Origin: Syntrophales bacterium
Lineage (GTDB): Bacteria > Desulfobacterota > Syntrophia > Syntrophales > UBA2210
Length of the DNA stretch: 64,000 bases
Direction: 5' to 3'
Assembly (NCBI GenBank): GCA_963666365.2
Contig: CAXXNF010000002.1
Location: forward strand, 1,952,001-2,016,000
The notes under the pieces were generated by a model, which saw only the letters and a program-made list of their open reading frames with translations, searched no databases and was not told the origin of the DNA. The translations under genes and the position numbers were made by a program. This document shows, piece after piece, positions 1 through 64,000 of this stretch; within the stretch, counting starts at the first letter, position 1; the number at the start of each line of letters is the position of its first letter.

Positions 1-373
1 CCCAGTTGCCATGATGCCCCGTAAAGAGGATAAGTGGGCCGTCACCGGGCAACCTGTGAAGGTTCTCATCTATTGTATCTATGTCGACCAACTTTGAAAT
101 ATTAGCCCTGGTCAATGCCGGAATTTCAAATGTTTCCGCGGCAACCAATCCGAGATGGCGATATACGGCCTTGGATATTTTAATAATTTCTGAGATCCCC
201 TTTTCCGGAAAGGCACGGGCAAGGTTAGAAATCGTGATGATCCGGTGTTTCAGCGAAAGGTGATAGAAGGCGGCTGAGAAGCATGTGAATAGTCTTCTTC
301 TTGCCTCGAGAGGAATCGCGGTCACCATCGCCATGATGATCCCTGTTGCAAAGGTCTTATTTACTGGTTCCAT
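1..373 (-). CDS. Lipid A late acyltransferase (LpxL/HtrB family), 5' part; runs off the window edge
   Basis: Hand translation from the ATG at 373: MEPVNKTFATG...ISNLARAFPEK...PLILFTGHHGNW. This reaches the acyltransferase H-x-G-N-W motif. Overlaps the lpxK stop. Not in the ORF track. Confidence 0.8.
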   Translation of the reverse strand, partial: MEPVNKTFATGIIMAMVTAIPLEARRRLFTCFSAAFYHLSLKHRIITISNLARAFPEKGISEIIKISKAVYRHLGLVAAETFEIPALTRANISKLVDIDTIDENLHRLPGDGPLILFTGHHGNW

Positions 374-1452
374 TTATATGATACTGTCTCTATAAATTCG
401 TCGAGAGCGTCCCCCATATCCATTTCAATCCTGAGCAGACAAATCTGCGCATAAAATCGGGAAAACCGCTTCAATCGCACCCCATCTTTTTCTGTGGTGA
501 CAATCAGTTCTACCGATGCGGCTTGGGCGGTTTCAAGAATTGTCCTCACATCATCCTCACCATACCGATAATGATCGGGAAATGAAAGAAAACGGACGGC
601 ACTGCCGCAGATTATTTCAATAGTGCTTCGAAATCGCTCCGGATAGGCGATCCCGGCAAAGGCCAGAATTCGCTTTCCCTGCAGGGAGGAAAGGGAATGA
701 ATCGTCCCCTTTTCCCCTTCGAGAATATTCAGCGGCCTTCGTGCTCCCCTGAAAATAGGTATTGCCGGACAATGCGCTGCTATTGTCGCATTGCCCCCTG
801 CTGGAGACCGGCCGGCGCCTCCCCCATCGGTCATCACGATAATATCGGCCCTTTTCAGCGACCGGAGCGGTTCTCGCAATTCTCCCCTGGGGAGCATCAA
901 CCCATTGCCGAAGGGCGCCTCCTCATTCACCAACAGGATATCGACATCACGGTGGAGAGATCGGTGTTGAAAGGCATCGTCCAGAATAAGAAGATCGGCG
1001 CCGAATCGACCAATGGCGAGTCTTCCTGCGCGGAATCGACTCTTCCCCGTGATGACCGGCACCCCCTCGAGGGACTCCGCTATCAGCACCGGCTCGTCAC
1101 CGGCCGCTTCCGGACCTGCAAAAATGCGTTCTCCGTCTGAAACTACGGTAGTGCCCTTGCTGTTTCGTCCCCCATACCCCCTGCTGAGAACGGCAGGCCT
1201 ATATCCTTTCTCAGACAATCCTTTGGCCAGGGTGATCACCATTGGTGTTTTTCCCGTACCTCCGGCGGTGATATTTCCCACACTGATCACGGGACAGGGA
1301 AGACGTTCAATTTTTGATATGCCGCTATCGTACCCGGAGTTTCTCAGCCTGACTGCTCCCTCATAAAAAAAGGATGCCATGGTCGCCAGGCCGTACCACC
1401 CCCTCTTCCGGGCACTGATTCCCTTCATTGCGCGATCTCTGAGCGGCGCCAT
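361..1452 (-). CDS. lpxK: Tetraacyldisaccharide 4'-kinase
   Basis: VISVGNITAGGTGKTP, LSRGYG, GDEP and LDDAFQH motifs. Confidence 0.95.
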   Translation of the reverse strand: MAPLRDRAMKGISARKRGWYGLATMASFFYEGAVRLRNSGYDSGISKIERLPCPVISVGNITAGGTGKTPMVITLAKGLSEKGYRPAVLSRGYGGRNSKGTTVVSDGERIFAGPEAAGDEPVLIAESLEGVPVITGKSRFRAGRLAIGRFGADLLILDDAFQHRSLHRDVDILLVNEEAPFGNGLMLPRGELREPLRSLKRADIIVMTDGGGAGRSPAGGNATIAAHCPAIPIFRGARRPLNILEGEKGTIHSLSSLQGKRILAFAGIAYPERFRSTIEIICGSAVRFLSFPDHYRYGEDDVRTILETAQAASVELIVTTEKDGVRLKRFSRFYAQICLLRIEMDMGDALDEFIETVSYKWNQ

Positions 1453-1503
1453 TACCTACCGGACCCGTGACCGCGGATTTTCAATGGACACACTGCCTTT
1501 GCA

Positions 1504-3252
1504 CTAGTGGTATTCATGGCCGCCCTTCCCATTGGCTTCGAACTGCATGACATAGAGTCTGAAATACTCGCCCCTTATTTTCATGAGGCTCTCGTGATCG
1601 CCTTCTTCTATAATCTTTCCATTGACAAGCACCACAATACGATCGGCATGACGGATGGTGGAAAGACGATGTGCGATTACCAGCGTTGTCCTTCCCTTCA
1701 TGAGAGTCTCGAGTGCCTCCTGAACTTCCATCTCCGCCTCGGTATCGAGCGAAGACGTTGCCTCGTCCAGGATAAGAATAGGGGCATCCTTCAGAATCGA
1801 TCGTGCGATGGATATCCGCTGACGCTCACCTCCCGAGAGCCGCACTCCCTGCTCGCCTATGACAGTATCGTACCCTTGGGGGAGCTTCATAATGAACCCG
1901 TGTGCATTGGCGGCCTTGGCGGCCTTGATGATATCTCCTTCGTTTGTGTGTATATCGCCATAGGCGATATTATTTCTTACGGTATCGTTAAAGAGAATCA
2001 CCTGCTGGGTCACAATCCCGATCTGATCCCGAAGCGACTTGACCGTCACCTCGCGAATGTCAACGCCGTCAATAAGAATCGCCCCTTCACTCACTTCATA
2101 AAATCGGGGGATCAGATTTACCAGCGTTGATTTACCGCCGCCGCTCATCCCCACAAAGGCCACGATTTCTCCCACCTTTATCCCAAGATTGATGCCGTGC
2201 AGCACCGGCTCATTGCCGTCATAACTGAAGGTCACGTTTTTTATTTCTATCTCTCTGGATATGCCGGGCAATTTCACTGCCCCGTTTGCATCCCTGATTT
2301 CGGGAACATTGTCCATTATTTCGAACACTCTCAGGGCGCCTGCGATTCCCTGCTGGACGGTAATATTGACGTTTGCCAGCCTTTTGACCGGTTCATAGAG
2401 AAAAAGAAGGGCCGTGATAAATGAAAAAAATGTTCCCGGCGTCGAGGTCCCCTGGATCACCTGATACCCGCCATAGAATACGATGACGGCCACGCCCGTA
2501 TATCCCAGAAGTTCCATGAACGGACTCGATATGGCCCGTATCGACACGGATTTCATGAAAAGTTTGTAAAGTTTCTCATTCTCCTTCGCAAACCGTTTCC
2601 CCTCGTAGGCTTCCATGCCGAAGGCCTTGACAATTCTGGTGCCGGCAATGGCCTCCTGCAACAGATTCGTAAGCCCGCCCAGTGTCACCTGCGTGCTCGA
2701 AGCCACCTTTCTCATCTTTTGCCCGAACTTCACAATGGGAAGCACCGTAAGGGGGAATACCACCATGGCGATGATGGCTAATTTCCAGTCACGATAAAAA
2801 ACAACGAAGATAAGACCGACAAGCGTCACGCTGTCTTTGAGAATGCTGGTGACCGCCTCGGATACCGCTGTTTGAACGAGACTCACATCGCTGGTGATGC
2901 GCGACATAAGGGTCCCCGTGGGATTTTTATAGAAAAACGCAAGGGACTGTCTCTGTATGTGGTTGTAAAGCTCATTCCTAAGATCGGTCACGATCCGAAG
3001 TCCGATGAAATTCATCAGAACGGTCTGTCCGTAGGTGCATATCCCGCGGATCAGGGCCACCGAAATGATCGCCGCGAAGACCCAAAAAAGCATATCGGCA
3101 TTCTTGTCAACAAAGACATCATCAAGCACGGGTTTGACAAGCAGGGCTAGGATGGATTGCGTTGCCCCGACGGCCAGCATGCACACAATGGCGAGGATGA
3201 ACTTCGAGATATAGGGTTTCACCATTCTAAGCAGGCGCATATATATGTTCAT
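1504..3252 (-). CDS. msbA: Lipid A export ABC transporter (permease + ATPase)
   Basis: Six-TM domain, GMSGGGKST, LSGGERQR and ILDEATS. Start placed at MNIYMRLL (3252); the ORF track extends to 3288. Confidence 0.93.
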   Translation of the reverse strand: MNIYMRLLRMVKPYISKFILAIVCMLAVGATQSILALLVKPVLDDVFVDKNADMLFWVFAAIISVALIRGICTYGQTVLMNFIGLRIVTDLRNELYNHIQRQSLAFFYKNPTGTLMSRITSDVSLVQTAVSEAVTSILKDSVTLVGLIFVVFYRDWKLAIIAMVVFPLTVLPIVKFGQKMRKVASSTQVTLGGLTNLLQEAIAGTRIVKAFGMEAYEGKRFAKENEKLYKLFMKSVSIRAISSPFMELLGYTGVAVIVFYGGYQVIQGTSTPGTFFSFITALLFLYEPVKRLANVNITVQQGIAGALRVFEIMDNVPEIRDANGAVKLPGISREIEIKNVTFSYDGNEPVLHGINLGIKVGEIVAFVGMSGGGKSTLVNLIPRFYEVSEGAILIDGVDIREVTVKSLRDQIGIVTQQVILFNDTVRNNIAYGDIHTNEGDIIKAAKAANAHGFIMKLPQGYDTVIGEQGVRLSGGERQRISIARSILKDAPILILDEATSSLDTEAEMEVQEALETLMKGRTTLVIAHRLSTIRHADRIVVLVNGKIIEEGDHESLMKIRGEYFRLYVMQFEANGKGGHEYH

Positions 3253-3265
3253 GAACGCGTTCTCC

Positions 3266-4456
3266 CTAATGCCTCGCTGCCAACCCATGGGATTCTCTTA
3301 TCAGTGCACAGGCGAGTGCGGCGGCCCTTGCCGCAGCGCCGGCAGATCCCAGTTTTTTCCTCACATCCCTCAACCCGGATGTGATGGCCTTCCTTCGTTC
3401 GGCATCAGTCATAATCTTTACAATCTCGCGGGCCATTTTTGCCGGCTCAGCATCTCCCTGTATGAACTCCGGAACGACTTCCTTCCCGGCAATGAGGTTA
3501 ACCAGTCCTATGTGATCGACATTAATCACTGTTCTACCCAGCAGGTATGAAAAGAGAGACACCTTATATACGATAATCATCGGGATTTCAAGGAGTGCCG
3601 CCTCCAGAGTGGCCGTTCCCGATGCAACCATGGCGGCATCCGAAATTCCCACGGCATCATATGTGTCATGCTGCACCACCGTGATGTCAAACGAAAAGGT
3701 CGCCATTATTGACCGAACCAGGTCAGGAGAAATCCCATCAGCCAGAGGGAGAACGAACTGGGAATCGGGTATCTTCTCCGCAATAATACGGGCGGCGCAA
3801 AGCATTGAGGGAAGAAGATTCTCCACCTCCTTTTCTCTGCTGCCGGGAAGCAGCGCCACCGTGGCCTTCTGGGGGTGTAATCCAAAACGCTCGAGCGCCT
3901 CCTCTCTGGGGTACTTTCTCCGTACCGCATCGAGAAGGGGATGCCCCACAAAGTGCACATCCAGGCCTGTCGGCTCGTAGCAGGCGGCTTCGAAGGGGAG
4001 AATAACCGCCAGACGATCCACATATTTTTCAAGAAAGTAGATTCTTTTCCTTCTCCATGCCCACACTTGAGGACTGATATAATAGAACACAGGTATGCCG
4101 GCATTTTTGGCGAATTTTGCAAGGGGCATGTTAAAATCGGGATAATCGATCAGGATCACCAGATCGGGGGGCGCCTCTTTGAGCATTCTCTTTATCTTGC
4201 GACGCACACTAAGAATAAACCCCAGTTTTGCAAAAACCTCAGTAAGCCCCACAACGGCCATCTGGGATGAATGGGCAACAAGACGGACACCGGCTTTTCG
4301 CATCAGATCGCCGCCGATTCCGAAAAACCTGATCCCTGAGTCAAGAGCGCGCATCTCGAGGACAAGATTCGATCCGTGGAGATCACCCGATTGTTCTCCC
4401 GCGACAATCAAGATGTTTTTACTATGGGAAGAAGTTCCCTCCCTTTCAGGATGCAT
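3266..4456 (-). CDS. lpxB: Lipid-A-disaccharide synthase
   Basis: AGEQSGDLHG, IDYPDFN, YYISPQVWAWR and LLPGSR motifs. Confidence 0.96.
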   Translation of the reverse strand: MHPEREGTSSHSKNILIVAGEQSGDLHGSNLVLEMRALDSGIRFFGIGGDLMRKAGVRLVAHSSQMAVVGLTEVFAKLGFILSVRRKIKRMLKEAPPDLVILIDYPDFNMPLAKFAKNAGIPVFYYISPQVWAWRRKRIYFLEKYVDRLAVILPFEAACYEPTGLDVHFVGHPLLDAVRRKYPREEALERFGLHPQKATVALLPGSREKEVENLLPSMLCAARIIAEKIPDSQFVLPLADGISPDLVRSIMATFSFDITVVQHDTYDAVGISDAAMVASGTATLEAALLEIPMIIVYKVSLFSYLLGRTVINVDHIGLVNLIAGKEVVPEFIQGDAEPAKMAREIVKIMTDAERRKAITSGLRDVRKKLGSAGAAARAAALACALIRESHGLAARH

Positions 4457-4541
4457 AGGGAATCACATACCACACAGAGAGCGCTGTCTCGTGAGATCAA
4501 AAGAGACCTCCGTCGCTGTGCGTATCTTTGATCGCGCCCTC

Positions 4542-5510
4542 TTATTCAGGCGCTTGCTGAAATGTACCAATGATCTTCCTTTCCTCTTCGATCCTGTGAA
4601 TAATACGAAGCGCCAGATCAAGCGACTTTCTCGCTTCTCTACCTGAAACAAGCGGCTCCTTCCTGATAATCACCGATTCGATGAAGTCCCGTAATTCGGC
4701 TTCCAATGGATCGACCTGCCGCACTTCCACATCGTTGCACCCTATCTCTTTTCTCCCATCACTGCGAGTATTCATTCCCAGCGATACCAACTCTCTGGCG
4801 GCACAATCGACGGAGTGATATCCATCAAGCCCGAAAAAACGTATTTTTTGCATTTTTTTTGCCGATATGCGGCTTGCCGTAATATTTGCCACGCACCCGT
4901 TCTCGAAGGCCGCCCTGACATTTGCAATATCAACCTTGTCTGAGAGGACCGACACCCCCACAGCATCAATTCTCTTAATCGGGGATTTAACGAAATGGAG
5001 AATGATATCAATGTCATGTATCATCAAATCGAGGATGACATCCACATCAGTCCCTCTGTTGAAGAATGAGTGAAGTCTGTGTGATTCTACAAAGAGGGGT
5101 TGCAGAGACAGCGCGGTGAGCGCTGCAATGGCGGGGTTGAATCGCTCCACAAACCCCACCTGCAGAATGCATTCATGTCTATCGGCACGGGCAATGAGAT
5201 CATCGGCCTCTTCCAGGGTGGAGGTAAGCGGCTTTTCCACCAGCACATCGATGCCCGCATCAAGAAAATCCCGGGCAATTTCGTAGTGGCTCAGTGTGGG
5301 GGTCGCAATACTCACCGCATCTACCCGGCCGAAAAGCTCCCGGTGATCGGTAAATCCCTCACACCCGTGTTTTTGGGCTGCTTCCCGCACCTTTGCAGGG
5401 TCTGTATCGACGACTCCTTCAATGGTACAGGCTTCTATTTTTTCATATTTCTGCAGATGATAGGTCCCCAGATGTCCGATGCCTACCACGCCGATGCGCA
5501 CATTCTTCAT
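4542..5510 (-). CDS. Gfo/Idh/MocA oxidoreductase, probable GnnA-type UDP-GlcNAc 3-dehydrogenase
   Basis: GVVGIGHLG, VEKP, ERFNP and DLMIHDID motifs; located between lpxA and lpxB. Confidence 0.75.
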   Translation of the reverse strand: MKNVRIGVVGIGHLGTYHLQKYEKIEACTIEGVVDTDPAKVREAAQKHGCEGFTDHRELFGRVDAVSIATPTLSHYEIARDFLDAGIDVLVEKPLTSTLEEADDLIARADRHECILQVGFVERFNPAIAALTALSLQPLFVESHRLHSFFNRGTDVDVILDLMIHDIDIILHFVKSPIKRIDAVGVSVLSDKVDIANVRAAFENGCVANITASRISAKKMQKIRFFGLDGYHSVDCAARELVSLGMNTRSDGRKEIGCNDVEVRQVDPLEAELRDFIESVIIRKEPLVSGREARKSLDLALRIIHRIEEERKIIGTFQQAPE

Positions 5511-5552
5511 CGCATACTCTCAGTGAAGCACTCCCTTTTGCCTGTTGGCCTG

Positions 5553-6326
5553 TTATCGAATAATGCCTCTTTCCGAATTTTCTATGAATGTCAAGAAATG
5601 AACGACTTCTTCGCTGTCCGCCAGTTCCTGCTTTGCTTTCGCAATCGCCTGGGAAAGCAACAGAGAGGAGCGGTATACAATGCGGTAGGCCTCTTTAAGG
5701 GCCTTGAGCGATTCCGCCGAAAATCCCCTTCTCTCGAGACCTATCATGTTCAGCCCATAGATTTTGGCACGGTTTCCCGAGACCACGACGTAAGGAGGCA
5801 CATCGCGCGTCACCGCCGAAGCGCCGCCGATCATCGCATGGCATCCAATGCGGCAAAACTGATGCACACCCGACAAACCCCCTATAGTCACAAAATCCTC
5901 CACATGAATATGGCCGGCAAGATTTGCGGCATTCGCCATTACGATATTATTCCCCAATTTGCAGTTGTGGGCAACATGGCAATAGGCCATAAGAAGATTG
6001 TTGTCACCGATGCAGGTCATGCCGATATCGGCAGCGGTCGCCCTGTGTATGGTGACAAACTCACGTATTATATTGTTATTTCCAATAATTACTTTACACT
6101 TTTCTCCCTTGAATTTGAGATCCTGCGGCGCCGCCCCGATTGACGCAAACTGAAAGATCCGACAATTACGCCCAATCTCGGTGGGACCTTCTATGACCAC
6201 ATGGGGACCGACTGCCGACCCCTCGCCAATTGTCACTTCAGGCCCCACAACACTGTAAGGACCTATTTCAACGTCTGAAGCTATCTCTGCCTCCGGCGAT
6301 ACAATCGCCGATGGATGTATACTCAT
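5553..6326 (-). CDS. lpxA: Acyl-ACP--UDP-N-acetylglucosamine O-acyltransferase
   Basis: IHPSAIV start, hexapeptide repeats, PQDLKF, HVAHNC, VHQF and [12 protein letters not shown]. Confidence 0.96.
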
Positions 6327-6333
6327 GGATACG

Positions 6334-7386
6334 TTACCTCTCGTTCATTTCGTCAACAGTTTTTTCAATCGCGTTGATCCGCTGCAACAATGAAAGCATA
6401 TTTTTTCTCATTTCGGGAAGTTTCGGAAGGGTTGCCTGCATTCGAAGCCAATCACGATGAGGCATCTGCCCATACCCCGACACAACGGCGCCGGGAGCAA
6501 CATCCTTATGGATTCCTGATTTTGCGGCAATCATGGCATAATCGCCCACGGCGATGTGGCCGACCAACCCGGCCTGCCCCCCTATAAGGACGCCTTTTCC
6601 TATCTTGGCACTGCCCGATATGCCTACCTGTGCGACAACAATTGAATTTTCACCTATTACCACATTGTGGCCGACCTGCACCAAGTTATCGATCTTCACA
6701 CCCCGCTTGATCCAGGTCTTTCCCAGTGTTCCTCTGTCAATGGTTGTGTTCGCGCCTATTTCACAATCGTCGTCAATCTGCACAATTCCCACCTGAGGAA
6801 CCTTGACGTTGCCTTCACCGGGGCTTGCAAACCCGAATCCGTCGCTCCCCACCACTACGCCGGCATGAAGAATCACCCGTTTTCCTATCAGGCATCTCCG
6901 GTAAACGGACACATGTGAATAGAGGATGGACTCCTCACCTATTACGGCGCCCGTTCCCACAGATACGCCGGGGTAAAGCACCGCACCTTTTTCGATACGG
7001 GCCTTATGCCCCACGTAGGCTCCGGGATAAATGGTTACCGATTCGGCAACATATGCATCATCCGCCACATAGGCGTTGTCGCTCACTCCGCTAAAATCGA
7101 CCTCATCCGGATACATGAATGATAAGATCCGGGCAAGGGACACATAGGGATCATCGACAATGACAAAATTCTTCCCTGCGGCCGATACGCCTGGAGATAC
7201 CAGTATCGCCGAGGCCCTCGTCGTTTCGATTCTGCTGCGATATTTCGGATTTGCCACGAATGTGAGATCGCCTTCACCGGCCTCATCAATTCCACAGACG
7301 TGACAGACCTTCACCTCGGGGTCCCCTTCGATCCTTCCCCCAAGATGGGCGGCAATCTCTTTGAGCGTCAGTTCCACAATGTGCAT
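6334..7386 (-). CDS. lpxD: UDP-3-O-(3-hydroxyacyl)glucosamine N-acyltransferase
   Basis: [17 protein letters not shown] and [11 protein letters not shown] motifs. Confidence 0.96.
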
Positions 7387-7567
7387 TCACCCTCTTGTGT
7401 TCACAAACCCTTGAAATTCTTTCCTGCGGTACCCATGTCCAGGATCTCTTCCCCGGCATTTCAAATGCACAGACTCCAGCACAGGCCCTTTTCGAGAACC
7501 GATGAACCGGCATGCGAAAGTGACCGGCAACGGAATCAACCACAGCCCTGACCGGCACCAACAGCAG

Positions 7568-8095
7568 TTACTTCTTTGATGAACGGTATGATTTATTAAA
7601 CTGATCGATAACACGGTCCGTAATATCATTCTGAGCGGAATTGTAGAAAAGACCGCTGGTGCCGACATCGAAAATTGCGGAATAGCCCTCTTTCTTACCG
7701 ATGTCATTAAGAACCTTCTGTATATCCGGAATAAGCCCCTGTGTTACCTGCTGATCCCGCAACTTCATTTCATCATTGGCATCCTCTATAAACCTCTTAT
7801 AATCCCTGAATTTCTTCTGATAGCTCAATTCTTTTTCTCTGTAGGCGGCTTCCGTCAAGACGGAGCGTTGTTTTTCAAGGTGGCCCTTCATTTTTTCCAA
7901 TTCTGTTTCTTTTTCCTTAATCTGAGCTTTTTTTGAATCCACATATTGTTTCAGGTTCTGCGCCGCCTCTTTTCCCGCCTCGGATTCAAAAAGAATCTTC
8001 TTTATATTCACGAAAACAATTTTCTCTGCCGCAAAGGCGGTTGTTCCACCCACAAGAAACGACACCACAACCAACATGCACAGGACTTTTCTCAT
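7568..8095 (-). CDS. skp: Periplasmic chaperone OmpH/Skp
   Basis: Signal peptide, KIVFVN, coiled coil and DITDRVI; lies between bamA and lpxD. Confidence 0.9.
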   Translation of the reverse strand: MRKVLCMLVVVSFLVGGTTAFAAEKIVFVNIKKILFESEAGKEAAQNLKQYVDSKKAQIKEKETELEKMKGHLEKQRSVLTEAAYREKELSYQKKFRDYKRFIEDANDEMKLRDQQVTQGLIPDIQKVLNDIGKKEGYSAIFDVGTSGLFYNSAQNDITDRVIDQFNKSYRSSKK

Positions 8096-8142
8096 TCACT
8101 TATTCCTCTCATTATAAAATATTTTTAAAAAACGCTTCGCTA

Positions 8143-10785
8143 TCACATCGCCATACCGATCGTAAATTCCCATCTGTTTTTCGCTTCATCATCCTTGGGA
8201 TCGAGCACATGTCCCCACTCAAGACGAAAAGGCCCCAAGGGGGAATTCCAGCGAATGCCGACACCTGCGGTTTGCCTCAAGTCATTCAGATGGTATCCGC
8301 CGCTCCATGCGTTTCCCGTATCGAAAAAGACCACGCCTCGAATACCGGCATCCTCAATCAGAGGGAAAATCAGTTCCGAATTGAATACCAGCATGGTGAC
8401 CCCACCCAGCACCTCACCCGTAGTCGGATCCCGCGGTCCTACATCCCTAAGTCCCCGTATGGTATTTATCCCTCCGAGATAATACCGTTCATAAATGGGA
8501 ACTTCCTTTCCTCCATGCCCGCGAATGACCCCCATTTGGCCGCCGATTGCGAGCACATTGTCCCAGGGAAGCGGGAAATACAACCGTGAATCCACCCGGT
8601 AGCGCATAAAACTGGCGTCTCCCTGAAAGATTGAACCGGTGTATTCAAGGGAAATGGTATGTTTTGATCCCCTGGTGGGAAACATCCAGTCGTTTTTCGT
8701 GTCTCTTATGAGGGATATCGTAACACCGCTGGAAGTTATTTCCCCTTCCTGTTCCTTTACAAATCGCGACGCGTAGGACGCTACGTTTCTTATATTGTTA
8801 AATGCAAATTCATACTGGACATAGCCGCTCACACGCTCAAAAAGGTGATACCCCAACGAGACGCCGAAGCCCTGGGTATCGACATCGTAGGTATCGTATT
8901 CCTTTGCCATATCCCAGGCTTTGAACTTGCTCCAGAGAGGAATGTCGAAAAGCCATGGTTCGACAAAGGATAATTCGTAATTCGTGGTGCTCGACCCCAG
9001 ATGGGCGTTGAGACTCAGCGTCTGGCCCTTCCCGAAGAGATTCCTCTCCTGAACCTGGGCCATGAAAACGGCGTTTTCCTGTGCGCTGTAGCCGGCGCCG
9101 ACACTGAAAAGACCGGTGGACTTTTCCTTCACATGGACGTCGATGTCCATGAGAGACTCTTCGGGGCCTTTTCCCGTTTGAAAATTTACCTCCTCAAAAT
9201 ACCTGAGCTGATTGAGGCTGTTGTAACTTCGCTTCAACTTGTCTCTGTTGTAGAGTTCTCCCTCCACCACCTGAAGTAATCGCCGAATTACCTTGTCACG
9301 TGTCCTGCTATTGCCGGTAATCGCGATTCTGTTGATATAGGTCAGATCACCCTTTTCAATGTGATAGGTGACATCCACTTCCCGCTTCTCTTCATTGGCG
9401 CGCGTTTCGGGAAGCACACTTGCATATGCATAGCCTTCATTGTTGCAGGCCCCCATCAAATAGTCCATATCATGGACGATAGCTTCACGATCGAAATGGC
9501 CGGTCTGGGCTATCTGCAGTCCTTTCATCAGTTCTGACCGGGGAATTGACAGCATGTCGCCGGTAATATCCACACGTCCCACTCTGAATTGCTTCCCCTC
9601 AATGACGGGAATGGTGACGTATATCCATTTCTCATCAGTCCTGATTTCCGGATCGCCGACCTGCGCATTGATATAGCCGTTATTGTGATAAAAGGCGGTC
9701 AGTTTTTCGATGTCTTTCTTGAGTTCATTGCGGTTCAGCAACCCTGAATCAGTAAGAAAATGAAAGATGCCCCACTCGGACACTTCCATCATACCTCGAA
9801 GCTCCTTATCCGTATATACCTTATTCCCCTCAAAGGAGATGTTCTTGATATAGGGCCGTTTGTGCTCGACAATGGTAAACACCACCGACACATCTTTTCC
9901 TTCTTCCCCCTCTGCAGCGTAGGTCACTTCCGCATTAAGATATCCCTTCTCTTTGTAAAGATTTTTTATGTGTTCGGCATCGGTCTTGACTTTCTCAGGG
10001 TTATAGATTTGACGAGGTTTAATCGTCACCACTTCATCAATGTCGTCGCGATTAATCTTTTTGTGCCCTCGAATCTCCACATTGTGAATCAAGGGACGTT
10101 CCTTGACGATGAAGGTCACCGTTTTCCCGTCGGAGGAGTCCTCAACAGTAGTTCTCACATCCTCGAAAAAACCCATCTTAAAGATCGTTTTAATGTCGGC
10201 TGAAAGGACATTCTTTGAAAATAGCGTGCCCTTAGTGCTCTTAATGACATTGTAAAGGGCACTTTCCTCCACCCTCCGGTTACCGGTAAATTTCACCTGT
10301 GCAATTCTCTGATGCGCAAACAATCGAAATAAAATCTCTCGCACCAGCGAAGAGGAAATTGTGTGTATGCTTTCCAGACCCGTCCCCTGGGCATAAATAT
10401 CGCGAATCGACGTATTGTGTTCCACATCAAAGACCTGGACATCGGCACTTATCAGATTTCCCAGGCGGGTAAGGCTGCCCATGAGGACAAAATCGGCGCC
10501 GATTCTCCTCCCCAACGCGGCCGCACTGTGTTGATCTACCAGCGAAAGATCAATCGAATCCTCCAATTGACCGATATCGACAATCTTCACGTACTGTTGT
10601 TTCAAAAGTTCCGTAGTGATTTCGTTTGTAATATGACTTTTCAGATACTCGGTATCTGACTTGCTGTGAATCTCAAAGGGGAGGACGACAATTGTTTTCG
10701 GTGCATCGGCAAGGATCGCCCGGGGAAATAACAAAAGCAGCGCCAAAAGGGCGATTGTCCCGCATTTCGAATAATTAGAAGTCAT
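8143..10785 (-). CDS. bamA: Outer membrane protein assembly factor BamA with an extra N-terminal domain
   Basis: POTRA repeats (GNSRTRDKVIRR), ERNLFGKGQ, GGINTIRG and WNSPLGPFRLEW. Confidence 0.95.
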   Translation of the reverse strand: MTSNYSKCGTIALLALLLLFPRAILADAPKTIVVLPFEIHSKSDTEYLKSHITNEITTELLKQQYVKIVDIGQLEDSIDLSLVDQHSAAALGRRIGADFVLMGSLTRLGNLISADVQVFDVEHNTSIRDIYAQGTGLESIHTISSSLVREILFRLFAHQRIAQVKFTGNRRVEESALYNVIKSTKGTLFSKNVLSADIKTIFKMGFFEDVRTTVEDSSDGKTVTFIVKERPLIHNVEIRGHKKINRDDIDEVVTIKPRQIYNPEKVKTDAEHIKNLYKEKGYLNAEVTYAAEGEEGKDVSVVFTIVEHKRPYIKNISFEGNKVYTDKELRGMMEVSEWGIFHFLTDSGLLNRNELKKDIEKLTAFYHNNGYINAQVGDPEIRTDEKWIYVTIPVIEGKQFRVGRVDITGDMLSIPRSELMKGLQIAQTGHFDREAIVHDMDYLMGACNNEGYAYASVLPETRANEEKREVDVTYHIEKGDLTYINRIAITGNSRTRDKVIRRLLQVVEGELYNRDKLKRSYNSLNQLRYFEEVNFQTGKGPEESLMDIDVHVKEKSTGLFSVGAGYSAQENAVFMAQVQERNLFGKGQTLSLNAHLGSSTTNYELSFVEPWLFDIPLWSKFKAWDMAKEYDTYDVDTQGFGVSLGYHLFERVSGYVQYEFAFNNIRNVASYASRFVKEQEGEITSSGVTISLIRDTKNDWMFPTRGSKHTISLEYTGSIFQGDASFMRYRVDSRLYFPLPWDNVLAIGGQMGVIRGHGGKEVPIYERYYLGGINTIRGLRDVGPRDPTTGEVLGGVTMLVFNSELIFPLIEDAGIRGVVFFDTGNAWSGGYHLNDLRQTAGVGIRWNSPLGPFRLEWGHVLDPKDDEAKNRWEFTIGMAM

Positions 10786-11449
10786 TCAGTGTACCATCCT
10801 TCAGACCCACTGTTCGGTCCATTCGTACAGCCAATTCCATATTGTGCGTTACGATTATCAATGTGGTTCCCCGTTTTTGATTGAGTTCCAGGAGGAGGTC
10901 CTCGATTTTCCGCCCCGTTTCCCTGTCCAGATTGCCCGTTGGCTCATCAGCAAGCAATACTTCGGGTTCCATCATCATCGCCCTGACGACGGCAACCCGC
11001 TGTTGCTCCCCTCCGGAAAGTTGTCCGGGTTTGTGCGATAACCTATCACCAAGTCCCGCTTCAGTCAAGGTAATCTCGGCTTTTCGAAGGGCGTCCCTTT
11101 TCGACATTCCTCCGATAATAGCCGGCATCATTGCATTTTCCAGTGCCGTAAATTCGGGAAGCAGATGATGGAACTGGAACACAAAACCGATTTTTCTGTT
11201 TCTGAATTCCGCCTTTTTTCTTGCATCCCCCTGGAATACATCAACCCCATTATAGTACACATCGCCGCTCGAAGGGTGATCGAGAAGCCCAAGGATCTGC
11301 AGAAGCGTAGTTTTTCCTGATCCGGAAACCCCAAGAATCGACAGGGTTTCATGGTCGGCAATCTCAAGATCTATTCCCTTCAGAACGTCGACACCATTTC
11401 CGTCCATCATAAACGTCTTTGTAAGACTGCGAATTTCTACCATGATCAC
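10775..11449 (-). CDS. lolD: Lipoprotein-releasing ABC transporter ATPase
   Basis: GVSGSGKTT, GFVFQFHHLLPEF, LSGGEQQR and ADEPTGNLD. Confidence 0.92.
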   Translation of the reverse strand: MIMVEIRSLTKTFMMDGNGVDVLKGIDLEIADHETLSILGVSGSGKTTLLQILGLLDHPSSGDVYYNGVDVFQGDARKKAEFRNRKIGFVFQFHHLLPEFTALENAMMPAIIGGMSKRDALRKAEITLTEAGLGDRLSHKPGQLSGGEQQRVAVVRAMMMEPEVLLADEPTGNLDRETGRKIEDLLLELNQKRGTTLIIVTHNMELAVRMDRTVGLKDGTLNDF

Positions 11450-11455
11450 ATGTCC

Positions 11456-12718
11456 TTACTCATATCGCAAGGCTTCCGCGGGATCAAGCCTTGAAGCCTT
11501 CCACGCAGGATATATCGATGCCGCAAAACATATTACCATGGTAAGCACGACAATCATCCCCACATCGTCGAAATTGACCTGAGAAGGAAGCTCACTCAGA
11601 TAATAGACATCCTGGGGGAGCACCTTGAACCCGAAGATCCTTTCTATAAAGGCCGTCGTTGCCTCGAGATTTAAGGCAATGAGAATTCCTACGGCACACC
11701 CGAGCAAGGTTCCCACGGCGCCGATTACCAGGCCCTGTATCATGAATATCTTCATGATGCTCGGTCCGGTGGCGCCCATTGATTTCAAAACTCCGATATC
11801 ACGGGTTTTTTCCATGACCGACATGATAAGCGTGATAATTATGTTAAAGGCCGCCACCAGGACAATCAAGCTCAATATGATAAACATGACCCGCTTTTCC
11901 AGCCTGAGTGCCGAAAAGAGATTCTTGTTCATTTCCATCCAGGTCCGCGCCTGGAAGAGATATCCCAGTTGCGCTTCAATTGCATCGGCGATTACATCCG
12001 CACGGTCCGCATGTGAAACTTTTATCCCGATGCCTGTGACCGCGTCCCCCATGTTAAGGAATTTTTTGCAATCTTCCAGTGACATCAGGGCAAGCGAAGC
12101 GTCATATTCATAAAATCCCGATTCAAAGATTCCCATCACGCGAAATGTCTTAAGCCTCGGCACCGTACCCATGGGGGTAGAAACACCCATGGGAAGAATA
12201 ATCTCCGTTTCGTCACCTTCATGCAGGCCCAGATTGCGGGCCAGTTCCCTTCCCACGACCAGGGGGGGCAATGCGGATTTGTCGTGATCTTTTCCTTCAT
12301 TGTCGGAAAAGTTGATATCCCCCTCCACTATCTTTCCTAACGTCATAACGGAAAGGGCGCTATCAGGGTCTATTCCCCGAAGCTGCACACCGCTGACCCG
12401 ATCATCCTTTTTCACCATGGCCTGCCCATAGACGAAGGGGGTAGATGCGGTGACACCCTCAACTCCGTTCACTCTCCTCATGACTGCGTGGTAATTTTTT
12501 ATGCCGCCATCGAAGTGCATGAGGACAATATGTGAGTTGACGCCAAGTATTTTTTTACGAAGTTCACCCTCAAATCCATTCATGACCGCAAGTACGATTA
12601 TCAGTGCGGCAACGCCAAGCAATATGCCTGCTGTCGAAATGATAGTATTGATTGAAATAAAGGTTTGCTTTCTCTTCGCTCTGAGATAGCGGAACCCTAT
12701 GAAGAACTCATAGCGCAT
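11456..12718 (-). CDS. lolE: Lipoprotein-releasing ABC transporter permease (LolC/E family)
   Basis: VLAVMNGF, LIVLVAAFNI and YPAWKASRLDPAEALRYE. Confidence 0.9.
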   Translation of the reverse strand: MRYEFFIGFRYLRAKRKQTFISINTIISTAGILLGVAALIIVLAVMNGFEGELRKKILGVNSHIVLMHFDGGIKNYHAVMRRVNGVEGVTASTPFVYGQAMVKKDDRVSGVQLRGIDPDSALSVMTLGKIVEGDINFSDNEGKDHDKSALPPLVVGRELARNLGLHEGDETEIILPMGVSTPMGTVPRLKTFRVMGIFESGFYEYDASLALMSLEDCKKFLNMGDAVTGIGIKVSHADRADVIADAIEAQLGYLFQARTWMEMNKNLFSALRLEKRVMFIILSLIVLVAAFNIIITLIMSVMEKTRDIGVLKSMGATGPSIMKIFMIQGLVIGAVGTLLGCAVGILIALNLEATTAFIERIFGFKVLPQDVYYLSELPSQVNFDDVGMIVVLTMVICFAASIYPAWKASRLDPAEALRYE

Positions 12719-12834
12719 TCTTACACCTTACCGCCGACCCCCGGAGTTTTGCGGTTTCATCTGCACCGCAACAGTCGCCAAAAGAGGATACGAAGATCCA
12801 GTAAGCGCAGGTCGCTTGACAGCTCTGCCACTGG

Positions 12835-14325
12835 CTACCCTTTCTGGCTCTTCGAGCGCATGTGCGGAAATAAAATGACATCTCGAATTGACGGCGAATC
12901 GGTAAAAAGCATCACCAGACGATCGATCCCAATTCCTTCACCCGCCGTCGGAGGCATCCCGTACTCCAGGGCCGTAATATAATCTTCATCCATTGCATGC
13001 GCCTCTTCGTCTCCGGCTTCCTTCCGGGCAAGCTGCGACAGAAAACGTTCCCGCTGGTCATCAGGATCATTGAGTTCTGAAAAGGCGTTGGCAATCTCCC
13101 TTCCATAGATGTAAAGTTCGAAACGATCAGTATAGGCGGCGTCGGCAGGGTTTTTCCTTGAAAGAGGAGATACTTCTATAGGATACTGTGTCACAAAGGT
13201 CGGCTGAAGCAACTTTTCTTCAACCGCCTGTTCGAAGATCGCCACAATGATCTTGCCTAAAGGGTCCTCGTCATCAACAGCGGCGCCCAGCTCCTTTGCC
13301 GCATTCAGCGCCCTATCACGATCTTCGAGAACCGAAGGATCTAAATCCCTGTATTTTAGAATGGCCTCTTTCACCGTCAGTCTCTGCCAGGGGGGAGTCA
13401 AGTCTATCTCCGTCCCCTGATAGGTAAACGTCAAAGAACCGAAAAGTTCCCGAGCGACGAACATAAGGAGTTCTTCGGTAAAATTCATAAGATCTTCATA
13501 GGTTGCATAGGCCTGATAAAACTCCATCATAGTAAACTCGGGATTGTGAAAAATGGATATCCCTTCATTCCGAAAATTGCGATTGATTTCAAAGACCCGT
13601 TCCAGACCGCCTACCACAAGACGTTTCAGATAGAGTTCAGGGGCTATTCGCAGGTAAAGATCCATATCAAGCGTGTTATGATGCGTCTTGAAGGGCCGGG
13701 CCGCCGCGCCGCCCGCAATGGGGTGCATCATAGGCGTTTCCACTTCAAGAAAATCCCTGCTTTCCATAAACTGTCGTATTAAGCCGATAATTCTGCTTCT
13801 TGCGTAAAATGTCTCCTTTACCTCGAGATTCATTATAAGATCCAGGTATCTCTGGCGATATCGCGCCTCAACATCGGTCAAACCATGCCACTTTTCGGGC
13901 AGTGGTTTCAGAGACTTCGACAGAAGTCGAATCTCATCGGCCTCAATCGTCAATTCGCCCGTATGTGTCTTAAAGGGACAACCTGCGACATAGACCACAT
14001 CCCCCACATCGAATTTTTTAAAAAGGGAATACCTGTCATCTCCCACCTTGTCTTTTCTGATATAGACCTGAAGCCTGCCCTTTCTGTCCTGAACACTTAC
14101 AAATGACGCCTTGCCGAATACGCGCCGGGCCATGATTCTACCCGCCAATTGAAACCGCTCCGTCACCTCATGAAGCGCCTCACTGTCCATATCGGCAAAA
14201 CGGCGGATGATTTCGTCGGTCGTGGAAGTCACTGTCACATCATTGGGATAAAGTTCAACCCCCATCGATTTCAGATTTTCTATCTTTTCTCTTTTCGTTT
14301 TCAGCAGCTCGCTTTTCTCTTCCAT
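12835..14325 (-). CDS. lysS: Lysine--tRNA ligase (class II)
   Basis: PLPEKWHGL, YLRIAPELYLKRL, FRNEG and GIGIDRL. Start placed at MEEKS (14325). Confidence 0.97.
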   Translation of the reverse strand: MEEKSELLKTKREKIENLKSMGVELYPNDVTVTSTTDEIIRRFADMDSEALHEVTERFQLAGRIMARRVFGKASFVSVQDRKGRLQVYIRKDKVGDDRYSLFKKFDVGDVVYVAGCPFKTHTGELTIEADEIRLLSKSLKPLPEKWHGLTDVEARYRQRYLDLIMNLEVKETFYARSRIIGLIRQFMESRDFLEVETPMMHPIAGGAAARPFKTHHNTLDMDLYLRIAPELYLKRLVVGGLERVFEINRNFRNEGISIFHNPEFTMMEFYQAYATYEDLMNFTEELLMFVARELFGSLTFTYQGTEIDLTPPWQRLTVKEAILKYRDLDPSVLEDRDRALNAAKELGAAVDDEDPLGKIIVAIFEQAVEEKLLQPTFVTQYPIEVSPLSRKNPADAAYTDRFELYIYGREIANAFSELNDPDDQRERFLSQLARKEAGDEEAHAMDEDYITALEYGMPPTAGEGIGIDRLVMLFTDSPSIRDVILFPHMRSKSQKG

Positions 14326-14405
14326 TCGCTCCAATCCCGGCTTAAATATTGAAAAAGAGTACCTATATTTTTTTACCGCTTTAGTCAAGACATTTGAGAA
14401 AAGGA

Positions 14406-14434
14406 TTGACAAAAAATAATGCTGATACTAGCAT
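14406..14434 (+). promoter_or_regulatory. Candidate sigma70 promoter for the rfaE operon
   Basis: TTGACA-N17-TAGCAT ending 43 nt upstream of the ATG at 14478. Confidence 0.5.
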
Positions 14435-14477
14435 GCAACGTTGCGTTTCACGGACATAACAGACAATTGGAAAAATA

Positions 14478-15470
14478 ATGAAACAACATCCCACAAGACA
14501 ACGGGCCCTCGAAATAATCAGACGTTTTTCTTCCGCGCGCGTCCTCATTATCGGCGACATCATGGTCGACCATTTCATCTGGGGCAAGGTTTCAAGAATC
14601 TCTCCGGAGGCCCCTGTACCGGTCGTGCTTGTATCGAATGAGAGTCAGCTTCTCGGCGGGTGCGCCAATGTGTTAAATAATGTATGTTCCATGGGTGGAC
14701 AGGCCTACATAAGCGGCGCTATAGGCGATGATGCCATGGGACAGTGGGTGATAGATGAACTTGGCAAAGTAAAGGTCGATGCAGGAGGAATAATCAGGAA
14801 GAAAGATCGGCAGACCCCTGTAAAAACGAGGATAATCGCCCATCGCCAGCAAGTCGTTCGTTTTGACAGGGAAAACAAAAGGCCCCTCGGCATCGACGAC
14901 ATACGGGAGATCATTGCCTATGTCGCGTCGGTGAAGAATAAAATCGGGGCAATTATCGTTTCCGATTATAACAAGGGATTTGTATCTGAAGCACTGCTCG
15001 ATGAAGTCCGCCGCATTGTGGAGGGAACCTCCATTGCCCTGTGCATAGACCCCAAGCAAAGCGATTTTTCGTTTTACAGGGGATGCGATATGATCACGCC
15101 AAACCAGAACGAAGCGGCTCAGGCCCTGGGCAGGGAACTTACCTCCTTCGAGGACGTGATCGAGGGGGGGACGGCGCTGATGAAGGACTATGGCTTCAAG
15201 TCACTGCTCATTACGCGAGGTGAAGAGGGCATGGTCCTTTTTGAAAGGAGCAAAGGCATCACACATACTCCCATCTCTGCCGTCGCCAAGGAGGTCTATG
15301 ATGTGACAGGAGCCGGTGATACAGTGATCGGGATTTTCGCTCTCGCCGTTGCTGCAGGTGCTTCATTTAAAGAAGCGGCAGTGCTTGCGAACCATGCCGC
15401 AGGCATTGTAGTCGGCAAGGTGGGAACGGCAACTGCCTCCCAGCAGGAATTGGTGAACCTACTGTCATGA
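14478..15470 (+). CDS. rfaE1: D-glycero-beta-D-manno-heptose-7-phosphate kinase (RfaE/HldE kinase domain only)
   Basis: RISPEAPVPV, SDYNKG and DVTGAGDTV motifs. Confidence 0.92.
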   Translation: MKQHPTRQRALEIIRRFSSARVLIIGDIMVDHFIWGKVSRISPEAPVPVVLVSNESQLLGGCANVLNNVCSMGGQAYISGAIGDDAMGQWVIDELGKVKVDAGGIIRKKDRQTPVKTRIIAHRQQVVRFDRENKRPLGIDDIREIIAYVASVKNKIGAIIVSDYNKGFVSEALLDEVRRIVEGTSIALCIDPKQSDFSFYRGCDMITPNQNEAAQALGRELTSFEDVIEGGTALMKDYGFKSLLITRGEEGMVLFERSKGITHTPISAVAKEVYDVTGAGDTVIGIFALAVAAGASFKEAAVLANHAAGIVVGKVGTATASQQELVNLLS

Positions 15471-16018
15471 GTAACCCCAGCAATCCCAATCCGGTAAAAT
15501 TGGTGTCGAGCATCTTTTCAGCCGATACGCATCTGATCGTCGCAGTGGTAAATGAATTGTCGGCAATGTTCGGAATGATCGATTACATCAGTGAATTGAT
15601 CCCCTTCGAATATACAGACTACTATGTGAAGGAAATGGGGCCTCGACAGAAAAGACGCTTCGTTTCATTTGAGAATCTCCTTTGCCCCGATACTCTACCC
15701 GCGATCAAGCTATCCACAAATGCACTAGAAGAAACCTTTTCCGCTATGGAAAAAAGAAAAATCAACATAGATCCCGGATATATATCGCTGGGCAATCTTG
15801 TACTCGCCACAGGAAAACCTTTTGCCCACAGGCCCTATCTGGGGAGTGGAATCTATGCCGACTTGACCCTTGTGTACCAAAGAGGCGGGTTCCATCCCCT
15901 AGAGTGGACATATCCCGATTATCGCGAATGCGGGATGCTGCGCATGCTTGCCGGTATCAGGGGAAAGTATCTCATTCAGTTGACACAATCGAAGAGGGAG
16001 GCACTACAGACAATATGA
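15467..16018 (+). CDS. Conserved protein, DUF4416-like
   Basis: TDYYxxEMG, INIDPGY, HRPYLGSGIYADLTL and WTYPDY. Confidence 0.75.
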   Translation: MSNPSNPNPVKLVSSIFSADTHLIVAVVNELSAMFGMIDYISELIPFEYTDYYVKEMGPRQKRRFVSFENLLCPDTLPAIKLSTNALEETFSAMEKRKINIDPGYISLGNLVLATGKPFAHRPYLGSGIYADLTLVYQRGGFHPLEWTYPDYRECGMLRMLAGIRGKYLIQLTQSKREALQTI

Positions 16019-16899
16019 TAACAAGTATGACCGGTTACGGCAGGGCTGAATCAGCGCTGGAGGGGAAACGGATAGTCGCAGAGATTAAGTCTCTAAACCA
16101 CAGAAATCTGGAGATAAGCGTCCGGTTTCCTAATGTGCTGAGCCCGCTGGAAGTCCCGATCAAGAAAAGAATCAGCGAAAGGATATCACGGGGAAGGGTG
16201 GAAATTTCCATCCGCTTCGATGCCGATCAGGGGGGCGCCGACAGTGACAGCCTCTTTGTCAACATGCCTCTGATGCGCAACTATTACGAATTGCTGACCG
16301 CCATTAAGGAAGAATTCGGGCTCGCAGACTCTATCACCCTGGAGCTGCTCGCAAATGTAAGAAACGGCATATACGCAGCGGAGGCTCAGATTGACCCGGA
16401 AAACGCGTGGCCCGTCATCTGCGGTGTAGTCGACGGCGCCGTAGAAGCCCTGATTGACATGAAAAAGGTCGAAGGCACGCTCCTCTACGCTGATTTTACG
16501 GAACGGATAAATCTGATCAAGCAGTACCTGGACTCGCTGAAACCGAAGGCGCCGCAGGTGGTGCAGGAATACAAAGCACGGCTGTCGGAAAGGCTTGAAG
16601 AACTCGCCGGCGGGGTGCAAATTGATCCGCTGCGTCTCGCGCAGGAAATTGCAATTATGGCGGATAAGATCGACATCACCGAGGAGATTGTTCGCCTTGA
16701 CAGTCACATGCACCAATTGAGGAATCTGCTGGAAAGTCTCGAACCCGTGGGAAGAAAGATGGATTTTCTTTTTCAGGAGATGCATCGTGAAATAAATACC
16801 ATAGGTTCCAAAAGCAGCGATCTCGATATATCGCGCAATGTAATTGAAATAAAAACGGAACTTGCAAAACTACGGGAACAGGTTCAGAATATCGAATAA
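16015..16899 (+). CDS. yicC: YicC/YloC family endoribonuclease
   Basis: MITSMTGYGR start at 16015; DITEEIVRL, REINTIGSK and REQVQNIE. Confidence 0.93.
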   Translation: MITSMTGYGRAESALEGKRIVAEIKSLNHRNLEISVRFPNVLSPLEVPIKKRISERISRGRVEISIRFDADQGGADSDSLFVNMPLMRNYYELLTAIKEEFGLADSITLELLANVRNGIYAAEAQIDPENAWPVICGVVDGAVEALIDMKKVEGTLLYADFTERINLIKQYLDSLKPKAPQVVQEYKARLSERLEELAGGVQIDPLRLAQEIAIMADKIDITEEIVRLDSHMHQLRNLLESLEPVGRKMDFLFQEMHREINTIGSKSSDLDISRNVIEIKTELAKLREQVQNIE

Positions 16900-16919
16900 A
16901 TGAGAGGGGTTTCGACGCC

Positions 16920-17531
16920 TTGCCTGATAATAAAAGAGGATTTCTTATGGTTGTTTCCGCGCCGTCGGGCACAGGGAAGACCACTCTATGCAAACGGCTT
17001 CTCAAGGGACAGCCTGATTTGCGCTTTTCCATATCCTACACCACGCGTCCTCAAAGGGCGAGAGAAGTAAACGGAAGGGACTACCATTTCATCTCAGAAG
17101 CAGTATTCAGGGAAAAACGCCGGCTGGGCGAATTTATAGAAACCGAAGAAATTTTCAATAATTTCTACGGTACCTCGGGAAAGGACATAGAGGACTGTCT
17201 GGCAGCGGGGAAAAACATACTTCTCGATGTAGACACAAGGGGCGCAGAACACATAAAAGCAGTCTATCCTGAAGGCGTGTTTGTCTTTATTCTTCCCCCC
17301 TCGCTTGATGCGCTCAAGGAGCGGCTGACCCGAAGAGGATCAGAGGATGAAGCGACAATGAAAATCCGGTTGAAAAGAGCCTATGACGAAGTTCACGAAA
17401 ATCATTGGTATGATTATATAATCATTAATGATATACTCAGCTATTCATTAAAGGCTCTCGAATCCATCTATATAGCGGAAAAATGCAGGAGATTCAGACA
17501 ATTAGAGATTATAAACCGAGTGATACTGTAA
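16920..17531 (+). CDS. gmk: Guanylate kinase
   Basis: SAPSGTGKTT, SYTTRPQR, NFYGT and FILPPS. Confidence 0.95.
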   Translation: MPDNKRGFLMVVSAPSGTGKTTLCKRLLKGQPDLRFSISYTTRPQRAREVNGRDYHFISEAVFREKRRLGEFIETEEIFNNFYGTSGKDIEDCLAAGKNILLDVDTRGAEHIKAVYPEGVFVFILPPSLDALKERLTRRGSEDEATMKIRLKRAYDEVHENHWYDYIIINDILSYSLKALESIYIAEKCRRFRQLEIINRVIL

Positions 17532-17549
17532 AAAGGAGGCATGTAATTA

Positions 17550-17822
17550 ATGGCACGAGTCACCGTTGAAGATTCACTAAAACAGGCAAAAAACAGGTTC
17601 GCCCTGACCATCCTGACGGTTCAGCGCGTCCGGCAGCTTTACAAAGGTTCAGCGCCGCTTTCGGAGAAAAAAAACAACCGGGAGGTGGTCACGGCCCTGA
17701 GGGAAATAGCGGAAGGAAAGGTTGCCTACTCACATCCGGAATATCTAAATCGACTTAACGAGGGGCTGAAACAGATTCCCCATGAATCGGAATTTATAGG
17801 CAGTGAAGATGAAATCGAGTGA
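17550..17822 (+). CDS. rpoZ: RNA polymerase omega subunit
   Basis: MARVTVED...NRF...ALREIA. Confidence 0.93.
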   Translation: MARVTVEDSLKQAKNRFALTILTVQRVRQLYKGSAPLSEKKNNREVVTALREIAEGKVAYSHPEYLNRLNEGLKQIPHESEFIGSEDEIE

Positions 17823-18582
17823 CAGAGGAAAGGATCACCTGATCTTTGCCCTCGACGTGGGGGACGATTTCGAAAGCGCCCTTGAATGGGTGGCGCTATT
17901 GAAGGATCACGTGGGTATTTTTAAAGTAGGGAAAGAGGCTTTTACCCGTTTTGGACCGCCCCTCGTAGAAGAAATACACGCTCTGGGCGCCGGCGTGTTT
18001 CTTGATCTTAAATTCCACGACATACCCAATACGGTGGCGCGGGCGGCGGAAGCAGCCACCAGACTAAAGGTGGAAATGTTCAATGTTCATGCCCTCGGCG
18101 GCGCCGCTATGATGAAAAATACTGCAGAGGCGGTTCGTGCCGCCGCCGAAGCGACCGGAATCATTCCCCCCGCCGTTCTTGCCGTCACCGTTCTTACGAG
18201 TCTCAACGATCGTGATCTGGGAGATCTCGGGTTCCAGTGCACCACGGGGGTTCTCGTTCCCCGGCTCGCAACGCTGGCTCAAGAGGCGGGCCTTACAGGC
18301 GTCGTGGCGTCGGCGCAGGACGTTCCCGCGTTGCGCAGGACCTGCGGAGATGACTTCGTGATCGTCACCCCGGGTATTAGACTTGTGGAAGAAGTTGCGG
18401 GTGATGACCAGAAAAGGACACTGACTCCCAAAGAGGCCATTGCGGTCGGCGCCGATTTCATTGTCGTGGGTCGACCGATACGAAGGGCAGACGATCCTGT
18501 CGCCGCAGCCGGAAAAATTAATATCGAAATAGAGGAAGGACTTGCGGCAAGGAACAAGAGACTGTCAGATCGGGGTAAATAA
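17803..18582 (+). CDS. pyrF: Orotidine-5'-phosphate decarboxylase
   Basis: FLDLKFHDIPNTV, VTPGIR, DDQKR and VVGRPI. Confidence 0.96.
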   Translation: MKMKSSDRGKDHLIFALDVGDDFESALEWVALLKDHVGIFKVGKEAFTRFGPPLVEEIHALGAGVFLDLKFHDIPNTVARAAEAATRLKVEMFNVHALGGAAMMKNTAEAVRAAAEATGIIPPAVLAVTVLTSLNDRDLGDLGFQCTTGVLVPRLATLAQEAGLTGVVASAQDVPALRRTCGDDFVIVTPGIRLVEEVAGDDQKRTLTPKEAIAVGADFIVVGRPIRRADDPVAAAGKINIEIEEGLAARNKRLSDRGK

Positions 18583-18591
18583 AGGACATCC

Positions 18592-19347
18592 ATGCAGGTG
18601 ATCTACGGCATCCATCCAATCCTTGAATCACTCAAATCAGGCGGTGAAGGGATTGAAAGAATCATCCTCGCGAGGGGAAAAAAAAGCGACGCCGTTAAGG
18701 AAATTCTCGCCATCGCGGGAAGGAAGGACATTGCGGTTAAATATGATGAGCGCGCTGCTCTTGACAGACTCGCCGCGGGGAAGCGTCATCAGGGAATTGT
18801 CTGCCTTTGCGAAGAGTTCATCTATACACCGCTGGAAGAAGTAATTTCACAGTGCACACATTCAGAAAGCGGCGGTCTCATACTGATCCTCGATTCAATT
18901 CTTGATCCGCAGAATCTGGGATCTTTGATTAGAAGCGGCCACTGTTTCGGTGCGAAGGGCATTATCATTCCGAAGAATCGCGCCGCACCCGTCACTCCCG
19001 CCGTTATGAAGGCATCAGCAGGGAGCGCCGGTCACACGGCAATATCCCGTGTGGTAAACATAGGGGCTGCAATCGATACGCTCAAGGAAGAGGGGTTCTG
19101 GATATACGGCGCCGATGTAGCGAAGGGACAGGACACGCGGAATTTTGATTATCAAGGACGGGTGGGCCTTGTGCTTGGCAGCGAGGGAACCGGTCTACGC
19201 CCCCTGGTCAAAGGCAAATGTGATTTCCTGATTACCATGCCCATGGCAGGCAGGATCGACTCTCTCAATGTGTCGGTAGCGGGAGGAATACTTATGTACG
19301 AAATTATGAGAAACAAATGTTCATGCGTATCCCCGAGTATTCTTTAG
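18592..19347 (+). CDS. rlmB: 23S rRNA Gm2251 methyltransferase (TrmH family)
   Basis: DPQNLGSLIRS, GSEGTG and SLNVSVA. Confidence 0.9.
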   Translation: MQVIYGIHPILESLKSGGEGIERIILARGKKSDAVKEILAIAGRKDIAVKYDERAALDRLAAGKRHQGIVCLCEEFIYTPLEEVISQCTHSESGGLILILDSILDPQNLGSLIRSGHCFGAKGIIIPKNRAAPVTPAVMKASAGSAGHTAISRVVNIGAAIDTLKEEGFWIYGADVAKGQDTRNFDYQGRVGLVLGSEGTGLRPLVKGKCDFLITMPMAGRIDSLNVSVAGGILMYEIMRNKCSCVSPSIL

Positions 19348-19372
19348 GAACGTGCAGTAAGGAGGTTTGCAT

Positions 19373-20581
19373 ATGCCCGAATATATCTGGGTGGGGCTGA
19401 CAAAAAGGAAAGAGGAAAAAACAGGCGAAATAGAGGCCCCCGACGAAGCAGCAGTAAGAATTCAGCTCAGGCGACAGGGCATCAGGCCGAGCAGCATCAA
19501 GAAAAAACCCAAAGACCTCCTTGAGAATATTCCTTTTTTTCAGGAAAAGGTCAAAGAGAAAGACGTAGTCATTTTTGCACGACAGTTCGCCACAATGATT
19601 AATGCCGGCCTTCCCATTATTCAGTGCCTTGACCTGCTGTCGGCCGAGGAACCGAACAAGACCTTCAAAAAAATCGTTCTCACGATCAAGGATGATATTG
19701 AAGGAGGGTTGTCACTTTCAGAATCGATAGCGAAGTATCCCGATGTGTTCGACGATCTTTTTGTCAACCTCGTGGCCGCCGGCGAGGCAGGGGGTATTCT
19801 GGACCTGATTCTCAACAGACTTTCCAATTACATGGAAAAGGCCATGAAGCTCAAGTCCAAGGTCAAGGGCGCCATGACCTACCCTGCAAGCGTCCTCGTC
19901 ATCTCCATCGGCGTCGTCGTGCTTTTGCTTTATAAGGTGGTCCCGGTATTCGTTGACATGTTTTCCGGAATGGGATCGGCGCTTCCGGCGCCCACGCAAT
20001 TTCTTGTAGATGCCAGTGAGTTCGTCCAGAGCTATATAATCTATATGGCAGCCGGCGCGGCTGTTCTTATCTTTGCTTTTAAACGGTACTACAAGACACA
20101 ACGGGGAAGGCTTCAGGTGGACAGTCTTGTGCTCAAAGCGCCGGTCTTCGGCGATCTGCTCAAGAAGGTCGCGGTGGCAAAGTTTTCGCGCACACTGTCG
20201 ACAATGATCAGCAGCGGCGTTCCTATCCTGCAGGGCCTTGAAATCGTCAGCAAAACAGCGGGGAACAAGGTCGTCGAGAATTCCCTTATGGCAACACGAA
20301 AAAGCATCAGCGAAGGGAAAACAATTGCAGAACCTCTTGCAGCAACGGGAATCTTTCCCTCAATGGTGGTCTCAATGATCGGAGTGGGAGAAAACACTGG
20401 CGCCCTTGACGCAATGCTTGCAAAGATCGCCGATTTTTATGACGACGAGGTTGACGCTGCGGTAGACGCACTCACCTCTCTTCTGGAACCTTTTATGATG
20501 GTGTTTCTGGGAGGGGTTGTGGGCGGCATGCTGATCGCACTCTACCTTCCCATTTTCTCCATGGCCGGCACCGTAGGGTAA
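19373..20581 (+). CDS. pilC: Type IV pilus inner-membrane platform protein (T2SS F family)
   Basis: FARQFATMINAG, AGEAGG and ALYLPIF. AAGGAGG RBS precedes the ATG at 19373. Confidence 0.88.
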   Translation: MPEYIWVGLTKRKEEKTGEIEAPDEAAVRIQLRRQGIRPSSIKKKPKDLLENIPFFQEKVKEKDVVIFARQFATMINAGLPIIQCLDLLSAEEPNKTFKKIVLTIKDDIEGGLSLSESIAKYPDVFDDLFVNLVAAGEAGGILDLILNRLSNYMEKAMKLKSKVKGAMTYPASVLVISIGVVVLLLYKVVPVFVDMFSGMGSALPAPTQFLVDASEFVQSYIIYMAAGAAVLIFAFKRYYKTQRGRLQVDSLVLKAPVFGDLLKKVAVAKFSRTLSTMISSGVPILQGLEIVSKTAGNKVVENSLMATRKSISEGKTIAEPLAATGIFPSMVVSMIGVGENTGALDAMLAKIADFYDDEVDAAVDALTSLLEPFMMVFLGGVVGGMLIALYLPIFSMAGTVG

Positions 20582-20627
20582 GGCATCTCCCGCCGCCCCC
20601 ATGGCCGTTGCGCAGGAAAGAAAAAAA

Positions 20628-20704
20628 TGGTCGGGATGGCGCGATTTGAACGCGCGACTCCTGCGTCCCGAACGCAGTGCCCTACCAGGCTGGGCCACAT
20701 CCCG
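20628..20704 (-). tRNA. tRNA-Pro (anticodon CGG)
   Basis: Minus strand reads CGGGATGTGGCCCAGCCTGGTAGGGCACTGCGTTCGGGACGCAGGAGTCGCGCGTTCAAATCGCGCCATCCCGACCA: 77 nt cloverleaf, anticodon loop TTCGGGA, T-loop GTTCAAATC, encoded CCA. Confidence 0.96.
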
Positions 20705-20849
20705 ACACGGAAGTTCCAATTATATAATTTATCGAAAAAAGTCCATAAAAAAATGGATGTAAAAGAAATTGCATGATAGAAGGCTTCGCATTGTCAGTCA
20801 TGTTGTTTCGTGATATAGTGTTTATAAATTTCTAAGGGGTAATAATTTC

Positions 20850-21266
20850 GTGATAGTTTATGATCTTACCTGCCAGGATAACCATATATTTGAGGGATGG
20901 TTCAAAGATCGTGCAGCCTATGAGAAACAGAAGGAGAAAAAGCTGATCGTCTGTCCCGTGTGCGGAAGTCTGGACATAGAAATGGTTCCATCGTCCGTGG
21001 CTATCGTAGGAAAGGGTTCGCATGAAAGAGAGGTGACGCAACCCCGGGACCGGACGCCCGCGATGAATCTGAAGATGCTGAGCGATTTCATTGACAAACA
21101 CTTTGACAATGTGGGGGACCATTTTGCTGAGGTCGCCCTGAAAATGCACCGTGGCGAAGAAGAAAAGAGAAACATAAAAGGGTACACCACAAAGACAGAG
21201 GAAGAAACGCTTAAGGAAGAAGGCGTACAGTTTATAAAAATCCCCACACCCAAATTTGACAGTTGA
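20850..21266 (+). CDS. DUF1178 family zinc-ribbon protein
   Basis: MIVYDLTC..HIFEGWF, CPVCGS, NVGDHFAEVA and EEGV. Confidence 0.8.
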   Translation: MIVYDLTCQDNHIFEGWFKDRAAYEKQKEKKLIVCPVCGSLDIEMVPSSVAIVGKGSHEREVTQPRDRTPAMNLKMLSDFIDKHFDNVGDHFAEVALKMHRGEEEKRNIKGYTTKTEEETLKEEGVQFIKIPTPKFDS

Positions 21267-21335
21267 TCCGTTCGGGAGTAGAGGAATACATCGCCAGGGG
21301 TTTCGCATGCGACCACCTTTTATTTATGTGCGGCC

Positions 21336-23644
21336 ATGAAAGAACAGCACCATACCATCCTCGATCTGATCGGAAACACGCCCCTTGTGCAGATCAATGC
21401 ATTGAATCCCTATGTACAGGTCAAAATCTATGCAAAACTGGAAGGCGCCAATCCGGGAGGTTCCATAAAAGATCGTACCGCCCTCTATATGATTGAACGG
21501 GCCGAGGAGCGAGGCGTTCTCACAAAAGGCAAGGTCATAATCGAGGCAACCAGCGGCAACACGGGCATCGGACTGGCCATGGTGGCCGCAGCGAAAGGAT
21601 ACCGCCTGATTCTCGCCATGTCGGAGGCGGCAAGTGAGGAACGTAAAAAAATCCTCAGGGCCATGGGCGCCGAGCTTCTCTTCACGCCGGCACATCTGGG
21701 AACCGACGGCGCGATCGAAAAGATCTACGAGATGCTCCGCCGGTTTCCCGATAAATACTTCATGCCCGATCAGTTCAACAGTCCCGACAACGTTATGGCC
21801 CATTATTACGGCACGGCGAAGAAATATGGCGGCAAACGGAAGGAACCGTGACCTCGGTGATTGCCACATTGGGAACATCGGGCACTGCAATGGGACTTGC
21901 CAAAAGGCTCAAGGAATTAAACAGTTCGGTCAGAATCATTGGCGTGGAACCCTATCTCCGGCATAAGATACAGGGACTCAAAAATATGAAGGAGTCCTAT
22001 CGCCCCGGCATCTTTGAAAGAAACCTTCTGGACGAAAAGATACACATTGCCGATGAAGACGCCTTTGAAACGGCAAGAAAACTGGCGAGGACGGAAGGAC
22101 TTCTGGTCGGCATGAGTTCCGGCGCTGCCATGCACGTCGCCCTGGAACAGGCCGAGAAGATGCAGGAAGGGGTGATTGTCGCTATTTTCCCGGACCGCGG
22201 TGATCGTTATCTGAGCACGGAGCTCTTTTCCGACAAAGAAGAAACCTCACTTCAGATATACAACACAATGAATCGGACGAAGGAATCATTCAGACCCATC
22301 AGTCAGAAGCGTGTACTGATGCACTCCTGCGGTCCCTCCGTGCACGATGTTCCCCACATAGGCACCTACAGGCGGTTCATCGTGGCCGATGTGATCATGC
22401 GATATTTGAAACAGAAGGGCTTTCAGGTACTTCATGAAGTCAATATCATCGACATGGCCGACCGGTCAATAAAAGGCGCCGAACAGGCAGGCATCCCCAT
22501 TGAAGGATACACAAAGCAATATATTCAGGCTTTTTTCGATGATGTCGTCACGCTTAATATCAGCAGTGACATACTGTACCCCAAGGCAAGCGAAAATGTG
22601 GACTCGATGATCACCCTGGCCGAACAGCTGGTGGAAAAGGGGTTCGCCTACGAGAAACTGAGGTCCGTATATTTTGATATATCCAGGCTTGACGACTACG
22701 GGCTTCTTTCCAATATCGATCTTGGCCGCGTCCGCCACAGGCACACAATCGACCAGGATGAGTACGAAAAAGACAGCCCCGTTGACTTCACCCTGCTCAA
22801 GCGATCGACGCTGGCGGAGCTGAAAAAAGGCATCTATTGCAAGACGAAGTGGGGGAATGTCCGCCCCAGCTGGCATCTTGAATGCGCGGCCACTGCCCGC
22901 AAATATCTCGCCGATACGTTCGATATATTCGTATCCGGAGCCGATATCATATTCCCCCACTGCGAAAACGTGATGGCCATCGGGAAAGCAGCCACCGGAA
23001 AAATCCCGGCGACATATTGGATGCATGCGGAAATCGTAATGCGCCAAGGAAAGAAAATGTCCCGTTCTCTCGACAACACCTTTACGATCGGCGATCTTAT
23101 CGAAAAAGGGTATTCAGGAAAAGACCTCCGATATTTTCTCCTCAGTTCGCATTACCGGAAACCGCTCAATTTTTCTTTCGGCGCCCTCGACACGTCAAGA
23201 AATACGGTGCGAAGGCTCAATAATTTTATTCAGAAACTTATCCGCGCCGTCCCCGGAAAAGAACAGGCCGAACTGGATCAGCATGTATATGACGTCAGAA
23301 AGGCCTTTTCCGAAGCAATGGACGACGATTTTAACATCTCCGGCGCCCTTGCGGCGATATTCACTTTTGTCAAGACCATCCATTCGCTGCTTTCGGAACA
23401 ACGGCTTTCAAGAAACCAGATCGAGACGGTGATAGAAGTGCTGAAGAAAATCGACGATGCACTGGGCATCATGGATTTTCAGGAATCGACCCTCGAAAAA
23501 GACATTCGGGATCTGCTGAAACAGCGTGAAGGCGCACGAAAAGAGGCACGCTGGGAGGAAGCGGACCGAATTCGCCGGGAGCTGGCGGAAAGAGGGGTCA
23601 GACTTCAGGACACGCCTGAGGGAACCTTCTGGAGCATGGAGTGA
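21336..23644 (+). pseudogene. Cysteine synthase (CysK/CysM-type) fused to cysteine--tRNA ligase, interrupted by a 1-nt frameshift near 21819
   Basis: N part has KLEGANPGGSIKDR and EATSGNTG. Restoring one base gives AHYYGTA-EEIWRQTEGTVTSVIATLGTSGT. The synthase C-terminus (GMSSGA, PDRGDRYLST) then runs in-frame into CysRS (CGPSV, HIGT, WHLEC, KMSRS, DDFN). Confidence 0.85.
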
Positions 23645-23774
23645 ACAATCACTGTAATGATGGGGCTGAGGGTTCAATTGAACCGGCCTTTGGTGCATAT
23701 AGGCTTCCCCGAGCTGCCGTAAAAGGCATAATGTGTTTTGGCGGCTGCACGTACCAGGAGAGGAGAAACATATC

Positions 23775-24167
23775 ATGAAGCTTAGCGAGTACTTTGAAAC
23801 GGCGGAAGGCCTCGGCATTCTTTCAACAGCCGATTCATCGGGCAGGGTCAACTCAGCCGTGTACGGAAGGCCCCATGTCATCGATGAAGAAACAGTTGCC
23901 TTCATTATGGCCGAGCGCCTGACCTATTCCAATCTTCAGTCAAATCCCTCCGCCCTCTATCTTTTCAAAGAAGCGGGAGAGCACTACCTGGGGAAAAGAC
24001 TCTATCTGACCAAGACAAAAGAAATCAGTGATCAAAATATGATCGATGAGATCAGAAGAAGGCCGCATTATCGGCATGATTACAAGAAAGACCCGGGCGA
24101 CCAGAAGCATCTCGTCTATTTCCATATCGATCAAGCGCTTCCGCTGGTGGGAAGCGCTGCTCTCTGA
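23775..24167 (+). CDS. Pyridoxamine 5'-phosphate oxidase-like FMN-binding protein
   Basis: GILSTAD..G.VNSAVY.RPH and NLQSNP; GGAGAGGAG RBS. Confidence 0.75.
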   Translation: MKLSEYFETAEGLGILSTADSSGRVNSAVYGRPHVIDEETVAFIMAERLTYSNLQSNPSALYLFKEAGEHYLGKRLYLTKTKEISDQNMIDEIRRRPHYRHDYKKDPGDQKHLVYFHIDQALPLVGSAAL

Positions 24168-24172
24168 ACTGG

Positions 24173-25519
24173 ATGAATACAAAGAGAATTCGTACATTAC
24201 AGGAAGGTGCTGCGAAAAAGGGGCCGGTTCTTTACTGGATGAGCCGGGATCAGCGCGCATTCGACAACTGGGCGCTCGTCTTCGCGCAAGAAGAAGCAAT
24301 AAAGAAGAAAGAAGCACTTCTGGTTGTGTTCTGCCTGGTTCCCGAATTCCTCGATGCCGCATCACGGCAGTATGTGTTCATGCTCGAAGGGCTTCGCACT
24401 ATCCAGGGGACCTTGAGTGAGAAAGATATACCCTTTTGTCTTCTCAGGGGATCGCCACAGATTGAAATTCCCAAATTTATAGCAACTCATACAGTGGGGA
24501 CACTCATCACCGATTTCGACCCTCTGAAAATCAAGCGCCGGTGGAAAAAAGCAACCATGGGAAAAATTCAAATCCCCCTGTATGAAGTCGATGCCCACAA
24601 TATTGTTCCCTGCTGGTGCGCCTCATCGAAGCAGGAGTTTGCCGCCAGGACCTTTCGCCCCAAAATCACGAAGCTCCTTGCTGAGTTTCTCGATGCCTAT
24701 CCGCCCCTTCTTCGCCATCCCTTCCCCTGGCAAGAGAAGTCCTCCTCACCACAATGGAGTGAGATCGAAGGCCCCCTCGGACCCGGACAAGGCACATCAT
24801 CGGAGGAGTGGATCATTCCGGGAGAGCACGCGGCGCGGGCTGCACTGAAACACTTTATTGCCCGGGGTCTTGCCGTCTATGACGAAACACGGAACAATCC
24901 CACAAAAGCCGGCCAGTCGGGTCTTTCCCCTTTTCTTCACTTCGGGCACCTTTCCGCCCAGAGAACGGTTCTGGAGATAAAAAAGTCGCCTTTGGCTGAA
25001 TCGACAAAGGCGCCCTTTCTGGAAGAGCTGGTGGTGAGACGGGAACTTTCCGACAACTTCTGTTATTATAACGATCGCTACGACAGTGTCGAAGGATTCC
25101 CCGATTGGGCAATAAAGACGCTTCGGAACCACAGGGAAGATCGAAGGCCCTATGCCTATTCACTTTCACAGCTTGAAGGCGCCGGCACCCACGACGAGCT
25201 CTGGAACGCCGCTCAAATGGAAATGGTGAAAAAAGGAAAGATGCACGGATACATGCGCATGTACTGGGCAAAAAAAATTCTCGAATGGACGGGATCCCCC
25301 GAGGAAGCCTTCGAAATCGCCCTCTATCTCAATAATCGCTATGAACTTGACGGGCGTGATCCCAACGGCTATGCGGGATGCGCCTGGTCGATCGGTGGCG
25401 TCCATGACCGGGCCTGGTTCGAACGGCCCCTGTTCGGAAAAATCCGCTATATGAGTTATAACGGATGCAAATCGAAATTTAATGTCAATGACTACATCAG
25501 ACAAATCAAGGATCTGTAA
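24173..25519 (+). CDS. phr: Class II CPD photolyase
   Basis: YWMSRDQR.DNWAL, MHGYMRMYWAKKILEW, DGRDPNGY and FGKIRYM. Confidence 0.95.
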   Translation: MNTKRIRTLQEGAAKKGPVLYWMSRDQRAFDNWALVFAQEEAIKKKEALLVVFCLVPEFLDAASRQYVFMLEGLRTIQGTLSEKDIPFCLLRGSPQIEIPKFIATHTVGTLITDFDPLKIKRRWKKATMGKIQIPLYEVDAHNIVPCWCASSKQEFAARTFRPKITKLLAEFLDAYPPLLRHPFPWQEKSSSPQWSEIEGPLGPGQGTSSEEWIIPGEHAARAALKHFIARGLAVYDETRNNPTKAGQSGLSPFLHFGHLSAQRTVLEIKKSPLAESTKAPFLEELVVRRELSDNFCYYNDRYDSVEGFPDWAIKTLRNHREDRRPYAYSLSQLEGAGTHDELWNAAQMEMVKKGKMHGYMRMYWAKKILEWTGSPEEAFEIALYLNNRYELDGRDPNGYAGCAWSIGGVHDRAWFERPLFGKIRYMSYNGCKSKFNVNDYIRQIKDL

Positions 25520-25534
25520 AGGAAGGAACAGATA

Positions 25535-26152
25535 ATGAGCAAAAAGGACAGAAAAATAATTCTGATTGCCCAGTGCCTCGTCAACCCTTACTGCAGGGTG
25601 CATCTTCTGGGCCAGAATTTCCCCCTCTCCCATGAATTGATGGACTATCTTATGGACAGACGGGTCGGCGTCATTCAATATCCCTGCCCCGAGACAACGG
25701 CCATGGGTCTCATGCGCAATCCCCAGGGCCGCCAGCAGTACGACAATATTTTTTTTCGCAGGCACTGCAAGGAACTTCTCTCCATTCCGATTCTCATGAT
25801 TAAGGAATTCCTTTCACAAAACTACCGGCTCACGTGCTTCATCGGTCTGGAAAACAGTCCCACCTGCGGAATCCACTGGGGGAAACACAAGGTTAATCGG
25901 TACCAGACGGAATCGCCGAATCCTGTGGAAACGCCCGATTCGAGGGACCCCGTGCTGATGGGAATCATGGCGGAAATTCTATCGGAAGAACTCTCACAGG
26001 AAGGCATACTGGTCCCATTCCTGGAATTTCCGACAAAAGAGCCGCCCGATTCGCCCAAACGAAAGGCCTTCTGGGACGATCTGAAGAGAACCGTGGAGCC
26101 TCATCTCTTTTCATCAGCCGAGACGACATCGAACGACACTGAAGAAGAATAA
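25535..26152 (+). CDS. TudS/DUF523-related putative [4Fe-4S] thiobase desulfidase
   Basis: Three-Cys pattern AQCLVN, YPCPE and NSPTCG. Confidence 0.7.
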   Translation: MSKKDRKIILIAQCLVNPYCRVHLLGQNFPLSHELMDYLMDRRVGVIQYPCPETTAMGLMRNPQGRQQYDNIFFRRHCKELLSIPILMIKEFLSQNYRLTCFIGLENSPTCGIHWGKHKVNRYQTESPNPVETPDSRDPVLMGIMAEILSEELSQEGILVPFLEFPTKEPPDSPKRKAFWDDLKRTVEPHLFSSAETTSNDTEEE

Positions 26153-26156
26153 CAGC

Positions 26157-27020
26157 GTGACAATGGTTGACAGAACAGATCCAATCCACCGCAGGATATC
26201 GGACTTTCAAACAAGAGTGTACGATCATTACGAAAGGGAGGGCCGTGACCTTCCCTGGAGAAAAACCACCGACCCTTACAAAATCCTTGTCTCGGAGGTG
26301 ATGCTTCAGCAGTCCCAGGTATCCCGCGTCGTTGAAAAATATCAGATGTTTATCCGTCTTTTTCCCGATCCCGAAAGCCTCGCACATGCACCCCTCCATA
26401 ACATCCTCTCCGCTTGGCAGGGAATGGGCTATAATCGCCGCGCCCTTTCACTGAAAAAATCGGCTCAGCGGATCAGGGAATTCCATAGCGGCATGGTGCC
26501 CGAGGATGAAGAATCGCTCCTTTCGCTTCCGGGAATCGGTGTAGCAACGGCGAGGGCAATTCAGGCTTTCGCCTTTAACAAGCCGGTTATTCTGATCGAA
26601 ACCAACATCAGGGCGGTATTTATTCATCATTTTTTTCCCGAACACACCAAAGTTCCCGATTCCGCAATTTACCCGCTTGTCGCACGTACGCTCGACACCA
26701 CGGATCCTCGAAAATGGTACAACGCATTGATGGATTACGGGGTCCATCTGAAAAAGATGTACGGCAACCCTGCACGTCTCAGCGCTCACTATCGACGGCA
26801 GGCGCCCTTCAAAGGATCGATTCGCCAGGTGAGAGGCGCAATCCTGCGCGGCATTCTCGAAAAGAAGACGATATCAGAAAGCGACCTTATGGAAACGCTT
26901 TCCCTCGAATCGGATCAATTGAGCCATATTCTCAAAACACTCGAAGCGGAAGGACTAATTGTCAATCGAGGCGGTCTTATTTCCATTGCACACAGATCAG
27001 CTCGACGAATCACGCCTTAA
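26157..27020 (+). CDS. MutY-like HhH-GPD glycosylase lacking the [4Fe-4S] motif
   Basis: RDLPWR, PYKILVSEVMLQQ, WQGMGYNRRA, LPGIG and ALMDYG; the protein has no cysteines. Confidence 0.85.
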   Translation: MTMVDRTDPIHRRISDFQTRVYDHYEREGRDLPWRKTTDPYKILVSEVMLQQSQVSRVVEKYQMFIRLFPDPESLAHAPLHNILSAWQGMGYNRRALSLKKSAQRIREFHSGMVPEDEESLLSLPGIGVATARAIQAFAFNKPVILIETNIRAVFIHHFFPEHTKVPDSAIYPLVARTLDTTDPRKWYNALMDYGVHLKKMYGNPARLSAHYRRQAPFKGSIRQVRGAILRGILEKKTISESDLMETLSLESDQLSHILKTLEAEGLIVNRGGLISIAHRSARRITP

Positions 27021-27079
27021 CGCTGGCTTTTTTATAGTCTACATCCCGGAATGTATACTTTGTAAAAGGAGTTTTCCCT

Positions 27080-27682
27080 ATGATTTCAAGAATTGATCAT
27101 GTTTCAATTGCAGTGAAGGATTACGAAAAGGCATCCAGGTTTTTTCAGGTACTTCTCGGCGCCATACCCGGCGCCCATGAAGAGGATCCATCGATGCAGT
27201 ATCTTTGGCAGATCTTTTCTCTGGGTGATCTTTCCCGTCTGGAACTCATGAAAATGACGGGGGAAAATAGTTTCCTCAAAAATTTCCTTGCCGGCAGGGA
27301 AGAAGGGGGCGTCCACCACATCACCCTTGAAACGCCGGACATCGAAAAGGCGCGCCGTACCCTGGAGGAACATGATATCCCCTATTTTGGATTCAGGAAA
27401 CTGGGTGAACGATGGAAAGAACTATTCATTCACCCAAAGAACGCCTTCGGCGTGCTCATCCAGATCGCCGAGTTCAATCCCGACGACTGGCTTGCGCACG
27501 CGGTTAAATTTCCCGGGGACCGGCGTTTTACGGTCACAAAGAATGGCCCTGGGTGTGCACTGACGTTTGCACATCCCGGGGGCGGCAAGGTGTCCTTTAA
27601 GCTCTCCCGGGAGGAAGCTCATCGTCTGATTGACGATCTCAGGAAGACGTTTGACGAGAGCGTCTCCGTGAAGGAAAAATAG
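27080..27682 (+). CDS. VOC family protein (methylmalonyl-CoA epimerase-like) with a C-terminal extension
   Basis: IDHVSIAV, GGVHHI and FIHPKNAFGVLIQ. Confidence 0.75.
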   Translation: MISRIDHVSIAVKDYEKASRFFQVLLGAIPGAHEEDPSMQYLWQIFSLGDLSRLELMKMTGENSFLKNFLAGREEGGVHHITLETPDIEKARRTLEEHDIPYFGFRKLGERWKELFIHPKNAFGVLIQIAEFNPDDWLAHAVKFPGDRRFTVTKNGPGCALTFAHPGGGKVSFKLSREEAHRLIDDLRKTFDESVSVKEK

Positions 27683-27691
27683 CTCCGGTTC

Positions 27692-28822
27692 ATGGCTGAT
27701 TTCAGTTTCGACATAACGGTAATCGGTGCGGGGGTTGTCGGGCTTGCCGTCGCGGAAGCTCTTTCGGCCCGTTATAGAAACATCCTCCTGATTGAGAAAC
27801 ACCACTCTTTCGGCATGGAAACGAGCAGCCGCAACAGCGAGGTCATTCATGCCGGAATCTACTATCCGATCGATTCGCTCAAGGCGCGATTTTGTCGAGA
27901 GGGAAACCGGCGTCTTTATGAGTTCTGCACTGCCCGCACCATCGGCCACCGAAGGACAGGAAAGCTTATCGTCGCCGTAAGCGAAGATGAAATCGAATCT
28001 CTTGAAGCACTTCGCATCCAGGCCGCCGAAAACGGCGTTTCCGATCTTTGCTTTCTCGACAGCCGGGAAATTGCGCGTTCAGAACCTGAAATCAGCGTCA
28101 AAGAAGCCCTTTTTTCACCTTCCACAGGCATTATCGATTCCCACGCCCTGATGCGCTCCTTTCTTGCCCGCGCCGAATCACAGGGCACAACCGTTGCCTT
28201 CAATACGGAGATGACCGCCATCGATTTCGATGGAAGTGCCTACGAAATTCAAACGAACGGTGGAGAGTTCCGTTTTAAAACGGGCATCCTGATCAACAGC
28301 GCCGGGCTCTCGGCCGACAGAATCGCCGCAATGGCCGGCATCGACATTGATGGAGCGGGATACCGGCTGAAATATTGCAAGGGCAACTATTTCACCGTTT
28401 CACCAGCCCCGAAGCTTCATCACCTGATCTACCCCGTTCCCACCGGCGACAGAGAGGGGCTCGGCATTCACGCGACGCTCGATCTCGGAGGACGAGTCCG
28501 CTTCGGACCCGATACCGAGTACATCATGGATATTGACTACGCCGTTCATGAAGAAAAAAAAGACGCCTTTTATCAATCCATCCGCCGGTATCTGCCGGGA
28601 ATCACAGCAGAGCTTCTGACTCCCGATATGAGCGGAATACGACCGAAGCTCCAGGGGCCCGGCGAGCCATACAGAGATTTTATCATCCAAGAGGAACGCC
28701 ATAAGGGCTACCCCGGTCTTATCACTCTTAACGGAATCGAATCTCCCGGACTTACCGCCTCGATTCCCATTGCGGAATATGTAGTGTCTCTGGTTGAAAA
28801 ATTCCTTGATTATGGCCGGTAA
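27692..28822 (+). CDS. FAD-dependent oxidoreductase (L-2-hydroxyglutarate dehydrogenase-like)
   Basis: IGAGVVGLA, ETSSRNSEVIHAG, GIRPKL and GIESPGLTAS. Confidence 0.85.
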   Translation: MADFSFDITVIGAGVVGLAVAEALSARYRNILLIEKHHSFGMETSSRNSEVIHAGIYYPIDSLKARFCREGNRRLYEFCTARTIGHRRTGKLIVAVSEDEIESLEALRIQAAENGVSDLCFLDSREIARSEPEISVKEALFSPSTGIIDSHALMRSFLARAESQGTTVAFNTEMTAIDFDGSAYEIQTNGGEFRFKTGILINSAGLSADRIAAMAGIDIDGAGYRLKYCKGNYFTVSPAPKLHHLIYPVPTGDREGLGIHATLDLGGRVRFGPDTEYIMDIDYAVHEEKKDAFYQSIRRYLPGITAELLTPDMSGIRPKLQGPGEPYRDFIIQEERHKGYPGLITLNGIESPGLTASIPIAEYVVSLVEKFLDYGR

Positions 28823-28851
28823 GACACGCATATCGACAGCGTTTTCCTGTA

Positions 28852-29925
28852 TCAATGGTTCTCATGATTATTACCGCTTCCATCGATTGTCACTGTCTCC
28901 CCATGCATCAGCACCATAAATTCGTCATCGGGAACTCCGGCAGTCTCCTTTGCCTTGGCCAGTCGCTTCGGCGGTTCGTCGAGGGGTTCGTCGGTAAGGA
29001 TAAAGGTCCCCCAATGCGTGGCCACCGATTTCCTTGAACGGATATCTTTGTGGATACGAAGCGCTTCTTCCGGCGTCACATGCTGGTTCTTCATGAACCA
29101 CCGCGGCTCGTAGGCGCCTATGGGAAGCACCGAAAGATCGAACGGACCGTAAGTGCTGCCGATTTCCTTATAAAGGGGCGAATATCCCGTGTCTCCGAGA
29201 AAAAGCAATCGAACACCCTTCGTCTCGGCAATCCAGCCGGCCCAAAGGGTTCCGTTTGTAGAAAAAATCGTTCTTTTGCTCCAATGATGCATGGGTACAC
29301 AGACAATCCTGGTGTGATTATGTCGATACTCATCTCCCCAGTCCATTTCCACGATGCCCTTGATCCCCTGGTTTTCAAACCACTCCTTCAGGCCACAGGG
29401 CACGAAGAAAACCGTATTCTTACCGTTCGGCCGTGCGTCCAATCTCTCTATGGATCCCTTGTCCAGGTGATCGTAATGGTCATGTGAAATCAGCACAATA
29501 TCTATGGCAGGCAAATCGTCCAGAGATATTCCCGGTGGAGTCAGCCGCTTGGGTCCGATCCACTGAAACGGCGACGCTCTGTCCGAAAAGTGCGGATCCG
29601 TCAGGATATTCACTCCTCCCATCTGGATAAGAACGGTTGAATGGCCGATCCAGGTGATGGTGGTGTCCTTTCTGTTCGATCGCAGGTACGATGGATCGTT
29701 GGGGGCAAGGGGGAAATTATGGCTTTCCGGATCGGGCAGATTCAATGAGAGCCGGGTTACGCGCCATTTCAAAAAATCAATAAATCCAGGCTTCTTGAAG
29801 GCATAAACGTTCTCGTACTTCTCTTCTCTCAGGCGGCATTGAGATTGTCCATCACGAGGCAAGAAGAAGCAATTGATCGAAAAAGCAAGAAGCGGGACTA
29901 TCATGCTAACCAGTTTACAATTCAT
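28852..29925 (-). CDS. MBL-fold metallohydrolase (NAPE-PLD/RomA-like), probably exported
   Basis: TWIGHST, SHDHYDHLD, GDTGY, PIGAYEPRW and HWGTF. Confidence 0.85.
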   Translation of the reverse strand: MNCKLVSMIVPLLAFSINCFFLPRDGQSQCRLREEKYENVYAFKKPGFIDFLKWRVTRLSLNLPDPESHNFPLAPNDPSYLRSNRKDTTITWIGHSTVLIQMGGVNILTDPHFSDRASPFQWIGPKRLTPPGISLDDLPAIDIVLISHDHYDHLDKGSIERLDARPNGKNTVFFVPCGLKEWFENQGIKGIVEMDWGDEYRHNHTRIVCVPMHHWSKRTIFSTNGTLWAGWIAETKGVRLLFLGDTGYSPLYKEIGSTYGPFDLSVLPIGAYEPRWFMKNQHVTPEEALRIHKDIRSRKSVATHWGTFILTDEPLDEPPKRLAKAKETAGVPDDEFMVLMHGETVTIDGSGNNHENH

Positions 29926-29958
29926 GATCGCAAGGCGGTTTTAAAAATATCCTGCCTT

Positions 29959-30411
29959 TCATAATGTAGGAACGAATTCGTGTACCTTCTGAAACTTGCT
30001 TACCACCACGTACGACTGCACCGTTACTTTTATAAGGACTTGTGAAGGAGACATGAGAAATTCATCCAGATGGGGGTGTTTTGTCCGATAGAGATCGATG
30101 AGTGACTCCTTTTCATCCAGTTTCACCTCGCACGCCTTTCCAATAGCAGTCACGGCAATGGCTTCCCTGATATCCGATTCTCTGTTCGTTCTGCTGTCGA
30201 TAAGCAAGGCAACTTGAGAGTTTTTTTCAAGATTCGCATATTTCCGGGTCGATTGACTCGTGACAAACACGATATGTTTCAGATCCTCCGTAGCGGCAAA
30301 GGACATAAGACTCGTGTAAGGCTGGGATCCCTCCTGCGTTGCAAGAACGGCAAGCCGCTGGGTGTCGAACAACTCCTTCAGACGGGCCTTGACATCAGAA
30401 ACACTTTCCAT
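29959..30411 (-). CDS. Pyridoxamine 5'-phosphate oxidase-like FMN-binding protein
   Basis: LAVLAT...PYTSL, TRKYANL and ALLIDSR; GGAGG RBS before the ATG at 30411. Confidence 0.75.
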   Translation of the reverse strand: MESVSDVKARLKELFDTQRLAVLATQEGSQPYTSLMSFAATEDLKHIVFVTSQSTRKYANLEKNSQVALLIDSRTNRESDIREAIAVTAIGKACEVKLDEKESLIDLYRTKHPHLDEFLMSPSQVLIKVTVQSYVVVSKFQKVHEFVPTL

Positions 30412-30583
30412 TGAACACCTCCATATACCGATATCATGATCTGCTAAGGAGTGCACCTCAGCCAGGTATTCGATGCACTCCCTCAGTTTTTATACACTCC
30501 TTCCGGCTTGGTAATAAAAAAGTGCATACATTCTTATTCGCAAAAAAATTACGTCTGCTCCGTCCGGCAATCGAAAACCGACC

Positions 30584-31042
30584 CTACATCCACTGAGCAA
30601 AATGCTGTTCGTACTGTTCCTCCAGAATTTCCTTATGCCTGAGTTCCTCCTGGGCAAGTCCCGAAAAGAGCGCCTCCACGTTCGTTCCTCTATAATTTTC
30701 AAGAAGGCCGGCATACAGATCATAGGCGGAGCGTTCCATTTTCATCGCATACTGCATGACATCCTGGGGATCGCTCTGAGCATTGATAGGACTTGCAACC
30801 ATGTAGTCACTGAAACTGATTTCATTAATAGCCTTCTTCCCCCCGATCGAAGCTATATTTCCGCTATTCATAGCATTTTCAATGAGTTCTTTATGCTTCA
30901 GTTCCTGTGCTGCAAGTTCCTCGAGAAGTTTCTTTGCGGCCCTGTCTTTCACAATGTTCTGAAAGGCAGTGTACAGCGCATTCGCGCTTTTCTCTTTGTC
31001 AATGGCAAAGAGCATTGCATCTTCCAAAGACTCGAATCTCAT
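30584..31042 (-). CDS. Ferritin-like / rubrerythrin-domain diiron protein
   Basis: Two repeats, AIDKE...QELKH and AMKME...EELRH. Confidence 0.8.
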   Translation of the reverse strand: MRFESLEDAMLFAIDKEKSANALYTAFQNIVKDRAAKKLLEELAAQELKHKELIENAMNSGNIASIGGKKAINEISFSDYMVASPINAQSDPQDVMQYAMKMERSAYDLYAGLLENYRGTNVEALFSGLAQEELRHKEILEEQYEQHFAQWM

Positions 31043-31321
31043 TGTTCCCTCCTTCGCACAAATGTGAAATTTTAATCCTTTGCAACTAATTATTTATAAT
31101 AGCTGATATGTGGGGTTTTATCAATGAATCATAGTAAAAGTTCAAGCATTCGAGTGAGAGGCACTGCAACGGAGACAACCGTCCACAGACTGTAAAAACA
31201 CATAGGCCTTTAAACTTCAGGTGAATTTATGCCGGAAGAAAATGTGATTGCCTGGCTCTATTCAGAAAAGGACACTCGAACCCTTGGCCACTGGAACCCT
31301 CGCATCCGTGACCGCTGTGTT

Positions 31322-31978
31322 TTACCTGCTTACCGTTACACCTACCCGTTCACAATATTTGAAGACCGGACAGAGGCTGCAAAAGGGCGACACAGGTCGG
31401 CAGACAGTTTTGCCGAAGGCAATCATCACGGAGTTGAATTCGATCCAGTGCTCCCGGGGAAGCCTTTCTCTCAGAGCAAATTCCGTTTTTTCAGGATCAG
31501 CGGTTCTGACATATCCAAGCCTGTTTGAAACCCGATGCACATGGGTATCGACACAGATGGCTGGAATACCGTATCCCAGAGAAACCACCAGATTCGCCGT
31601 CTTTCTCCCCACCCCCTTGATACTGACAAGGGTATCGATGGAATCGGGGACTTTCGAATCGAAGCGGTCGATCAACTCGTGACAGACATGGAGAATCGTT
31701 CTGGCTTTGTTGCGGTAAAAACCGACAGGGTAAATCGCCCCGGCGATATGGGATTCGGAAAGACGTACCATTTCACCCGGGGTCGATGCCAAGGCGAACA
31801 ATCGCTGATCGGCCTCTCTGGTCACCTCATCTTTTGTGCGCAAACTGAGAAGTGTAGAAATGAGAATGCGGAAGGGGTCGTATCGCTTTTCAGAGAGATC
31901 TGCTACAATAGGCAGGTCTTCTTGTATGACGGCCTCTTTGATGAGCCCGATAACTGCTACGATGTTCTGCTCCTGCAT
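31322..31978 (-). CDS. nth: Endonuclease III
   Basis: GVGRKTANLV, VDTHVHR and the CRPVSPFCSLCPVFKYC Fe-S motif. Start may be 32014. Confidence 0.9.
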   Translation of the reverse strand: MQEQNIVAVIGLIKEAVIQEDLPIVADLSEKRYDPFRILISTLLSLRTKDEVTREADQRLFALASTPGEMVRLSESHIAGAIYPVGFYRNKARTILHVCHELIDRFDSKVPDSIDTLVSIKGVGRKTANLVVSLGYGIPAICVDTHVHRVSNRLGYVRTADPEKTEFALRERLPREHWIEFNSVMIAFGKTVCRPVSPFCSLCPVFKYCERVGVTVSR

Positions 31979-31997
31979 GGGCTCTACACAAAGAACG

Positions 31998-32864
31998 CTA
32001 TTCGTATCCTTCATCGTTTGCTAGGATGTCGAGATGCAGTGTGGCGATATCCTCCACATCGAGATTGGGATGTTCTTTCGTTTCTCTAAAGTCCACCGTT
32101 TTTATGTACCGGTTGCACACATTACACACATCGACACGGTACTTTTCCTCATCCTCCACCGTAAAATAGGCGAGGGATTGCTGGTCCTCATTGGCACAGA
32201 AGGGGCATTTAAGGCGGGAAAACCGCCATTCGAAACCGCACTGGCTGCAAAAGAGATATTTCTCTCCAGCTTCGTCACGAAGCTCGGCAATTTTGGGTTC
32301 CCTGCCGCAGATCGGGCAATACCCTTCGGACCAATTCAATTGTGCAATCAGACCTTCATATTTTTCCGCCAGAATTTCGAGAGAAGGCCTCAGGCTTTCT
32401 TCGACAAGAAATCCAAGAAGATCGAAAAGGGCGTCGTCCTCTTCTTCTTCGCCGGCATCTTCTTCCGCCTCGCTATTGAACGATTCACGGACCATCTTCA
32501 GGAAATCAAGCCGTCCCTCCTCAAGATCGCTCATGATCTCATCGGCTTCACCAAGCTCGCGCGCCTCGGCGATTTCAAGAAGGGCAACAAAGTAGTTCTG
32601 TGCTTCCCTCAGATCAATATTTCCGTTAAAAAAATCGACAATCGGCATGCCGCCTTTTATCTTCTTATCGATCAATGCATCATCGACCCTATAAATATCG
32701 TGCTCGACTTTTCTTCTAAATTCTTCACGCAGAATCAATATCTCGCCCAGAATATCCAGCAACTCTTCGTAATGGGGATTCACATGCTTATAACGCTCTA
32801 TTGTTTTAAGCGTTTCATTGAGCTTTGTTCCCACCAATCTACCCCCTTCATTATCCTTTTTCAT
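31998..32864 (-). CDS. fdhE: Formate dehydrogenase accessory protein
   Basis: CPICG, CSQC..EW, CPFC, CNVC..YIK and DIATLHLD. Confidence 0.9.
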   Translation of the reverse strand: MKKDNEGGRLVGTKLNETLKTIERYKHVNPHYEELLDILGEILILREEFRRKVEHDIYRVDDALIDKKIKGGMPIVDFFNGNIDLREAQNYFVALLEIAEARELGEADEIMSDLEEGRLDFLKMVRESFNSEAEEDAGEEEEDDALFDLLGFLVEESLRPSLEILAEKYEGLIAQLNWSEGYCPICGREPKIAELRDEAGEKYLFCSQCGFEWRFSRLKCPFCANEDQQSLAYFTVEDEEKYRVDVCNVCNRYIKTVDFRETKEHPNLDVEDIATLHLDILANDEGYE

Positions 32865-32984
32865 ATCGGGAGACCTCTATATATCCTTTTCCATTCAAGT
32901 TCAAGTAAATCTTTTTTACCCTTCAAGGTGAGACTATGCCGCCGGGATTTCAGATTTGACAGTGACTTTGCCGCTCACCATAAC

Positions 32985-33015
32985 AAAAGGACCTGCCCGT
33001 CCGCGGGCAGGTCCT
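32985..33015 (-). terminator. Rho-independent terminator after fdnI
   Basis: 12-bp stem AGGACCTGCCCG/CGGGCAGGTCCT, followed by a short T run on the minus strand. Confidence 0.7.
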
Positions 33016-33037
33016 CTCTCACTGCTATATACTGCTT

Positions 33038-33706
33038 CTAGTGCTCGGCTTGCGTTTTTTCTTCACCGTACACTTCCAGTTTGCCCGACTCTTCCATTTC
33101 TTCAAGCCAGAGTGGACACTGTTTCTTCGCCCAGGCCCTGGTTACATACCCGGTAAAAATGGCCTGCGCCGATCCGGGAACACCAATGGTCCCCAAATAG
33201 AGGTGGACAAAGAAGAATGGAAATATCACCAAAAATCCCAGCGCGTGCAGGGGATACATCCAGCTTACCAGGGTTCGTGAAAAACCTAGGGGGAACCACA
33301 TGATAAGCCCGCTGATGATCATGAGGACGCCAAACAGTGCCACTGCAATGAAAAACGCCTTCTGGCCGGGGTTATATTTCCCTGTTTTGGGCACTTCGTC
33401 AACATGCCAGAGATAACCGCCCGCCACCATAATCCACTGAAGATCTTCAGGAAACTTGAAGATCGCCGCTTCTTTCCACCAGATCAGAATGGCGAAAAAA
33501 AGTGAGGGAATAAAAAGAATTCCCACGAAATTGTGGACCAGTTTCAAGTTTTTCAATCCACCAAAGGGAATTCCGATGAAATTGAACGAATGAAACATCA
33601 TTCCCAACCCCGTGATTATCAGGATCAGACACGATATGGCCAGACACCAGTGTACGATCCTTTCAAAGGAGTCGCTTACCTTTATCATTCCTTTTTTGGG
33701 AATCAT
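33038..33706 (-). CDS. fdnI: Formate dehydrogenase cytochrome b (gamma) subunit
   Basis: ERIVHW, GKYNPGQK, LHALG and VHLYL; GGAGG RBS before the ATG at 33706. Confidence 0.9.
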   Translation of the reverse strand: MIPKKGMIKVSDSFERIVHWCLAISCLILIITGLGMMFHSFNFIGIPFGGLKNLKLVHNFVGILFIPSLFFAILIWWKEAAIFKFPEDLQWIMVAGGYLWHVDEVPKTGKYNPGQKAFFIAVALFGVLMIISGLIMWFPLGFSRTLVSWMYPLHALGFLVIFPFFFVHLYLGTIGVPGSAQAIFTGYVTRAWAKKQCPLWLEEMEESGKLEVYGEEKTQAEH

Positions 33707-33707
33707 G

Positions 33708-34502
33708 TTATTCACCTCCTCCCTGACCCGCCTGGTCGTTGCCGCTCGTATCCTTCGGTCCATGGATGATGTAATGCAGGAATGAACCGGCCAGTACACC
33801 GCCCGCCGCAATCAGACTGAGTGGTTTGAGCCAATCTTTCCAGGCAATGACGGAAACGGGCACCCTCGGTTTTTCCGGCAGCTTGTCATAGACCGACGCC
33901 TTTTCCGGAAGCACGAATATCATATGAGTGCCGCCGACAAACTGGTCGCCGTAGACGGAAGCGTCGCCGCCCAGCTCCTTAGCGCGCGCATGAGCCAGTT
34001 GTATCATCTCGTCCTTGTCGCCGAATTGAAGCGCTCCCGTGGGACAGGCCTTTACACAGGCAGGTTCCAGGTTATTGTCGATCCGGGAATAGCAGAGATC
34101 GCATTTGGCAATCTTGTCCGTCTCTGGATCATACCGGGGGACATCAAAGGGACAGGCGAATATGCACTCCTTACAGCCGATACATTTACTGCGATCGAGC
34201 GCCACAGTGCCGTACTTTGTATGATGAAGCGCGCCGCTGGGGCAGACTTTCACACAGGCCGCATCGGTACAGTGCATGCACGCATCTTTTCTGAACAGCC
34301 ATTTCACAGCGCCATTTCCATCGGAAACCTCCTGGAATCTGATGAGCATCCAGGTCGTAGGCTGAAGGTCGGGGGGGTTCTGGTACGATCCCCTGTTGAT
34401 CGTTTGTTTCGCCGGAAGCTGGTTCCACTGTTTACACGCCAGTTGGCAACCTCTGCACCCGGTGCACTTCGAAAGATCGTAGAGCTTAACTTTTTCAGAC
34501 AT
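33708..34502 (-). CDS. fdnH: Formate dehydrogenase Fe-S (beta) subunit
   Basis: CTGCRGCQLAC, CMHC...CP, CIGCKEC...CP and KCDLC; C-terminal TM helix. Confidence 0.92.
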   Translation of the reverse strand: MSEKVKLYDLSKCTGCRGCQLACKQWNQLPAKQTINRGSYQNPPDLQPTTWMLIRFQEVSDGNGAVKWLFRKDACMHCTDAACVKVCPSGALHHTKYGTVALDRSKCIGCKECIFACPFDVPRYDPETDKIAKCDLCYSRIDNNLEPACVKACPTGALQFGDKDEMIQLAHARAKELGGDASVYGDQFVGGTHMIFVLPEKASVYDKLPEKPRVPVSVIAWKDWLKPLSLIAAGGVLAGSFLHYIIHGPKDTSGNDQAGQGGGE

Positions 34503-34505
34503 CGT

Positions 34506-37500
34506 TTAGACCCCCTTCCTTTCAACATTGACCATGAATGATTTGCTCTCCGGAATCATGGTGTTGGGATCACCGATGAAGGGTGTTAGCAGGTTCGCCG
34601 AGTCACCGGTAGTGAACACCTCGGGCACCTTGTCTCCGTGGACAAACTTTCTCATGGCCGTGGTCACCCAGCCGAAATGCCAGGGGATACCGACCTGGTG
34701 CACTGTCTGCCCTGCAATGTCGAAGGGTTTGAAGCGTTCCGTCACAATGGCGACACAGTCCACTTCTCCACGGGCCGATTTGACCATCACATGCTCGCCG
34801 TTCCTAATGCCCCTGAGCTTTGCCAGCTCGACGCTCATTTCCACAAACATCTCGGGCTGCATTTCTGCAAGCCAGGGAGTCCACCGTGTCATAACGCCGG
34901 TCTGCCAATGCTCGCTCACGCGATAGGTGGAACAGACAAAGGGGTACCGCGGGTCGCAGGTCGCTCTCTTGTCGAGTTCGGTTCCCTCAACATCAAATCG
35001 GAACGATGTGGGATTGATGTACTGCGGCGACATCAGATTTTTTTCGATGGGACACTCAAGGGGCTCGTAATGCTCCGGGAAGGGCCCGTCTTTGAGGCCG
35101 GGGCCGAAGATGCTCCCCACCCCGTGAGGTTTCATTATGAAGGGCGGTCTGCCGGAACCGGGCGCCGCAACGCCGTCGGGCACATCGCCGACCCATTTGC
35201 TCCCGTTCCATAGGATAACGGGATGCTTTTTGTCCCAGGGTTCTCCCGTTTCGGGATCGACCGAGGCGCCGTTGTAAATGATCCGACGATTGACGGGCCA
35301 GCACCAGGCCCACTCGGGGTAGAGGCCGATTCCCGATTCGTCCTTTTTCCCTCTTCGGGCCGCCATATTGCCCTTCTCAGTATAGGAATTGCAATAAAGC
35401 CAGTTGCCCGACGAAGTGGAGCCATCGTCCTGCAGGAAGGCAAAGCTGGGAACCAGTGTACCCTTCTTGTAGAGCTTACCCTTGATCTCCTTGTCTTCCA
35501 GAAAGTATCCGTTGATCTCCCTGGCGATATAGTGCACGTCAAGGTGGCGCACCTTGCCATCGGCGCCCTTGGGACCATAGTCCCAGGTCATACTGGTGAT
35601 GGCCTCTGCGAGGGGACCACCCTCTTTTTCATAAAGTTCCCTCACTTTGTAATAAAGCTCGGAGATAATCTCCCCGTCAGGCAGGGCATCTCCAGGCGGC
35701 TCTACCGCCTTGTAGCGCCACTGCATCCAACGGCCGCTATTGGTGATGCTTCCCTCTTTTTCAATCGATGCGGCGCAGGGAAGACTGAAAACCTCTGTCT
35801 TGATCTTTGTCGGATCCATCCCGGGGCCTCTCCAGAAATTCCCCGTTTCCGTATCGAAGATATTGACGTTCACCATCCAGTCGAGCTTCGTCAGCGCCTG
35901 GCGGGTCTTGTTCGAGCTTGCGCCGCTGCAGGCGGGGTTCTGGCCCCAGGAAAAGAAGCCCGTAAACTTTTCCTTGTACATCTCGTCAAAGATGTTGAGC
36001 CATGAATAGGTCTTGCCGTCGTCAAGCTTCGGCAAATATTCATAAGCCTCTTCCAAAGAAACATTCATGCCGTAATGAGCCCTCAGGAGACTTGCCACAT
36101 ATTTCGGCTTGTTGCTCCACCAGTTAAGGCTCTTGGGCTCCTTCGTTTTTGGCGTATTCTTTTCGTTGTAGGCTGCAAGGGTCGGAAGCGACGCGGTCGG
36201 CGTCTGCAAGTATCCCGGCAGGATATGAAACAGCAGACACTGGTCCGTCGATCCCTGCACGTTCGACTCGCCCCGAAGCGCGTTGACGCCGCCGCCCGCA
36301 ACCCCCATGTTTCCAAGGAGAAGCTGAATGATGGACATGGTGCGGATGTTCTGCACACCCACCGTATGCTGGGTCCATCCCATGGCGTACATGATGGTCC
36401 CCGCCTTGCCGACTTCGCCCGTCTTTGTATAGGCCTTGTACACTGCGAGAAGCTTGTCTTTGGGGGTGCCCGTAATCTTCGAAACCAGGTCGATTTCATA
36501 TCTCGAATAGTGCTTTTTCAAAAGCTGAAACACGCAATTGGGATCCGAAAGCGTCATGTCTTTTTTGACGACGCCGTCGGCATCCGTCTGGAATGACCAG
36601 GTCGATTTGTCGTACTTGCTGTCCACAAGCCCGGAGAACACTCCCTCATTCTCACCGGGCATTTTGAACTCCGGGTTTACCAGGAAGGACGCATTGGTGT
36701 AATACTTCACATACTTTTCCTGAATCAGTTTATTATCCAGGATGTACTTAATCATGCCGCCGAGAAAGGCAATATCACTGCCCGATCTCAACGGGGCGTA
36801 AATATGCGCCTTCGAAGAGGTCTGCGTAAATCTTGGATCGACGTTGATCAGGGTTGCGCCTTTTTCTATTGCTTTGGTTACGTACTTAAATGAAATGGGA
36901 TGATTGGCCGCTGCATTACTTCCCATAATTAATATACAGTCACTGTGTTGGATATCGATCCAGTGATTGGTCATCGCACCGCGTCCGAACGACTCTGCCA
37001 GAGCCGCAACAGTAGCGGAGTGTCAGATACGGGCCTGGTGTTCAATATAGACCAGACCCAACCCCCTCAAGAATTTTTGATAGATGAAACACTCTTCGTT
37101 ATCCATGGCAGCGCTTCCGACGGATGCGATCCCGTTGGTCCTGTTCACCACCTGGCCTTTTTTATTTGTGATGGTAAAACTTTCGTCCCTGCTCTTTTTA
37201 ATGTTCTTTGCAATCTTATCAAGAGCCCACTCCCAGGAAACTGCCTTCCATTCGGATGCATAAGGCGCTCGATAAAGCACTTTATCCATTCTGTTTTCGT
37301 TTACCGAAAGCTGATAAATCGAACCTCCCTTACTGCACAGCGATCCTCTGTTTACGGGGTGATCAGGATCCCCTTCCGTATTGATCACCTTCCCATTACG
37401 GGCGGACACGATAATACTGCATCCCACGGCACAGTATGGACAGATCGTTGTGGTCTCTTTAGCATACTTGATCTTCAAGGGCTCCGCATAGGCGGACACC

Positions 37501-37580
37501 GGCTTCAGATTGACACCGATACCACTTGCCATCAACGCAGCGCCCGAGATCTTCAAGAAACCTCGTCTGCTAACATCCAT
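34506..37580 (-). CDS. fdnG: Formate dehydrogenase-N alpha subunit, selenocysteine-containing (UGA at 37023-37025)
   Basis: Two track ORFs join in-frame through EHQARI-U-HSATVAALAESFGRGAMTNHW. Tat signal SRRGFLK and CPYCAVGC are present. Confidence 0.95.
36989..37007 (-). promoter_or_regulatory. Bacterial SECIS hairpin of fdnG
   Basis: mRNA GCGGCUC-UGGCA-GAGUCGU, with the apical loop about 22 nt 3' of the UGA and G in the loop. Confidence 0.8.
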
Positions 37581-37837
37581 GCTCAACGCTCCTTTCTTTA
37601 TTTAATATCGCACCTTTTCACGCTCTTAGCCTTTCCAAGCACAGGAGGCATAACCGCTTCCAACTTGCTTACCCTCCACCAAATACTCATTAGAAGCAGT
37701 GAATGGAAGAGCATTTATCACCTGAAGCAATGACCTCAGGATATCACTGACCGTTGGTCATAAGATTATTTCCAATAGCAACGGCAACTGTCAAAGTCAA
37801 GTCATTTTTCCATATTTCTCTAATAAATACCCTTTGT

Positions 37838-37855
37838 TATGCCAATTATGACATA
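37838..37855. promoter_or_regulatory. Palindromic operator-like site (ModE-box-like) between fdnG and the modE-like gene
   Basis: TATGCCA-ATTA-TGACATA; a similar site lies at 38513-38530. Confidence 0.45.
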
Positions 37856-38023
37856 TGGTTTTCCCGCAGCAGACCGCTTTTTCACATATTCACCTCCGAA
37901 AAAGGTTCGTGACCTTATAAGATCAGTATTTTTGATGCATTTCTTGCATGATTTTTTTAATCATGTTACAAGTTAATCGTTTTGGACAGTTGGTACGACG
38001 GAAAAGAAAGGGGGAACGGAACC

Positions 38024-38365
38024 ATAGAGATCAAGTATAAAATATGGCTGGAGAAAGACGGCCGCGTGCTCTTCGGTCACGGCCGGGAAGAGTTGTTGCG
38101 CGCCATCGATGAATGCAACAGCCTCAGTGCGGCGGCAAAAAAGCTCAATATGTCCTACCGGGCCGCATGGGGCAGGCTCAAGGCTTCAGAAGAACGGCTT
38201 GGCATAGAACTGGTGGACCGTTCTCAGGGAAAGAGCATGCACCTTACCCCGGTCGCACGGGAATTGCTCAATCAGTTCGACGAGTTAGAAAAAGATACGG
38301 CGCACATGCTGCACAAGGCGTATCAAAAGCTTTCCCATATCATCGATTCCCCTTCCGGAAAATAA
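38024..38365 (+). CDS. ModE-type winged-helix regulator (DNA-binding domain only)
   Basis: KIWLE..G..LFGHGR..LL.AI and SLSAAAKKLNMSYRAAW; no TOBE/Mop domain. Apparent start is ATA at 38024; the alternative is TTG at 37982. Confidence 0.85.
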   Translation: MEIKYKIWLEKDGRVLFGHGREELLRAIDECNSLSAAAKKLNMSYRAAWGRLKASEERLGIELVDRSQGKSMHLTPVARELLNQFDELEKDTAHMLHKAYQKLSHIIDSPSGK

Positions 38366-38489
38366 CCACATTCCCTGGGTATATCGGGAAAAGGTTTATA
38401 CACGCACATCAGATCAGAGAGGCGGATCATCGCATCGAGCAGGGCATTTTTACCTACCTTGCCTGTTTAGAAATCAGCACACTTTTTTA

Positions 38490-38533
38490 TTGACAACCGG
38501 CCGCCAATGACATATGTCATTTCTGACATGTCA
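38490..38533 (+). promoter_or_regulatory. Hydrogenase promoter region with TTGACA and overlapping TGACA/TGTCA palindromes
   Basis: TTGACA at 38490, AATGACATATGTCATT at 38506-38521, TGACATGTCA at 38524-38533. Confidence 0.5.
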
Positions 38534-38652
38534 CTTGTAGCATGGGTTGTTCCATGGGTTCACTCAGAGAACGCATCGCTTTTTCAGAGACACAATCACG
38601 ATAACAGGGCGCCTTATAATGTGAGGAAAGGGTAGTCATCCAGGGAGGTCGC

Positions 38653-39822
38653 ATGGCACAGGGATCAGACTATACAAGAACGGTAAAAAAATAGTACCAG
38701 GGATTGTTAACGCACTGTGAGACACAGATGAAACGGATCGACCGGGAATTGCCGGCGCCGAGGACCGATTTCAAGGAGGCACTTTCGGATAACGGTATCA
38801 GCAGAAGAAGCTTTCTGAAATGGACGTCGCTCATGACTGCGGCGCTCATGCTGCCGCCGGTGTTCAGACCTGCCGTCGCAAGGGCCGCCGAAAATTTCAG
38901 CCGCCTTCCCATAGTGTGGCTCCATTTTGCCGAGTGCACCGGGTGCAGCGAGGCATTTCTCCGCTCATCCTACCCAAATGTGGATGACATTCTGCTGGAT
39001 ACAATTTCGCTTGAATACCATGAAACCCTTATGGCCGCTGCAGGACATCAGGCTGAGCAAAATCTGGAAAAAGCGTTGCATGATTTTACAGGAAAATTTA
39101 TCTGCGTCATCGAAGGAGCGCTGCCGACCGGTCTCAACGGCAATTATCTCACGCTGGGACCGAAGGGAAAGACGGGAATAGAGATGGCCAAAGAGGTCAC
39201 CGCCCGGGCCGCGGCCACCATCTGCATAGGAAGCTGCTCCGCCTTCGGTAATGTACAGGCAGCACGACCTAATCCCACCGATGCAGCGGGAATCAGCGCA
39301 GTCCTGGAAATCAGAACGGTCAATATCGCCGGCTGCCCGCCTAATCCCATCAATTTTACGGGAACATTGCTCCACTATCTCATGTTCGGAAGCATGCCCG
39401 CCCTTGATTCACTGGGAAGACCGGTCTGGGCATACGGCAAAAGGATTCATGACTATTGCGAACGCCGGCCCCATTATGATGCGGGTGAATTTGTCGAGCA
39501 ATGGGGCGATGAGGGCGCCAAAAAGGGCTGGTGCCTTTATAAAATGGGCTGCAAAGGACCATACACCTTTGCAAACTGCGGCAAAATCCGCTTTAACAAC
39601 GGCGTATCCTGGCCGATTATGGCGGGACATGGCTGCATGGGCTGTACCGAACCCGGGTTCTGGGACACCATGGCGCCCTTGGAAAAACCGATTTCGGAAC
39701 AGCCACTCGGCGGTGGAGAGCACACAGTCGATCGTATCGGAATGGCCCTGGCAGGGGTTGCCGTAGCAGGCGCTGCAGCCCATGGGGTGCTGACCGCAGT
39801 CAGACACAGAGATACAGAATAG
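38653..39822 (+). pseudogene. hydA: [NiFe]-hydrogenase small subunit with an in-frame TAG at codon 14 (38692-38694); may still be translated from a downstream start
   Basis: AGGGAGGT RBS before ATG 38653, Tat SRRSFLK, WLHFAECTGCSE, GCPPNP, CLYKMGCKGP and a C-terminal TM. Confidence 0.8.
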
Positions 39823-39853
39823 CTCGGCATAAGTCTTCGGGAGGAAACACAGT

Positions 39854-41527
39854 ATGGCTGAAAGAATTATTGTAGATCCGATCACACGAATAGAAGGGCA
39901 TTTGCGTATAGAAGTCGAAGTCGACAGCAATAATGTTATCAGCGATGCCTGGAGCAGTATCATGCTCTGGAGGGGCATTGAAACTATCCCCAAGGGAAGA
40001 GATCCCCGTGACACCGGCCTTATGGTCCAGCGATTCTGCGGCGTCTGCACGTACTCCCATTATGAAGCAAGCATAATGACCTGCGAAGACGCCTTCGGGA
40101 TCAAACCGCCGTCCAACGCCCGTCTCGTGAGAAATCTTATTAAAGGCGCCCAATATATCAATGATCACATCATGCATTTTTATCATCTCCACGGTCTCGA
40201 CTGGGTCGATATCGTAAGCGCGCTCTCGGCGGATTCTCGAAAGGCCGTAGATCTCGCAATGGCATACCACGACAATCCCTACAATTGTTCCGCAACCCAT
40301 TACCATGCGGTACAGAAACAACTGACAAAATTCGTTGAATCGGGACGCCTGGGACCATTCGCAAACGCCTACTGGGGGAATCCTTCCTACAAGCTTTCCC
40401 CCGAGGCGAATCTGGTCATTACATCTCACTATCTCGATGCGCTCGCCATATCGAAAACGGCCGCGCAGATGATGGCCATCTTCGGCGGCAAAAACCCCCA
40501 CCCTCAAAGCCTCGTCGTAGGGGGCATCACCTCGGTCATGGACGCCCTTGATGCGAGTCGACTGGGTGAATATCTTTTCCGTCTCAAAGAAATGAAAAAC
40601 TTCATTGATACGGCGTATATTCCCGATGTTCTTATCGCCGCAGCTGCATATAAAGACGAAGGTCTCGCGGGAATCGGCGCGGGAGTGCCCAACTACCTCT
40701 GCTACGGCGGGTTCCCTCTGGACGACAATTGGCATCACACACTGCTTCCGCGAGGGGTGGTCAAGGGAAGAGATATCGCCAATCCGCTCACGCTTGACGA
40801 AGCAAAGATCAAAGAAGAGGTCGACCATTCATGGTACGAAGGCAACGACAGCCTTCACCCCTATGAAGGGAAAACGGAACCCAACTATACCGGCTTTGAC
40901 AAAAACGGATTTGTAAAGGACGACGAAAAATACACCTGGTGCAAGGCCCCCCGTTATGACGGGGAACCCTTCGAGGTGGGACCGCTGGCCCGTTTCATCG
41001 TCGGTTATGCACAAGGGCACAAAGAAATCAAGCATCTCGTCGATTCGACACTGAAGACCACCGGTCTGCCCGTGACAGTACTTTTCTCCACGCTGGGGCG
41101 CACAGCGGCGCGGGCACTGGAGACAGTCCTGGTAGCGAATCATGTCGAAGGCTGGATCGATGAGCTGGTCGCCAATATCAAGGGCGGCGACACCCGCACA
41201 TGGACTCCCTGCGATGTTCCGTACAAGGGAGAAGGCAGAGGCATGAACGAAGTTCCCCGCGGTGCACTCGGCCACTGGATCAGGATCGAAGACAAAGTCA
41301 TTGCCAACTATCAGGCTGTCGTCCCCTCAACCTGGAACTGTTCCCCCAGAGATAAGGGAGGAAAGCGCGGTCCCTACGAAGAATCATTAATCGGAACGCG
41401 CCTGGCCAACGTGGATCAGCCTCTGGAAATCCTCGGGACGATTCACTCCTTCGATCCCTGCATGGCCTGCGCCGTGCATATTATCAACCCGGCTGCGAAC
41501 ACCATGAAAGAGTTCAAGGTCGCCTGA
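39854..41527 (+). CDS. hydB: [NiFe]-hydrogenase large subunit (group 1)
   Basis: DPITRIEGH, L1 motif QRFCGVC and L2 motif SFDPCMACAVH (Cys, not Sec). Confidence 0.95.
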   Translation: MAERIIVDPITRIEGHLRIEVEVDSNNVISDAWSSIMLWRGIETIPKGRDPRDTGLMVQRFCGVCTYSHYEASIMTCEDAFGIKPPSNARLVRNLIKGAQYINDHIMHFYHLHGLDWVDIVSALSADSRKAVDLAMAYHDNPYNCSATHYHAVQKQLTKFVESGRLGPFANAYWGNPSYKLSPEANLVITSHYLDALAISKTAAQMMAIFGGKNPHPQSLVVGGITSVMDALDASRLGEYLFRLKEMKNFIDTAYIPDVLIAAAAYKDEGLAGIGAGVPNYLCYGGFPLDDNWHHTLLPRGVVKGRDIANPLTLDEAKIKEEVDHSWYEGNDSLHPYEGKTEPNYTGFDKNGFVKDDEKYTWCKAPRYDGEPFEVGPLARFIVGYAQGHKEIKHLVDSTLKTTGLPVTVLFSTLGRTAARALETVLVANHVEGWIDELVANIKGGDTRTWTPCDVPYKGEGRGMNEVPRGALGHWIRIEDKVIANYQAVVPSTWNCSPRDKGGKRGPYEESLIGTRLANVDQPLEILGTIHSFDPCMACAVHIINPAANTMKEFKVA

Positions 41528-41544
41528 TGATAAAGGAGGAGTCC

Positions 41545-42213
41545 ATGGAAGCAGTCCTACCGAAAAAAGAATGGTCCGTGGCCATACGTATCAATCACTG
41601 GCTCATGGTGCTGTCGATTTTTATTCTCATCGTGACGGGGTTCTATATTGCCAGTCCCTTCACCATATACAAGGGAGAAACGGTAGAGAAATTCTTCATG
41701 GGAGATGTGCGCTTTTACCACATTCTCTTTGGGTTCATTCTTACGTTTATCTTTCTCTGGCGGATCTATCTGGCCTTTTTTTCCAGTTTTCACGCGGACT
41801 GGAAGGACTTTTTCGCCTGGACGCGAGGGGAAAACACGATAAAGCAGCTTAAATTCTACCTCCTTATTTCAAAGGAACCGCCTGCCCATACCTATCTCTA
41901 CGGACCGCTGCAATCTGTCGCTTACGCCGGATTGTTGATCATGCTTTTTCTGATTGTCCTGACCGGTCTCATTCTGATGGGGACGGGGTTCCACGGAGGC
42001 TTGACGGCCTTTGTATACAGCGTTTTGAAACCCATTGAAAATTTAATGGGCGGTGTGGCCGTCATTCGGTGGATCCATCACCTTCTCACGTGGCTATTCA
42101 TTCTGTTTATTATTGTGCATATATATATGGCCTTCTGGTATAACGCCGTCTTCAAGGAAGGAACCGTCTCATCAATGATAAGCGGAAGGGTATTCAGAAA
42201 AGCGCACGATTGA
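41545..42213 (+). CDS. hydC: Ni/Fe-hydrogenase b-type cytochrome
   Basis: RINHW, RFYH, YGPLQ, RWIHH and VHIYM. Confidence 0.92.
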   Translation: MEAVLPKKEWSVAIRINHWLMVLSIFILIVTGFYIASPFTIYKGETVEKFFMGDVRFYHILFGFILTFIFLWRIYLAFFSSFHADWKDFFAWTRGENTIKQLKFYLLISKEPPAHTYLYGPLQSVAYAGLLIMLFLIVLTGLILMGTGFHGGLTAFVYSVLKPIENLMGGVAVIRWIHHLLTWLFILFIIVHIYMAFWYNAVFKEGTVSSMISGRVFRKAHD

Positions 42214-42220
42214 ATCGAAT

Positions 42221-42718
42221 ATGAATCGGAACACATCGATTGTCATCCTTGGCCTTGGCAATATTCTGCTTGGCGATGAGGGATTCGGCGTTCACTTTGT
42301 ACGGTGGTTCGAAGAACGGTACCGTCTTCCCCCTGAGGTCGAAATCGTCGATGGAGGCACCCTGGGCTACCTCCTTCTCGACAATATCTGTAATTGTCGG
42401 CGCCTGATCGTTATCGACGCAATAAAGATTGATGATGCCCCCGGTTCTGTCTATCACTTTCCCGGAGAAGAAATGGCGCTTTATATGCCGCCGCCGACAT
42501 CGGCCCACGAAGTCACCTTTCCCGATGTTCTGCTCAAGGCGGAGCTTCTGAACGAATTGCCGGAAACGATGTTTATTTGCACAGCACCAAAAAACATTGG
42601 CACTATGAACCCATCATTAAGCGACAGTGCTCGCGATCGCTTTAGCACTGTTGAAGGCATACTTTTGAAAGAACTTTCTTCACGGGACATTACCGCAGAG
42701 AGGATAGAGAATGCATGA
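42221..42718 (+). CDS. hydD: Hydrogenase maturation protease (HyaD/HybD family)
   Basis: LGLGNILLGDEGFG, DGGT, IDA and SAHE. Confidence 0.9.
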   Translation: MNRNTSIVILGLGNILLGDEGFGVHFVRWFEERYRLPPEVEIVDGGTLGYLLLDNICNCRRLIVIDAIKIDDAPGSVYHFPGEEMALYMPPPTSAHEVTFPDVLLKAELLNELPETMFICTAPKNIGTMNPSLSDSARDRFSTVEGILLKELSSRDITAERIENA

Positions 42719-43054
42719 GCTGTCGCTTATTAGATCAATGCTCGATATTGTCGAAGATTATGCAATTACAAAAGGATTTCACAAGGCCAACACCCTCAAT
42801 CTCTCTTTCGGGCGGCTCTCTTCTATCGACCTCAGGCCCTGACCTTTGCCTTTGAAATTCAGTCTGAGGCAACCATAGCCGAAGGCGCCCGGCTGGAATT
42901 GGAAGTGCTGCCGGCGGTTGTCTTCTGTTTCGATTGCGAGGAGGAAATCCGAACCGAGACATACAGGGGATGCTGTCCCCTCTGCGAAGGTTCGCAGATA
43001 ATTCTCACAGGGGGAATGGAAGAATTGAAATTGAAAGAAATGGATGTGGATTAG
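42711..43054 (+). pseudogene. hypA: Hydrogenase nickel insertion protein HypA, frameshifted near 42830
   Basis: MHELSL start; this frame stops at TGA 42840. Adding one C gives IDPQALTFAF...CFDC...CPLC...ELKLKEMDVD*. Span is 344 nt, one short of a multiple of 3. Confidence 0.88.
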
Positions 43055-43066
43055 GAGCAAACCATC

Positions 43067-43294
43067 ATGTGCATCGGATTCCCCGGAAAAATCATCGAGA
43101 TTGATGATAACAGGGCGATCATCGAAATAAGCGGGGTGACCCGTGAAATCTGGCTCGATCTCGTGCCCGAGGAGGTGTCCATAGGAGATTATGTCATCTG
43201 CCATGCGGGATTCGCCATTCATCGAATAGACAATGAGGCAGCGCAGGAAAAATTGAGTCTCTTTCAAGATATTATCGACAATGAATTATATTGA
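43067..43294 (+). CDS. hypC: Hydrogenase assembly chaperone
   Basis: MCIGFPG and GDYVICHAGFAI. Confidence 0.93.
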   Translation: MCIGFPGKIIEIDDNRAIIEISGVTREIWLDLVPEEVSIGDYVICHAGFAIHRIDNEAAQEKLSLFQDIIDNELY

Positions 43295-44378
43295 CGAATA
43301 CCGCAATCCCGCCATAGCACAGGCCCTTTTAACCCGAATTCGACACCGGGCAAAGGACTTGAAGCGCGAAATAACGCTCATGGAGGTGTGTGGGAGTCAC
43401 ACCACTGCTATCGGCCGTTTCGGAATCAGAAAACTCCTTCCCGATTCCATTCGCCTCGTCTCGGGACCGGGTTGTCCTGTCTGCGTCACCTCCATCGGCG
43501 ATGTCGACAGGGTTCTTTTTCTTGCTATCCAAACGGGGGTCATCTTTACCACCTTCGGCGATATGCTGCGCGTACCGGGCACGGAAGGGAAAAACCTTCA
43601 GACGCTGCGGGCATCGGGCGCCGATGTACGCATCCTGTCGTCGGCAACAGAGGCACTCGATATTGCAAAGGAAAATACTCAGCGAAGAATCATCTTCATG
43701 GGAATCGGGTTTGAAACAACAGCCCCTACCATAGCCCTCGTTCTTCAGATATGGAAAAAGCAACGAATCGATAATCTTTCTCTTTATTCTGTTCACAAGA
43801 TCATACCGCCTGCCATGAAGATCCTCATATCCGACAGGTCGCTTAACATTGACGGTTTTCTCTGCCCCGGACATGTGAGTACCGTGATAGGCGCAGAAGC
43901 CTATCGTTTCATCGCTGATGCTGGCAGGGCGGCCGTAATTACGGGATTTGAACCGATAGATATCCTGGAGGGCATCCTCATGATTCTTGAACAGCTTGCC
44001 GGCGGGTCCCCAGATGTTGAAATCCAATACAGTCGAGGCATGCACAAAGGGGGTAATTCAAGAGCTCTTGATGCTATGGAGACTGTGTTCGCCACGGGAC
44101 CGGCACTCTGGCGCGGGCTGGGCGAAATTCCCGAAAGCGGGCTTTTTCTCAAAGACTCTTACCGGATCTTCGATGCGCTCAACCATTTTGAGATTCCCTT
44201 CCTCAATACCGAAGAGCCGAAGGGGTGCCGTTGCGGAGATATACTCCGGGGTCTCACCGCCCCCGATCAGTGCCCCCTTTTCAGCCGCCTCTGTAATCCC
44301 GCGCACCCCATAGGGCCATGCATGGTCTCATCGGAAGGAACCTGCGCTGCCTATTATAAATATCGCGATGGGAGGTAA
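43281..44378 (+). CDS. hypD: Hydrogenase formation protein
   Basis: MEVCGSH, GPGCPVC, GFETT, PGHVS and CMVSSEGTC. Confidence 0.95.
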   Translation: MNYIDEYRNPAIAQALLTRIRHRAKDLKREITLMEVCGSHTTAIGRFGIRKLLPDSIRLVSGPGCPVCVTSIGDVDRVLFLAIQTGVIFTTFGDMLRVPGTEGKNLQTLRASGADVRILSSATEALDIAKENTQRRIIFMGIGFETTAPTIALVLQIWKKQRIDNLSLYSVHKIIPPAMKILISDRSLNIDGFLCPGHVSTVIGAEAYRFIADAGRAAVITGFEPIDILEGILMILEQLAGGSPDVEIQYSRGMHKGGNSRALDAMETVFATGPALWRGLGEIPESGLFLKDSYRIFDALNHFEIPFLNTEEPKGCRCGDILRGLTAPDQCPLFSRLCNPAHPIGPCMVSSEGTCAAYYKYRDGR

Positions 44379-44386
44379 CATAAGCG

Positions 44387-45049
44387 ATGAAAGTACCCGT
44401 TGTCAAAAACATTCTCGACGCAAACGACCGGATCGCCGGAGAAAACAGGTCGCTCTTCGATTCCCACGGTCTTTATGTAATCAACCTTATGAGTTCGCCC
44501 GGGGCGGGAAAGACCACCCTGGTGGAAAAGACAATTCAGGCTCTTTGGGCACGATACCGAATCGGCGTAATTGAAGGAGATATTCAGGACACCTATGACG
44601 CCGACCGGATCGCCGCCCTCGATATTCCTGTGGTGCAGATCAACACGGGGGGCGGCTGCCATATCGACGGGAACATGGTACGAGAAGCGCTCCCCGGCCT
44701 GAATCTTGCCGAATTGGATCTCCTCATCGTAGAAAACGTGGGAAATCTGGTCTGTCCCGCCGAGTTTCGGATCGGAGAGGATGTGAAAGTCATGCTGCTC
44801 AGTACGCCTGAGGGCGCCGACAAACCGGCCAAATACCCTCTCATGTTCCACGAATCGGCAGCGCTGATCATCAACAAGACCGACCTGATCCCCTATGTAG
44901 ACTTCGATATGACAACGGCAAAGAAGGCGTCCCTGGCAATCAATCCGAAGCTTGCCATATTTGAAGTGTCCTGCAAAACCGGGGAGGGCCTCGAGAAATG
45001 GTGTGCCTGGCTCGATGCACGAATCCGAAGTGCCAGAGACGCACAATAA
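44387..45049 (+). CDS. hypB: Hydrogenase nickel incorporation GTPase
   Basis: SSPGAGKTT, GGCH, ENVGNLVCPA and NKTD. Confidence 0.95.
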   Translation: MKVPVVKNILDANDRIAGENRSLFDSHGLYVINLMSSPGAGKTTLVEKTIQALWARYRIGVIEGDIQDTYDADRIAALDIPVVQINTGGGCHIDGNMVREALPGLNLAELDLLIVENVGNLVCPAEFRIGEDVKVMLLSTPEGADKPAKYPLMFHESAALIINKTDLIPYVDFDMTTAKKASLAINPKLAIFEVSCKTGEGLEKWCAWLDARIRSARDAQ

Positions 45050-47317
45050 AATTATAAGAACCCGTTTTCTTTTTACGGGAACCGTCCAGGGGGTGGGGTT
45101 TCGTCCGTTCGTATACAGGATCGCCACAGCTCATAGACTTGCTGGTTTCGTAAGAAACAGTTCCGAAGGCGTGATTGTTGAGGTTGAAGGACCCGAAGGA
45201 AGAATGGAGGACTTCCTTTGCGACATGGACAAAACACCCCCCCCTGGCTCGAATTGACGGTGTAAAAAAGCCGGATCGCACTTCGCGGCGACGACTCCTT
45301 TCACATAATAGAAAGCGCCGCCACCGGCGTCCCGTCGGTCCATATCACTGCCGATACCGCCACCTGTGATGCCTGTCTCAAAGAACTCTTCGACCCCACC
45401 GACCGACGCTATCGCTATCCCTTCATCAATTGCACCAACTGCGGTCCCCGGCTTACCATCATCAGGGGCATCCCCTATGACCGTGAAAATACTTCCATGG
45501 CCTCTTTTCCTCTATGCCCTCGCTGCCGCAAAGAATATACTGATCCGGCAGACAGGCGTTTTCACGCAGAGCCGAACGCCTGTCCCGACTGCGGCCCCCA
45601 TCTGGAATTTCTCGACGCCCAGGGGACTCCTTGCGTAACTGCCGATCCAGTGGAAGAGGCGTTCAAGATCCTCTCTTCCGGCCGCATCCTTGCACTGAAA
45701 GGGCTGGGGGGGGTTCATCTTGCCTGCGACGCGATCAATGATGAGGCAGTAAGGCGTCTCAGAACACGTAAATTTCGAGAAGAAAAACCTCTGGCCGTGA
45801 TGGTGCAAGACAGTGCGGCCGCTGCGTCTTTCGTCGTTCTGAGCGAGCCGGAACGTATGCGTCTCCCCTCTCCGGAACGCCCCATCGTTATCGCAAGACA
45901 AAAGAGCGGCGTCCCACTTGCGCCATCAGTGGCCCCGGGAATGAACACCCTGGGAATTATGCTCCCCTATACGCCGCTCCATCATCTATTACTGGCCGGT
46001 CCTTTCAAGGCCCTCGTCATGACAAGCGGCAATCGAACCGACGAACCGATCGCGATCGAAAACGGCGAGGCCGTCACAAGGCTTGCGGGAATCGCCGATC
46101 GATTCCTTCTGCACAACCGGGACATCCTTGTCCGCTGCGACGACTCAATCGTAATGGAGATGGCAGGAAGGACAGTTATGGTAAGTCGTTCCCGAGGATT
46201 CGCGCCCCGTGCCGTCGAATTGCGGAAAGACTTCCCTCCCGTACTCGCACTGGGAGGCCATATGAAGACCACGATCTGTGTGACAAAAGACCGCTATGCC
46301 TTTTTCAGTCCCCATATAGGGGATATGGACACGCCCCAGGCGCGCGACTTCCATCGCGAAAGCATCGCACTGATGGAAAAGATTACCCGCTGCACACCCC
46401 GAATTATCGCCTGCGACTGTCATCCCGGCTACTACACCTCCCGTATGGCACACGAAATGAAGGATGTAGCGGTAGTGGAAGTCCAGCACCACCATGCCCA
46501 TATTGTGAGCTGCATGGCCGAAAGAGGGCTCACCGGACAGGTCATCGGCCTCGCCATGGACGGAACCGGCTACGGTACTGACGGCCATGTATGGGGTGGC
46601 GAATTTCTCTGTGCCGACGAAAGAAACTTCACGCGACTGGGCCATTTCACACATCTCCCCCTGCCCGGCGGAGAGGCGGCGGTGCGCGAACCCTGGAGAT
46701 GCGCCGCAAGTCTGCTGAAACACGCCTTTGGTAATGTATGGTCTGCCGTTGCGAAGCAACTGAATCCGTCCCTGCCTGAAAACGCCCTTTTGATGATCGA
46801 CCGGATGATGACAGAAGCCATCCAGTGTCCCCTCACTTCAAGCCTGGGACGGCTCTTTGAGGGCATAGCCGCGCTCATCGGTCTCCGCCAGAAGGCAAGT
46901 TTCGAGGGACAGGCGCCGATGGAGCTGGAAGCACTGGCCGAAAGGGGAAATCCCCGTCCCCTCCCCTTTGCAACGGCCGTCGAGGGGGATATCACCATAA
47001 TAGATATCGCGCCGGCAATTCGCGAGCTTGTGGCAAAGCGCACTGAAGGCTGCGAACCAGCGGATCTTGCCGCATCTTTCCTACAGATGGCAGTCGAGAT
47101 ATTTCTCGCACTGTCGCGGGAAATACGGCACAAGACAGGCCTCAACCGGGTCGTTCTGAGCGGGGGCTGTTTTCAGAACCGGAATCTGGTGGAAAGGACC
47201 GTCTCGGTTCTCGAAAAGTCGGGGTTCGATGTCTACACCCACTCACTGGTACCTCCCAATGACGGGGGGCTCGCTTTGGGACAGGCCGTTGTGGCCGCTG
47301 CAAAAGCGGAACAGTAA
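45015..47317 (+). pseudogene. hypF: Carbamoyltransferase HypF with two frameshifts (near 45240 and 45270)
   Basis: Three successive frames carry the acylphosphatase domain (GTVQGVGFRPFV), then PPLARID, then the zinc fingers (ATCDACLKE, FINCTNCGPR) plus the YrdC/Kae1 domains (QHHHAH, PPNDGG). Confidence 0.88.
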
Positions 47318-47342
47318 AAATAATCTCGCGCTGAGCCGCCGA

Positions 47343-47390
47343 GACGCTGAGGATAAGAGAAAAAAAGTTTTTTCTCTTATCCCCTGCGTC
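47343..47390. repeat. Long intergenic inverted repeat between hypF and hypE
   Basis: GACGCTGAGGATAAGAGAAAAAA...TTTTTTCTCTTATCCCCTGCGTC. Confidence 0.7.
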
Positions 47391-47435
47391 CCTGCGGGAA
47401 ATAAAATATATAAACGCGACATGAGGTAAGAGGCA

Positions 47436-48446
47436 ATGAATCACGATACCATTCTTCTCGAACACGGGGGCGGCGGTCTTCTTTCCAACACATTGATCGC
47501 CGAAACCTTTCTTCCCCTTTTTAACAATGCCTACCTGGAGCAGCTCAGAGACGGCGCCGTTTTCGATATAGGTACCAAGCGTGTCTGCTTTTCCACTGAT
47601 TCCTACGTGATCAACCCGATCTTTTTCCCGGGAGGGGATATCGGATCACTGGCCGTTCACGGCACCGTCAATGATATCGCCATGTGCGGCGGGAAACCGC
47701 TCTTTTTGAGTGCCGGCTTCATTCTTGAGGAAGGGTTTCCCATGACGGATCTCAAGAAAATTACGCAGTCCATGGCAGAGGCTGCGCATAAGGCGGGAGT
47801 CATGATCGTCACGGGCGACACCAAAGTGGTGACCCGGGGCGCCGCCGACGGCCTTTTCATCAACACATCGGGATTAGGGATCGTGGCATATCCGCAGACA
47901 CTTTCGCCTCAGGCAATAGAACCGAACGACGTGATCATCATAAACGGTACCATCGGTGATCACGGTGGTGCCGTGCTCAGCAGCCGGGAGAGGCTTCAAT
48001 TCAGCGCGCCGCTCTATTCCGATTCAGCCCCTCTGAACAGGCTTGTGGAAGAGATTCTCAGAGCAAGTCCCCGTATTAACTGCATGCGCGACGCCACACG
48101 AGGTGGACTCGGCGCTATTCTCGCCGAACTTGCAGGTCAATCCAACCGCGAACTGCGTATCGACGAGGCAGCGATACCCGTGAAAGATGAGATCAGGGGT
48201 CTTTGCGAAATACTCTGGTTCGACCCGCTCTATCTCGCCAATGAGGGGAAGATGGTAATTTTTGCAGCACCGGAAGAGGACGCCCGCATTTTACAGATCA
48301 TGAAACAACACACATACGGAAAAGATGCCGCCGTTATCGGTCACGTCGGGAAAAAAAACAGGGGACGGGTCATCATGAAAACGCTCATAGGCGGCTTCAG
48401 GGAAATCGATCTCCCCACAGGGGAACTGGCGCCCAGAATCTGTTAA
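47436..48446 (+). CDS. hypE: Hydrogenase maturation protein
   Basis: HGGGG, TDSYV, GTVND, GDTKV, MRDATRGG and C-terminal PRIC. Confidence 0.95.
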   Translation: MNHDTILLEHGGGGLLSNTLIAETFLPLFNNAYLEQLRDGAVFDIGTKRVCFSTDSYVINPIFFPGGDIGSLAVHGTVNDIAMCGGKPLFLSAGFILEEGFPMTDLKKITQSMAEAAHKAGVMIVTGDTKVVTRGAADGLFINTSGLGIVAYPQTLSPQAIEPNDVIIINGTIGDHGGAVLSSRERLQFSAPLYSDSAPLNRLVEEILRASPRINCMRDATRGGLGAILAELAGQSNRELRIDEAAIPVKDEIRGLCEILWFDPLYLANEGKMVIFAAPEEDARILQIMKQHTYGKDAAVIGHVGKKNRGRVIMKTLIGGFREIDLPTGELAPRIC

Positions 48447-48491
48447 GATACTTGTTCTTTTATGAGAGTTTGAATATAGTTTTTCGCAAAA

Positions 48492-49331
48492 TTATCGGAT
48501 CTTTTCCAAGAGTTGGTGCTTCAACAACTCTTTGACCGGCGCCGCCTGATTAAAAATCTCGTCCATTTTGCCGAAATCGAGCATGCGCACATCCTCGATC
48601 CGGGGTCTCAGGTACACATCGGGGGCACGGTACTTCATTTTCTGAGCAAGAACGGCCGACTGCATGATATCGAAGGCGCCAAGAATAGACTCAATAACCG
48701 AAGGTATCTCTTTTTTATCGGTATCTCTGTTTCTGCCTACATTCACGGCAATGGTCAGATCGCAACGATCGATGAGATGATCGTAGGGAACCAGATTCAC
48801 GGCGCCTCCGTCCACAAGCACCTTTCCCTCGAATGATACAGGGGTAAAAATACCTGGGACGGCCATGCTGGCTTGAATGGCAGGCAGCAGTTCTCCGCGT
48901 TCAAAAACGACCTCGCGGGCCTCCCAGAAGTCAGCGGCAACGACAAGGAGGGGAATTTCCAGCTCCTCGAATGTCCTTTTTCGAATCTCATCGAAGAGAT
49001 AGCCGAAAAATCGGTCCGCACTCACCAACCCTCCCTTCCCCCAGCCGGGCACGAAGGAATCGACCCACATGAGTAATTCCGTCTTTTTTTCCAGCACCTC
49101 CCGCCAGGTGTCGTCTTTAGAAATGGTATGCGATTTTACCAGTTTTCGTATCTGACCGCCAGACATCCCCGACGCATAGAGGGCGCCTATTATGGCTCCC
49201 ATACTTGTTCCCGCGATAACAGCCGGTTTCAAGCCCAATTCGTCCAGGGTTTCGAGAACCGGGATATGGGCAAGTCCTCGAACGCCGCCGCCTCCCAGCG
49301 CAAGACCGATGGTTTTTGATATTTTCTTCAT
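48492..49331 (-). CDS. Patatin-like phospholipase (RssA-like)
   Basis: LALGGGGVRG, GTSMG and DGG motifs. Confidence 0.9.
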   Translation of the reverse strand: MKKISKTIGLALGGGGVRGLAHIPVLETLDELGLKPAVIAGTSMGAIIGALYASGMSGGQIRKLVKSHTISKDDTWREVLEKKTELLMWVDSFVPGWGKGGLVSADRFFGYLFDEIRKRTFEELEIPLLVVAADFWEAREVVFERGELLPAIQASMAVPGIFTPVSFEGKVLVDGGAVNLVPYDHLIDRCDLTIAVNVGRNRDTDKKEIPSVIESILGAFDIMQSAVLAQKMKYRAPDVYLRPRIEDVRMLDFGKMDEIFNQAAPVKELLKHQLLEKIR

Positions 49332-49413
49332 GCTGCAGTACTCAAGCGCCGGCAATAATCCACTTTTCTATGAAGGATACATATCGCCTTTGCACTTTCC
49401 TTTGTCTGATTTT

Positions 49414-49791
49414 CTACGGTTCCATTTCCCTGACTTTTCTCTGCATTTCGTCCAGGTAGGCGTCAAGTTCCTTAATGCTTGCAAAGACCTTCAGTGACGG
49501 AAGGGCGTTGATAATATCCAACACCTTTTGTACCGGCGGTTGAAGGTTCACAAGGAGAAGGTTCCCCCCCTGATTCTTGAGATCCCGTTTCGCCTTCAGT
49601 ATGATGCGAATGCCCGCACTGCTCATGTAGTGTACAGATTCCATATCAAGCACAATTTCGGTAGGAGCATGTTTCAAAATCGTATCAATGCTTTTTTCCA
49701 GGATTGAATATGTATCTGAATCGAGTGACCCCACCGGATGTACCTTGAATACGCCTGCCCTTGTTTCCTGCTTGGTGACTGTGAGTGCCAT
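49414..49791 (-). CDS. STAS-domain anti-sigma factor antagonist (RsbV/SpoIIAA-like)
   Basis: GSLDS and LDMESVHYMSSAGIR. Confidence 0.88.
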   Translation of the reverse strand: MALTVTKQETRAGVFKVHPVGSLDSDTYSILEKSIDTILKHAPTEIVLDMESVHYMSSAGIRIILKAKRDLKNQGGNLLLVNLQPPVQKVLDIINALPSLKVFASIKELDAYLDEMQRKVREMEP

Positions 49792-49902
49792 TGTATACCA
49801 TCCTTTTTTTGAATTAATATTCTTTTCGTTCTAGTTCCTTGCAACTGAAAAGAACCCCTGTCCCGCAATGTAAGGCAGGGGACTTCAATGCAGAAATGGA
49901 AA

Positions 49903-50313
49903 TCATCTGTACTTTATCATGGTGAAACGGTTTTTCCCTTCTTCGCGTCTGTAGAAGAATTTATCCATCAATCTGCGAACGATCAATATGCCATACCCTC
50001 CAATCTCATCTCTTTCATAGAAAGGCGTCTCGGTGTCGGGACGGTAATCTTTGATCGGGTCAAAGGCCTTTCCATCGTCCTCGATTTCAATGATCAGCCG
50101 ATCGTCCTGTACATCGATAGTAACGACTATGGTGTGTTCGGCATCGTCATCGTATGCATATGATATGATGTTTGTGAGAACTTCGTCAATGGCGAGGTGA
50201 AGGCTATCGACAAGATCATCAGAGATGGAATGCACATTCCCGAATTCGACGAGGTCATGAATCAAATTCTTTATTTCGCCCAGTCTGTTTTTCAGAAAAA
50301 ACCTTTTTTTCAT
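49903..50313 (-). CDS. Anti-sigma factor Ser/Thr kinase (RsbW-like)
   Basis: LAIDEVLTNIISYAY, DDGKAFDP and GGYGI. Confidence 0.88.
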   Translation of the reverse strand: MKKRFFLKNRLGEIKNLIHDLVEFGNVHSISDDLVDSLHLAIDEVLTNIISYAYDDDAEHTIVVTIDVQDDRLIIEIEDDGKAFDPIKDYRPDTETPFYERDEIGGYGILIVRRLMDKFFYRREEGKNRFTMIKYR

Positions 50314-50321
50314 ATTTTTAT

Positions 50322-50530
50322 TTACCCTTTTAAATATCGCAGGGCCGGCACAGTTATATCATCGGATTGAGGGACTCCTTCAGAGAATGATTTCACCTGA
50401 TCACAGATTGCCTGAACCAAATCGTTTACAGTCCTGTCTTTCTGTGTGAACCGGAACAGGTTTAAAGATTGTATCAATCCCCGCAAAGCAGTTCAGCAGT
50501 CACTCCGTTCGTTGAAAACATTAAGATCTC
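50322..50530 (-). pseudogene. Degenerate C-terminal remnant of a PP2C/SpoIIE (RsbU-like) phosphatase
   Basis: One frame reads ...LVQAICDQVKSFSEGVPQSDDITVPALRYLKG*. A second frame upstream reads EILMFSTNGVT (compare the family motif LYTDGVTE). Confidence 0.65.
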
Positions 50531-50833
50531 CCTTTTACCAAGAATATATGGTTGCAGAGTTGTAAAACAACGAAACGAGGTCAATGGCTACATATCAATT
50601 GAAATAGCGATTCGCTGTGTCAAGGTATGCTACCCTAAATACCGGAAAAGTAAAAGGTGTTTTTATTTTATGCACTTCTGCCTTTGCCTATGACGCCTGT
50701 TTTTGATACGTTTAGAAAGTTTTTCTGTCTGGGCGGACAATAAATGTCCGAATATTTAAAAAGAGAACCTGCTCCATTCATTTAATCGAAATGCCGGGGT
50801 TTCTATATTTTAAAATCACAAGGAGTATACTTA

Positions 50834-51394
50834 ATGAAAGTGATCGGTGCAATCGGCCAAAACGGTTCGGGAAAAGACGAAGTGCTGAAATATCTAAAAA
50901 CCGCCTACGGCATCCCCTTTTTTTCAACCGGCGACATGGTGAGAGAAATTGCCGCGAAGCAAGGTGTCGAACCCACGAGAGAACACCTTCGCAACATTTC
51001 CGAACGATATTTCCGCGAGAAAGGCGAGGGATGTTTTGTCAGGCTTCTGGCCGAACGTATCGCAAAAGAAGCGCCTCCTGTTGTAGGAATAAGCGGAATA
51101 CGATCGCTTACGGACGTAACGATTCTGCGCGACAGATTCGGAGCGAATTTTATCCTGATTGAGGTAACCGTCGAGGATCCGAAACTTCGCTACTCGCGCA
51201 TGGTCGCAAGGGCCGAAGAACGGGACCCCACAAGTTACGAGCAATTTCTTGCCCAGGATAAGGCAGAGGAAGAACTTTTCCACCTGGGTGCGGCAGGACG
51301 CAATGCCGATCACCGCATTGGTAATGACGGAACCCTGGCCGATCTCCAAAAAGTCATAGATACGCTGGTTAATCAGAAAGATATCCTTCGTTAA
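50834..51394 (+). CDS. P-loop nucleotide kinase (archaeal-type dephospho-CoA kinase / UPF0200-like)
   Basis: IGQNGSGKD, STGDMVRE, SGIRS and NDGTL. Confidence 0.65.
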   Translation: MKVIGAIGQNGSGKDEVLKYLKTAYGIPFFSTGDMVREIAAKQGVEPTREHLRNISERYFREKGEGCFVRLLAERIAKEAPPVVGISGIRSLTDVTILRDRFGANFILIEVTVEDPKLRYSRMVARAEERDPTSYEQFLAQDKAEEELFHLGAAGRNADHRIGNDGTLADLQKVIDTLVNQKDILR

Positions 51395-51422
51395 GAAGAG
51401 GGAAAGGGTCCTCGCATAAAAC

Positions 51423-51466
51423 TCGTCGCCCCTCGCTTCCTTTCGAAAGGAAGCGGGGGGCGACGA
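51423..51466. terminator. Long hairpin between convergent genes (probable bidirectional terminator)
   Basis: TCGTCGCCCCTCGCTTCCTT-TCGA-AAGGAAGCGGGGGGCGACGA. Confidence 0.7.
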
Positions 51467-51494
51467 TAATATTTTGATATTTAACACCTTTTTA

Positions 51495-54482
51495 TCAGAA
51501 ATGGAATGCATCCCTGAAGATGAGGTATGCCAGCACTAACCCAAAAAGCGTAGCGGCGATTCCCATAATGCCGGCAAGCAGGCGAGTCCTCACGCTGGGC
51601 GCCCTGCGTATCAGCGTTTCCAGGCGATTTTCCGCAATGATCCGCTCGTACTCTTCCGGTCGTTCCTCCTTGAGCGCTGCCACACTATACCGTCCGGTAA
51701 AAATATTCGATTCCATGGGGAATTTGTTCGGCACCAGATGATTATGAAAGTAGTGGACCGTGAAAATGAAGACGGCCGCCAGGAACGCTTCCTCTGAGTG
51801 GGCAACCGTGGCCACGTTGATCATCCACCCTGGCAGGATGTAGGAGAACAACTCCGGGAACCAGAGGATAAGACCCGACATACCGATCACGAACATTCCC
51901 CAGAAAACGGCGAAGAAGTCGAACTTCTCCCAGTAGGTCCAGCGCTCGAAGCGAGGCATCTCCCCCCTGTTGAAGAACCATCGGAACATCCCCTTGAGAT
52001 CAAGCCAGTCCTTCAGGTTAAAGAAAAGTGATTCCGGCCCGAAGAGACGTCCCAGCCATCCGCGGACCCTTCCGTTCGGGAAGAGGAACTTCACGCTTCT
52101 CCAGCATGTGTATATAAAGAGCACCCACAACACAGTGGCGGCTGCGCGGTGCCAGAATCCGGCCATCTCAACCCCGCCCAGCATATTGATGAAGAATTTC
52201 GCCGTTACCGTTTCATGGTATTTAAGCGGGAAGCCAGTAATGACAAGCATAAAAAATGAGATCATCAGGAGAAAATGCATGATGCGATCTCGCCAGGAAA
52301 AACGCTGCACATAGGTAGTCATATCCCCTGAACAGGGCTCTTCCCATTCCATCAAGTGCACACCTCTGCCCGTCCATTTCTTCCAATAGGCCTTCCTCCA
52401 CCAGAGGATAGTATGCACCCAGAAAAAGGCAAACACAAAAATAAGAAGTCCGATCATGAATATATTGGTCCAGAACAATGCAGGATTGTGTTCGGGATCG
52501 CTGTAATCCGGATGAGCTTCATACTTGACGAACCGTGCATGAAATCCACTGTGGCATTGTGCGCAGTCCTTCATAAGATCGCTTTCGTGCACAGTTGATC
52601 GAGGATCCGATGAAGGCAGGATATTGTGGCCGTTATGGCAATCGGCACACCCGGCTACCCGCTCGGCAGTTCCCACGTCAAAAACCTTGCCATGAAATGT
52701 TTCGTGATACAAATCGGCCGCCGAAATTGACATGTTGTTGCGCTTTACCAGTTCCTCATCGCCGTGACAGCTGATGCACGCGACTGTGTATGCCTCCTTT
52801 TCCTGCGCGCGGCCTTCCTTGGTTCCCCTGTCATAAAACGGCGTGTCATGAAGCCCGTGACAATCGGCACAGGAAGCCGCATCCTCATTCCCCTTGAGAA
52901 CGGCGTTACCGTGTCCGTTGCGCACATAGCGGTCCTTTTCGTGACAAGCGGTACAGCGGTTGATTACCGCAGTCTTTGTTCCCCCGTCTTCCTTTTTCCG
53001 AACGTGCGCATCGCTATGACAATCAAGACAGGTTTTCCCCGCCTTGAGGGCGTGCATGTCGTTTTCATATTGCAAGGCGATATCCTTATGGCAGCTCGCA
53101 CAGGCGGTAAGACCCGGCTTCTTCTCCTTTTTCATGTGAGCCGCCACGTCATCTATCCCGGTGTGGCAGGTTGTGCAGGCAAGGATGCCGTGGACCGACT
53201 GTGCGAACCTATCGACGTATTGCGCATCGTTGTGACAGGTAGCGCATTGTATGAGGGCTTCCGCGGTTTTCTTTTCCGCCGGTACCGTCTCCCCGCCCTT
53301 CATCTCTTTTGCCATCGCCGGCTTTGCCGCCGCCTCCGTCTTTGCCGGCTTTACCATCGGCGACGGGATGACGAAATCGAACTCGTGGCACTGGTGACAA
53401 AAGTTCTCCGACGGCTTGTGGGCGTGATGGCAGAGATCGCAGTCCAGCTCGGGGCCGTAATGGGAGTTATGCGGATTGGCCTCTTTGACGTCCTTTGTCG
53501 CCTCAACGAGATCTTCGGGCTTATGACAGGTAAGGCAGTGACTCGTGCCCACGAACTTCGGGGGATCGGTCTCGCCGTGACACCCGGCGCAGGAGACCCC
53601 GCCTAAGAGGTGGCTGTGGCTCAGGGGGAGCACGCTGGTCAGCTTCGGATCGTCTTCCTTATGGCAGGCCATGCACTGGGCGAGATCCATCCCCTTCGTG
53701 TCGGGGTGCGTCCCGGGAATCATGGCCTCCTTGTGACAGGCGGCACAGTCTCCACCCCTCGCTGCTGCTGAGGGCGCCGTCTCGGGAGCGGGTGCGATTG
53801 CGGCAATCGTCTTTTCCTCAGAGGCCTTTTCCTGACCGACCGTTACAGCCGCCGGCGCAGTCTTCTTCGATTCTTCACCCTTCGAGGGCTCTTTCGCCGC
53901 AGGCGCCTCTTTCTTCGCGGGCGCTACCATCGGCGACGGGATGACGAAATCGAACTCGTGGCACTGGTGACAAAAGTTCTCCGACGGCTTGTGGGCGTGA
54001 TGGCAGAGATCGCAGTCCAGCTCGGGGCCGTAATGGGAGTTATGCGGATTGGCCTCTTTGACGTCCTTTGTCGCCTCAACGAGATCTTCGGGCTTATGAC
54101 AGGTAAGGCAGTGACTCGTGCCCACGAACTTCGGGGGATCGGTCTCGCCGTGACACCCGGCGCAGGAGACCCCGCCTAAGAGGTGGCTGTGGCTCAGGGG
54201 GAGCACGCTGGTCAGCTTCGGATCGTCTTCCTTATGGCAGGCCATGCACTGGCCGAGATCCATTCCCTTCGTGTCGGGATGCGCCTCGGGCACCATGGTA
54301 TTCCCCTCATGGCACAGTGCACATTCCCCGCCTTTTGCAGTCGGCACTGCTTCGGGTTCCGCCGAGAGTGCAGTCTTTGAATCGGCGCTGCAGAAAATGA
54401 AAAAAAGACACGCAACGAGGAAAGGGATGATGCTTCTGCGGCTCCGGATTGGAAACTCACGCATATGTGGGTTTGGCTTCAT
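51495..54482 (-). CDS. 21-heme c-type cytochrome fused to a cytochrome b domain (two 6-heme flavocytochrome-type modules + CbcL-like 9-heme/cyt b unit)
   Basis: Signal peptide; 21 CxxCH counted (6+6+9); Ala/Pro/Lys-rich linkers; TM domain with RIMH, FWHR, YWEKFDFFAVFWG, VAHSEEA and VHYFH. AGGGGG RBS before the ATG at 54482. Confidence 0.9.
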   Translation of the reverse strand: MKPNPHMREFPIRSRRSIIPFLVACLFFIFCSADSKTALSAEPEAVPTAKGGECALCHEGNTMVPEAHPDTKGMDLGQCMACHKEDDPKLTSVLPLSHSHLLGGVSCAGCHGETDPPKFVGTSHCLTCHKPEDLVEATKDVKEANPHNSHYGPELDCDLCHHAHKPSENFCHQCHEFDFVIPSPMVAPAKKEAPAAKEPSKGEESKKTAPAAVTVGQEKASEEKTIAAIAPAPETAPSAAARGGDCAACHKEAMIPGTHPDTKGMDLAQCMACHKEDDPKLTSVLPLSHSHLLGGVSCAGCHGETDPPKFVGTSHCLTCHKPEDLVEATKDVKEANPHNSHYGPELDCDLCHHAHKPSENFCHQCHEFDFVIPSPMVKPAKTEAAAKPAMAKEMKGGETVPAEKKTAEALIQCATCHNDAQYVDRFAQSVHGILACTTCHTGIDDVAAHMKKEKKPGLTACASCHKDIALQYENDMHALKAGKTCLDCHSDAHVRKKEDGGTKTAVINRCTACHEKDRYVRNGHGNAVLKGNEDAASCADCHGLHDTPFYDRGTKEGRAQEKEAYTVACISCHGDEELVKRNNMSISAADLYHETFHGKVFDVGTAERVAGCADCHNGHNILPSSDPRSTVHESDLMKDCAQCHSGFHARFVKYEAHPDYSDPEHNPALFWTNIFMIGLLIFVFAFFWVHTILWWRKAYWKKWTGRGVHLMEWEEPCSGDMTTYVQRFSWRDRIMHFLLMISFFMLVITGFPLKYHETVTAKFFINMLGGVEMAGFWHRAAATVLWVLFIYTCWRSVKFLFPNGRVRGWLGRLFGPESLFFNLKDWLDLKGMFRWFFNRGEMPRFERWTYWEKFDFFAVFWGMFVIGMSGLILWFPELFSYILPGWMINVATVAHSEEAFLAAVFIFTVHYFHNHLVPNKFPMESNIFTGRYSVAALKEERPEEYERIIAENRLETLIRRAPSVRTRLLAGIMGIAATLFGLVLAYLIFRDAFHF
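53352..54252. repeat. Intragenic direct repeat: 328 bp identical at 53352-53679 and 53925-54252 (period 573 bp)
   Basis: Compared by eye base by base; the identity breaks at 53680/54253 and the flanks diverge. Confidence 0.9.
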
Positions 54483-54626
54483 ACTTCCCCCTGATCGGAT
54501 TCGGCAGTGCAACTCGCGATACTACCCATATTAAAAACCTACCGGCTGCCGCCGCGTGGTGGCATATGTCCCTCTCCACCCCGCGACGGCTTCGGTTAAC
54601 CACACAATCAGTTGCTCTTCCCGCCG

Positions 54627-56159
54627 TTATACTTTCGCGGCGGCACTCTGGCCGGCAATGCGTCCGAAGACGATGCAATCGAGCACGGCGCAGCTTCCCA
54701 GACGCACGGCGCCGTGGACACCGCCGGTAATCTCACCGGCCGCGTAAAGTCCCGGGATGGGTTTACGATCAAGCCCGATAACCTGCGCCTTCGTATTTAT
54801 CTGAATGCCGCCCATGGTATGATGCACCTTGGGCCAGGCGCGACATCCATAGAACGGAGGCGTTACCATCGGTTTCTGGTCGGTCTGCAGATATCGGCCG
54901 AATTCCTCATCCTTGCCCTGTTTCACATACTTGTTCCACTTGTTTATCGTTTCCTTGACTGTGTCCACCGGAATCTTATATTCGGCGGCCAAGGCCTCGA
55001 TGGTGTCGAACTTCTTCGCCACGCCCTTTGCCAGGATCTTGTCGAGGATGGGAACCCGTTTGACCCCTTCACTGTCTGCAATGGTAATGGCCGGATGTCC
55101 CGTCCTGATAATGGCATCGGCACGGATCTTTCGGTCTGCCAATTCATTGATGAAGCGCTTCCCCGTTTGCGGATCCACCATGACACCATAGACAAAACCG
55201 GCTATGGCGTTGAAGACATAGCCGATGCCCATGCCTTTCTCGTCGGGACTGGTCCAGGGACCGAGCTGTATCCAGGAAATCTGCACGGGCGTCGCGCCTG
55301 ACCTGAGCGCATCCATGAGCACCTCTCCCGTTGCCCCGGGCTGATTGGTGGAATCCACATCGGCCGTCAGCTTCGGATCCTGGATCGTTCTGAAATAGAG
55401 ATCCCTGCCGAAACCGCCAGAGGCGAGCACGAGCCCCTTGTTGGCCTTCAGATATTTTACCGTGCCGGTGCTCTCATCGGGGAAGCGGTAGCCTTCTCTG
55501 ATCTTCAGGCCGGCAACCTTCCCGTCCTTATCCTGGATGATGGACATGACATAGGCCTGCATCCTCACCTCGACACCAAGGCCCTTTACCTTCTCCAGCT
55601 CCTTCATTACGATGGCCGATCCGCTGCTGTTGTAGGTCGAATAGCTGCGGGGGACCGAATGGCCGCCCAGATGGGTTACCCGGTCCTTGTACTTGACGCC
55701 CAGCATCTCCGTCCATTCCGCTGCTTCCCGCGACTTTTCCGCAATCATCCTGGCCAGATCCACATGATTGAGGTAGAGCCCGGCCTTCAACATATCCTTC
55801 AGCAGCAGTTCCGGCGAATCCTTGATCCCTTCCGCCTCCTGCTTCGGTGATCCCGCCACGGCAAAGACGCCGCCGTTGATGATGGAGTTCCCTCCGGGAA
55901 CACGCATTTTCTCAAGAACCACGGTCGAAGCGCCCGCCTGCTTCGCCTCGATGGCCGCAGCCAGACCGGCGAACCCGCTGCCGACCACCACCACATCGAA
56001 CTCCTCGTCCCATTTGGCGGGCATGTCGGCGCCATAGGCCTTAAGAGGACCGGCAAGCAGGGAACCGGCTGCCACACCGGCCAGCGCGGCGCCACCTGTG
56101 GTCTTCATGAACCCTCTTCGCGTCAAACCCTCAGCTACATTGTTTTTTTCATCTTTCAT
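54627..56159 (-). CDS. Tat-exported flavocytochrome c flavoprotein subunit 1 (no heme domain)
   Basis: TRRGFMK, VGSGFAGLAA, GGNSIINGG, GGHSVPR, KVHHTMGG and HGAVRLG. Confidence 0.92.
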   Translation of the reverse strand: MKDEKNNVAEGLTRRGFMKTTGGAALAGVAAGSLLAGPLKAYGADMPAKWDEEFDVVVVGSGFAGLAAAIEAKQAGASTVVLEKMRVPGGNSIINGGVFAVAGSPKQEAEGIKDSPELLLKDMLKAGLYLNHVDLARMIAEKSREAAEWTEMLGVKYKDRVTHLGGHSVPRSYSTYNSSGSAIVMKELEKVKGLGVEVRMQAYVMSIIQDKDGKVAGLKIREGYRFPDESTGTVKYLKANKGLVLASGGFGRDLYFRTIQDPKLTADVDSTNQPGATGEVLMDALRSGATPVQISWIQLGPWTSPDEKGMGIGYVFNAIAGFVYGVMVDPQTGKRFINELADRKIRADAIIRTGHPAITIADSEGVKRVPILDKILAKGVAKKFDTIEALAAEYKIPVDTVKETINKWNKYVKQGKDEEFGRYLQTDQKPMVTPPFYGCRAWPKVHHTMGGIQINTKAQVIGLDRKPIPGLYAAGEITGGVHGAVRLGSCAVLDCIVFGRIAGQSAAAKV

Positions 56160-56192
56160 ACCCAATCTCCTTTGTTTCTATAGTGAACACTT

Positions 56193-56226
56193 GTATTGAT
56201 TGTAAAACAATACCAATGCAAGTCAA
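56193..56226 (-). promoter_or_regulatory. Candidate internal promoter with an overlapping palindrome, upstream of flavoprotein 1
   Basis: Minus strand TTGACT-N16-TACAAT; the palindrome ATTGT-N3-ACAAT (56199-56211) overlaps the -10. Confidence 0.5.
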
Positions 56227-56456
56227 GGGCGCAGAGCCGAGTATTTTCCCTACTTTAGACGCTGAAAAGACTATTTTTTCACACTCCAAATACTGATAGG
56301 TCCTCTCCATGTGCAGCGATGCCCGCTCATCAGTGCATAGGCAGGGGCAATTCAGGCCCACACTATGCAGGGCCAATGCGATGTGCGGCAAAAAATAATC
56401 CTTTTCCGCCGCATTCCGCATCCTCATTTCAACCCAAGTCCTGTGGCGCGGCTTTT

Positions 56457-58007
56457 TTACAGGGCAGCCGCATTCTTGCCCGCAATACGTCCGAAGACCA
56501 GACAATCCACCACGGCACAACTGCCGAGGCGCACCGCTCCGTGAACGCCGCCGGCCACTTCGCCGGCCGCATAAAGCCCCTTGATCGGAGCACCGTCCAC
56601 ATCGATCACCTCTGCCTTGTCATTGATCTGCACACCGCCCATGGTATGGTGCACCTTCGGCCAGAGTCTGACGGCATAAAAGGGAGAAGTCGCAATCGGT
56701 TTGGCGTCGGGCTGGAGGAATCGTCCGAATTCCTTGTCCATTCCCGTCTTCAGATATGAGTTGTAGTCGTCGACGGTCTTTTTGACAGCCGCAAAGGGTA
56801 TTTCATAGGCCGCGGCCAGTGCCTCGAGGGTATCAAATTTTTTGACGACGCCACGCTCCAGGAGTTTTTTCACTGCACCGGGAGGACCTCCGCACTTTTT
56901 CGATCCCTCTTCGTCGGAGATACCGATCGCCGCATGACCGGTTCTGATGATGGCGTCGGCCCGAATTTTGCGATTTGCAAGCTCACTGATGAAGCGCTTT
57001 CCCGTTGCGGGATCCACCATGACACCGTAGCTGAAAACCGGACCCGTTGCGAAATGGGGCGCCAGCCCGAAGCCCTTTTCGTCAGGACTTGCCCAGGGAC
57101 CGAGCTGAATCCAGGAGGGCTGCACGGGATTCGCGCCAAGCCTGAAAAGCTCCTTGAGCCCTTCGGCGGTGGCGCCCGGCTGATTCGTGGAATTGACCTT
57201 GGCTATGAGCTTTGGATCCTGCGTCATTCTGTAGTGCACGTCCTGAGAAAATCCGCCCGTTGCCATCACAAGACCCTTCTTTGTGCGGATCGTCTTGACA
57301 GCGCCGCTCTTTTCATCGGGAAAGCGATACCCTTCCCGTATCTGGATACCGGCAATACGCCCATCCTTGTCTCTGAATATTCTTTCCAGATAGGCCTGCG
57401 TAACGATGGGCACACCCAGCTCCTTTAGTTTGGCCGCTTCCTTCATGACAATGCCCGAACCGCTGTAGTTCGAAGTGGGGCAGCTTCTAGCCACGGCATG
57501 ACCCCCCATATGGAGAAGCTGCGCCGCTTTTCCGAATTTGACGTCAAGATGCTCCTTGCACCAATTGTATGCGTCCCTGGATTGATAGGCCACCATTTTT
57601 GCCAGCTCGGGGTAGTTCAAGTACAGTCCGGCCTTCATCATGTCTTCCAGCATCAGCTCCGGAGAATCCTTAATCCCTCTCTCATCCTGCATATCGGATC
57701 CGGCCACGGCCATGACGCCACCGTTAATAATTGAATTGCCTCCATTCACGCGCATTTTCTCATAGACCGCAACCGACGCGCCCGCCTCCTTGGCCTCGAT
57801 TGCCGCGGCAAGCCCTGCAAAACCGCTGCCGATGACGGCCACATCGATTTCCTCGTCCCATTTCTGGGGCATCTCGGCGCTGAACGCCTTTGACGGACCG
57901 GCCAGCAATCCACCGGCGGCAACGCCGCCAAGGGCGACAGTGCCCGTTGTTTTGAGGAACCCTCTACGGGTCAAACCCTCATTTTTTGGTAATGTATCTT
58001 TCGCCAT
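56457..58007 (-). CDS. Tat-exported flavocytochrome c flavoprotein subunit 2 (no heme domain)
   Basis: TRRGFLK and the same FAD and active-site motifs as its paralog at 54627-56159. Confidence 0.92.
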   Translation of the reverse strand: MAKDTLPKNEGLTRRGFLKTTGTVALGGVAAGGLLAGPSKAFSAEMPQKWDEEIDVAVIGSGFAGLAAAIEAKEAGASVAVYEKMRVNGGNSIINGGVMAVAGSDMQDERGIKDSPELMLEDMMKAGLYLNYPELAKMVAYQSRDAYNWCKEHLDVKFGKAAQLLHMGGHAVARSCPTSNYSGSGIVMKEAAKLKELGVPIVTQAYLERIFRDKDGRIAGIQIREGYRFPDEKSGAVKTIRTKKGLVMATGGFSQDVHYRMTQDPKLIAKVNSTNQPGATAEGLKELFRLGANPVQPSWIQLGPWASPDEKGFGLAPHFATGPVFSYGVMVDPATGKRFISELANRKIRADAIIRTGHAAIGISDEEGSKKCGGPPGAVKKLLERGVVKKFDTLEALAAAYEIPFAAVKKTVDDYNSYLKTGMDKEFGRFLQPDAKPIATSPFYAVRLWPKVHHTMGGVQINDKAEVIDVDGAPIKGLYAAGEVAGGVHGAVRLGSCAVVDCLVFGRIAGKNAAAL

Positions 58008-58139
58008 ATTAAACCTCCTTGTTAAGGTAATAATGAAATGTAATCGGCGCCACTAAACCCTGAGGACTTCGTCGCGCACTATTGAAGCACCCCGAGAGCA
58101 TAATTCGGGATTCTTTTACCTTTGTGAGAGAACTTTTCC

Positions 58140-58157
58140 TTATGAAAGCATTCACAA
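58140..58157. promoter_or_regulatory. Candidate Rex operator
   Basis: TTATGAA-AGCA-TTCACAA; one mismatch to TTGTGAA-N4-TTCACAA. Confidence 0.55.
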
Positions 58158-58245
58158 ACTTTCATTTTTCTCAGACTACTTTTGGTGCAATTTGTAAGAA
58201 CTCTGAATCGAAAATATCAGAGCGCATAGTAGAGGACAGACCGGA

Positions 58246-58380
58246 AATGAATTACCCCGCCGCAAGCTACGGGGGAATTAGCCCACAGGAAATAAATCAC
58301 ATTGGGGTTTTTACTCCTCGCCCCTTGGGACATTCAATGCTTTTAAAGATACCCCGCTGCTTGCGGCGGGGCAATTCATT
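58246..58380. mobile_element. 135-bp non-autonomous element with hairpin-containing inverted ends (MITE / IS200-IS605-end-like)
   Basis: Left end AATGAATTACCCCGCCGCAAGCTACGGGG; reverse complement of the right end AATGAATTGCCCCGCCGCAAGCAGCGGGG (26/29 match). Confidence 0.65.
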
Positions 58381-58520
58381 ATCAAAACGGTTTATTATGA
58401 TAAAAACTATCTTTCAAGTCAAGCATTTTCCTTTGACTTTTAGTCTGCTGTGTGTTGCTTCGATTACATTATGAGGGAAATTGTGGGAAATAACACCAGT
58501 GAAACGCTCAGGCTTTACCT

Positions 58521-59144
58521 TTAATGCCCTTCCTTATTGTCGTACCCAGTAATCATGGCGCTGAAATTTGCAACAACTGTGTGGCCGGTGGTGGCAAGGT
58601 AGATGTGCGCTATAAAAAACAAGCAGAAAATAGCTGCCATAATATAGTGGAACACCGCCACGGTCGCTAATCCACCGACAGACGCCACCAGGGGCTCGAA
58701 AAAGGAGGGATAGAGGTATATGATACCGCTGATCAACAGGAGCGGCATCATGATGAACATAAACATAAAATACGTTGCTTTCTGCAACGGATTAAACTTG
58801 TTGTCTTCCGACGGATTATAGGGATGGGGCCTGTTTTTGAAAATATCATACAGATAAAATCGCGCCTGCACGATCATGCCCGGATGAATATCTTCTTTTC
58901 TCATCACATAATGCGAAATCCTCTTTGAAATCAAATTATAAGCCAACCAGAAAACAAAATCGGCAACGAGCACCCATCCCAACCAGTTATGCAGTGAAAG
59001 CGCATTTGAAAAGCTTCCAAAAATATTAACGCTGTCCGGCCAGTGCATCTGGATACCTGTTAAAATAAGCAATAATATTAAAAGTGCATGAATCCAATGC
59101 CATATGCGCTCGGCGATCGGATGCAGATATATTTTCTCTGACAT
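58521..59144 (-). CDS. Di-heme cytochrome b (hydrogenase/thiosulfate reductase cytochrome b type)
   Basis: ERIWHW, LHNW, KFNPLQK, VFHY and AHIYLATTG. Confidence 0.9.
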   Translation of the reverse strand: MSEKIYLHPIAERIWHWIHALLILLLILTGIQMHWPDSVNIFGSFSNALSLHNWLGWVLVADFVFWLAYNLISKRISHYVMRKEDIHPGMIVQARFYLYDIFKNRPHPYNPSEDNKFNPLQKATYFMFMFIMMPLLLISGIIYLYPSFFEPLVASVGGLATVAVFHYIMAAIFCLFFIAHIYLATTGHTVVANFSAMITGYDNKEGH

Positions 59145-59148
59145 GTTC

Positions 59149-60912
59149 TTATTTTCTCCTCTTGCCGGTAAATCTCAATGCTCCGTGCACTGCACATCCC
59201 ACAAGCGTAAGAAGCGCCAGCAAAATTACAACGACGTCGAGAGCCGGAATTCTATTGCTGCCCACCACATAATTCCCTTTTTCAATAAGCCCGGCGTTGG
59301 TAAATTTCCAATTGGCCAGCGAATAATCCGGTTTTCCTTCAGCCTCTTTCAAGAGAATCGTGTTGTATGTATGACAAAGCTGACAATCGTCAACGGGAGC
59401 TGCCATTGAAGGATCGTGACATACGAGACAATCGGTTTTTTTCAGGTGAAGCTTCGGCTGTTCCAGCCAGTTATGCCGCACGGATGGAGCGGGCTTTAAC
59501 GTAACGAACACATCTTTGTTTGCATCGATTTCCCACGATTCGGCAGCATCCTTTTCCGTCAGAAACAGTTCATCCTTTCCGTGACAGGAAAGGCACGTTT
59601 CGTTTTGTGGGGTCTTCAGTTGAATGCTATGCGGCGTTGCATATTTCCATGTTTGCACTTTGCCCACTTCAGTCAGGGCGTCCTTCACGTAAAAATCAAA
59701 GAGATCCGGACTTACGGGAATATGTCGAACCGTCACATATTGCTCAGGCCGGTCTTCGCTCATTTTCGGATTCATTCCGATTTTGAAGCCCACCTTTGAC
59801 GGCTTTGTTTTAAAATAGGGAGCACCTGATGCGTCTTTACCCACATGACAACTATAACAGTGTTTATAAGGCATCGCGTGACATACTTGACAACTCACCT
59901 TGTCTTTGTGAATCATATGGCTCGGATGTACACGCTCTTTCGCTTCACTTTCGTCTTGCGCCGCTTCATCTTCAGAACCTGCCAATTTATGACACTTTTC
60001 GCACCTTGACCCGTCTGCAACGTCATATCTGTCAAAGGTCTCATGGCTCATGCCGTTTCCGTGCATTTCATCACCGGAATGGCAATCCATACATGACATA
60101 CATTTATCAATACGGTGCACATCACCCTGCACACCCTTATTCTGGCCGTAGAATTCCTTGCCTACCCTGCTTCCGTGACAGGAGGTGCAATTTGTTTCAA
60201 CAGGAGGAGTTTTCTGAAAAATGTGGCCTTCTACGAATCCGCCTTCGACGGAATTGGGACGGCTTACGTGACATTGACCGCAACTGCTGTGACACTTCAT
60301 ACAGTGCGTTTCCATGGCGCAGTCTATTTTTTCACGTACCGATGGATCCGCATTTGCCCTTAGATAAATTTTGTTTTTAAACGGGGCAAGCGTTACATGC
60401 AGATTTGTTTTGTTTTTTTCTGCAATTTCCGGATGTCCCTCTTCATCGTCTACGAAGTGGCACTCGCCGCACTTCTGCACAGGATCGGGATAGGAAGGAT
60501 CTCTCATCAGACCTTCATGTGCCGTCTCATAATCATCGCTTTCAGGATCGCCACCATGGCACTGTTCACAGGATATCTGCCCATGGACATCATCGTCGAT
60601 GAAATCAGAGTCAACCAGCACTTTTTCGTATGGCTCCAACTGAGCCACAGCTCCGCCTCACCCTTCGCCTTCCGATTCAGCGGACTTTTTCTGCTGAGGA
60701 TTTTTCGCTGCAATCTCTTTTGTAATTCTTACCAGCTCTTTCACACTTGTATGGCATGAGACGCAGCCGCTTTCCTCGGCACTAACCATCTGCCCCGCAC
60801 CAAGAAAAACAACAACAAAGATGGCAGCAACAATAACAAAAAGTTCTGACGTGTACCGCGCACACATTATTTTGTGTGCAGAAACCCCTCTGTAAACAAT
60901 GCGTTCTTTCAT
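59149..60912 (-). CDS. 13-heme c-type cytochrome with an in-frame UGA (60658-60660); probable selenoprotein
   Basis: The 84-aa ORF (signal peptide, 1 CxxCH) and the 499-aa ORF (12 CxxCH, C-terminal TM, no signal peptide) are in-frame through SEGEG-U-GGAVAQLEPYEK. Confidence 0.82.
60629..60649 (-). promoter_or_regulatory. SECIS-like hairpin after the cytochrome UGA
   Basis: mRNA UGUGGCUC-AGUUG-GAGCCAUA; the loop starts 16 nt 3' of the UGA and has G-U at loop positions 2-3. Confidence 0.72.
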
Positions 60913-61167
60913 AACGCCCTAACACATATCAAAAACCGCTGTACGGGTAAAGGTTTTTTTACTCACAGTTACTTGAAAAAGACAGACCTCCCAAATTTCG
61001 GCTTCCAATCCTGGAATCTAGTGCCTGCCCATCGAAGGTTCCTGCATGAAAGCAAGGCCTATGCATAACTCCTGTATTTTGTACCCGCTGTGATTTTACT
61101 TTTTTTAAAAAACATGTTATGGATTGCAGGTAGTGAAAGAAATCTTATTTTTGGAGGTAAAGCTATT

Positions 61168-61614
61168 ATGCGTAATCAGATGGTTTTTAGGAAAGGTCTT
61201 ATCATTTCCATTGCCGTGATTTTAGTGCTCTCATTGTCCGGATATTGTCTGGCGGACAAGACCAGCAAGGATTTTGTAAATGAAGCGAAAAAAACGGTGA
61301 AAGAAATCTCCGTCGCCGATGCAAAGGCAGAAATAGATTCGGGAAAAGTGGCAATAATTCTCGACTGCAGAACGGAGAAGGAGTTTAAAAAAGGACATAT
61401 TCCTAAAGCAATGAATATTCCTCGCGGTCTTCTGGAATTCAAAATTGAAAAGAAAATACCGAAGAAAGACGCCTACATAATTTGTTACTGCGTATCAGGC
61501 GGCCGTTCCTGTCTTGCCTGCAGCACCATGAAAGAGATGGGATATTCAAACTTGAAAAGCATGGCGGGCGGATGGAAGGCATGGGTCAAAGCCGGTTATC
61601 CGATAGAGGAATAA
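61168..61614 (+). CDS. Exported single-domain rhodanese (sulfurtransferase)
   Basis: GGAGG RBS, signal peptide ending GYCLA, LDCRT..EF..GHIP and active-site loop YCVSGGRS. Confidence 0.9.
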   Translation: MRNQMVFRKGLIISIAVILVLSLSGYCLADKTSKDFVNEAKKTVKEISVADAKAEIDSGKVAIILDCRTEKEFKKGHIPKAMNIPRGLLEFKIEKKIPKKDAYIICYCVSGGRSCLACSTMKEMGYSNLKSMAGGWKAWVKAGYPIEE

Positions 61615-61640
61615 CGCTAAAATCAAACGGATAAAACTGG

Positions 61641-61677
61641 AGGGGAACAATTCTGAAAGGGGTTGTTCCCTTTTTTT
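61641..61677 (+). terminator. Rho-independent terminator
   Basis: GGGAACAA...TTGTTCCC stem followed by T7. Confidence 0.7.
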
Positions 61678-61703
61678 ATAATCGCACAGTATGCACTGTT
61701 CCG

Positions 61704-62546
61704 TTACATGTAACTGTGCAAACCCGAAAGTATGTAATTTACCCCGAGATAAGTAAAAATCACGGCAAAAAAACCGAGAATGGCAATACAGGCCATGATG
61801 GTTCCCTTCCATCCCTTTACCAGGCGGGCGTGGAGATAGGCGCCGTAAATCATCCAGGTGATGAGCGACCAGGTCTCTTTCGGATCCCACCCCCAATACC
61901 TTCCCCAGGCAGTATCGGCCCAGGCTGCACCAGTAATTATTCCCAGACTCAGTAAAACAAAACCGATTGAGGTTATTCGATAGGCCAGATCGTCCCACAT
62001 CGCGGCATCCGCGAGAAGTGCCGTAATTCTCGGTCCTCCCTTCACTCTGATCAAATAGAGTATGCTGGTGATGAACGAAAGAGCAAAACAGGCATAGGCA
62101 AGAAAGGAACTCACCACGTGACTGATGAGCCAATTACTTCTTAATGCGGGTATAAGAGGCTGAATTTCCGTGCTCACACTGCCGGAAAGCGACGCATAGG
62201 CCGGCAGCAAAAAGGCCAGGAAGGATGCCAGTATTCCGATACTTTCATTACCGTAACGTCTCCACATTATCAGCAATACGAGCATTACTGACCAGGAAAA
62301 AAAGACGAGCGATTCGTAGAGATTGGAAAGAGGTGCATGCCCGATTTCCAGTTGATACGAAATTGCCCAGCGCAGAATAATCGCAAACGTTTCTATGGAA
62401 AATCCGCTTGCCACCAGGATCAGTGCCAATACACGGATGACCTTTTTTTTAAAAACAAAGGCAGTAAAGAAGAAAAGAGTTCCAAAAAAATAAAGAAATG
62501 TTGCAATACTTACAAAAAATGTATCGTTCATACCAGTATCAATCAT
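61704..62546 (-). CDS. resC: System II cytochrome c biogenesis protein (ResC/CcsA type, WWD domain)
   Basis: HAPLSNLYES, WADTAWGRYWGWDPKETW and SGLHSY. Confidence 0.93.
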   Translation of the reverse strand: MIDTGMNDTFFVSIATFLYFFGTLFFFTAFVFKKKVIRVLALILVASGFSIETFAIILRWAISYQLEIGHAPLSNLYESLVFFSWSVMLVLLIMWRRYGNESIGILASFLAFLLPAYASLSGSVSTEIQPLIPALRSNWLISHVVSSFLAYACFALSFITSILYLIRVKGGPRITALLADAAMWDDLAYRITSIGFVLLSLGIITGAAWADTAWGRYWGWDPKETWSLITWMIYGAYLHARLVKGWKGTIMACIAILGFFAVIFTYLGVNYILSGLHSYM

Positions 62547-63868
62547 TGTTGTAGTTTATTAAGATGCTTTGCAAGAATTTTCTCGAAGTTGCCGTCGCGT
62601 TTTCTGTCTGTTTTCGCTGCAACTTCAACATATGATCCTTCGCCGGACGGCGTAATCCGTATCGACAGACACCGGTGCGACCCAAAGAGCACAATTACAA
62701 AACCGATGAGAATCAGGGCAAACCCACTCCATACCACGGGCATTCCCGGATTTTTGCTTATCTGTATGCCCGTGTAGTAGCGAGCGGTAAAATCTTCCAG
62801 TGCAAAGATATACTCTCCCCGTTCTACTTCCTGAGACCGGTGCCTCTGAAATGGTATCCAGAAAATATCGTGACTCATCCCCGGCACAAGCATCACACCC
62901 AATACTGCCGCCCCCTGTCCTTGAAAATCCGGCACAAACCGTGCAACGGCAAAGGAAGAGTCGCTTCCCGGCAATGGCACTTTTCGCATCCGATGGAGTG
63001 TAAGCACCGATCTGGTGCCGCTTTTCTTTTCCGTAACGGCGACTTTGAAATCGGAAGCATCGGCCATTCCATATGAAGCCTGACATAGTTTGTATCCCCG
63101 AAAGACAATGGGATGATTTACTCGTATCGATTCCTCCGCCACAGACGCACCCTCATCAATGATCGTTACATCGGATCGGTATTCTTTCGGCATACCACTG
63201 TCGTAAAATTCAACGGAAAAACGATTGCATCGTACCGAAAAGGGCAGCGTCATTTCTTTGGTTCCCGGAGAAACAAGAACCTTGCTCGAGGTTTCTCCCT
63301 CGACAATCGTCATTTGGCCTTCAAAACCGCCGACTGCACCTATGAGACCGCCGGCCAGAATTATCAGAATGCTCACATGAACGAACAGGATACCAAGCCG
63401 CGCATAGGCACCTTTTTCCGCATAAAGGTATCGCACGTCACGCTCACCTTTCACATTCGGCTTCCCGACAAGCGCTTTTACCAACATTCGCAGATTGCCT
63501 TCTATGCGTTCCCCTCTATCGTGCATTTCGAACTTATGTTGTATCGGCCACCCGCAAAAGGCCGCATCGCTCTTATCACCCCGCTTCCGAAACAGCGGGG
63601 CGCAAATTCCCGGAAGCGTTTTCGCCGTACAGGCAATGAGGTTAACTGCCAAAAGCGCCAGGAGAACGGTGAACCACCAGGAATGGTACATGTCTGAAAT
63701 ATCGAAAAACTCAATAAGAGAAACCGTACCCGGTCCATAGACATTCTCATAGTGGTCCTTTGGGAGCCCCTGTGCTACCAAAGTGCCGAACACGGAGGTT
63801 GCGGCCAGCGCAAAAAAAAGGAATATGGTAAGTTTTGCCGAAGCAAGTCCCTTGATAACTTTTTTCAT
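62543..63868 (-). CDS. resB: System II cytochrome c biogenesis protein (ResB type)
   Basis: SVFGTLVAQ, MYHSWWF, VHVSIL, IRVNHP and YTGIQISKNPG. Confidence 0.92.
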   Translation of the reverse strand: MKKVIKGLASAKLTIFLFFALAATSVFGTLVAQGLPKDHYENVYGPGTVSLIEFFDISDMYHSWWFTVLLALLAVNLIACTAKTLPGICAPLFRKRGDKSDAAFCGWPIQHKFEMHDRGERIEGNLRMLVKALVGKPNVKGERDVRYLYAEKGAYARLGILFVHVSILIILAGGLIGAVGGFEGQMTIVEGETSSKVLVSPGTKEMTLPFSVRCNRFSVEFYDSGMPKEYRSDVTIIDEGASVAEESIRVNHPIVFRGYKLCQASYGMADASDFKVAVTEKKSGTRSVLTLHRMRKVPLPGSDSSFAVARFVPDFQGQGAAVLGVMLVPGMSHDIFWIPFQRHRSQEVERGEYIFALEDFTARYYTGIQISKNPGMPVVWSGFALILIGFVIVLFGSHRCLSIRITPSGEGSYVEVAAKTDRKRDGNFEKILAKHLNKLQQ

Positions 63869-63907
63869 TATACACCGTTGTTGATCATAATCGGACAGGT
63901 GGATTCT

Positions 63908-64000
63908 TTACCCCTCCCAGAGCGTCCGGCTTCGAGGGATTTCAGATTCCCTGGTACTTGCAGAATCCTTATAGGCCCGGAATAGCAAATAGCTGCCGAG
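63908..64000 (-). CDS. Possible 3' end of an upstream gene entering from the window edge
   Basis: Open frame LGSYLLFRAYKDSASTRESEIPRSRTLWEG* ends 39 nt before resB; too short to assign. Confidence 0.3.
   Translation of the reverse strand, partial: LGSYLLFRAYKDSASTRESEIPRSRTLWEG

Follow-up and report, generated by a model that had tools for sequence, protein, structure and literature searches.

How a CbcL-type membrane cytochrome bearing two flavocytochrome c-type hexaheme arms passes its electrons on, and to which enzymes, is the question raised by one locus in a window of 64,000 nucleotides from a Syntrophales genome (contig CAXXNF010000002.1, positions 1,952,001 to 2,016,000; coordinates below are those of the window). 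The reading favored here, at a probability of about 0.6, is that a CbcL-type quinol dehydrogenase has its reductase adaptor tethered to it and acts as a shared hub for several 2-enoate reductases.

The 21-heme fusion gene (51495..54512, minus strand) is a single intact frame of 1005 amino acids counted from TTG. The database protein (P0124) has 989 and begins at M17; the start is probably the ATG at 54482 or 54464. A Sec signal peptide, assigned by eye and hydropathy only, is followed by hexaheme arm A, a linker, hexaheme arm B, a second linker, a CbcL-type nine-heme domain and a cytochrome b domain, and the 21 CxxCH motifs fall into groups of six (aa 64–181), six (aa 256–372) and nine (aa 423–650). 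Arm A (aa 61–195; 53928..54332, minus strand) is an Fcc3-like tetraheme domain preceded in the family alignment by two extra N-terminal hemes; arm B (aa 253–386; 53355..53756, minus strand) is 93% identical to it. Each arm has one PF14537 match and the pattern NPHNSH..CDLCHHAH..SENFCHQCH, and for residues 57–132 of arm A the N-terminal tetraheme domain of Shewanella Fcc3 is a match at E 8e-7. The original prediction of one polypeptide with two Fcc3-like six-heme modules, linkers, nine hemes and a cytochrome b domain is thereby borne out. Past the end of the gene, a 20-bp hairpin (51423..51466), a probable terminator, separates it from a converging kinase-like gene.

Linker 1 (55 aa; 53763..53927, minus strand) and linker 2 (34 aa; 53253..53354, minus strand) each consist of 71% A/P/K/E; linker 1 is unique in sequence and forms its own contig in reads. 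It is probably disordered. Structure prediction renders it as coil with pLDDT below 50, a value that is weak evidence of disorder because the arms themselves are modeled poorly (pLDDT 60 for the isolated arm, below 50 for arm A within the whole chain, with arm–core contacts not readable). The linear order of the arms along the chain would suit a serial arrangement in which electrons pass from the core to B and on to A, so that the pair acts as an extended wire or as an electron store and a flavoprotein docks on one arm only; 19-heme relatives, in which the arm is separated from the core by four additional CbcL-like hemes, point the same way. The length and low complexity of the linker between the arms, and the full docking half that both arms keep, make this arrangement very unlikely.

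The core itself is of a known kind. The nine-heme domain (52503..53252, minus strand) has motif spacings of 23, 25, 24, 25, 28, 31, 43 and 28 residues, against 23, 25, 23, 24, 29, 28, 43 and 28 in Geobacter sulfurreducens CbcL (GSU0274), an agreement within 0–3 residues obtained by comparing motif positions from the Table S2 row rather than by alignment (PMC6295460). Its non-motif histidines are conserved in 109–119 of 119 homologues. The cytochrome b domain (51498..52475, minus strand) has six hydrophobic segments at aa 684–999 (threshold 1.1), six long helices in the structure model, membrane histidines 746, 788, 905 and 920 (also 700 and 925) invariant in all 119 homologues, and a HydC/FdnI-like fold (Foldseek against 1kqf_C: E 6e-4, TM 0.71 on the target). 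The predicted CbcL architecture of nine hemes plus cytochrome b is supported by spacing, helices and histidines. The CbcL/MtrH/MtoC family, with 3–23 heme motifs per member (PMC6295460, PMC9129911), yielded no feature by which quinol-oxidizing members could be told from quinone-reducing ones (PMC6295460), and the direction of flow is not readable from sequence. For menaquinone synthesis, the 94% complete genome gave no MqnA/D match, and the best MenB-like hit scored 319 bits against a cut-off of 342.7.

The doubling of the arm holds a feature absent from the original prediction: the two modules have 328 nt in common without a single mismatch. Copy 1 (53925..54252), a probable gene-conversion tract, lies 573 nt from copy 2 (53352..53679), and the tract spans hemes 2–6 of each arm, the Fcc3-like docking half included. 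Differences between A and B are confined to the first ~30 residues, around heme 1. A perfect repeat invites the suspicion that the second arm was created during assembly, and the read-level evidence comes from contigs, not raw long reads: in run X1, which may be the source sample itself (runs X3 and X4 do not cover the arms), the repeat forms a contig of exactly 328 nt with a depth of 12.9, about twice that of the flanks (7.3 and 8.5), and the unique linker stands at a near-flank 6.6 with 0 differences. Both modules are present in a second assembly from a near-identical strain (P0125), and the doubled arm recurs in a partial record from a sister species (P0129). The stretch between the arms also holds a diverged heme-1 segment, which neither collapse nor duplication error would create. 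An artefact is therefore ruled out for practical purposes, and the single module that would have undone the original prediction is not what these contigs show.

A simple recent tandem duplication is rejected as well, for identity covers only 328 nt of the 573-nt unit and the remainder is a strongly diverged heme-1 segment. The N-termini of A and B have 15 of 23 residues in common, with one indel, and of the 17 codons that they share, 7 carry synonymous changes; arm A and the N-terminus of the one-arm protein P0004 have 22 of 24 residues in common. The P0129 pair has been homogenized on its own, and its A–B spacing is 76, against 75 in the window protein. The best reading of these sequences is an older duplication whose arms have been kept alike by gene conversion. 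In the module tree, A, B and P0004 group together (96/86) and P0129 stands apart, a topology that fits gene conversion and two independent duplications alike. Two arms probably revert to one by recombination at times, and P0004 and P0008 look like products that begin as A and end as B. Certain one-arm records may, however, be two-arm genes that have collapsed, for P0008 equals P0129 over 761 aa. The P0129 linker was looked for in genome G001 and not found, a result that suits collapse and a true one-arm strain alike.

No further two-arm protein appeared among 120, 28 and 120 listed homologues (the first and third sets drawn from the top ~8000 candidates scored), among 150 listed representatives, or among 159 loci (best 80 of 107 and best 80 of 219); cluster representatives can hide the form, since P0129 surfaced only from a cluster listing. 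One-arm proteins dominate, and among 401 proteins two full arms are confined to the records of the source organism, with the partial P0129 in addition. This distribution, together with the apparent recombination products, might indicate that doubling is nearly neutral, the second arm being gained or lost by repeat recombination and adding little to a one-arm enzyme. That account seems unlikely: two in-frame arms with the same spacing are kept in two species, none of the 12 heme motifs is damaged, and tandem free hexahemes recur in other lineages. The divergence of the N-termini, moreover, suggests that the pair has lasted a long time even though its 328-nt repeat is a target for deletion.

Upstream of the fusion gene and in the same orientation lie fp1 (516 aa; 56457..58007, minus strand; loop GFGLAPHFATGPVFSYG) and fp2 (512 aa; 54627..56165, minus strand, probable ATG at 56159; loop GMGIGYVFNAIAGFVYG). 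The two are 65% identical and differ in this loop. Both are heme-less Tat flavocytochrome c flavoproteins: TIGR01813 scores 451 bits for fp1 and 487 for fp2 (cut-off 285), each has a TRRxF Tat motif, and CxxCH is absent from both. The best PDB match of fp1 is urocanate reductase (E 4e-76). A sigma-70-like promoter match (56199..56226, minus strand; 10 of 12 positions) lies in the fp1–fp2 spacer, so that fp2 may be transcribed separately from fp1; such matches are weak, with 7 sites against 4.2 ± 2.3 in shuffled sequence. The claim of exactly two flavoproteins holds locally, because the next upstream gene encodes a cytochrome b561. The genome as a whole has three, the third being distant and without an adjoining cytochrome; its orthologues (80% and 84%) adjoin one-arm fusions at two other loci (L025, L027). 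No further hexaheme domain was found in the genome beyond the two arms; at 94% completeness, another partner cytochrome could be missing.

Fumarate reductase identity is rejected for these proteins. The fumarate-site HPT aligns to GPW in fp1 (QLGPW-type site), with the C1-carboxylate-binding His replaced by Gly and the Glu and Arg positions by Gly and Phe, and fp2 likewise has GPW. The flavoproteins do keep the Arg proton donor as well as the His/Arg carboxyl pair. As judged from these residues, the flavoproteins would reduce the C=C bond of α,β-unsaturated monocarboxylates other than fumarate. Electrons might instead flow inward, from periplasmic flavin dehydrogenases to a CbcL-like core that reduces quinone. 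The occurrence of the CbcL/MtrH/MtoC family in metal reducers as well as Fe(II) oxidizers (PMC6295460) is compatible with that direction, as are four one-arm fusions (L038, L040, L116, L118) that follow a divergent flavoprotein without the HHTMGG/RLG residues. It has little probability here, where fp1 and fp2 keep the reductase residues; their relative ArdAB, according to its description, works as a reductase in one direction only (bioRxiv 2024.02.11.579808).

The hexaheme arm is a widespread module, mostly encoded as a free gene. A flavoprotein lies directly upstream of it in 125 of 147 module loci (108 free and 17 fused), which are redundant and not independent of one another; 7 have no upstream flavoprotein and 15 no upstream DNA, so the share is 125 of 132 informative loci. 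Genes of fp2 type (76–80%; L039, L042, L043) and of fp1 type (77–78%; L045, L047, L123) directly precede free hexahemes, and flavoprotein, free hexaheme and separate CbcL occur in one cluster at nine loci (L045, L047, L048, L055, L057, L059, L060, L128, L129). In P0194 this tetraheme domain forms one chain with a NapC/NirT quinol dehydrogenase. These arrangements support the view that the arms belong to the family of cytochromes that partner heme-less flavocytochrome c flavoproteins. The predicted complex of fp2 with arm A, the sole pair modeled of those originally expected to dock, passes at an ipSAE of 0.53 (best of three controls 0.00), with runs agreeing in at least 96% of contacts and partner pLDDT of at least 77. 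Of 157 solved pairs 116 reach the pass mark, as do 2 of 215 mismatches; 18 of the 157 and both mismatches pass at or below 0.60, which makes this weak support, and the model may pass through likeness to solved Fcc3.

Whether the arms divide the two adjacent flavoproteins between them, one to each, as the original prediction had it, can be judged from these neighbors. The window locus, with its two arms and two upstream genes, fits such a division of labor, and so does the sister species, which has the same fp1–fp2 pair (L023) and the two-arm record P0129; the arms do differ around heme 1. The counts disagree. Thirteen distinct one-arm CbcL fusion loci have no upstream flavoprotein in one case, one in six and two in six, and the number of arms is therefore no guide to the number of flavoproteins. 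One of those with two (L025) lies on a 2.79-Mb contig and has no internal repeat. The reverse, two free hexahemes behind a single flavoprotein, occurs at 8 loci, and three flavoproteins surround the fusion gene in L023. Short-read collapse could mask second arms in other genomes, and the count on one-arm fusions is weakened because some records may be collapsed two-arm genes. The nucleotide identity of hemes 2–6 bears on the same point: the arms cannot choose between flavoproteins, being identical over the 328 nt that cover the docking half. With a third Tat flavoprotein in the genome besides, one arm per catalytic subunit is rejected on the neighbor counts and retains only a small probability.

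The shared hub accommodates these observations as follows. The cytochrome b domain would oxidize quinol, as its family suggests; the nine hemes would carry electrons to the periplasmic side, as in CbcL; and a tethered hexaheme arm would then pick them up from the nine-heme domain. The Fcc3-like tetraheme half of the arm would dock on a Tat-exported heme-less FAD protein, so that, judging from homology, gene order and the complex prediction, arm and flavoprotein may rebuild in trans the single-chain flavocytochrome c of Shewanella. With two interchangeable arms, the protein would have twice the docking capacity to offer its pool of Tat flavoproteins, which number at least three. A 19-heme fusion that has no flavoprotein within 8 kb (L061) weighs against this reading.

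Among known systems, CbcL is like the window protein in its nine c-hemes with near-identical spacing, six helices and FdnI-like cytochrome b. In metal reduction, Geobacter CbcL hands electrons to PpcA, a free triheme protein (PMC6295460, PMC9129911), whereas the proposed acceptor here is a tethered, doubled flavocytochrome c partner domain beside flavoprotein genes. Two 925-aa, 19-heme Syntrophus proteins were tabulated as heme counts, without interpretation, in 2018 (Table S2 of PMC6295460); both rows begin with the hexaheme spacing 25, 28, 18, 33, 14, against 25, 28, 18, 32, 14 here, and no row of that table has two hexaheme arms. The earlier statement that no such fusion was known should be read with these two one-arm rows in mind. 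In the literature searched, with most subscription papers outside it, there was no description of the fusion, nor any paper that connects CbcL with these flavoproteins; the accessible part of bioRxiv 2022.12.26.521950 has nothing on cytochrome partners.

Methacrylate reductase Mrd/Mcc (PMC4427408) and acrylate reductase ArdAB (bioRxiv 2024.02.11.579808) are alike in that the gene for a heme-less, Tat-exported FAD subunit precedes one for a cytochrome exported by Sec. By the papers' residue statements rather than sequence alignment, the fumarate C1-binding His is lost in all of them and the other catalytic His/Arg are kept; ArdA has the same His-to-Gly change as fp1 and fp2 (bioRxiv 2024.02.11.579808). 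Like a split flavocytochrome c, the window locus has a TIGR01813 Tat subunit without CxxCH and an adjacent gene with an Fcc3-like PF14537 domain and, by inspection, a Sec signal. Mcc is a free 7-heme protein and ArdB a separate heme c subunit, whereas the six-heme partner here is fused, twice, to a membrane quinol enzyme of CbcL type; its relatives have free forms. In Shewanella Fcc3/FccA, whose N-terminal domain and catalytic part (E 5e-68 for the flavoproteins) find their counterparts here, the tetraheme domain is fused to the flavoprotein rather than to the electron source, and the fumarate-specific His and Arg are missing from the flavoproteins of this locus. Fcc3/FccA receives its electrons from CymA. 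For Wolinella FccABC, a membrane-anchored cytochrome has been put forward as the connection between the quinone pool and a Tat flavoprotein. The same role is proposed for the membrane-anchored PF14537 cytochrome of Cgr1/Cgr2 in Eggerthella lenta; Cgr1 is NapC/NirT(NrfH)-like, of ~200 aa, without a cytochrome b or CbcL domain and not doubled (PMC5953540). Each arm ends in a weak match to the NCBIfam Cgr1 model (E 3e-7, far below cut-off).

Syntrophales and their relatives are regarded mostly as partner-dependent fermenters. Terminal acceptors are reported to be sparse in a 2026 Smithellaceae survey (PMC13685792). The menaquinone-to-Mcc electron carrier is stated as unknown (PMC4427408), and the fusion provides a testable candidate class for it. 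The two-arm protein is also a natural construct for the swinging-shuttle question on tethered cytochromes, and heme counts in catalogues of such proteins may be too low, because near-identical arms can vanish from short-read assemblies. A bolder proposal, offered tentatively and at less than even odds, is that these lineages have an unrecognized respiratory branch in which CbcL is wired through a tethered hexaheme to exchangeable periplasmic flavin reductases for organic acceptors; in this genus the doubled, gene-converted adaptor would be a two-socket hub loading two catalytic subunits at once, and CbcL would supply the step from quinol to cytochrome that is missing for Mrd/Mcc and other split flavocytochromes c. 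What is known of CbcL concerns the reduction of metals and electrodes; the fusion family points to a second job for it, in organic-acceptor respiration in syntroph lineages.

The fusion gene (51495-54512, minus strand) is real and intact, with 1005 uninterrupted codons. Its frame contains 21 CxxCH motifs grouped 6 + 6 + 9, two linkers that are each 71% Ala, Pro, Lys and Glu, and six hydrophobic segments. The anatomy originally predicted, namely 21 hemes (6 + 6 + 9), linkers, a membrane part and two heme-less flavoproteins upstream (fp1, 56457..58007; fp2, 54627..56165; both minus strand), is present in full. The nine motifs of the CbcL-type domain are spaced as in GSU0274, the CbcL of Geobacter sulfurreducens (compared by motif positions). 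Membrane histidines of the core, the nine-heme and cytochrome b part, are unchanged in 119/119 homologues. A structure model shows six membrane helices and a confident core, whose sole Foldseek match at E < 0.001 is FdnI. The protein is two known kinds joined: a CbcL and a flavoprotein partner cytochrome.

The host genome (G000) has only six frames with at least three heme motifs. Among its cytochrome genes are a second CbcL, without arms and 51% identical (C2:600060-604422; L002:6058-10261), adjoining a rhodanese-like and a 7-heme gene, and a further 9-heme frame (C1:397066-399351).

Each arm is a hexaheme module whose last four hemes match the Shewanella Fcc3 N-terminal domain (E 8e-7), with two further hemes N-terminal of these. 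An 11-sequence profile gave 79 genome loci (from the best 80 of 107) and 80 metagenome loci (the best 80 of 219); 12 of these 159 loci lack the module. A flavoprotein gene lies directly upstream in 125 of the 147 module-bearing loci (108 free hexahemes, 17 fused), a redundant set in which this count is a pattern, not a statistic; 15 others have no upstream DNA and seven no upstream flavoprotein. Genes of fp2 type (76–80%) and of fp1 type (77–78%) each precede free hexahemes in three loci, and flavoprotein, free hexaheme and separate CbcL cluster together in nine. In the module tree, free hexahemes behind fp2-type genes (L039, L042, L043) nest among fused arms, a hint of secondary splitting on branches mostly below the starred support level. 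In P0194 the tetraheme half is fused to a NapC/NirT domain, which on sequence represents a second joining of the adaptor to a quinol enzyme, independent of the CbcL fusion. P0265 is a weaker case of the same arrangement.

The proposed check by predicted complexes gave 0.53 for fp2 with the arm against 0.00 for the best control, with contact agreement of at least 96% and partner pLDDT of at least 77. The score mark was reached by 116/157 solved pairs and 2/215 mismatches, and scores of 0.60 or lower include 18 of those 157 solved pairs and both mismatches. The model gives weak support to docking, and the pair may pass through its resemblance to Fcc3.

Both upstream genes exceed the flavocytochrome c cut-off, carry Tat motifs and contain no heme motif; fp1 and fp2 are 65% identical. 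Relative to FccA, the fumarate-site His is aligned with Gly (QLGPW), and the Arg proton donor, the HHTMGG His and the RLG Arg are all retained. The roles given to these residues are consistent with PMC4427408. ArdA, a one-way acrylate reductase requiring its cytochrome, likewise has Gly for His. Since their substrate loops differ and are separately conserved, fp1 and fp2 likely act on different 2-enoate substrates. We infer the direction of electron flow and the quinone use of the fusion protein; the CbcL family operates in both directions (PMC6295460). For menaquinone synthesis the genome, 94% complete, gave no MqnA/D match, and its best MenB-like hit (319 bits) falls short of the 342.7 cut-off. 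Divergent Tat flavoproteins, 35–38% identical to fp1, directly precede one-arm fusions at L038:6024-7535, L040:5609-7207, L116:6066-7679 and L118:6151-7662. They have AILGTYG and AAYMT in place of the HHTMGG and RLG residues and may perform other chemistry, possibly oxidation.

One-arm fusions lead the list of homologues, in 15-heme (about 790–830 aa) and 19-heme forms (6+4+9, about 900–930 aa), and constitute a family. Strong arm matches in the clade occur in 5 of 60 related genomes (G001, G003, G016, G017, G020), plus the 19-heme G056.

The original prediction assigned one arm to each catalytic subunit and proposed testing whether module number tracks flavoprotein number. The numbers do not track, and the assignment is not supported. 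The docking halves are identical, and the 13 distinct one-arm loci have two upstream flavoproteins in six cases, one in six (one near a contig edge) and none in one. L036, among the six with two, may be a collapsed two-arm gene; the partial L041, below the core threshold and outside the 13, also has two. At L025, which lies on a 2.79-Mb contig and has no internal repeat, three flavoproteins surround a one-arm fusion. Eight loci show the converse, one flavoprotein followed by two free hexahemes (tandem pairs 45–61% identical). The host genome has no hexaheme domain other than arms A and B, and its third Tat flavoprotein has no cytochrome nearby; in L025 and L027, orthologues of this flavoprotein adjoin one-arm fusions. 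With docking halves that do not differ and three client flavoproteins, the arms are best read as a shared hub, and the doubling bears no sign of 1:1 assignment. Besides fp1 and fp2, the genome has two heme-less flavocytochrome c flavoproteins, one with a Tat motif and one without a signal peptide, which lie behind a PAS/LuxR-like regulator (C2:1382240-1385539; L001:8238-11558), with no adjoining cytochrome gene.

Arms A and B have 93% identity, and tracts of 328 nt at 53925-54252 and 53352-53679 match with zero mismatches, a repeat the original prediction overlooked. Because this stretch is perfect, an assembly artefact had to be considered. In sequencing run X1, possibly the source sample (X2 is from the same sample), flank contigs have depths of 7.3 (left) and 8.5 (right), the unique linker contig 6.6 with 0 differences, and the repeat contig, exactly 328 nt, 12.9. 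The repeat is genuinely two-copy in most of the population. P0125, from another assembly, likewise carries two arms, with a frameshift close to where arm B ends. Partial P0129 (labelled Syntrophales bacterium) carries a 42-residue arm tail, linker, full arm and core, so two arms occur in two species. X1 depths, P0125 and P0129 together make an artefact very unlikely. Over 761 aa, P0129 does not differ from one-arm P0008 of the same-genus genome G001, in which the P0129 linker was not found; P0008 has either lost an arm by deletion or been collapsed in assembly.

The heme-1 regions of A and B have 15/23 residues in common, plus an indel, and synonymous differences in 7/17 shared codons; arm A and one-arm P0004 have 22/24 residues in common, with cores 79% identical. 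Arm B and P0129 have a one-residue deletion in common, and A–B spacing is 75 here and 76 in P0129. An old duplication with later gene conversion would best fit these differences and spacings. In the module tree, A, B and P0004 cluster (96/86) with P0129 outside, which is compatible with conversion and with independent duplication alike. The doubling is an addition at genus level.

Several neighbouring genes deserve mention. At 59149-60912 (minus strand), an 84-aa ORF stops at an in-frame TGA (60658-60660; EGEG-TGA-GGAV); read-through into the 12-heme gene yields a protein of 587 aa and 13 hemes. A tRNA-Sec is encoded in the genome, and the product is probably a selenocysteine-containing cytochrome, partnered by a cytochrome b561 (58521-59144, minus strand); we take the pair to resemble ExtKL. 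L117 has a similar 12-heme gene upstream of flavoproteins. A 29-nt inverted repeat upstream of fp1 (58246-58380) has halves that are 90% complementary and separated by 77 nt; four partial copies occur at other genomic positions, and it may be what is left of a small mobile element. Genes of ResB/ResC type for cytochrome c maturation lie at 61704-63868 (minus strand), and similar-looking genes, compared by N-termini, flank the fusion in L023-L026. In a putative hydrogenase maturation cluster, a hypF-like gene (44952-47317, plus strand) is split into ORFs 44952-45257 and 45497-47317, which suggests a frameshift or sequence error.

Published CbcL homologues span 3–23 hemes (PMC6295460, Table S2). 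The original prediction knew of no described fusion; no row of that table holds a two-arm protein, but two 925-aa Syntrophus proteins, listed in it without interpretation, have their first six motifs spaced like an arm. "Flavoprotein" has 0 occurrences in the accessible portion of that paper's text. Other papers report that CbcL reduces PpcA (PMC9129911), state the menaquinone-to-Mcc carrier as unknown (PMC4427408) and propose that a cytochrome in the membrane passes electrons to a Tat flavoprotein (PMC5953540). Passages on the modularity of fusions, on surveys of cytochromes and on sets of reductases (bioRxiv 2025.05.29.656830, PMC11492766, PMC13685792, bioRxiv 2022.12.26.521950) do not contain this fusion. 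The searched literature holds no description of a CbcL–arm fusion; preprint supplements or subscription papers could hold one. The family-wide joining of CbcL to a flavoprotein partner is a more useful finding than the doubling.

Follow-up and report, generated by a model that had tools for sequence, protein, structure and literature searches.

Organization of the locus

The locus lies in a 64,000 nt window of a Syntrophales bacterium genome (GCA_963666365.2, contig CAXXNF010000002.1, 1,952,001–2,016,000), and all positions refer to window numbering. Its core is best explained as a three-gene, periplasm-facing redox module composed of a selenocysteine (Sec)-containing multihaem cytochrome c, a cytochrome b and an exported rhodanese, and all of the parts are present at the coordinates given in the original prediction. 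The cytochrome c gene (59149–60912, minus strand) encodes, when translated through an in-frame UGA, a 587-residue protein with 13 CxxCH motifs, and the cytochrome b gene (58521–59144, minus strand) begins 4 nt past its stop codon, as had been reported. The rhodanese gene (61168–61614, plus strand) is transcribed divergently across a 255-nt intergenic region (60913–61167). Its single-domain, 148-residue product (PF00581, E 1.3e-22, 80.6 bits) has a signal peptide and, also as described earlier, an intact CVSGGR loop containing the catalytic Cys108 (codon 61489–61491); a terminator-like hairpin lies at 61639–61674. A domain search of the cluster proteins identified no molybdopterin or FeS subunit. 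The 300 nt preceding the cytochrome start, which span the divergent gap, contain no sigma-54 consensus when up to two mismatches are allowed. Among the 80 related loci that make up our comparison set (66 short-form and 14 long-form, the window belonging to the latter type), 40 have a PAS-sigma-54 activator beside them, suggesting inducible expression, and FDH-like genes lie near 10–17, hinting at other electron-transfer roles.

The cytochrome b is a four-helix protein of the PF01292 type (E 1.3e-27). Its closest named family is the thiosulfate reductase cytochrome b PhsC (NF011582), with an alignment that is near full-length although the score of 162.5 bits falls below the cut-off of 204. An ortholog is located immediately downstream in 13 of the 14 long-form loci, and we presume that the protein acts as the menaquinol oxidase and membrane partner of the cytochrome c.

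Adjoining the rhodanese gene, and convergent with it, are the system II cytochrome c biogenesis genes ccsB (61704–62546, minus strand; TIGR03144, 249.5 bits, cut-off 187.6) and resB (62543–63868, minus strand; PF05140, E 5.1e-89). The position of this pair is as predicted. The proposal that it forms part of the module is not upheld, since ResB is encoded at a single locus in this 94% complete genome, in which no CcmE was found, and as the genome's only system II machinery resB–ccsB is thus a housekeeping neighbour not dedicated to the module. A dedicated cytochrome c haem lyase of the NrfI or CcsA1 type was rejected on the same grounds. One weaker CcsB-like paralog is present elsewhere in the genome, and resB adjoins 6 of the 14 long-form loci.

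The in-frame UGA as a selenocysteine codon

The cytochrome c gene is a single frame of 587 codons whose sole interruption is a TGA at 60658–60660 (minus strand), corresponding to residue 85. The TGA lies within a GEG-U-GG motif (EGEG-U-GG in the window protein) in 77 of the 80 related loci; of the other three, one is masked and two are not resolved by the motif patterns used. Within the window's own order, 54 of 58 match rows hold the TGA, and in 73 full-length sequences Sec is 100% conserved, with no further conserved non-haem Cys. A SECIS-like hairpin (60630–60648, minus strand), predicted by folding the window sequence and by covariation, begins 9 nt past the UGA and has a 7-bp stem and an AGUUG loop; in most relatives the stem is 8 bp long (+13..+31) and closes a GUU loop. 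The hairpin was judged by the usual spacing criteria for SECIS elements. Pairing is maintained in 96.8% of cells over 66 distinct sequences, and two pairs are changed on both sides (43 cells), with compensatory swaps between GCU..GAG and GAG..GCU. None of 500 shuffles reaches the observed level, and slid controls give 26–51%. Among 29 distant full-length homologues, ten have Cys in the exact Sec column and three more have it one or two columns away, and the remaining 16 have neither Sec nor Cys at the site or within two columns. The genome encodes both a tRNA-SeC (identified with ARAGORN) and SelB (361.5 bits, cut-off 242.25).

By this sequence evidence the cytochrome gene is a true selenoprotein gene, with the in-frame TGA as its Sec codon, and the Sec-cytochrome identity proposed originally is sustained. 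It is extremely improbable that the TGA is a real stop separating two genes, one for an 84-residue monohaem peptide and one for a 499-residue cytochrome lacking a signal peptide, as in the public annotation. The databases do store the two pieces apart (P0002, 499 aa; P0208, 84 aa), and no Rfam family matches the hairpin region. However, the downstream piece would have no signal peptide even though c-type haem attachment requires export, protein conservation extends across the TGA in the 77 loci, and the covariation of the hairpin, the Cys-containing homologues and the Sec machinery of the genome all argue against this arrangement.

The cytochrome family and its relationship to octahaem tetrathionate reductase

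The window protein contains, in order, an N-terminal signal/anchor, haem 1, the Sec85 loop and a core resembling octahaem tetrathionate reductase (OTR). The family core comprises haems 1–11 and extends to approximately residue 480, to which the window protein adds two haems and a C-terminal transmembrane (TM) helix (approximately residues 556–586). This helix carries His576 in the sequence CAVHGALRF, bearing out the terminal TM histidine (VHGALR) noted earlier. The commonest form is a soluble 11-haem protein (66 of 80 loci), and the long form seen in the window is rarer (14 of 80). Desulfosarcina alkanivorans PL12 and D. widdelii PP31 are among the carriers of the short form. Family members are found in 411 species genomes and in 56 of 121 genomes of the window's order, and the family was not found in the literature or selenoprotein catalogues searched; the enzyme system is widespread yet apparently undescribed.

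An AF2 model of the cytochrome (pLDDT 89.3) has OTR (PDB 1SP3) as its best and only clear structural match, with a VIA-align Z score of 8.8, the next best being 3.9. The alignment covers 252 of 436 residues (model residues 107–479) with an rmsd of 4.3 Å and 20% identity; Foldseek alone gives nothing at E <= 0.001. The family profile is colinear with 1SP3 (E 3.2e-11), and the window protein has no match to the OTR family TIGR04315 at E <= 0.01. As modelled, the family core shares the OTR fold.

Like the proposed enzyme, OTR of Shewanella oneidensis is a multihaem periplasmic protein that reduces a sulfur compound, but it also reduces nitrite and hydroxylamine, and the fold therefore does not fix the substrate as sulfur. 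The family departs from OTR in having 11 core haems rather than eight (13 in the window form), in its additional N-terminal haem and Sec arm, in its near-obligate rhodanese neighbour, which to our knowledge is not an OTR feature, and, in the window form, in the TM anchor and cytochrome b. Lys56 of 1SP3, which we take to be the OTR lysine ligand (the numbering is consistent with the 1SP3 chain), sits in an insertion relative to the family profile, within a weakly aligned stretch that gives this placement low confidence. The haem numbers, the rhodanese partner, the lack of a TIGR04315 match and, to the small extent that it can be relied upon, the placement of Lys56 make it unlikely that these proteins are strict OTR-type tetrathionate (or thiosulfate/tetrathionate) oxidoreductases, in which Sec would take the active-site Cys/Lys role and the rhodanese would only scavenge or buffer sulfane by-products. 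Such an assignment does draw on 1SP3 as the only clear fold match and on the colinear profile alignment, and entries listed in a 2026 review include Sec-containing members of TIGR04315 (PMC13188914).

Eleven conserved histidines outside the haem motifs accompany the 11 core haems, and every core haem could thus be bis-His ligated, leaving no open site. This would suit a simple electron conduit whose Sec does no more than tune or ligate one of its haems, as well as an enzyme of the TsdA/SoxAX-like direction that oxidizes sulfide, thiosulfate or sulfane sulfur and feeds the quinone pool. The homologues with neither Sec nor Cys and the nearby FDH genes are in keeping with such roles, and His/Cys haems are described as acting in thiosulfate oxidation (PMC13510729). 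We nonetheless favour catalysis over simple wiring, as the fold matches that of a sulfur-compound reductase and a residue as costly as Sec is strictly conserved across Desulfobacterota, with no other conserved non-haem Cys. The hosts, judging from their lineage names, are strict anaerobes, syntrophs and sulfate reducers for which a high-potential acceptor is not apparent, and an electron-transfer or oxidative role accordingly seems improbable.

Association with an exported rhodanese

The original prediction named rhodanese linkage across genomes as a refuting test, and this linkage proves very strong. Of the 80 related loci, 70 encode an orthologous exported rhodanese, and in 61 of the 66 short-form loci its gene immediately follows that of the cytochrome in the same orientation, with a gap of -3 to 236 nt (59 measured short-form loci plus the corrected L045). 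The C-x-x-G-G-R loop and the signal peptide are kept in all 67 aligned rhodaneses, and the gene is absent from four loci with room for it (L010, L016, L040 and L052). The conservation of this neighbour, together with that of the TGA, indicates that the locus arrangement reflects more than chance. In two proteins, P0160 and P0136, tandem rhodanese domains are fused with the cytochrome core; P0160 has Tyr at the Sec site, so that cooperation with a rhodanese does not strictly require Sec or Cys. The suggestion that the rhodanese is Sud-like is not supported: it matches Wolinella Sud (1QXN) only weakly (E 8.1e-7, 32 bits) and 6MXV far more strongly (E 5.4e-46), and by sequence comparison appears no closer to Sud than to generic rhodaneses.

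Comparison with known sulfur reductases

A close functional parallel is MccSep, or ExtKL (GSU2937-2936), of Geobacter sulfurreducens (PDB 9WT8), a Sec-containing multihaem protein described as a proven polysulfide reductase (PMC13510729), whose gene cluster also encodes the rhodanese-like ExtH (PMC13510729; PMC5877670). Both systems are molybdenum-independent, occur mainly in Desulfobacterota, and have a multihaem cytochrome c of the periplasm whose single Sec (essential in MccSep) is specified by an in-frame UGA and SECIS, a gene split at the UGA in public annotation, and a rhodanese in the neighbourhood. The proteins nevertheless differ in architecture. MccSep has five haems and carries Sec in a D-G-U-P loop of a C-terminal Ig-like domain, whereas the family described here has 11 or 13 haems and an N-terminal, Gly-rich G-U-G-G loop; the conserved haem-ligating Cys of MccSep has no counterpart, Sec85 being the only conserved residue of its kind outside the haem motifs; and the window form has a membrane anchor and a cytochrome b of its own. 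The window protein does not match NF040886 (MccSep/ExtKL) at E <= 0.01, and the family profile matches 9WT8 marginally (E 0.0049, 18.7 bits, over 27 residues). With the differing haem count and motif, these results rule out the cytochrome as an MccSep/ExtKL relative, and the analogy with ExtKL drawn originally is one of function, not of homology.

This parallel also raises a role in reducing selenite, tellurite or another metalloid, whether to respire or to detoxify it, in which the rhodanese would handle selenium. MccSep is reported to reduce selenite, and the Geobacter ext cluster, which includes ExtH, has been linked to selenite/tellurite reduction (PMC13510729; PMC5877670); the inducibility suggested by the PAS-sigma-54 activators would also fit. 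However, selenite is described as the poorer MccSep substrate (PMC13510729), and the presence of the family in so many species, and in nearly half of the genomes of the window's order, is better suited to an abundant substrate such as sulfur. We consider a metalloid substrate quite unlikely.

In its proposed logic the module resembles PsrABC or PhsABC combined with Sud in Wolinella, in which quinol is oxidized by a membrane subunit, catalysis takes place on a subunit in the periplasm, and a rhodanese-type protein of the same compartment carries the sulfur, and the affinity of the cytochrome b for PhsC extends the resemblance. It differs in that the catalytic subunit would be a Sec-haem protein instead of a molybdopterin enzyme, and in the weak similarity of the rhodanese to Sud.

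Proposed function

We propose, with a probability of roughly one half, that the module is a molybdenum-independent quinol:sulfane-sulfur reductase, and we infer polysulfide or thiosulfate as its substrate from the sequence comparisons above. The original prediction of a molybdenum-independent, quinol-linked module stands as to the Sec-cytochrome, the cytochrome b, the exported rhodanese and the lack of a molybdopterin subunit, and falls as to a dedicated resB–ccsB; a specific likeness to Sud is not supported, and the parallel with ExtKL is one of function. Coupling to quinol is suggested by the adjacent cytochrome b of the long-form loci, by PhsC as its best named match, and by fusions of family members to a cytochrome b (P0032) and to a NapC/NirT module (P0164). 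In the long form, the PhsC-like cytochrome b would oxidize menaquinol, and electrons would pass along the chain of haems to an active-site haem of the OTR type. Sulfane sulfur drawn from thiosulfate, from polysulfide or from polysulfide formed out of S0 would be loaded onto the rhodanese cysteine as a persulfide and offered to the cytochrome, where Sec85 would attack the S-S bond to form a Se-S intermediate that the haems reduce to sulfide. As the family has no second conserved Cys, the rhodanese Cys would play in trans the role of Cys239 of MccSep. Neither DsrA nor MccSep (NF040886) was found in the genome, and the module would therefore constitute a separate route for sulfur compounds.

More tentatively, and as something that we regard as possible but doubtful, the family may represent a second, independently evolved class of Se-haem sulfur reductase that uses the OTR fold, with the catalytic chalcogen pair split between two proteins, such that Sec85 on a mobile N-terminal arm attacks the rhodanese Cys persulfide as the true substrate. 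Since both thiosulfate and polysulfide can supply a rhodanese with sulfur, the pair would then be a molybdenum-independent thiosulfate/polysulfide reductase. If this is correct, its occurrence in hundreds of Desulfobacterota species means that it could be a major, unrecognized pathway in the cryptic sulfur cycle of anoxic sediments.

Organization of the Sec-cytochrome cluster

The cluster comprises, from right to left, resB (62543–63868, minus strand; Pfam PF05140, E 5.1e-89), ccsB (61704–62546, minus strand; NCBIfam TIGR03144, 249.5 bits against a cut-off of 187.6), a plus-strand rhodanese gene (61168–61614; PF00581, E 1.3e-22), the long frame of the Sec-cytochrome (59149–60912, minus strand), which has a single TGA at 60658–60660 under translation table 11, and a cytochrome b gene (58521–59144, minus strand; PF01292, prokaryotic cytochrome b561, E 1.3e-27). 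The rhodanese thus lies between ccsB and the Sec-cytochrome, from which it is divergently transcribed across 255 nt, and the cytochrome b gene starts 4 nt after the cytochrome stop. Terminator-like hairpins are present 3’ of the rhodanese (61639–61674, strong) and 3’ of cytochrome b (58255–58274, weaker). When read through the TGA, the Sec-cytochrome has 587 residues with 13 CxxCH motifs, an N-terminal signal or anchor and a C-terminal helix containing His576. Coordinates, gene order and families, checked with Pfam and NCBIfam, all agree with what had been observed in the original prediction, which interpreted the cluster as a sulfur/polysulfide (or Se-oxyanion) respiration module.

The TGA codon encodes selenocysteine

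Four lines of evidence – conservation, a SECIS element, cysteine homologues and the decoding machinery – concur that the TGA at 60658–60660 encodes selenocysteine (Sec85). With one genome scanned per prokaryotic species, 411 loci with relatives were found, and among the best 80 of these an identical in-frame TGA is present in 77, with the protein conserved on both sides and a surrounding motif of GEG-U-GG-x-V-x-P-L-x-P-[HY]-E-K; of the other three, one is masked at the site and two fall outside the search patterns. Within the order to which the window belongs, 56 of 121 sampled genomes (including the window's own) have a match at E ≤ 1e-30, and 54 of 58 match rows contain the in-frame TGA. Sec85 is invariant in 73 full-length sequences, which have no other conserved cysteine outside the CxxCH motifs. 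Two relatives in the same order span the Sec position without a stop (G073:C234:46747–48366, a long form with 59% identity, and G033:C139:21185–22408), and these may be cysteine forms or other substitutions inside the Sec clade.

A SECIS-like hairpin starts 9 nt past the UGA, with a z score of -2.07 on the window sequence alone; an Rfam scan of 58000–64000 at E ≤ 10 returned 7 chance-level matches and no SECIS family. Alignment of 71 of the 77 sequences (L050, L063, L069, L071, L081 and L084 were left out for a 3-nt insertion) gives standard pairs in 96.8% of the cells of an 8-bp stem (66 distinct rows), compared with 86.2% in shuffles and 26–51% with a slid partner. Two of the stem pairs are altered on both sides (43 cells), which none of 500 shuffles equals, and the compensatory swap is legible in the protein: GCU...GAG, encoding V-A-P-L-E-P in one clade, becomes GAG...GCU, encoding V-E-P-L-A-P, in the other. 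The stem (60630–60648) is held by this exchange of two amino acids between clades, and is a clear example of RNA structure setting limits on protein sequence.

Ten of 29 distant full-length representatives (26–41% identity) have cysteine exactly in the Sec column and three more have it one or two columns away, with tryptophan, tyrosine, histidine, leucine and further residues in the others. The only columns that covary with the presence of Sec or Cys (30 sequences) are the two following glycines, so no partner residue is identified. The genome encodes a tRNA-SeC, and a SelB that scores above its curated cut-off. Public gene calls divide the Sec-cytochrome into separate entries of 499 and 84 aa, and most of 2456 relatives (E ≤ 1e-5) begin just past the TGA. 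Tryptophan is found at the Sec position in two close database relatives (P0021, P0063), where GEG-W-GG is probably a TGA read as tryptophan by a gene caller with another code, and in four distant ones (P0134, P0135, P0146, P0248), where it may be genuine.

Two architectures and coupling to the quinone pool

The family is large, with 529 clusters of a representative library matching at E ≤ 0.001, of which 134 reach E ≤ 1e-30. Two forms are found among the best 80 loci. The short form (66 loci) is soluble, about 445 aa long and has 11 haems; two cultured strains carry it, Desulfosarcina alkanivorans PL12 and D. widdelii PP31 (loci L042 and L055). The long form (14 loci) has two extra haems and a C-terminal membrane helix, as in the window, and its hosts are, by record title, Syntrophales-type lineages or unclassified Deltaproteobacteria/Thermodesulfobacteriota, with the exception of L014, titled Pseudomonadota.

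Of the 14 long-form loci, 13 have a cytochrome b ortholog immediately after the cytochrome gene, and the fourteenth ends within the gene. Among named families, the window's cytochrome b is closest to PhsC, the b subunit of thiosulfate reductase (NF011582, 162.5 bits, under the cut-off of 204), and it matches no PDB sequence at E ≤ 0.01. In placing an anchor helix beside a four-helix cytochrome b, the long form presumably resembles formate dehydrogenase-N-type complexes in their beta/gamma arrangement. Two further family members are fused to quinol modules, one (P0032) to a cytochrome b domain and the other (P0164) to a quinol dehydrogenase module of the NapC/NirT type. For the short form, the presumed source of electrons is the periplasmic cytochrome pool.

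An exported rhodanese is a near-constant partner

The original prediction had staked its interpretation on linkage of the rhodanese to this cytochrome across genomes, and such linkage is extensive. Seventy of the 80 loci carry a rhodanese ortholog (phmmer E 1e-34 to 1e-69), and in 61 of the 66 with the short form it is the next gene downstream, in the same orientation, with gaps of -3 to 236 nt (59 short-form loci measured, plus L045). Five short-form loci are without it: three end less than 260 bases from the cytochrome gene, and the other two (L040 and L052) truly lack the rhodanese in the available DNA. In 9 of 14 long-form loci it is close by, at variable positions, and L010 and L016 lack it although room exists. 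All 67 aligned rhodaneses have a signal peptide and the C-x-x-G-G-R catalytic loop. In two database proteins, P0160 (715 aa) and P0136 (652 aa), the cytochrome core is fused to two rhodanese domains, and it is probably because of such fusions that JGI labels several family members 'thiosulfate/3-mercaptopyruvate sulfurtransferase'.

Other neighbours recur. A regulator with PAS, sigma-54 activator and HTH_8 domains is encoded near 40 of the 80 loci, usually divergently from the short-form operon and upstream of the cytochrome gene (for example L042:5720–7195 and L022:1157–2503, among loci L009–L088); it is absent beside the window cluster, and its best homologue in the genome is ~360 kb away (C2:1650465–1651769, 58% identity). 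Upstream scanning with the sigma-54 consensus, at up to two mismatches, gave matches for 11 of 71 family genes and none for the window gene, and these matches are too weak to serve as evidence. Formate-dehydrogenase-like genes (a molybdopterin subunit, a 4Fe-4S subunit and FdhE) are within 8 kb of the Sec-cytochrome in 10–17 of the 80 loci (L027:2320–6509, L062:5897–7593, L044:12620–14944 and others), with a molybdopterin ORF that begins mid-domain, as if likewise split at a Sec codon, and a small NifX-like PF02579 protein is encoded directly upstream in 14 loci. The activator and the formate-dehydrogenase-like genes suggest possible regulation and other electron donors, which is among the weak points of the mechanism proposed below.

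Genes outside the module

System II maturation had been included as a dedicated part of the module, and this does not hold. The resB-ccsB pair is the sole ResB-containing system in the genome and no CcmE was found in this 94% complete assembly, so these genes provide housekeeping cytochrome c maturation. They lie next to the cluster in 6 of the 14 long-form loci, which may simply reflect synteny. A second CcsB-like gene (G000:C2:1599696–1600382; 175.8 bits, under the cut-off of 187.6) lies away from any ResB.

The minus-strand genes beyond cytochrome b encode a 1005-aa fusion of a multihaem cytochrome c with a cytochrome b domain (51495–54512), followed by two flavocytochrome-c type FAD subunits (54627–56165 and 56457–58007; TIGR01813, 451 and 487 bits) with N-termini that look Tat-like by eye. 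The fusion contains a near-identical internal tandem duplication of ~190 residues, with duplicate small ORFs at 53351–53506 and 53924–54079. We considered the flavocytochrome genes as part of the module and rejected this, as none of the 80 loci holds a homologue of them or of the fusion at E < 1e-4. The G+C content of these genes is about 57–60%, compared with 45% in the Sec-cytochrome cluster, and they look like a separate quinol-linked periplasmic reductase module.

Relationship to octahaem tetrathionate reductase and MccSep

An AF2 model of residues 1–481 built from a 93-sequence alignment has a pLDDT of 89.3 (91–97 in the Sec loop region) and a pTM of 0.84; an earlier model from a 40-row alignment (pLDDT 59.5) was discarded. 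Foldseek found no PDB match to the model at E ≤ 0.001, and a phmmer search of PDB sequences with the single protein likewise yielded nothing meaningful. Exhaustive structural search gave one clear match, to octahaem tetrathionate reductase (OTR; 1SP3, Z 8.8, rmsd 4.3 Å over 252 residues, model residues 107–479; the runner-up has Z 3.9), which is supported by a colinear profile match (E 3.2e-11). The OTR family model TIGR04315 does not match the Sec-cytochrome at E ≤ 0.01. In the profile alignment, haem 3 (C148) appears to be the counterpart of OTR haem 1, and the tandem C204xxCH-SS-C211xxCH that of OTR haems 2 and 3, with haem 4 (C204xxCH208) as the presumed equivalent of OTR haem 2, the active site of OTR. 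Given this correspondence, the OTR core would be extended at its N terminus by haems 1 and 2 and the Sec loop.

The closest functional precedent, by analogy, is MccSep (ExtKL), a Geobacter Sec-pentahaem polysulfide reductase with an active site of Sec325 and a Cys239-ligated haem 2 (PMC13510729), with which selenium-dependent multihaem sulfur reduction was first demonstrated in 2026. The kinship with ExtKL implied by the original prediction is mistaken: NF040886 matches neither the Sec-cytochrome nor the genome, and the family profile matches PDB 9WT8 with just E 0.0049 over 27 residues. The Sec-cytochromes are unrelated to MccSep in sequence and fold, have more haems and are at least as widespread. 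Passages of a 2026 review of prokaryotic selenoproteins list ExtKL, GSU2204-type and TIGR04315 as the only cytochrome-type families (PMC13188914), and no account of a Sec-cytochrome/rhodanese family was found in the literature searched, which mostly excludes subscription journals. The Sec-cytochromes are a new OTR-fold family of selenium–haem enzymes with a rhodanese partner, a kind of enzyme first demonstrated in 2026.

A proposed mechanism and its implications

Established parts of the system are the conserved selenocysteine, the haem wire and its OTR-like core, the quinol module in the membrane and the tightly linked, exported and catalytically intact rhodanese. We propose that electrons would pass from menaquinol through cytochrome b and the 13 haems to an active site that Sec85 would form close to an OTR-type haem. 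The rhodanese persulfide would be loaded from polysulfide or thiosulfate and attacked by the selenolate, and the Se–S intermediate would then be reduced to sulfide. Because the family lacks a second conserved cysteine, the rhodanese cysteine may provide in trans the role of MccSep Cys239. Points against this model are that the conserved non-motif histidines, of which there are eleven in the 73 full-length sequences, would suffice for all-bis-His ligation of the core haems, and that some homologues have neither Sec nor Cys at the site. Of the original interpretation, the architecture and the rhodanese partnership stand, dedicated system II maturation and ExtKL kinship do not, and the sulfur substrate is one that we infer. 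Since the host genome lacks both DsrA and MccSep, the Sec-cytochrome module would be a separate sulfur-compound route.

By one pattern scan the family reaches 411 species genomes, and in this order it is present in 56 of the 121 genomes sampled. Annotated as two hypothetical proteins, its genes go unseen when the metabolism of sulfate reducers, syntrophs and the bacterial partners at methane seeps is reconstructed. With its near-obligate rhodanese and with quinol modules that can replace one another (cytochrome b as a separate gene or as a fusion, and fused NapC/NirT), this is a concrete, testable enzyme system for what would be a molybdenum-independent respiration of sulfur compounds.

Follow-up and report, generated by a model that had tools for sequence, protein, structure and literature searches.

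The closest described systems are the selenocysteine-containing cytochrome MccSep and the octahaem tetrathionate reductase (Otr). MccSep/ExtKL of Geobacter sulfurreducens (GSU2937-2936; PDB 9WT8) is a multihaem cytochrome c with selenocysteine (Sec) that acts as a polysulfide reductase; no enzyme of this kind had been characterised before it, and, according to its 2026 report, it is essential for sulfur respiration and loses its activity on either the U325C or the U325A exchange (PMC13510729). The same report gives MccSep five haems and assigns Sec325 to an Ig-like domain at the C-terminus, where it is part of a D-G-U-P loop next to a haem with His and Cys as ligands (PMC13510729). In the Otr family, represented by the enzyme of Shewanella oneidensis (PDB 1SP3), a Lys and a Cys or Sec are invariant in a K-x8-[C/U] segment ('LGK..V.NNF[C/U]I') ahead of haem 2. 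The Lys is said to be a haem ligand, and Shewanella Otr reportedly reduces nitrite and hydroxylamine too; the physiological role of Otr itself is not settled. The Otr model TIGR04315 is listed as a GenBank-annotated selenoprotein family in a 2026 selenoprotein catalogue (PMC13188914).

The gene described here lies in a window of 64,000 nucleotides from the genome of a Syntrophales bacterium, where the original prediction had recognised a single exported, membrane-anchored 13-haem cytochrome c with Sec behind what appear to be two genes. This prediction was borne out by a conserved TGA, a covarying hairpin and the full Sec machinery of the genome, and the reading of 59149-60912 (- strand) as one such protein, with Sec in the motif GEG-U-GG, is strongly supported. 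The cytochrome belongs to a large, mis-annotated family that probably acts on sulfur compounds.

Structure of the Gene and Its Product

The features of the locus are listed in Table 1. The open reading frame 60658..60912 (-), of 84 aa, terminates in TGA 60658-60660, and the open reading frame 59149..60648 (-), of 499 aa, continues in the same frame, which reproduces the split at this TGA described in the original prediction. The read-through product is 587 aa long and contains 13 CxxCH motifs, one ahead of the TGA and 12 behind it, and the peptide across the UGA reads SEGEG-U-GGAVAQLEPYEK. The N-terminus resembles a signal peptide, with the hydrophobic stretch ELFVIVAAIFVVVFLGAG followed by VSA/EE, and a hydrophobic N-terminus is also conserved in read-through homologues; the 499-aa downstream part begins MAQLEPYEKVLVDSDFIDDD and has no hydrophobic N-terminus. 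Translation confirmed the predicted division of the gene, in which the upstream part holds the signal peptide and one CxxCH, and the downstream part holds 12 CxxCH and a C-terminal transmembrane helix without an export signal.

Table 1. Positions in the window of the cytochrome gene, its parts and the neighbouring genes, with the basis of each assignment.
Feature	Position	Strand	Basis
Whole gene, 587 codons, read as a 13-haem cytochrome c selenoprotein	59149..60912	-	Sequence, open reading frames and read-through translation; homologues align across the TGA
Start ATG (provisional); alternative ATG at 60867 (Met16)	60912	-	Sequence
Predicted N-terminal export signal (residues 1-45), with cleavage expected behind VSA	60778..60912	-	Read from sequence
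Haem 1 motif CVSCH, residues 50-54, sole CxxCH upstream of the UGA	60751..60765	-	C50, C53 and H54 invariant in the family alignment
In-frame UGA, almost certainly read as Sec, residue 85, motif GEG-U-GG	60658..60660	-	TGA in 91/91 segments; flanking Gly conserved; Sec machinery of the genome
SECIS-like hairpin, 8-bp stem (60649-60642 / 60636-60629), loop AGUUG (60641-60637)	60629..60649	-	Folding and covariation
Body of the protein, residues 142-587, probably homologous to Otr; includes haems 3-13, a beta-rich domain and the C-terminal anchor	59152..60489	-	hhalign, VIA-align
C-terminal transmembrane helix, residues ~557-579, with conserved His, then KRRK	59176..59244	-	Sequence; helix 556-586 in model
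Stop TAA of the cytochrome gene	59149-59151	-	Sequence
Cytochrome b gene, probable quinol-oxidising membrane partner	58521..59144	-	4 nt downstream; PF01292, 97.2 bits
Rhodanese gene, hydrophobic N-terminus, loop CVSGGRS	61090..61614	+	PF00581, 80 bits
Gene for CcsB-type cytochrome c biogenesis protein (System II)	61704-62546	-	Upstream of the cytochrome gene; TIGR03144, 249.5 bits
Gene for ResB-like cytochrome c biogenesis protein (System II)	62543-63868	-	Upstream; reading of the sequence, no NCBIfam match

In the family alignments, no Cys is conserved outside the CxxCH motifs. Nine non-motif His residues are invariant, compared with 11 core haems, and two more are nearly invariant and missing from a distant subfamily. 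In the predicted structure, the Sec loop is poorly modelled, with pLDDT below 50 at residues 87-90; therefore, Sec cannot be placed relative to any haem.

Conservation of the In-Frame UGA

The case for selenocysteine rests on the comparison of homologues and not on the single sequence, whose hairpin fold is not significant. TGA occupies the Sec column in all of the 91 distinct homologous segments, which were obtained from 94 loci. Among the 80 best loci of the 586 confirmed stretches, 78 have a stop at this column, which was later shown to be TGA, and the remaining two are unreadable there, one because of a run of N (L031) and the other because its contig ends (L059). In a class-wide sample, a match was found in 135 of 301 genomes, and 138 of the 142 match rows contain a TGA, where the position of the TGA at the Sec column is verified for the fetched loci only.

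Two genomes without TGA at the Sec column encode Trp (TGG; L108, corresponding to P0021) and Arg (CGA; L109). Among the 120 database matches listed, one has Cys at this column (P0098, 'GEWCGG') and P0063 also has Trp; P0021, P0063 and P0098 are full-length homologues without a stop. The Trp, Arg and Cys forms could reflect dead alleles, errors or a residue that the protein can do without.

The homologue search across the UGA gave the result that the original prediction had named as support, that is, a conserved TGA plus a hairpin at the Sec column. TAA, TAG or a frame shift at this point, which it had named as contrary evidence, occurs in none of the homologues examined (91/91 TGA).

The same comparison bears on the possibility that the locus consists of two genes, one for a signal-anchored monohaem protein of 84 residues and the other for a protein of 499 residues that starts from GTG 60648. 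This GTG is present with GGAG upstream, and public gene callers nearly always give the downstream part alone, both of which would fit such an arrangement. However, the codon is GTG in only 51 of the 91 segments, so that the separate start considered in the original prediction is not conserved, and stop-free full-length forms exist (P0021, P0063 and P0098). The two-gene reading is already contradicted by the stop being constantly TGA and never TAA or TAG, by the peptide conservation that continues across it, and by the missing export signal of a product with 12 haem motifs; we rejected it as scarcely credible.

It is also conceivable that the UGA is recoded without Sec, for example by near-cognate insertion of Trp, or that it is a regulated stop giving mainly the short product. 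The Trp codon TGG of L108, where the hairpin is intact, and the Trp of P0063 are in line with such recoding; if Trp were wanted, however, TGG should dominate at the Sec column, yet it was found in 1 of the 142 rows of the class sample. The hairpin and the Sec machinery, described below, bear on this possibility as well.

Hairpin and Selenocysteine Machinery

The stem of the hairpin begins 8 nt after the UGA and its loop starts 16 nt after the UGA, and this geometry, with the 8-bp stem and the AGUUG loop, matches the earlier description. The loop carries GU, which is expected at this position for a bacterial SECIS. The fold of the single sequence is not unusual (z = -1.55; among 200 shuffles, 16 reach an equally good or better fold), and an Rfam search at E up to 10 returned two chance rows and no SECIS family. 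Across the homologues, 67 of the 91 segments can form an uninterrupted, perfectly paired stem of 7 bp or more, versus 166 of 1820 shuffles. In an alignment of 81 sequences, the covariation score is 0.338 versus 0.166 for the shuffled alignments (0/500), and the slid controls reach a maximum of 0.143. In this alignment, 86.3% of the cells are paired and six of the nine pairs vary on both sides; pair 21-29, for instance, is UA in 42 sequences and GC in 39, with none unpaired.

The changes in the hairpin are reflected in the protein, where the peptide swap between VAPLEP and VEPLAP tracks the RNA swap between GGCUCC/GGAGCC and GGAGCC/GGCUCC. An Ala/Glu swap that tracks base pairing in this manner is a clear example of a SECIS constraining a protein sequence. 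At the same distance from the UGA, a subfamily of 35% identity ('GEG*AGAPPPV') carries the hairpin CCUCCGCC-GGUCAA-GGCGGAG, which differs from the one described here.

The genome encodes tRNA-Sec, selB (361 bits), selA (608 bits) and selD (383 bits), and SelA, SelB and SelD all score above the curated cut-offs. The presence of selB does not separate carriers of the cytochrome from non-carriers, with 39 of 41 relatives having selB; both relatives without selB are also without the cytochrome, which is consistent but carries no statistical power. Another in-frame TGA of the window lies at 37023-37025 (-), surrounded by HQARI-U-HSAT, with 192 aa on its left and 838 aa on its right. It fits the Sec-recoded fdnG that the original prediction had placed in the same window and, judged by its motif, is a putative fdnG-type Sec site.

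The structure-specific covariation of the hairpin, the GU in its loop at the expected SECIS position and the complete Sec machinery argue against recoding without Sec, which we consider very improbable. As judged from the compared sequences, the UGA of the 13-haem cytochrome almost certainly encodes selenocysteine.

Comparison with MccSep and Otr

MccSep and the present cytochrome are alike in being periplasmic multihaem cytochromes c with one Sec, in having an annotated gene split by the UGA, in Sec forms outnumbering Cys forms, and in occurring in Desulfobacterota. They differ in the number of haems, which is 13 in the present cytochrome, and in the position of Sec, which is residue 85 of 587 in an N-terminal GEG-U-GG loop of a protein without a conserved non-motif Cys. 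In the NCBIfam scan of the read-through protein, the ExtKL model NF040886 gave no row at E up to 0.1, and only ExtM (23.1 bits, cut-off 800) and ExtS (13.4 bits) appeared; the profile match to 9wt8_A (E 0.016) is confined to the haem-motif regions. The missing NF040886 row and the different haem number and Sec position led us to reject an identity with MccSep/ExtKL, as the original prediction had cautioned that the family may not be ExtKL. The mechanism of MccSep is not simply transferable, because it needs a haem-ligating Cys, and none is conserved here outside CxxCH.

The comparison of the cytochrome family with the Otr-family alignment using hhalign gave a probability of 99.2% and an E of 2.4e-19 over 380 columns. 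VIA-align aligned the model (107-476) to 1sp3_A with a Z of 7.5 and an rmsd of 4.7 over 258 residues, the next row reaching 3.8, where a Z of 7.5 falls in the range that VIA-align gives for models without a clear match. Foldseek against the PDB returned nothing at E up to 0.001, TIGR04315 gave no HMMER row at E up to 0.1 (curated cut-off, 375 bits), and the Pfam scan of the read-through protein gave generic cytochrome c3/c7 domains only. When the PDB was searched with a sequence profile, the best matches were OmhA (6qvm; E 4.2e-7) and UndA (1.3e-6), and 1sp3 did not appear at E up to 1.

In the alignment with Otr, haem motifs 3-9 and 13 of the cytochrome align with Otr haems 1-8, and cytochrome haem 4 corresponds to the catalytic haem 2 of Otr. 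A C-terminal membrane anchor is common to both, the C-terminal helix of the cytochrome aligning with the anchor of the Otr-family proteins. Of 12 loci with anchored Otr genes, 9 have a homologous cytochrome b gene downstream, and the Otr-like gene of the source genome itself is also adjoined by a cytochrome b homologue. Moreover, the Otr-family genes of this phylum have Sec and Cys forms, at NNF[C/U]I. However, Otr has eight haems, whereas the Sec cytochrome family has 11-13, and the invariant Lys and Cys/Sec of Otr are without a counterpart in the cytochrome: K127 and C136 of the Otr alignment align with 'RANADPSVREKIDCAMETH', where no Lys or Cys is conserved. The Sec of the cytochrome is located about 60 residues more N-terminal, in an added two-haem extension. 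On the basis of the sequence alignments and the predicted structure, residues 142-587 are very probably a distant, enlarged homologue of the Otr family. This kinship, like the conserved rhodanese partner described below, goes beyond the original prediction.

Genomic Neighbourhood

The best NCBIfam match of the cytochrome b is the thiosulfate reductase cytochrome b subunit (PhsC), at 162.5 bits and under the cut-off of 204. With its match to PF01292, it resembles the quinol-oxidising subunits PhsC, HydC and FdnI, of which PhsC is the nearest; whereas the partner in these systems is a molybdoenzyme, here it is a multihaem cytochrome c. Of the 96 homologous loci, 11 contain a cytochrome b gene, and each of these 11 is of the 13-haem type; the homologue P0032 is a natural fusion of cytochrome c and cytochrome b. 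The cytochrome and the cytochrome b quite likely form a quinol-linked complex.

The rhodanese gene is divergent from the cytochrome gene in the window, not downstream of it, and the likely true start of its product is the internal Met27 ('MRNQMVF...'). A rhodanese homologue adjoins the cytochrome gene in 64 of the 96 loci, in most cases as the next gene downstream in the same orientation, and, in 47 loci of at least 9 kb, two Pfam-identified rhodanese clusters are present in 36 and 9 loci. In the comparison with NCBIfam, the best rows of the rhodanese are all under the cut-offs, which gives no family-level assignment. Sud of Wolinella succinogenes and ExtH of Geobacter are periplasmic sulfur-carrier rhodaneses, and the rhodanese-like ExtH sits in the ExtKL gene cluster. 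Like Sud and ExtH, the present protein has a single rhodanese domain, a hydrophobic signal at its N-terminus and a Cys loop (CVSGGRS), and its gene adjoins that of a candidate sulfur reductase.

Among the 96 loci, the cytochrome gene is adjoined by a homologue of the CcsB-type protein in 8 and by one of the ResB-like protein in 7. Downstream in the window, a haem-less, Tat-exported flavoprotein of the flavocytochrome c type (450.8 bits) is encoded; it was set aside as a partner because it is present at 0 of the 96 homologous loci.

Possible Role of the Selenocysteine

The family joins a Sec residue, a long haem chain and a rhodanese. The explanation that we consider moderately probable as a whole is that the protein is a Sec cytochrome of Otr descent, which is fed by quinol and acts with the rhodanese as a reductase of S-S or Se bonds. 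In this explanation, SelB and tRNA-Sec decode UGA codon 85 as Sec with the hairpin as their guide; the N-terminal signal exports the product, to which 13 c-type haems are attached, and the C-terminal helix holds it at the periplasmic face of the membrane. The cytochrome b may oxidise menaquinol and pass the electrons into the haem chain, and Sec, in a flexible Gly-rich loop of the N-terminal extension absent from Otr, may be the nucleophile. Candidate substrates would be S-S or Se compounds such as polysulfide, tetrathionate, thiosulfate and selenite, and the periplasmic rhodanese could deliver or remove sulfur. Sec85 would then take over the role of the Lys/Cys(Sec) segment of Otr and that of Sec325 in MccSep, which is the working model for cleavage of S-S bonds by Sec plus haem. 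The assignment of the cytochrome itself as a reductase of sulfur or selenium bonds is tentative.

The original prediction had proposed that Sec either attacks sulfur or selenium or is an axial haem ligand. In the second case, Sec could bind one haem from the distal side (His/Sec ligation), tuning its potential or gating electrons, and the cytochrome would be a conduit or quinol dehydrogenase for other periplasmic reductases rather than a catalyst. At least some haems need another ligand because the nine invariant non-motif His are too few for the 11 core haems, and the Gly-rich flanks would let Sec pack closely on a haem face. With some 5 kDa for each haem, the protein comes close to the range that PMC7096707 gives for electron transfer, and the haem-less, Tat-exported flavoprotein downstream would need such a donor. 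However, the flavoprotein is absent from the homologous loci, where the conserved partner is a rhodanese, which indicates sulfur handling, and not a reductase. In addition, the near-exclusive use of Sec over Cys is typical of catalytic Sec, and Otr, as its homologue, and MccSep, as its analogue, are both enzymes. A ligand role without catalysis thus appears rather unlikely.

A Sec enzyme with another substrate or direction, such as thiosulfate or sulfide oxidation (TsdA/Sox-like) or the reduction of nitrite or hydroxylamine, would be compatible with the Otr homology and with carriers that, by their record titles, include sulfate reducers and syntrophs possibly not respiring sulfur. However, sulfur chemistry is indicated by the rhodanese partner and by a cytochrome b that resembles PhsC, and the Otr segment with the Lys ligand is not conserved in the cytochrome; we regard this alternative as unlikely.

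For the reduction of sulfur or selenium bonds, we guess that Sec85 is located near haem 4. A speculative possibility, itself on the unlikely side, is a third, independent Se-haem site, in which an Otr-type scaffold without the Lys/Cys(Sec) segment would use the N-terminal loop to put Sec in the distal pocket of haem 4. A direct Sec-iron bond might be the first natural His/Sec-ligated haem c. If the proposed role is true, the family would represent a widespread quinol- or cytochrome-fed, rhodanese-served enzyme of sulfate reducers and syntrophs for polysulfide or other chalcogens, and an enzyme family missing from all current sulfur-cycle gene inventories. It would carry MccSep-type chemistry to sulfate reducers, syntrophs and the poorly understood Otr superfamily.

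Occurrence and Annotation of the Family

The cytochrome family comprises at least 586 stretches in one-genome-per-species data. Nearly every public record splits the gene at the UGA, and most of the 120 database matches listed cover only the part behind it, with a query cover of about 85% for most top matches. An abundant periplasmic redox protein is invisible to annotation because the records cut its gene at the UGA. The family matches no NCBIfam family model, and it does not appear in the accessible part of the 2026 selenoprotein catalogue, in which the three 'cytochrome' rows stand for ExtKL, TIGR04315 and the GSU2204 family (PMC13188914). The literature search found the papers on MccSep, the selenoprotein catalogue and Otr, and nothing on the Sec cytochrome family. 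The genome paper of Desulfobacterium autotrophicum gives 31 selenoproteins, and a member of the family could be in its Table S3.

According to the record titles, the carriers include sulfate reducers and syntrophs. Desulfosarcina widdelii PP31 and Dethiosulfatarculus sandiegensis SPR are cultured carriers, and the role of the family is directly testable because such carriers exist.

Gene Layout and Conservation of the UGA Codon

The stretch 59149..60912 on the minus strand is one gene. As originally predicted, ORF calling splits it at a TGA into two parts that lie in one frame (see the table), and translation of the read-through product, which has 587 residues, bore out the predicted 13 CxxCH motifs: the 84-codon part has one and the 499-codon part the other 12. 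At the N-terminus, VSA/EE comes after a hydrophobic stretch, and at the C-terminus, KRRK comes after a hydrophobic helix; the portion encoded beyond the TGA starts with acidic, non-hydrophobic sequence.

Features discussed in the text (window coordinates unless a contig is named)
Feature	Location	Strand	Remarks
ORF before the TGA, 84 codons	60658..60912	-	stops at TGA 60658-60660
ORF after the TGA, 499 codons	59149..60648	-	same frame as the ORF 60658..60912
Tat-signal flavoprotein, flavocytochrome c type	56457-58007	-	TIGR01813, 450.8 bits; contains no haem domain
Second in-frame TGA in a long ORF	37023-37025	-	HQARI-U-HSAT; 192 aa before, 838 aa after
Otr-family (TIGR04315) gene of the source genome	contig C1:117305-118655, outside the window	-	Sec codon at YLNNL-U-VTP
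selD of the source genome	contig C1:483557-484486	+	in-frame TGA within the gene

In a six-frame search of 41 related genomes, the gene was found in 16, and nearly all matches contained one TGA. The tblastn alignments place the TGAs of the relatives at one column, where close relatives read EGEG*GGAVA and those of about 35% identity read GEG*AGAPPPV. A scan of one genome per species gave 586 confirmed stretches encoding a relative; among the best 80 loci, 78 have a stop at this column, which is TGA, and the other two are unreadable, L031 because of an N run at the column and L059 because its sequence begins at a contig end. The check set out in the original prediction, whether TGA is conserved at this column in homologues, came out in its favour: TGA occupies the column in each of the 91 distinct segments taken from the fetched loci, and TAA or TAG, either of which would have argued for an ordinary stop, occurs in none of them. 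Even sampling across the class gave a match in 135 of 301 genomes, with a TGA within 138 of 142 match rows, its position at the column being verified for the fetched loci. Public protein databases contain almost exclusively the segment downstream of the TGA. In both of the closest public relatives, exactly the Sec column is masked by 100 consecutive N bases (L004 1404-1503 and L031 4901-5000), so these loci are not usable for the TGA count.

Two genomes of the class sample cover the column without TGA. Locus L108 (G176:C234), which is identical to database protein P0021, has TGG (Trp) with an intact hairpin, and L109 (G057:C139) has CGA (Arg) with one mismatch in the downstream hairpin; both codons look like recent single-base changes. 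Among the database proteins, P0063 has Trp and P0098 has Cys (GEWCGG) at this position. All these forms are one base away from TGA, or nearly so, and could be explained as dead alleles, as errors or as losses that are tolerated; they speak mildly against an indispensable Sec, though they are very rare. In one relative, a paralogue lies just upstream of the Sec gene (L003 4249-4632, minus strand, G002:C37; 35% identity over residues 22-152); its sequence there, 'ETEGKESDKERGELAPYEK', has neither Sec nor Cys nor a stop at the column.

Hairpin and Sec Machinery

The predicted hairpin is present, with an 8 nt spacer, an 8 bp stem and an AGUUG loop. Taken alone, it is not unusual (z = −1.55; 16 of 200 shuffled versions fold as well or better). 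Among the homologous segments, 67 of 91 have 7 bp or more of perfect stem 5–13 nt past the UGA, compared with 166 of 1820 shuffled controls. In an alignment of 81 sequences, 86.3% of cells are paired and both sides change in 6 of 9 pairs; the covariation score is 0.338 against 0.166 when shuffled (0 of 500 reach 0.338), and slid partners give at most 0.143. At one stem pair, 42 sequences have UA and 39 have GC, none being unpaired; since this pair corresponds to the peptide swap VAPLEP to VEPLAP, the protein sequence follows the base pairing. These comparisons show that selection acts on the hairpin at the RNA level. In the distant subfamily, another stem lies at the same distance from the UGA (CCUCCGCC / GGCGGAG, loop GGUCAA or AGUUAA). 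GU, by which SelB recognises the E. coli fdhF element, is nearly always present in the loops. An Rfam search with the hairpin region matched no family.

The source genome carries tRNA-Sec, selB, selA and selD, the last of which is of the Sec type because of its in-frame TGA. The second in-frame TGA of the window is also followed by a hairpin, and, going by its context, it would encode the Sec of a formate dehydrogenase alpha subunit.

Relation to Known Cytochrome Families

Pfam assigns only generic cytochrome c3/c7 domains to the read-through protein. The original prediction could not recognise the family of ExtKL (MccSep) from Geobacter sulfurreducens in this protein, and the NCBIfam scan returned no family and specifically no ExtKL match. 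MccSep is described as a polysulfide reductase with five haems; its Sec325 is part of a D-G-U-P loop within a C-terminal Ig-like domain, beside a His/Cys-ligated haem (2026; PMC13510729). The present protein differs in haem number and Sec position, and has no conserved Cys outside the haem motifs. A 2026 review of prokaryotic selenoproteins names three families of cytochrome type, ExtKL (NF040886), GSU2204 (NF041027) and TIGR04315 (PMC13188914); the protein matches none of these in NCBIfam. A literature search yielded no description of the family, one supplementary table that might list a member lying outside that search.

The AlphaFold2 model has a pLDDT of 77.5, with values below 50 in the Sec loop. 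Foldseek gave no match with this model. An all-against-representatives structure search gave a single outstanding match, the octahaem tetrathionate reductase (Otr) of Shewanella (1sp3_A; Z 7.5, rmsd 4.7, 258 residues, model 107-476; next row 3.8). Z values of 7–8 are common in models lacking a clear match, and the link to Otr was therefore tested by sequence profiles, for which Otr-family (TIGR04315) genes were gathered from the phylum (43 of 201 genomes) and 10 were aligned. The hhalign comparison gave a probability of 99.2% and E 2.4e-19 over 380 columns. The C-terminal anchors of the two families also align (Y-x-x-G-x-x-R-x-x-x-x-D, then H-G-x-x-R), and in 9 of 12 loci an anchored Otr gene is followed by a homologue of the cytochrome b in the window. 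As far as can be seen, the homology of the Sec-gene family with Otr is new here.

The catalytic haem of Otr is presumably haem 2, with Lys as its ligand. Haems 3–9 and 13 of the Sec-gene protein align with Otr haems 1–8, so that haem 4 corresponds to Otr haem 2. According to a preprint, the Otr catalytic haem sits in the N-terminal module (10.1101/2022.02.24.481543). The Otr family has Sec and Cys forms, 'NNF[C/U]I', just before haem 2 and nine residues past an invariant Lys, whereas the aligned segment of the Sec-gene family has neither this Lys nor Cys or Sec; the Sec of this family lies in a two-haem N-terminal extension absent from Otr. It follows that the protein is related to Otr without belonging to the Otr family, and that its Sec, judged from the alignment, is not homologous to that of Otr. 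The Otr-family gene of the source genome is interrupted by a TAA and a frame change, and is thus broken or mis-assembled; the cytochrome b homologue that follows it is 36.6% identical to that of the window.

Neighbouring Genes and Proposed Mechanism

A cytochrome b gene (PF01292) begins 4 nt downstream of the Sec gene; its closest family, below the cut-off, is the thiosulfate reductase PhsC subunit. This gene accompanies only the 13-haem subfamily (11 of 96 homologous loci). Database protein P0032 combines the cytochrome c and a PF01292 cytochrome b domain in one chain; P0030 is of similar length but has no PF01292 label. In 64 of 96 loci, the Sec gene has as its neighbour a rhodanese whose N-terminus is hydrophobic and which contains a Cys loop; mostly the rhodanese gene comes next downstream and has the same orientation, whereas in the window it is divergent. 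Within the 47 loci that span 9 kb or more, one rhodanese cluster is represented in 36 loci and a second in 9, counts that may overlap, a PAS-domain sigma-54 activator stands next to the cytochrome-rhodanese pair in 18 (e.g., L074:2937-4292, minus strand), a molybdopterin oxidoreductase is present in about 10 and 4Fe-4S subunits in about 7. In the window, the Sec gene is preceded by genes for System II cytochrome c biogenesis, which also occur in 7–8 of the 96 loci.

The observed elements are thus one gene with a conserved UGA and a selected hairpin, the Sec machinery, an Otr-type body with its anchor, and neighbouring genes for a cytochrome b and a rhodanese. Menaquinol would be oxidised by the cytochrome b, which would feed electrons to the haem chain; the Sec in its flexible Gly-rich loop, by analogy, may attack an S-S or Se bond close to the haem that corresponds to the catalytic haem of Otr, and the rhodanese would serve as sulfur carrier. 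This mechanism is proposed because the U325C and U325A variants of MccSep lose their activity (PMC13510729), and because the names of the nearest families are sulfur-linked.

The flavoprotein gene downstream of the cytochrome b, across a 513-nt gap, has a homologue in none of the 96 loci and is therefore a lineage-specific neighbour; its product is possibly a client of the haem chain. Truncated members of the Sec-gene family (P0015, P0070, P0071, P0079, P0081, P0096 and P0099) are named 'thiosulfate/3-mercaptopyruvate sulfurtransferase' in one source, probably because the label of the adjacent rhodanese was transferred to them.
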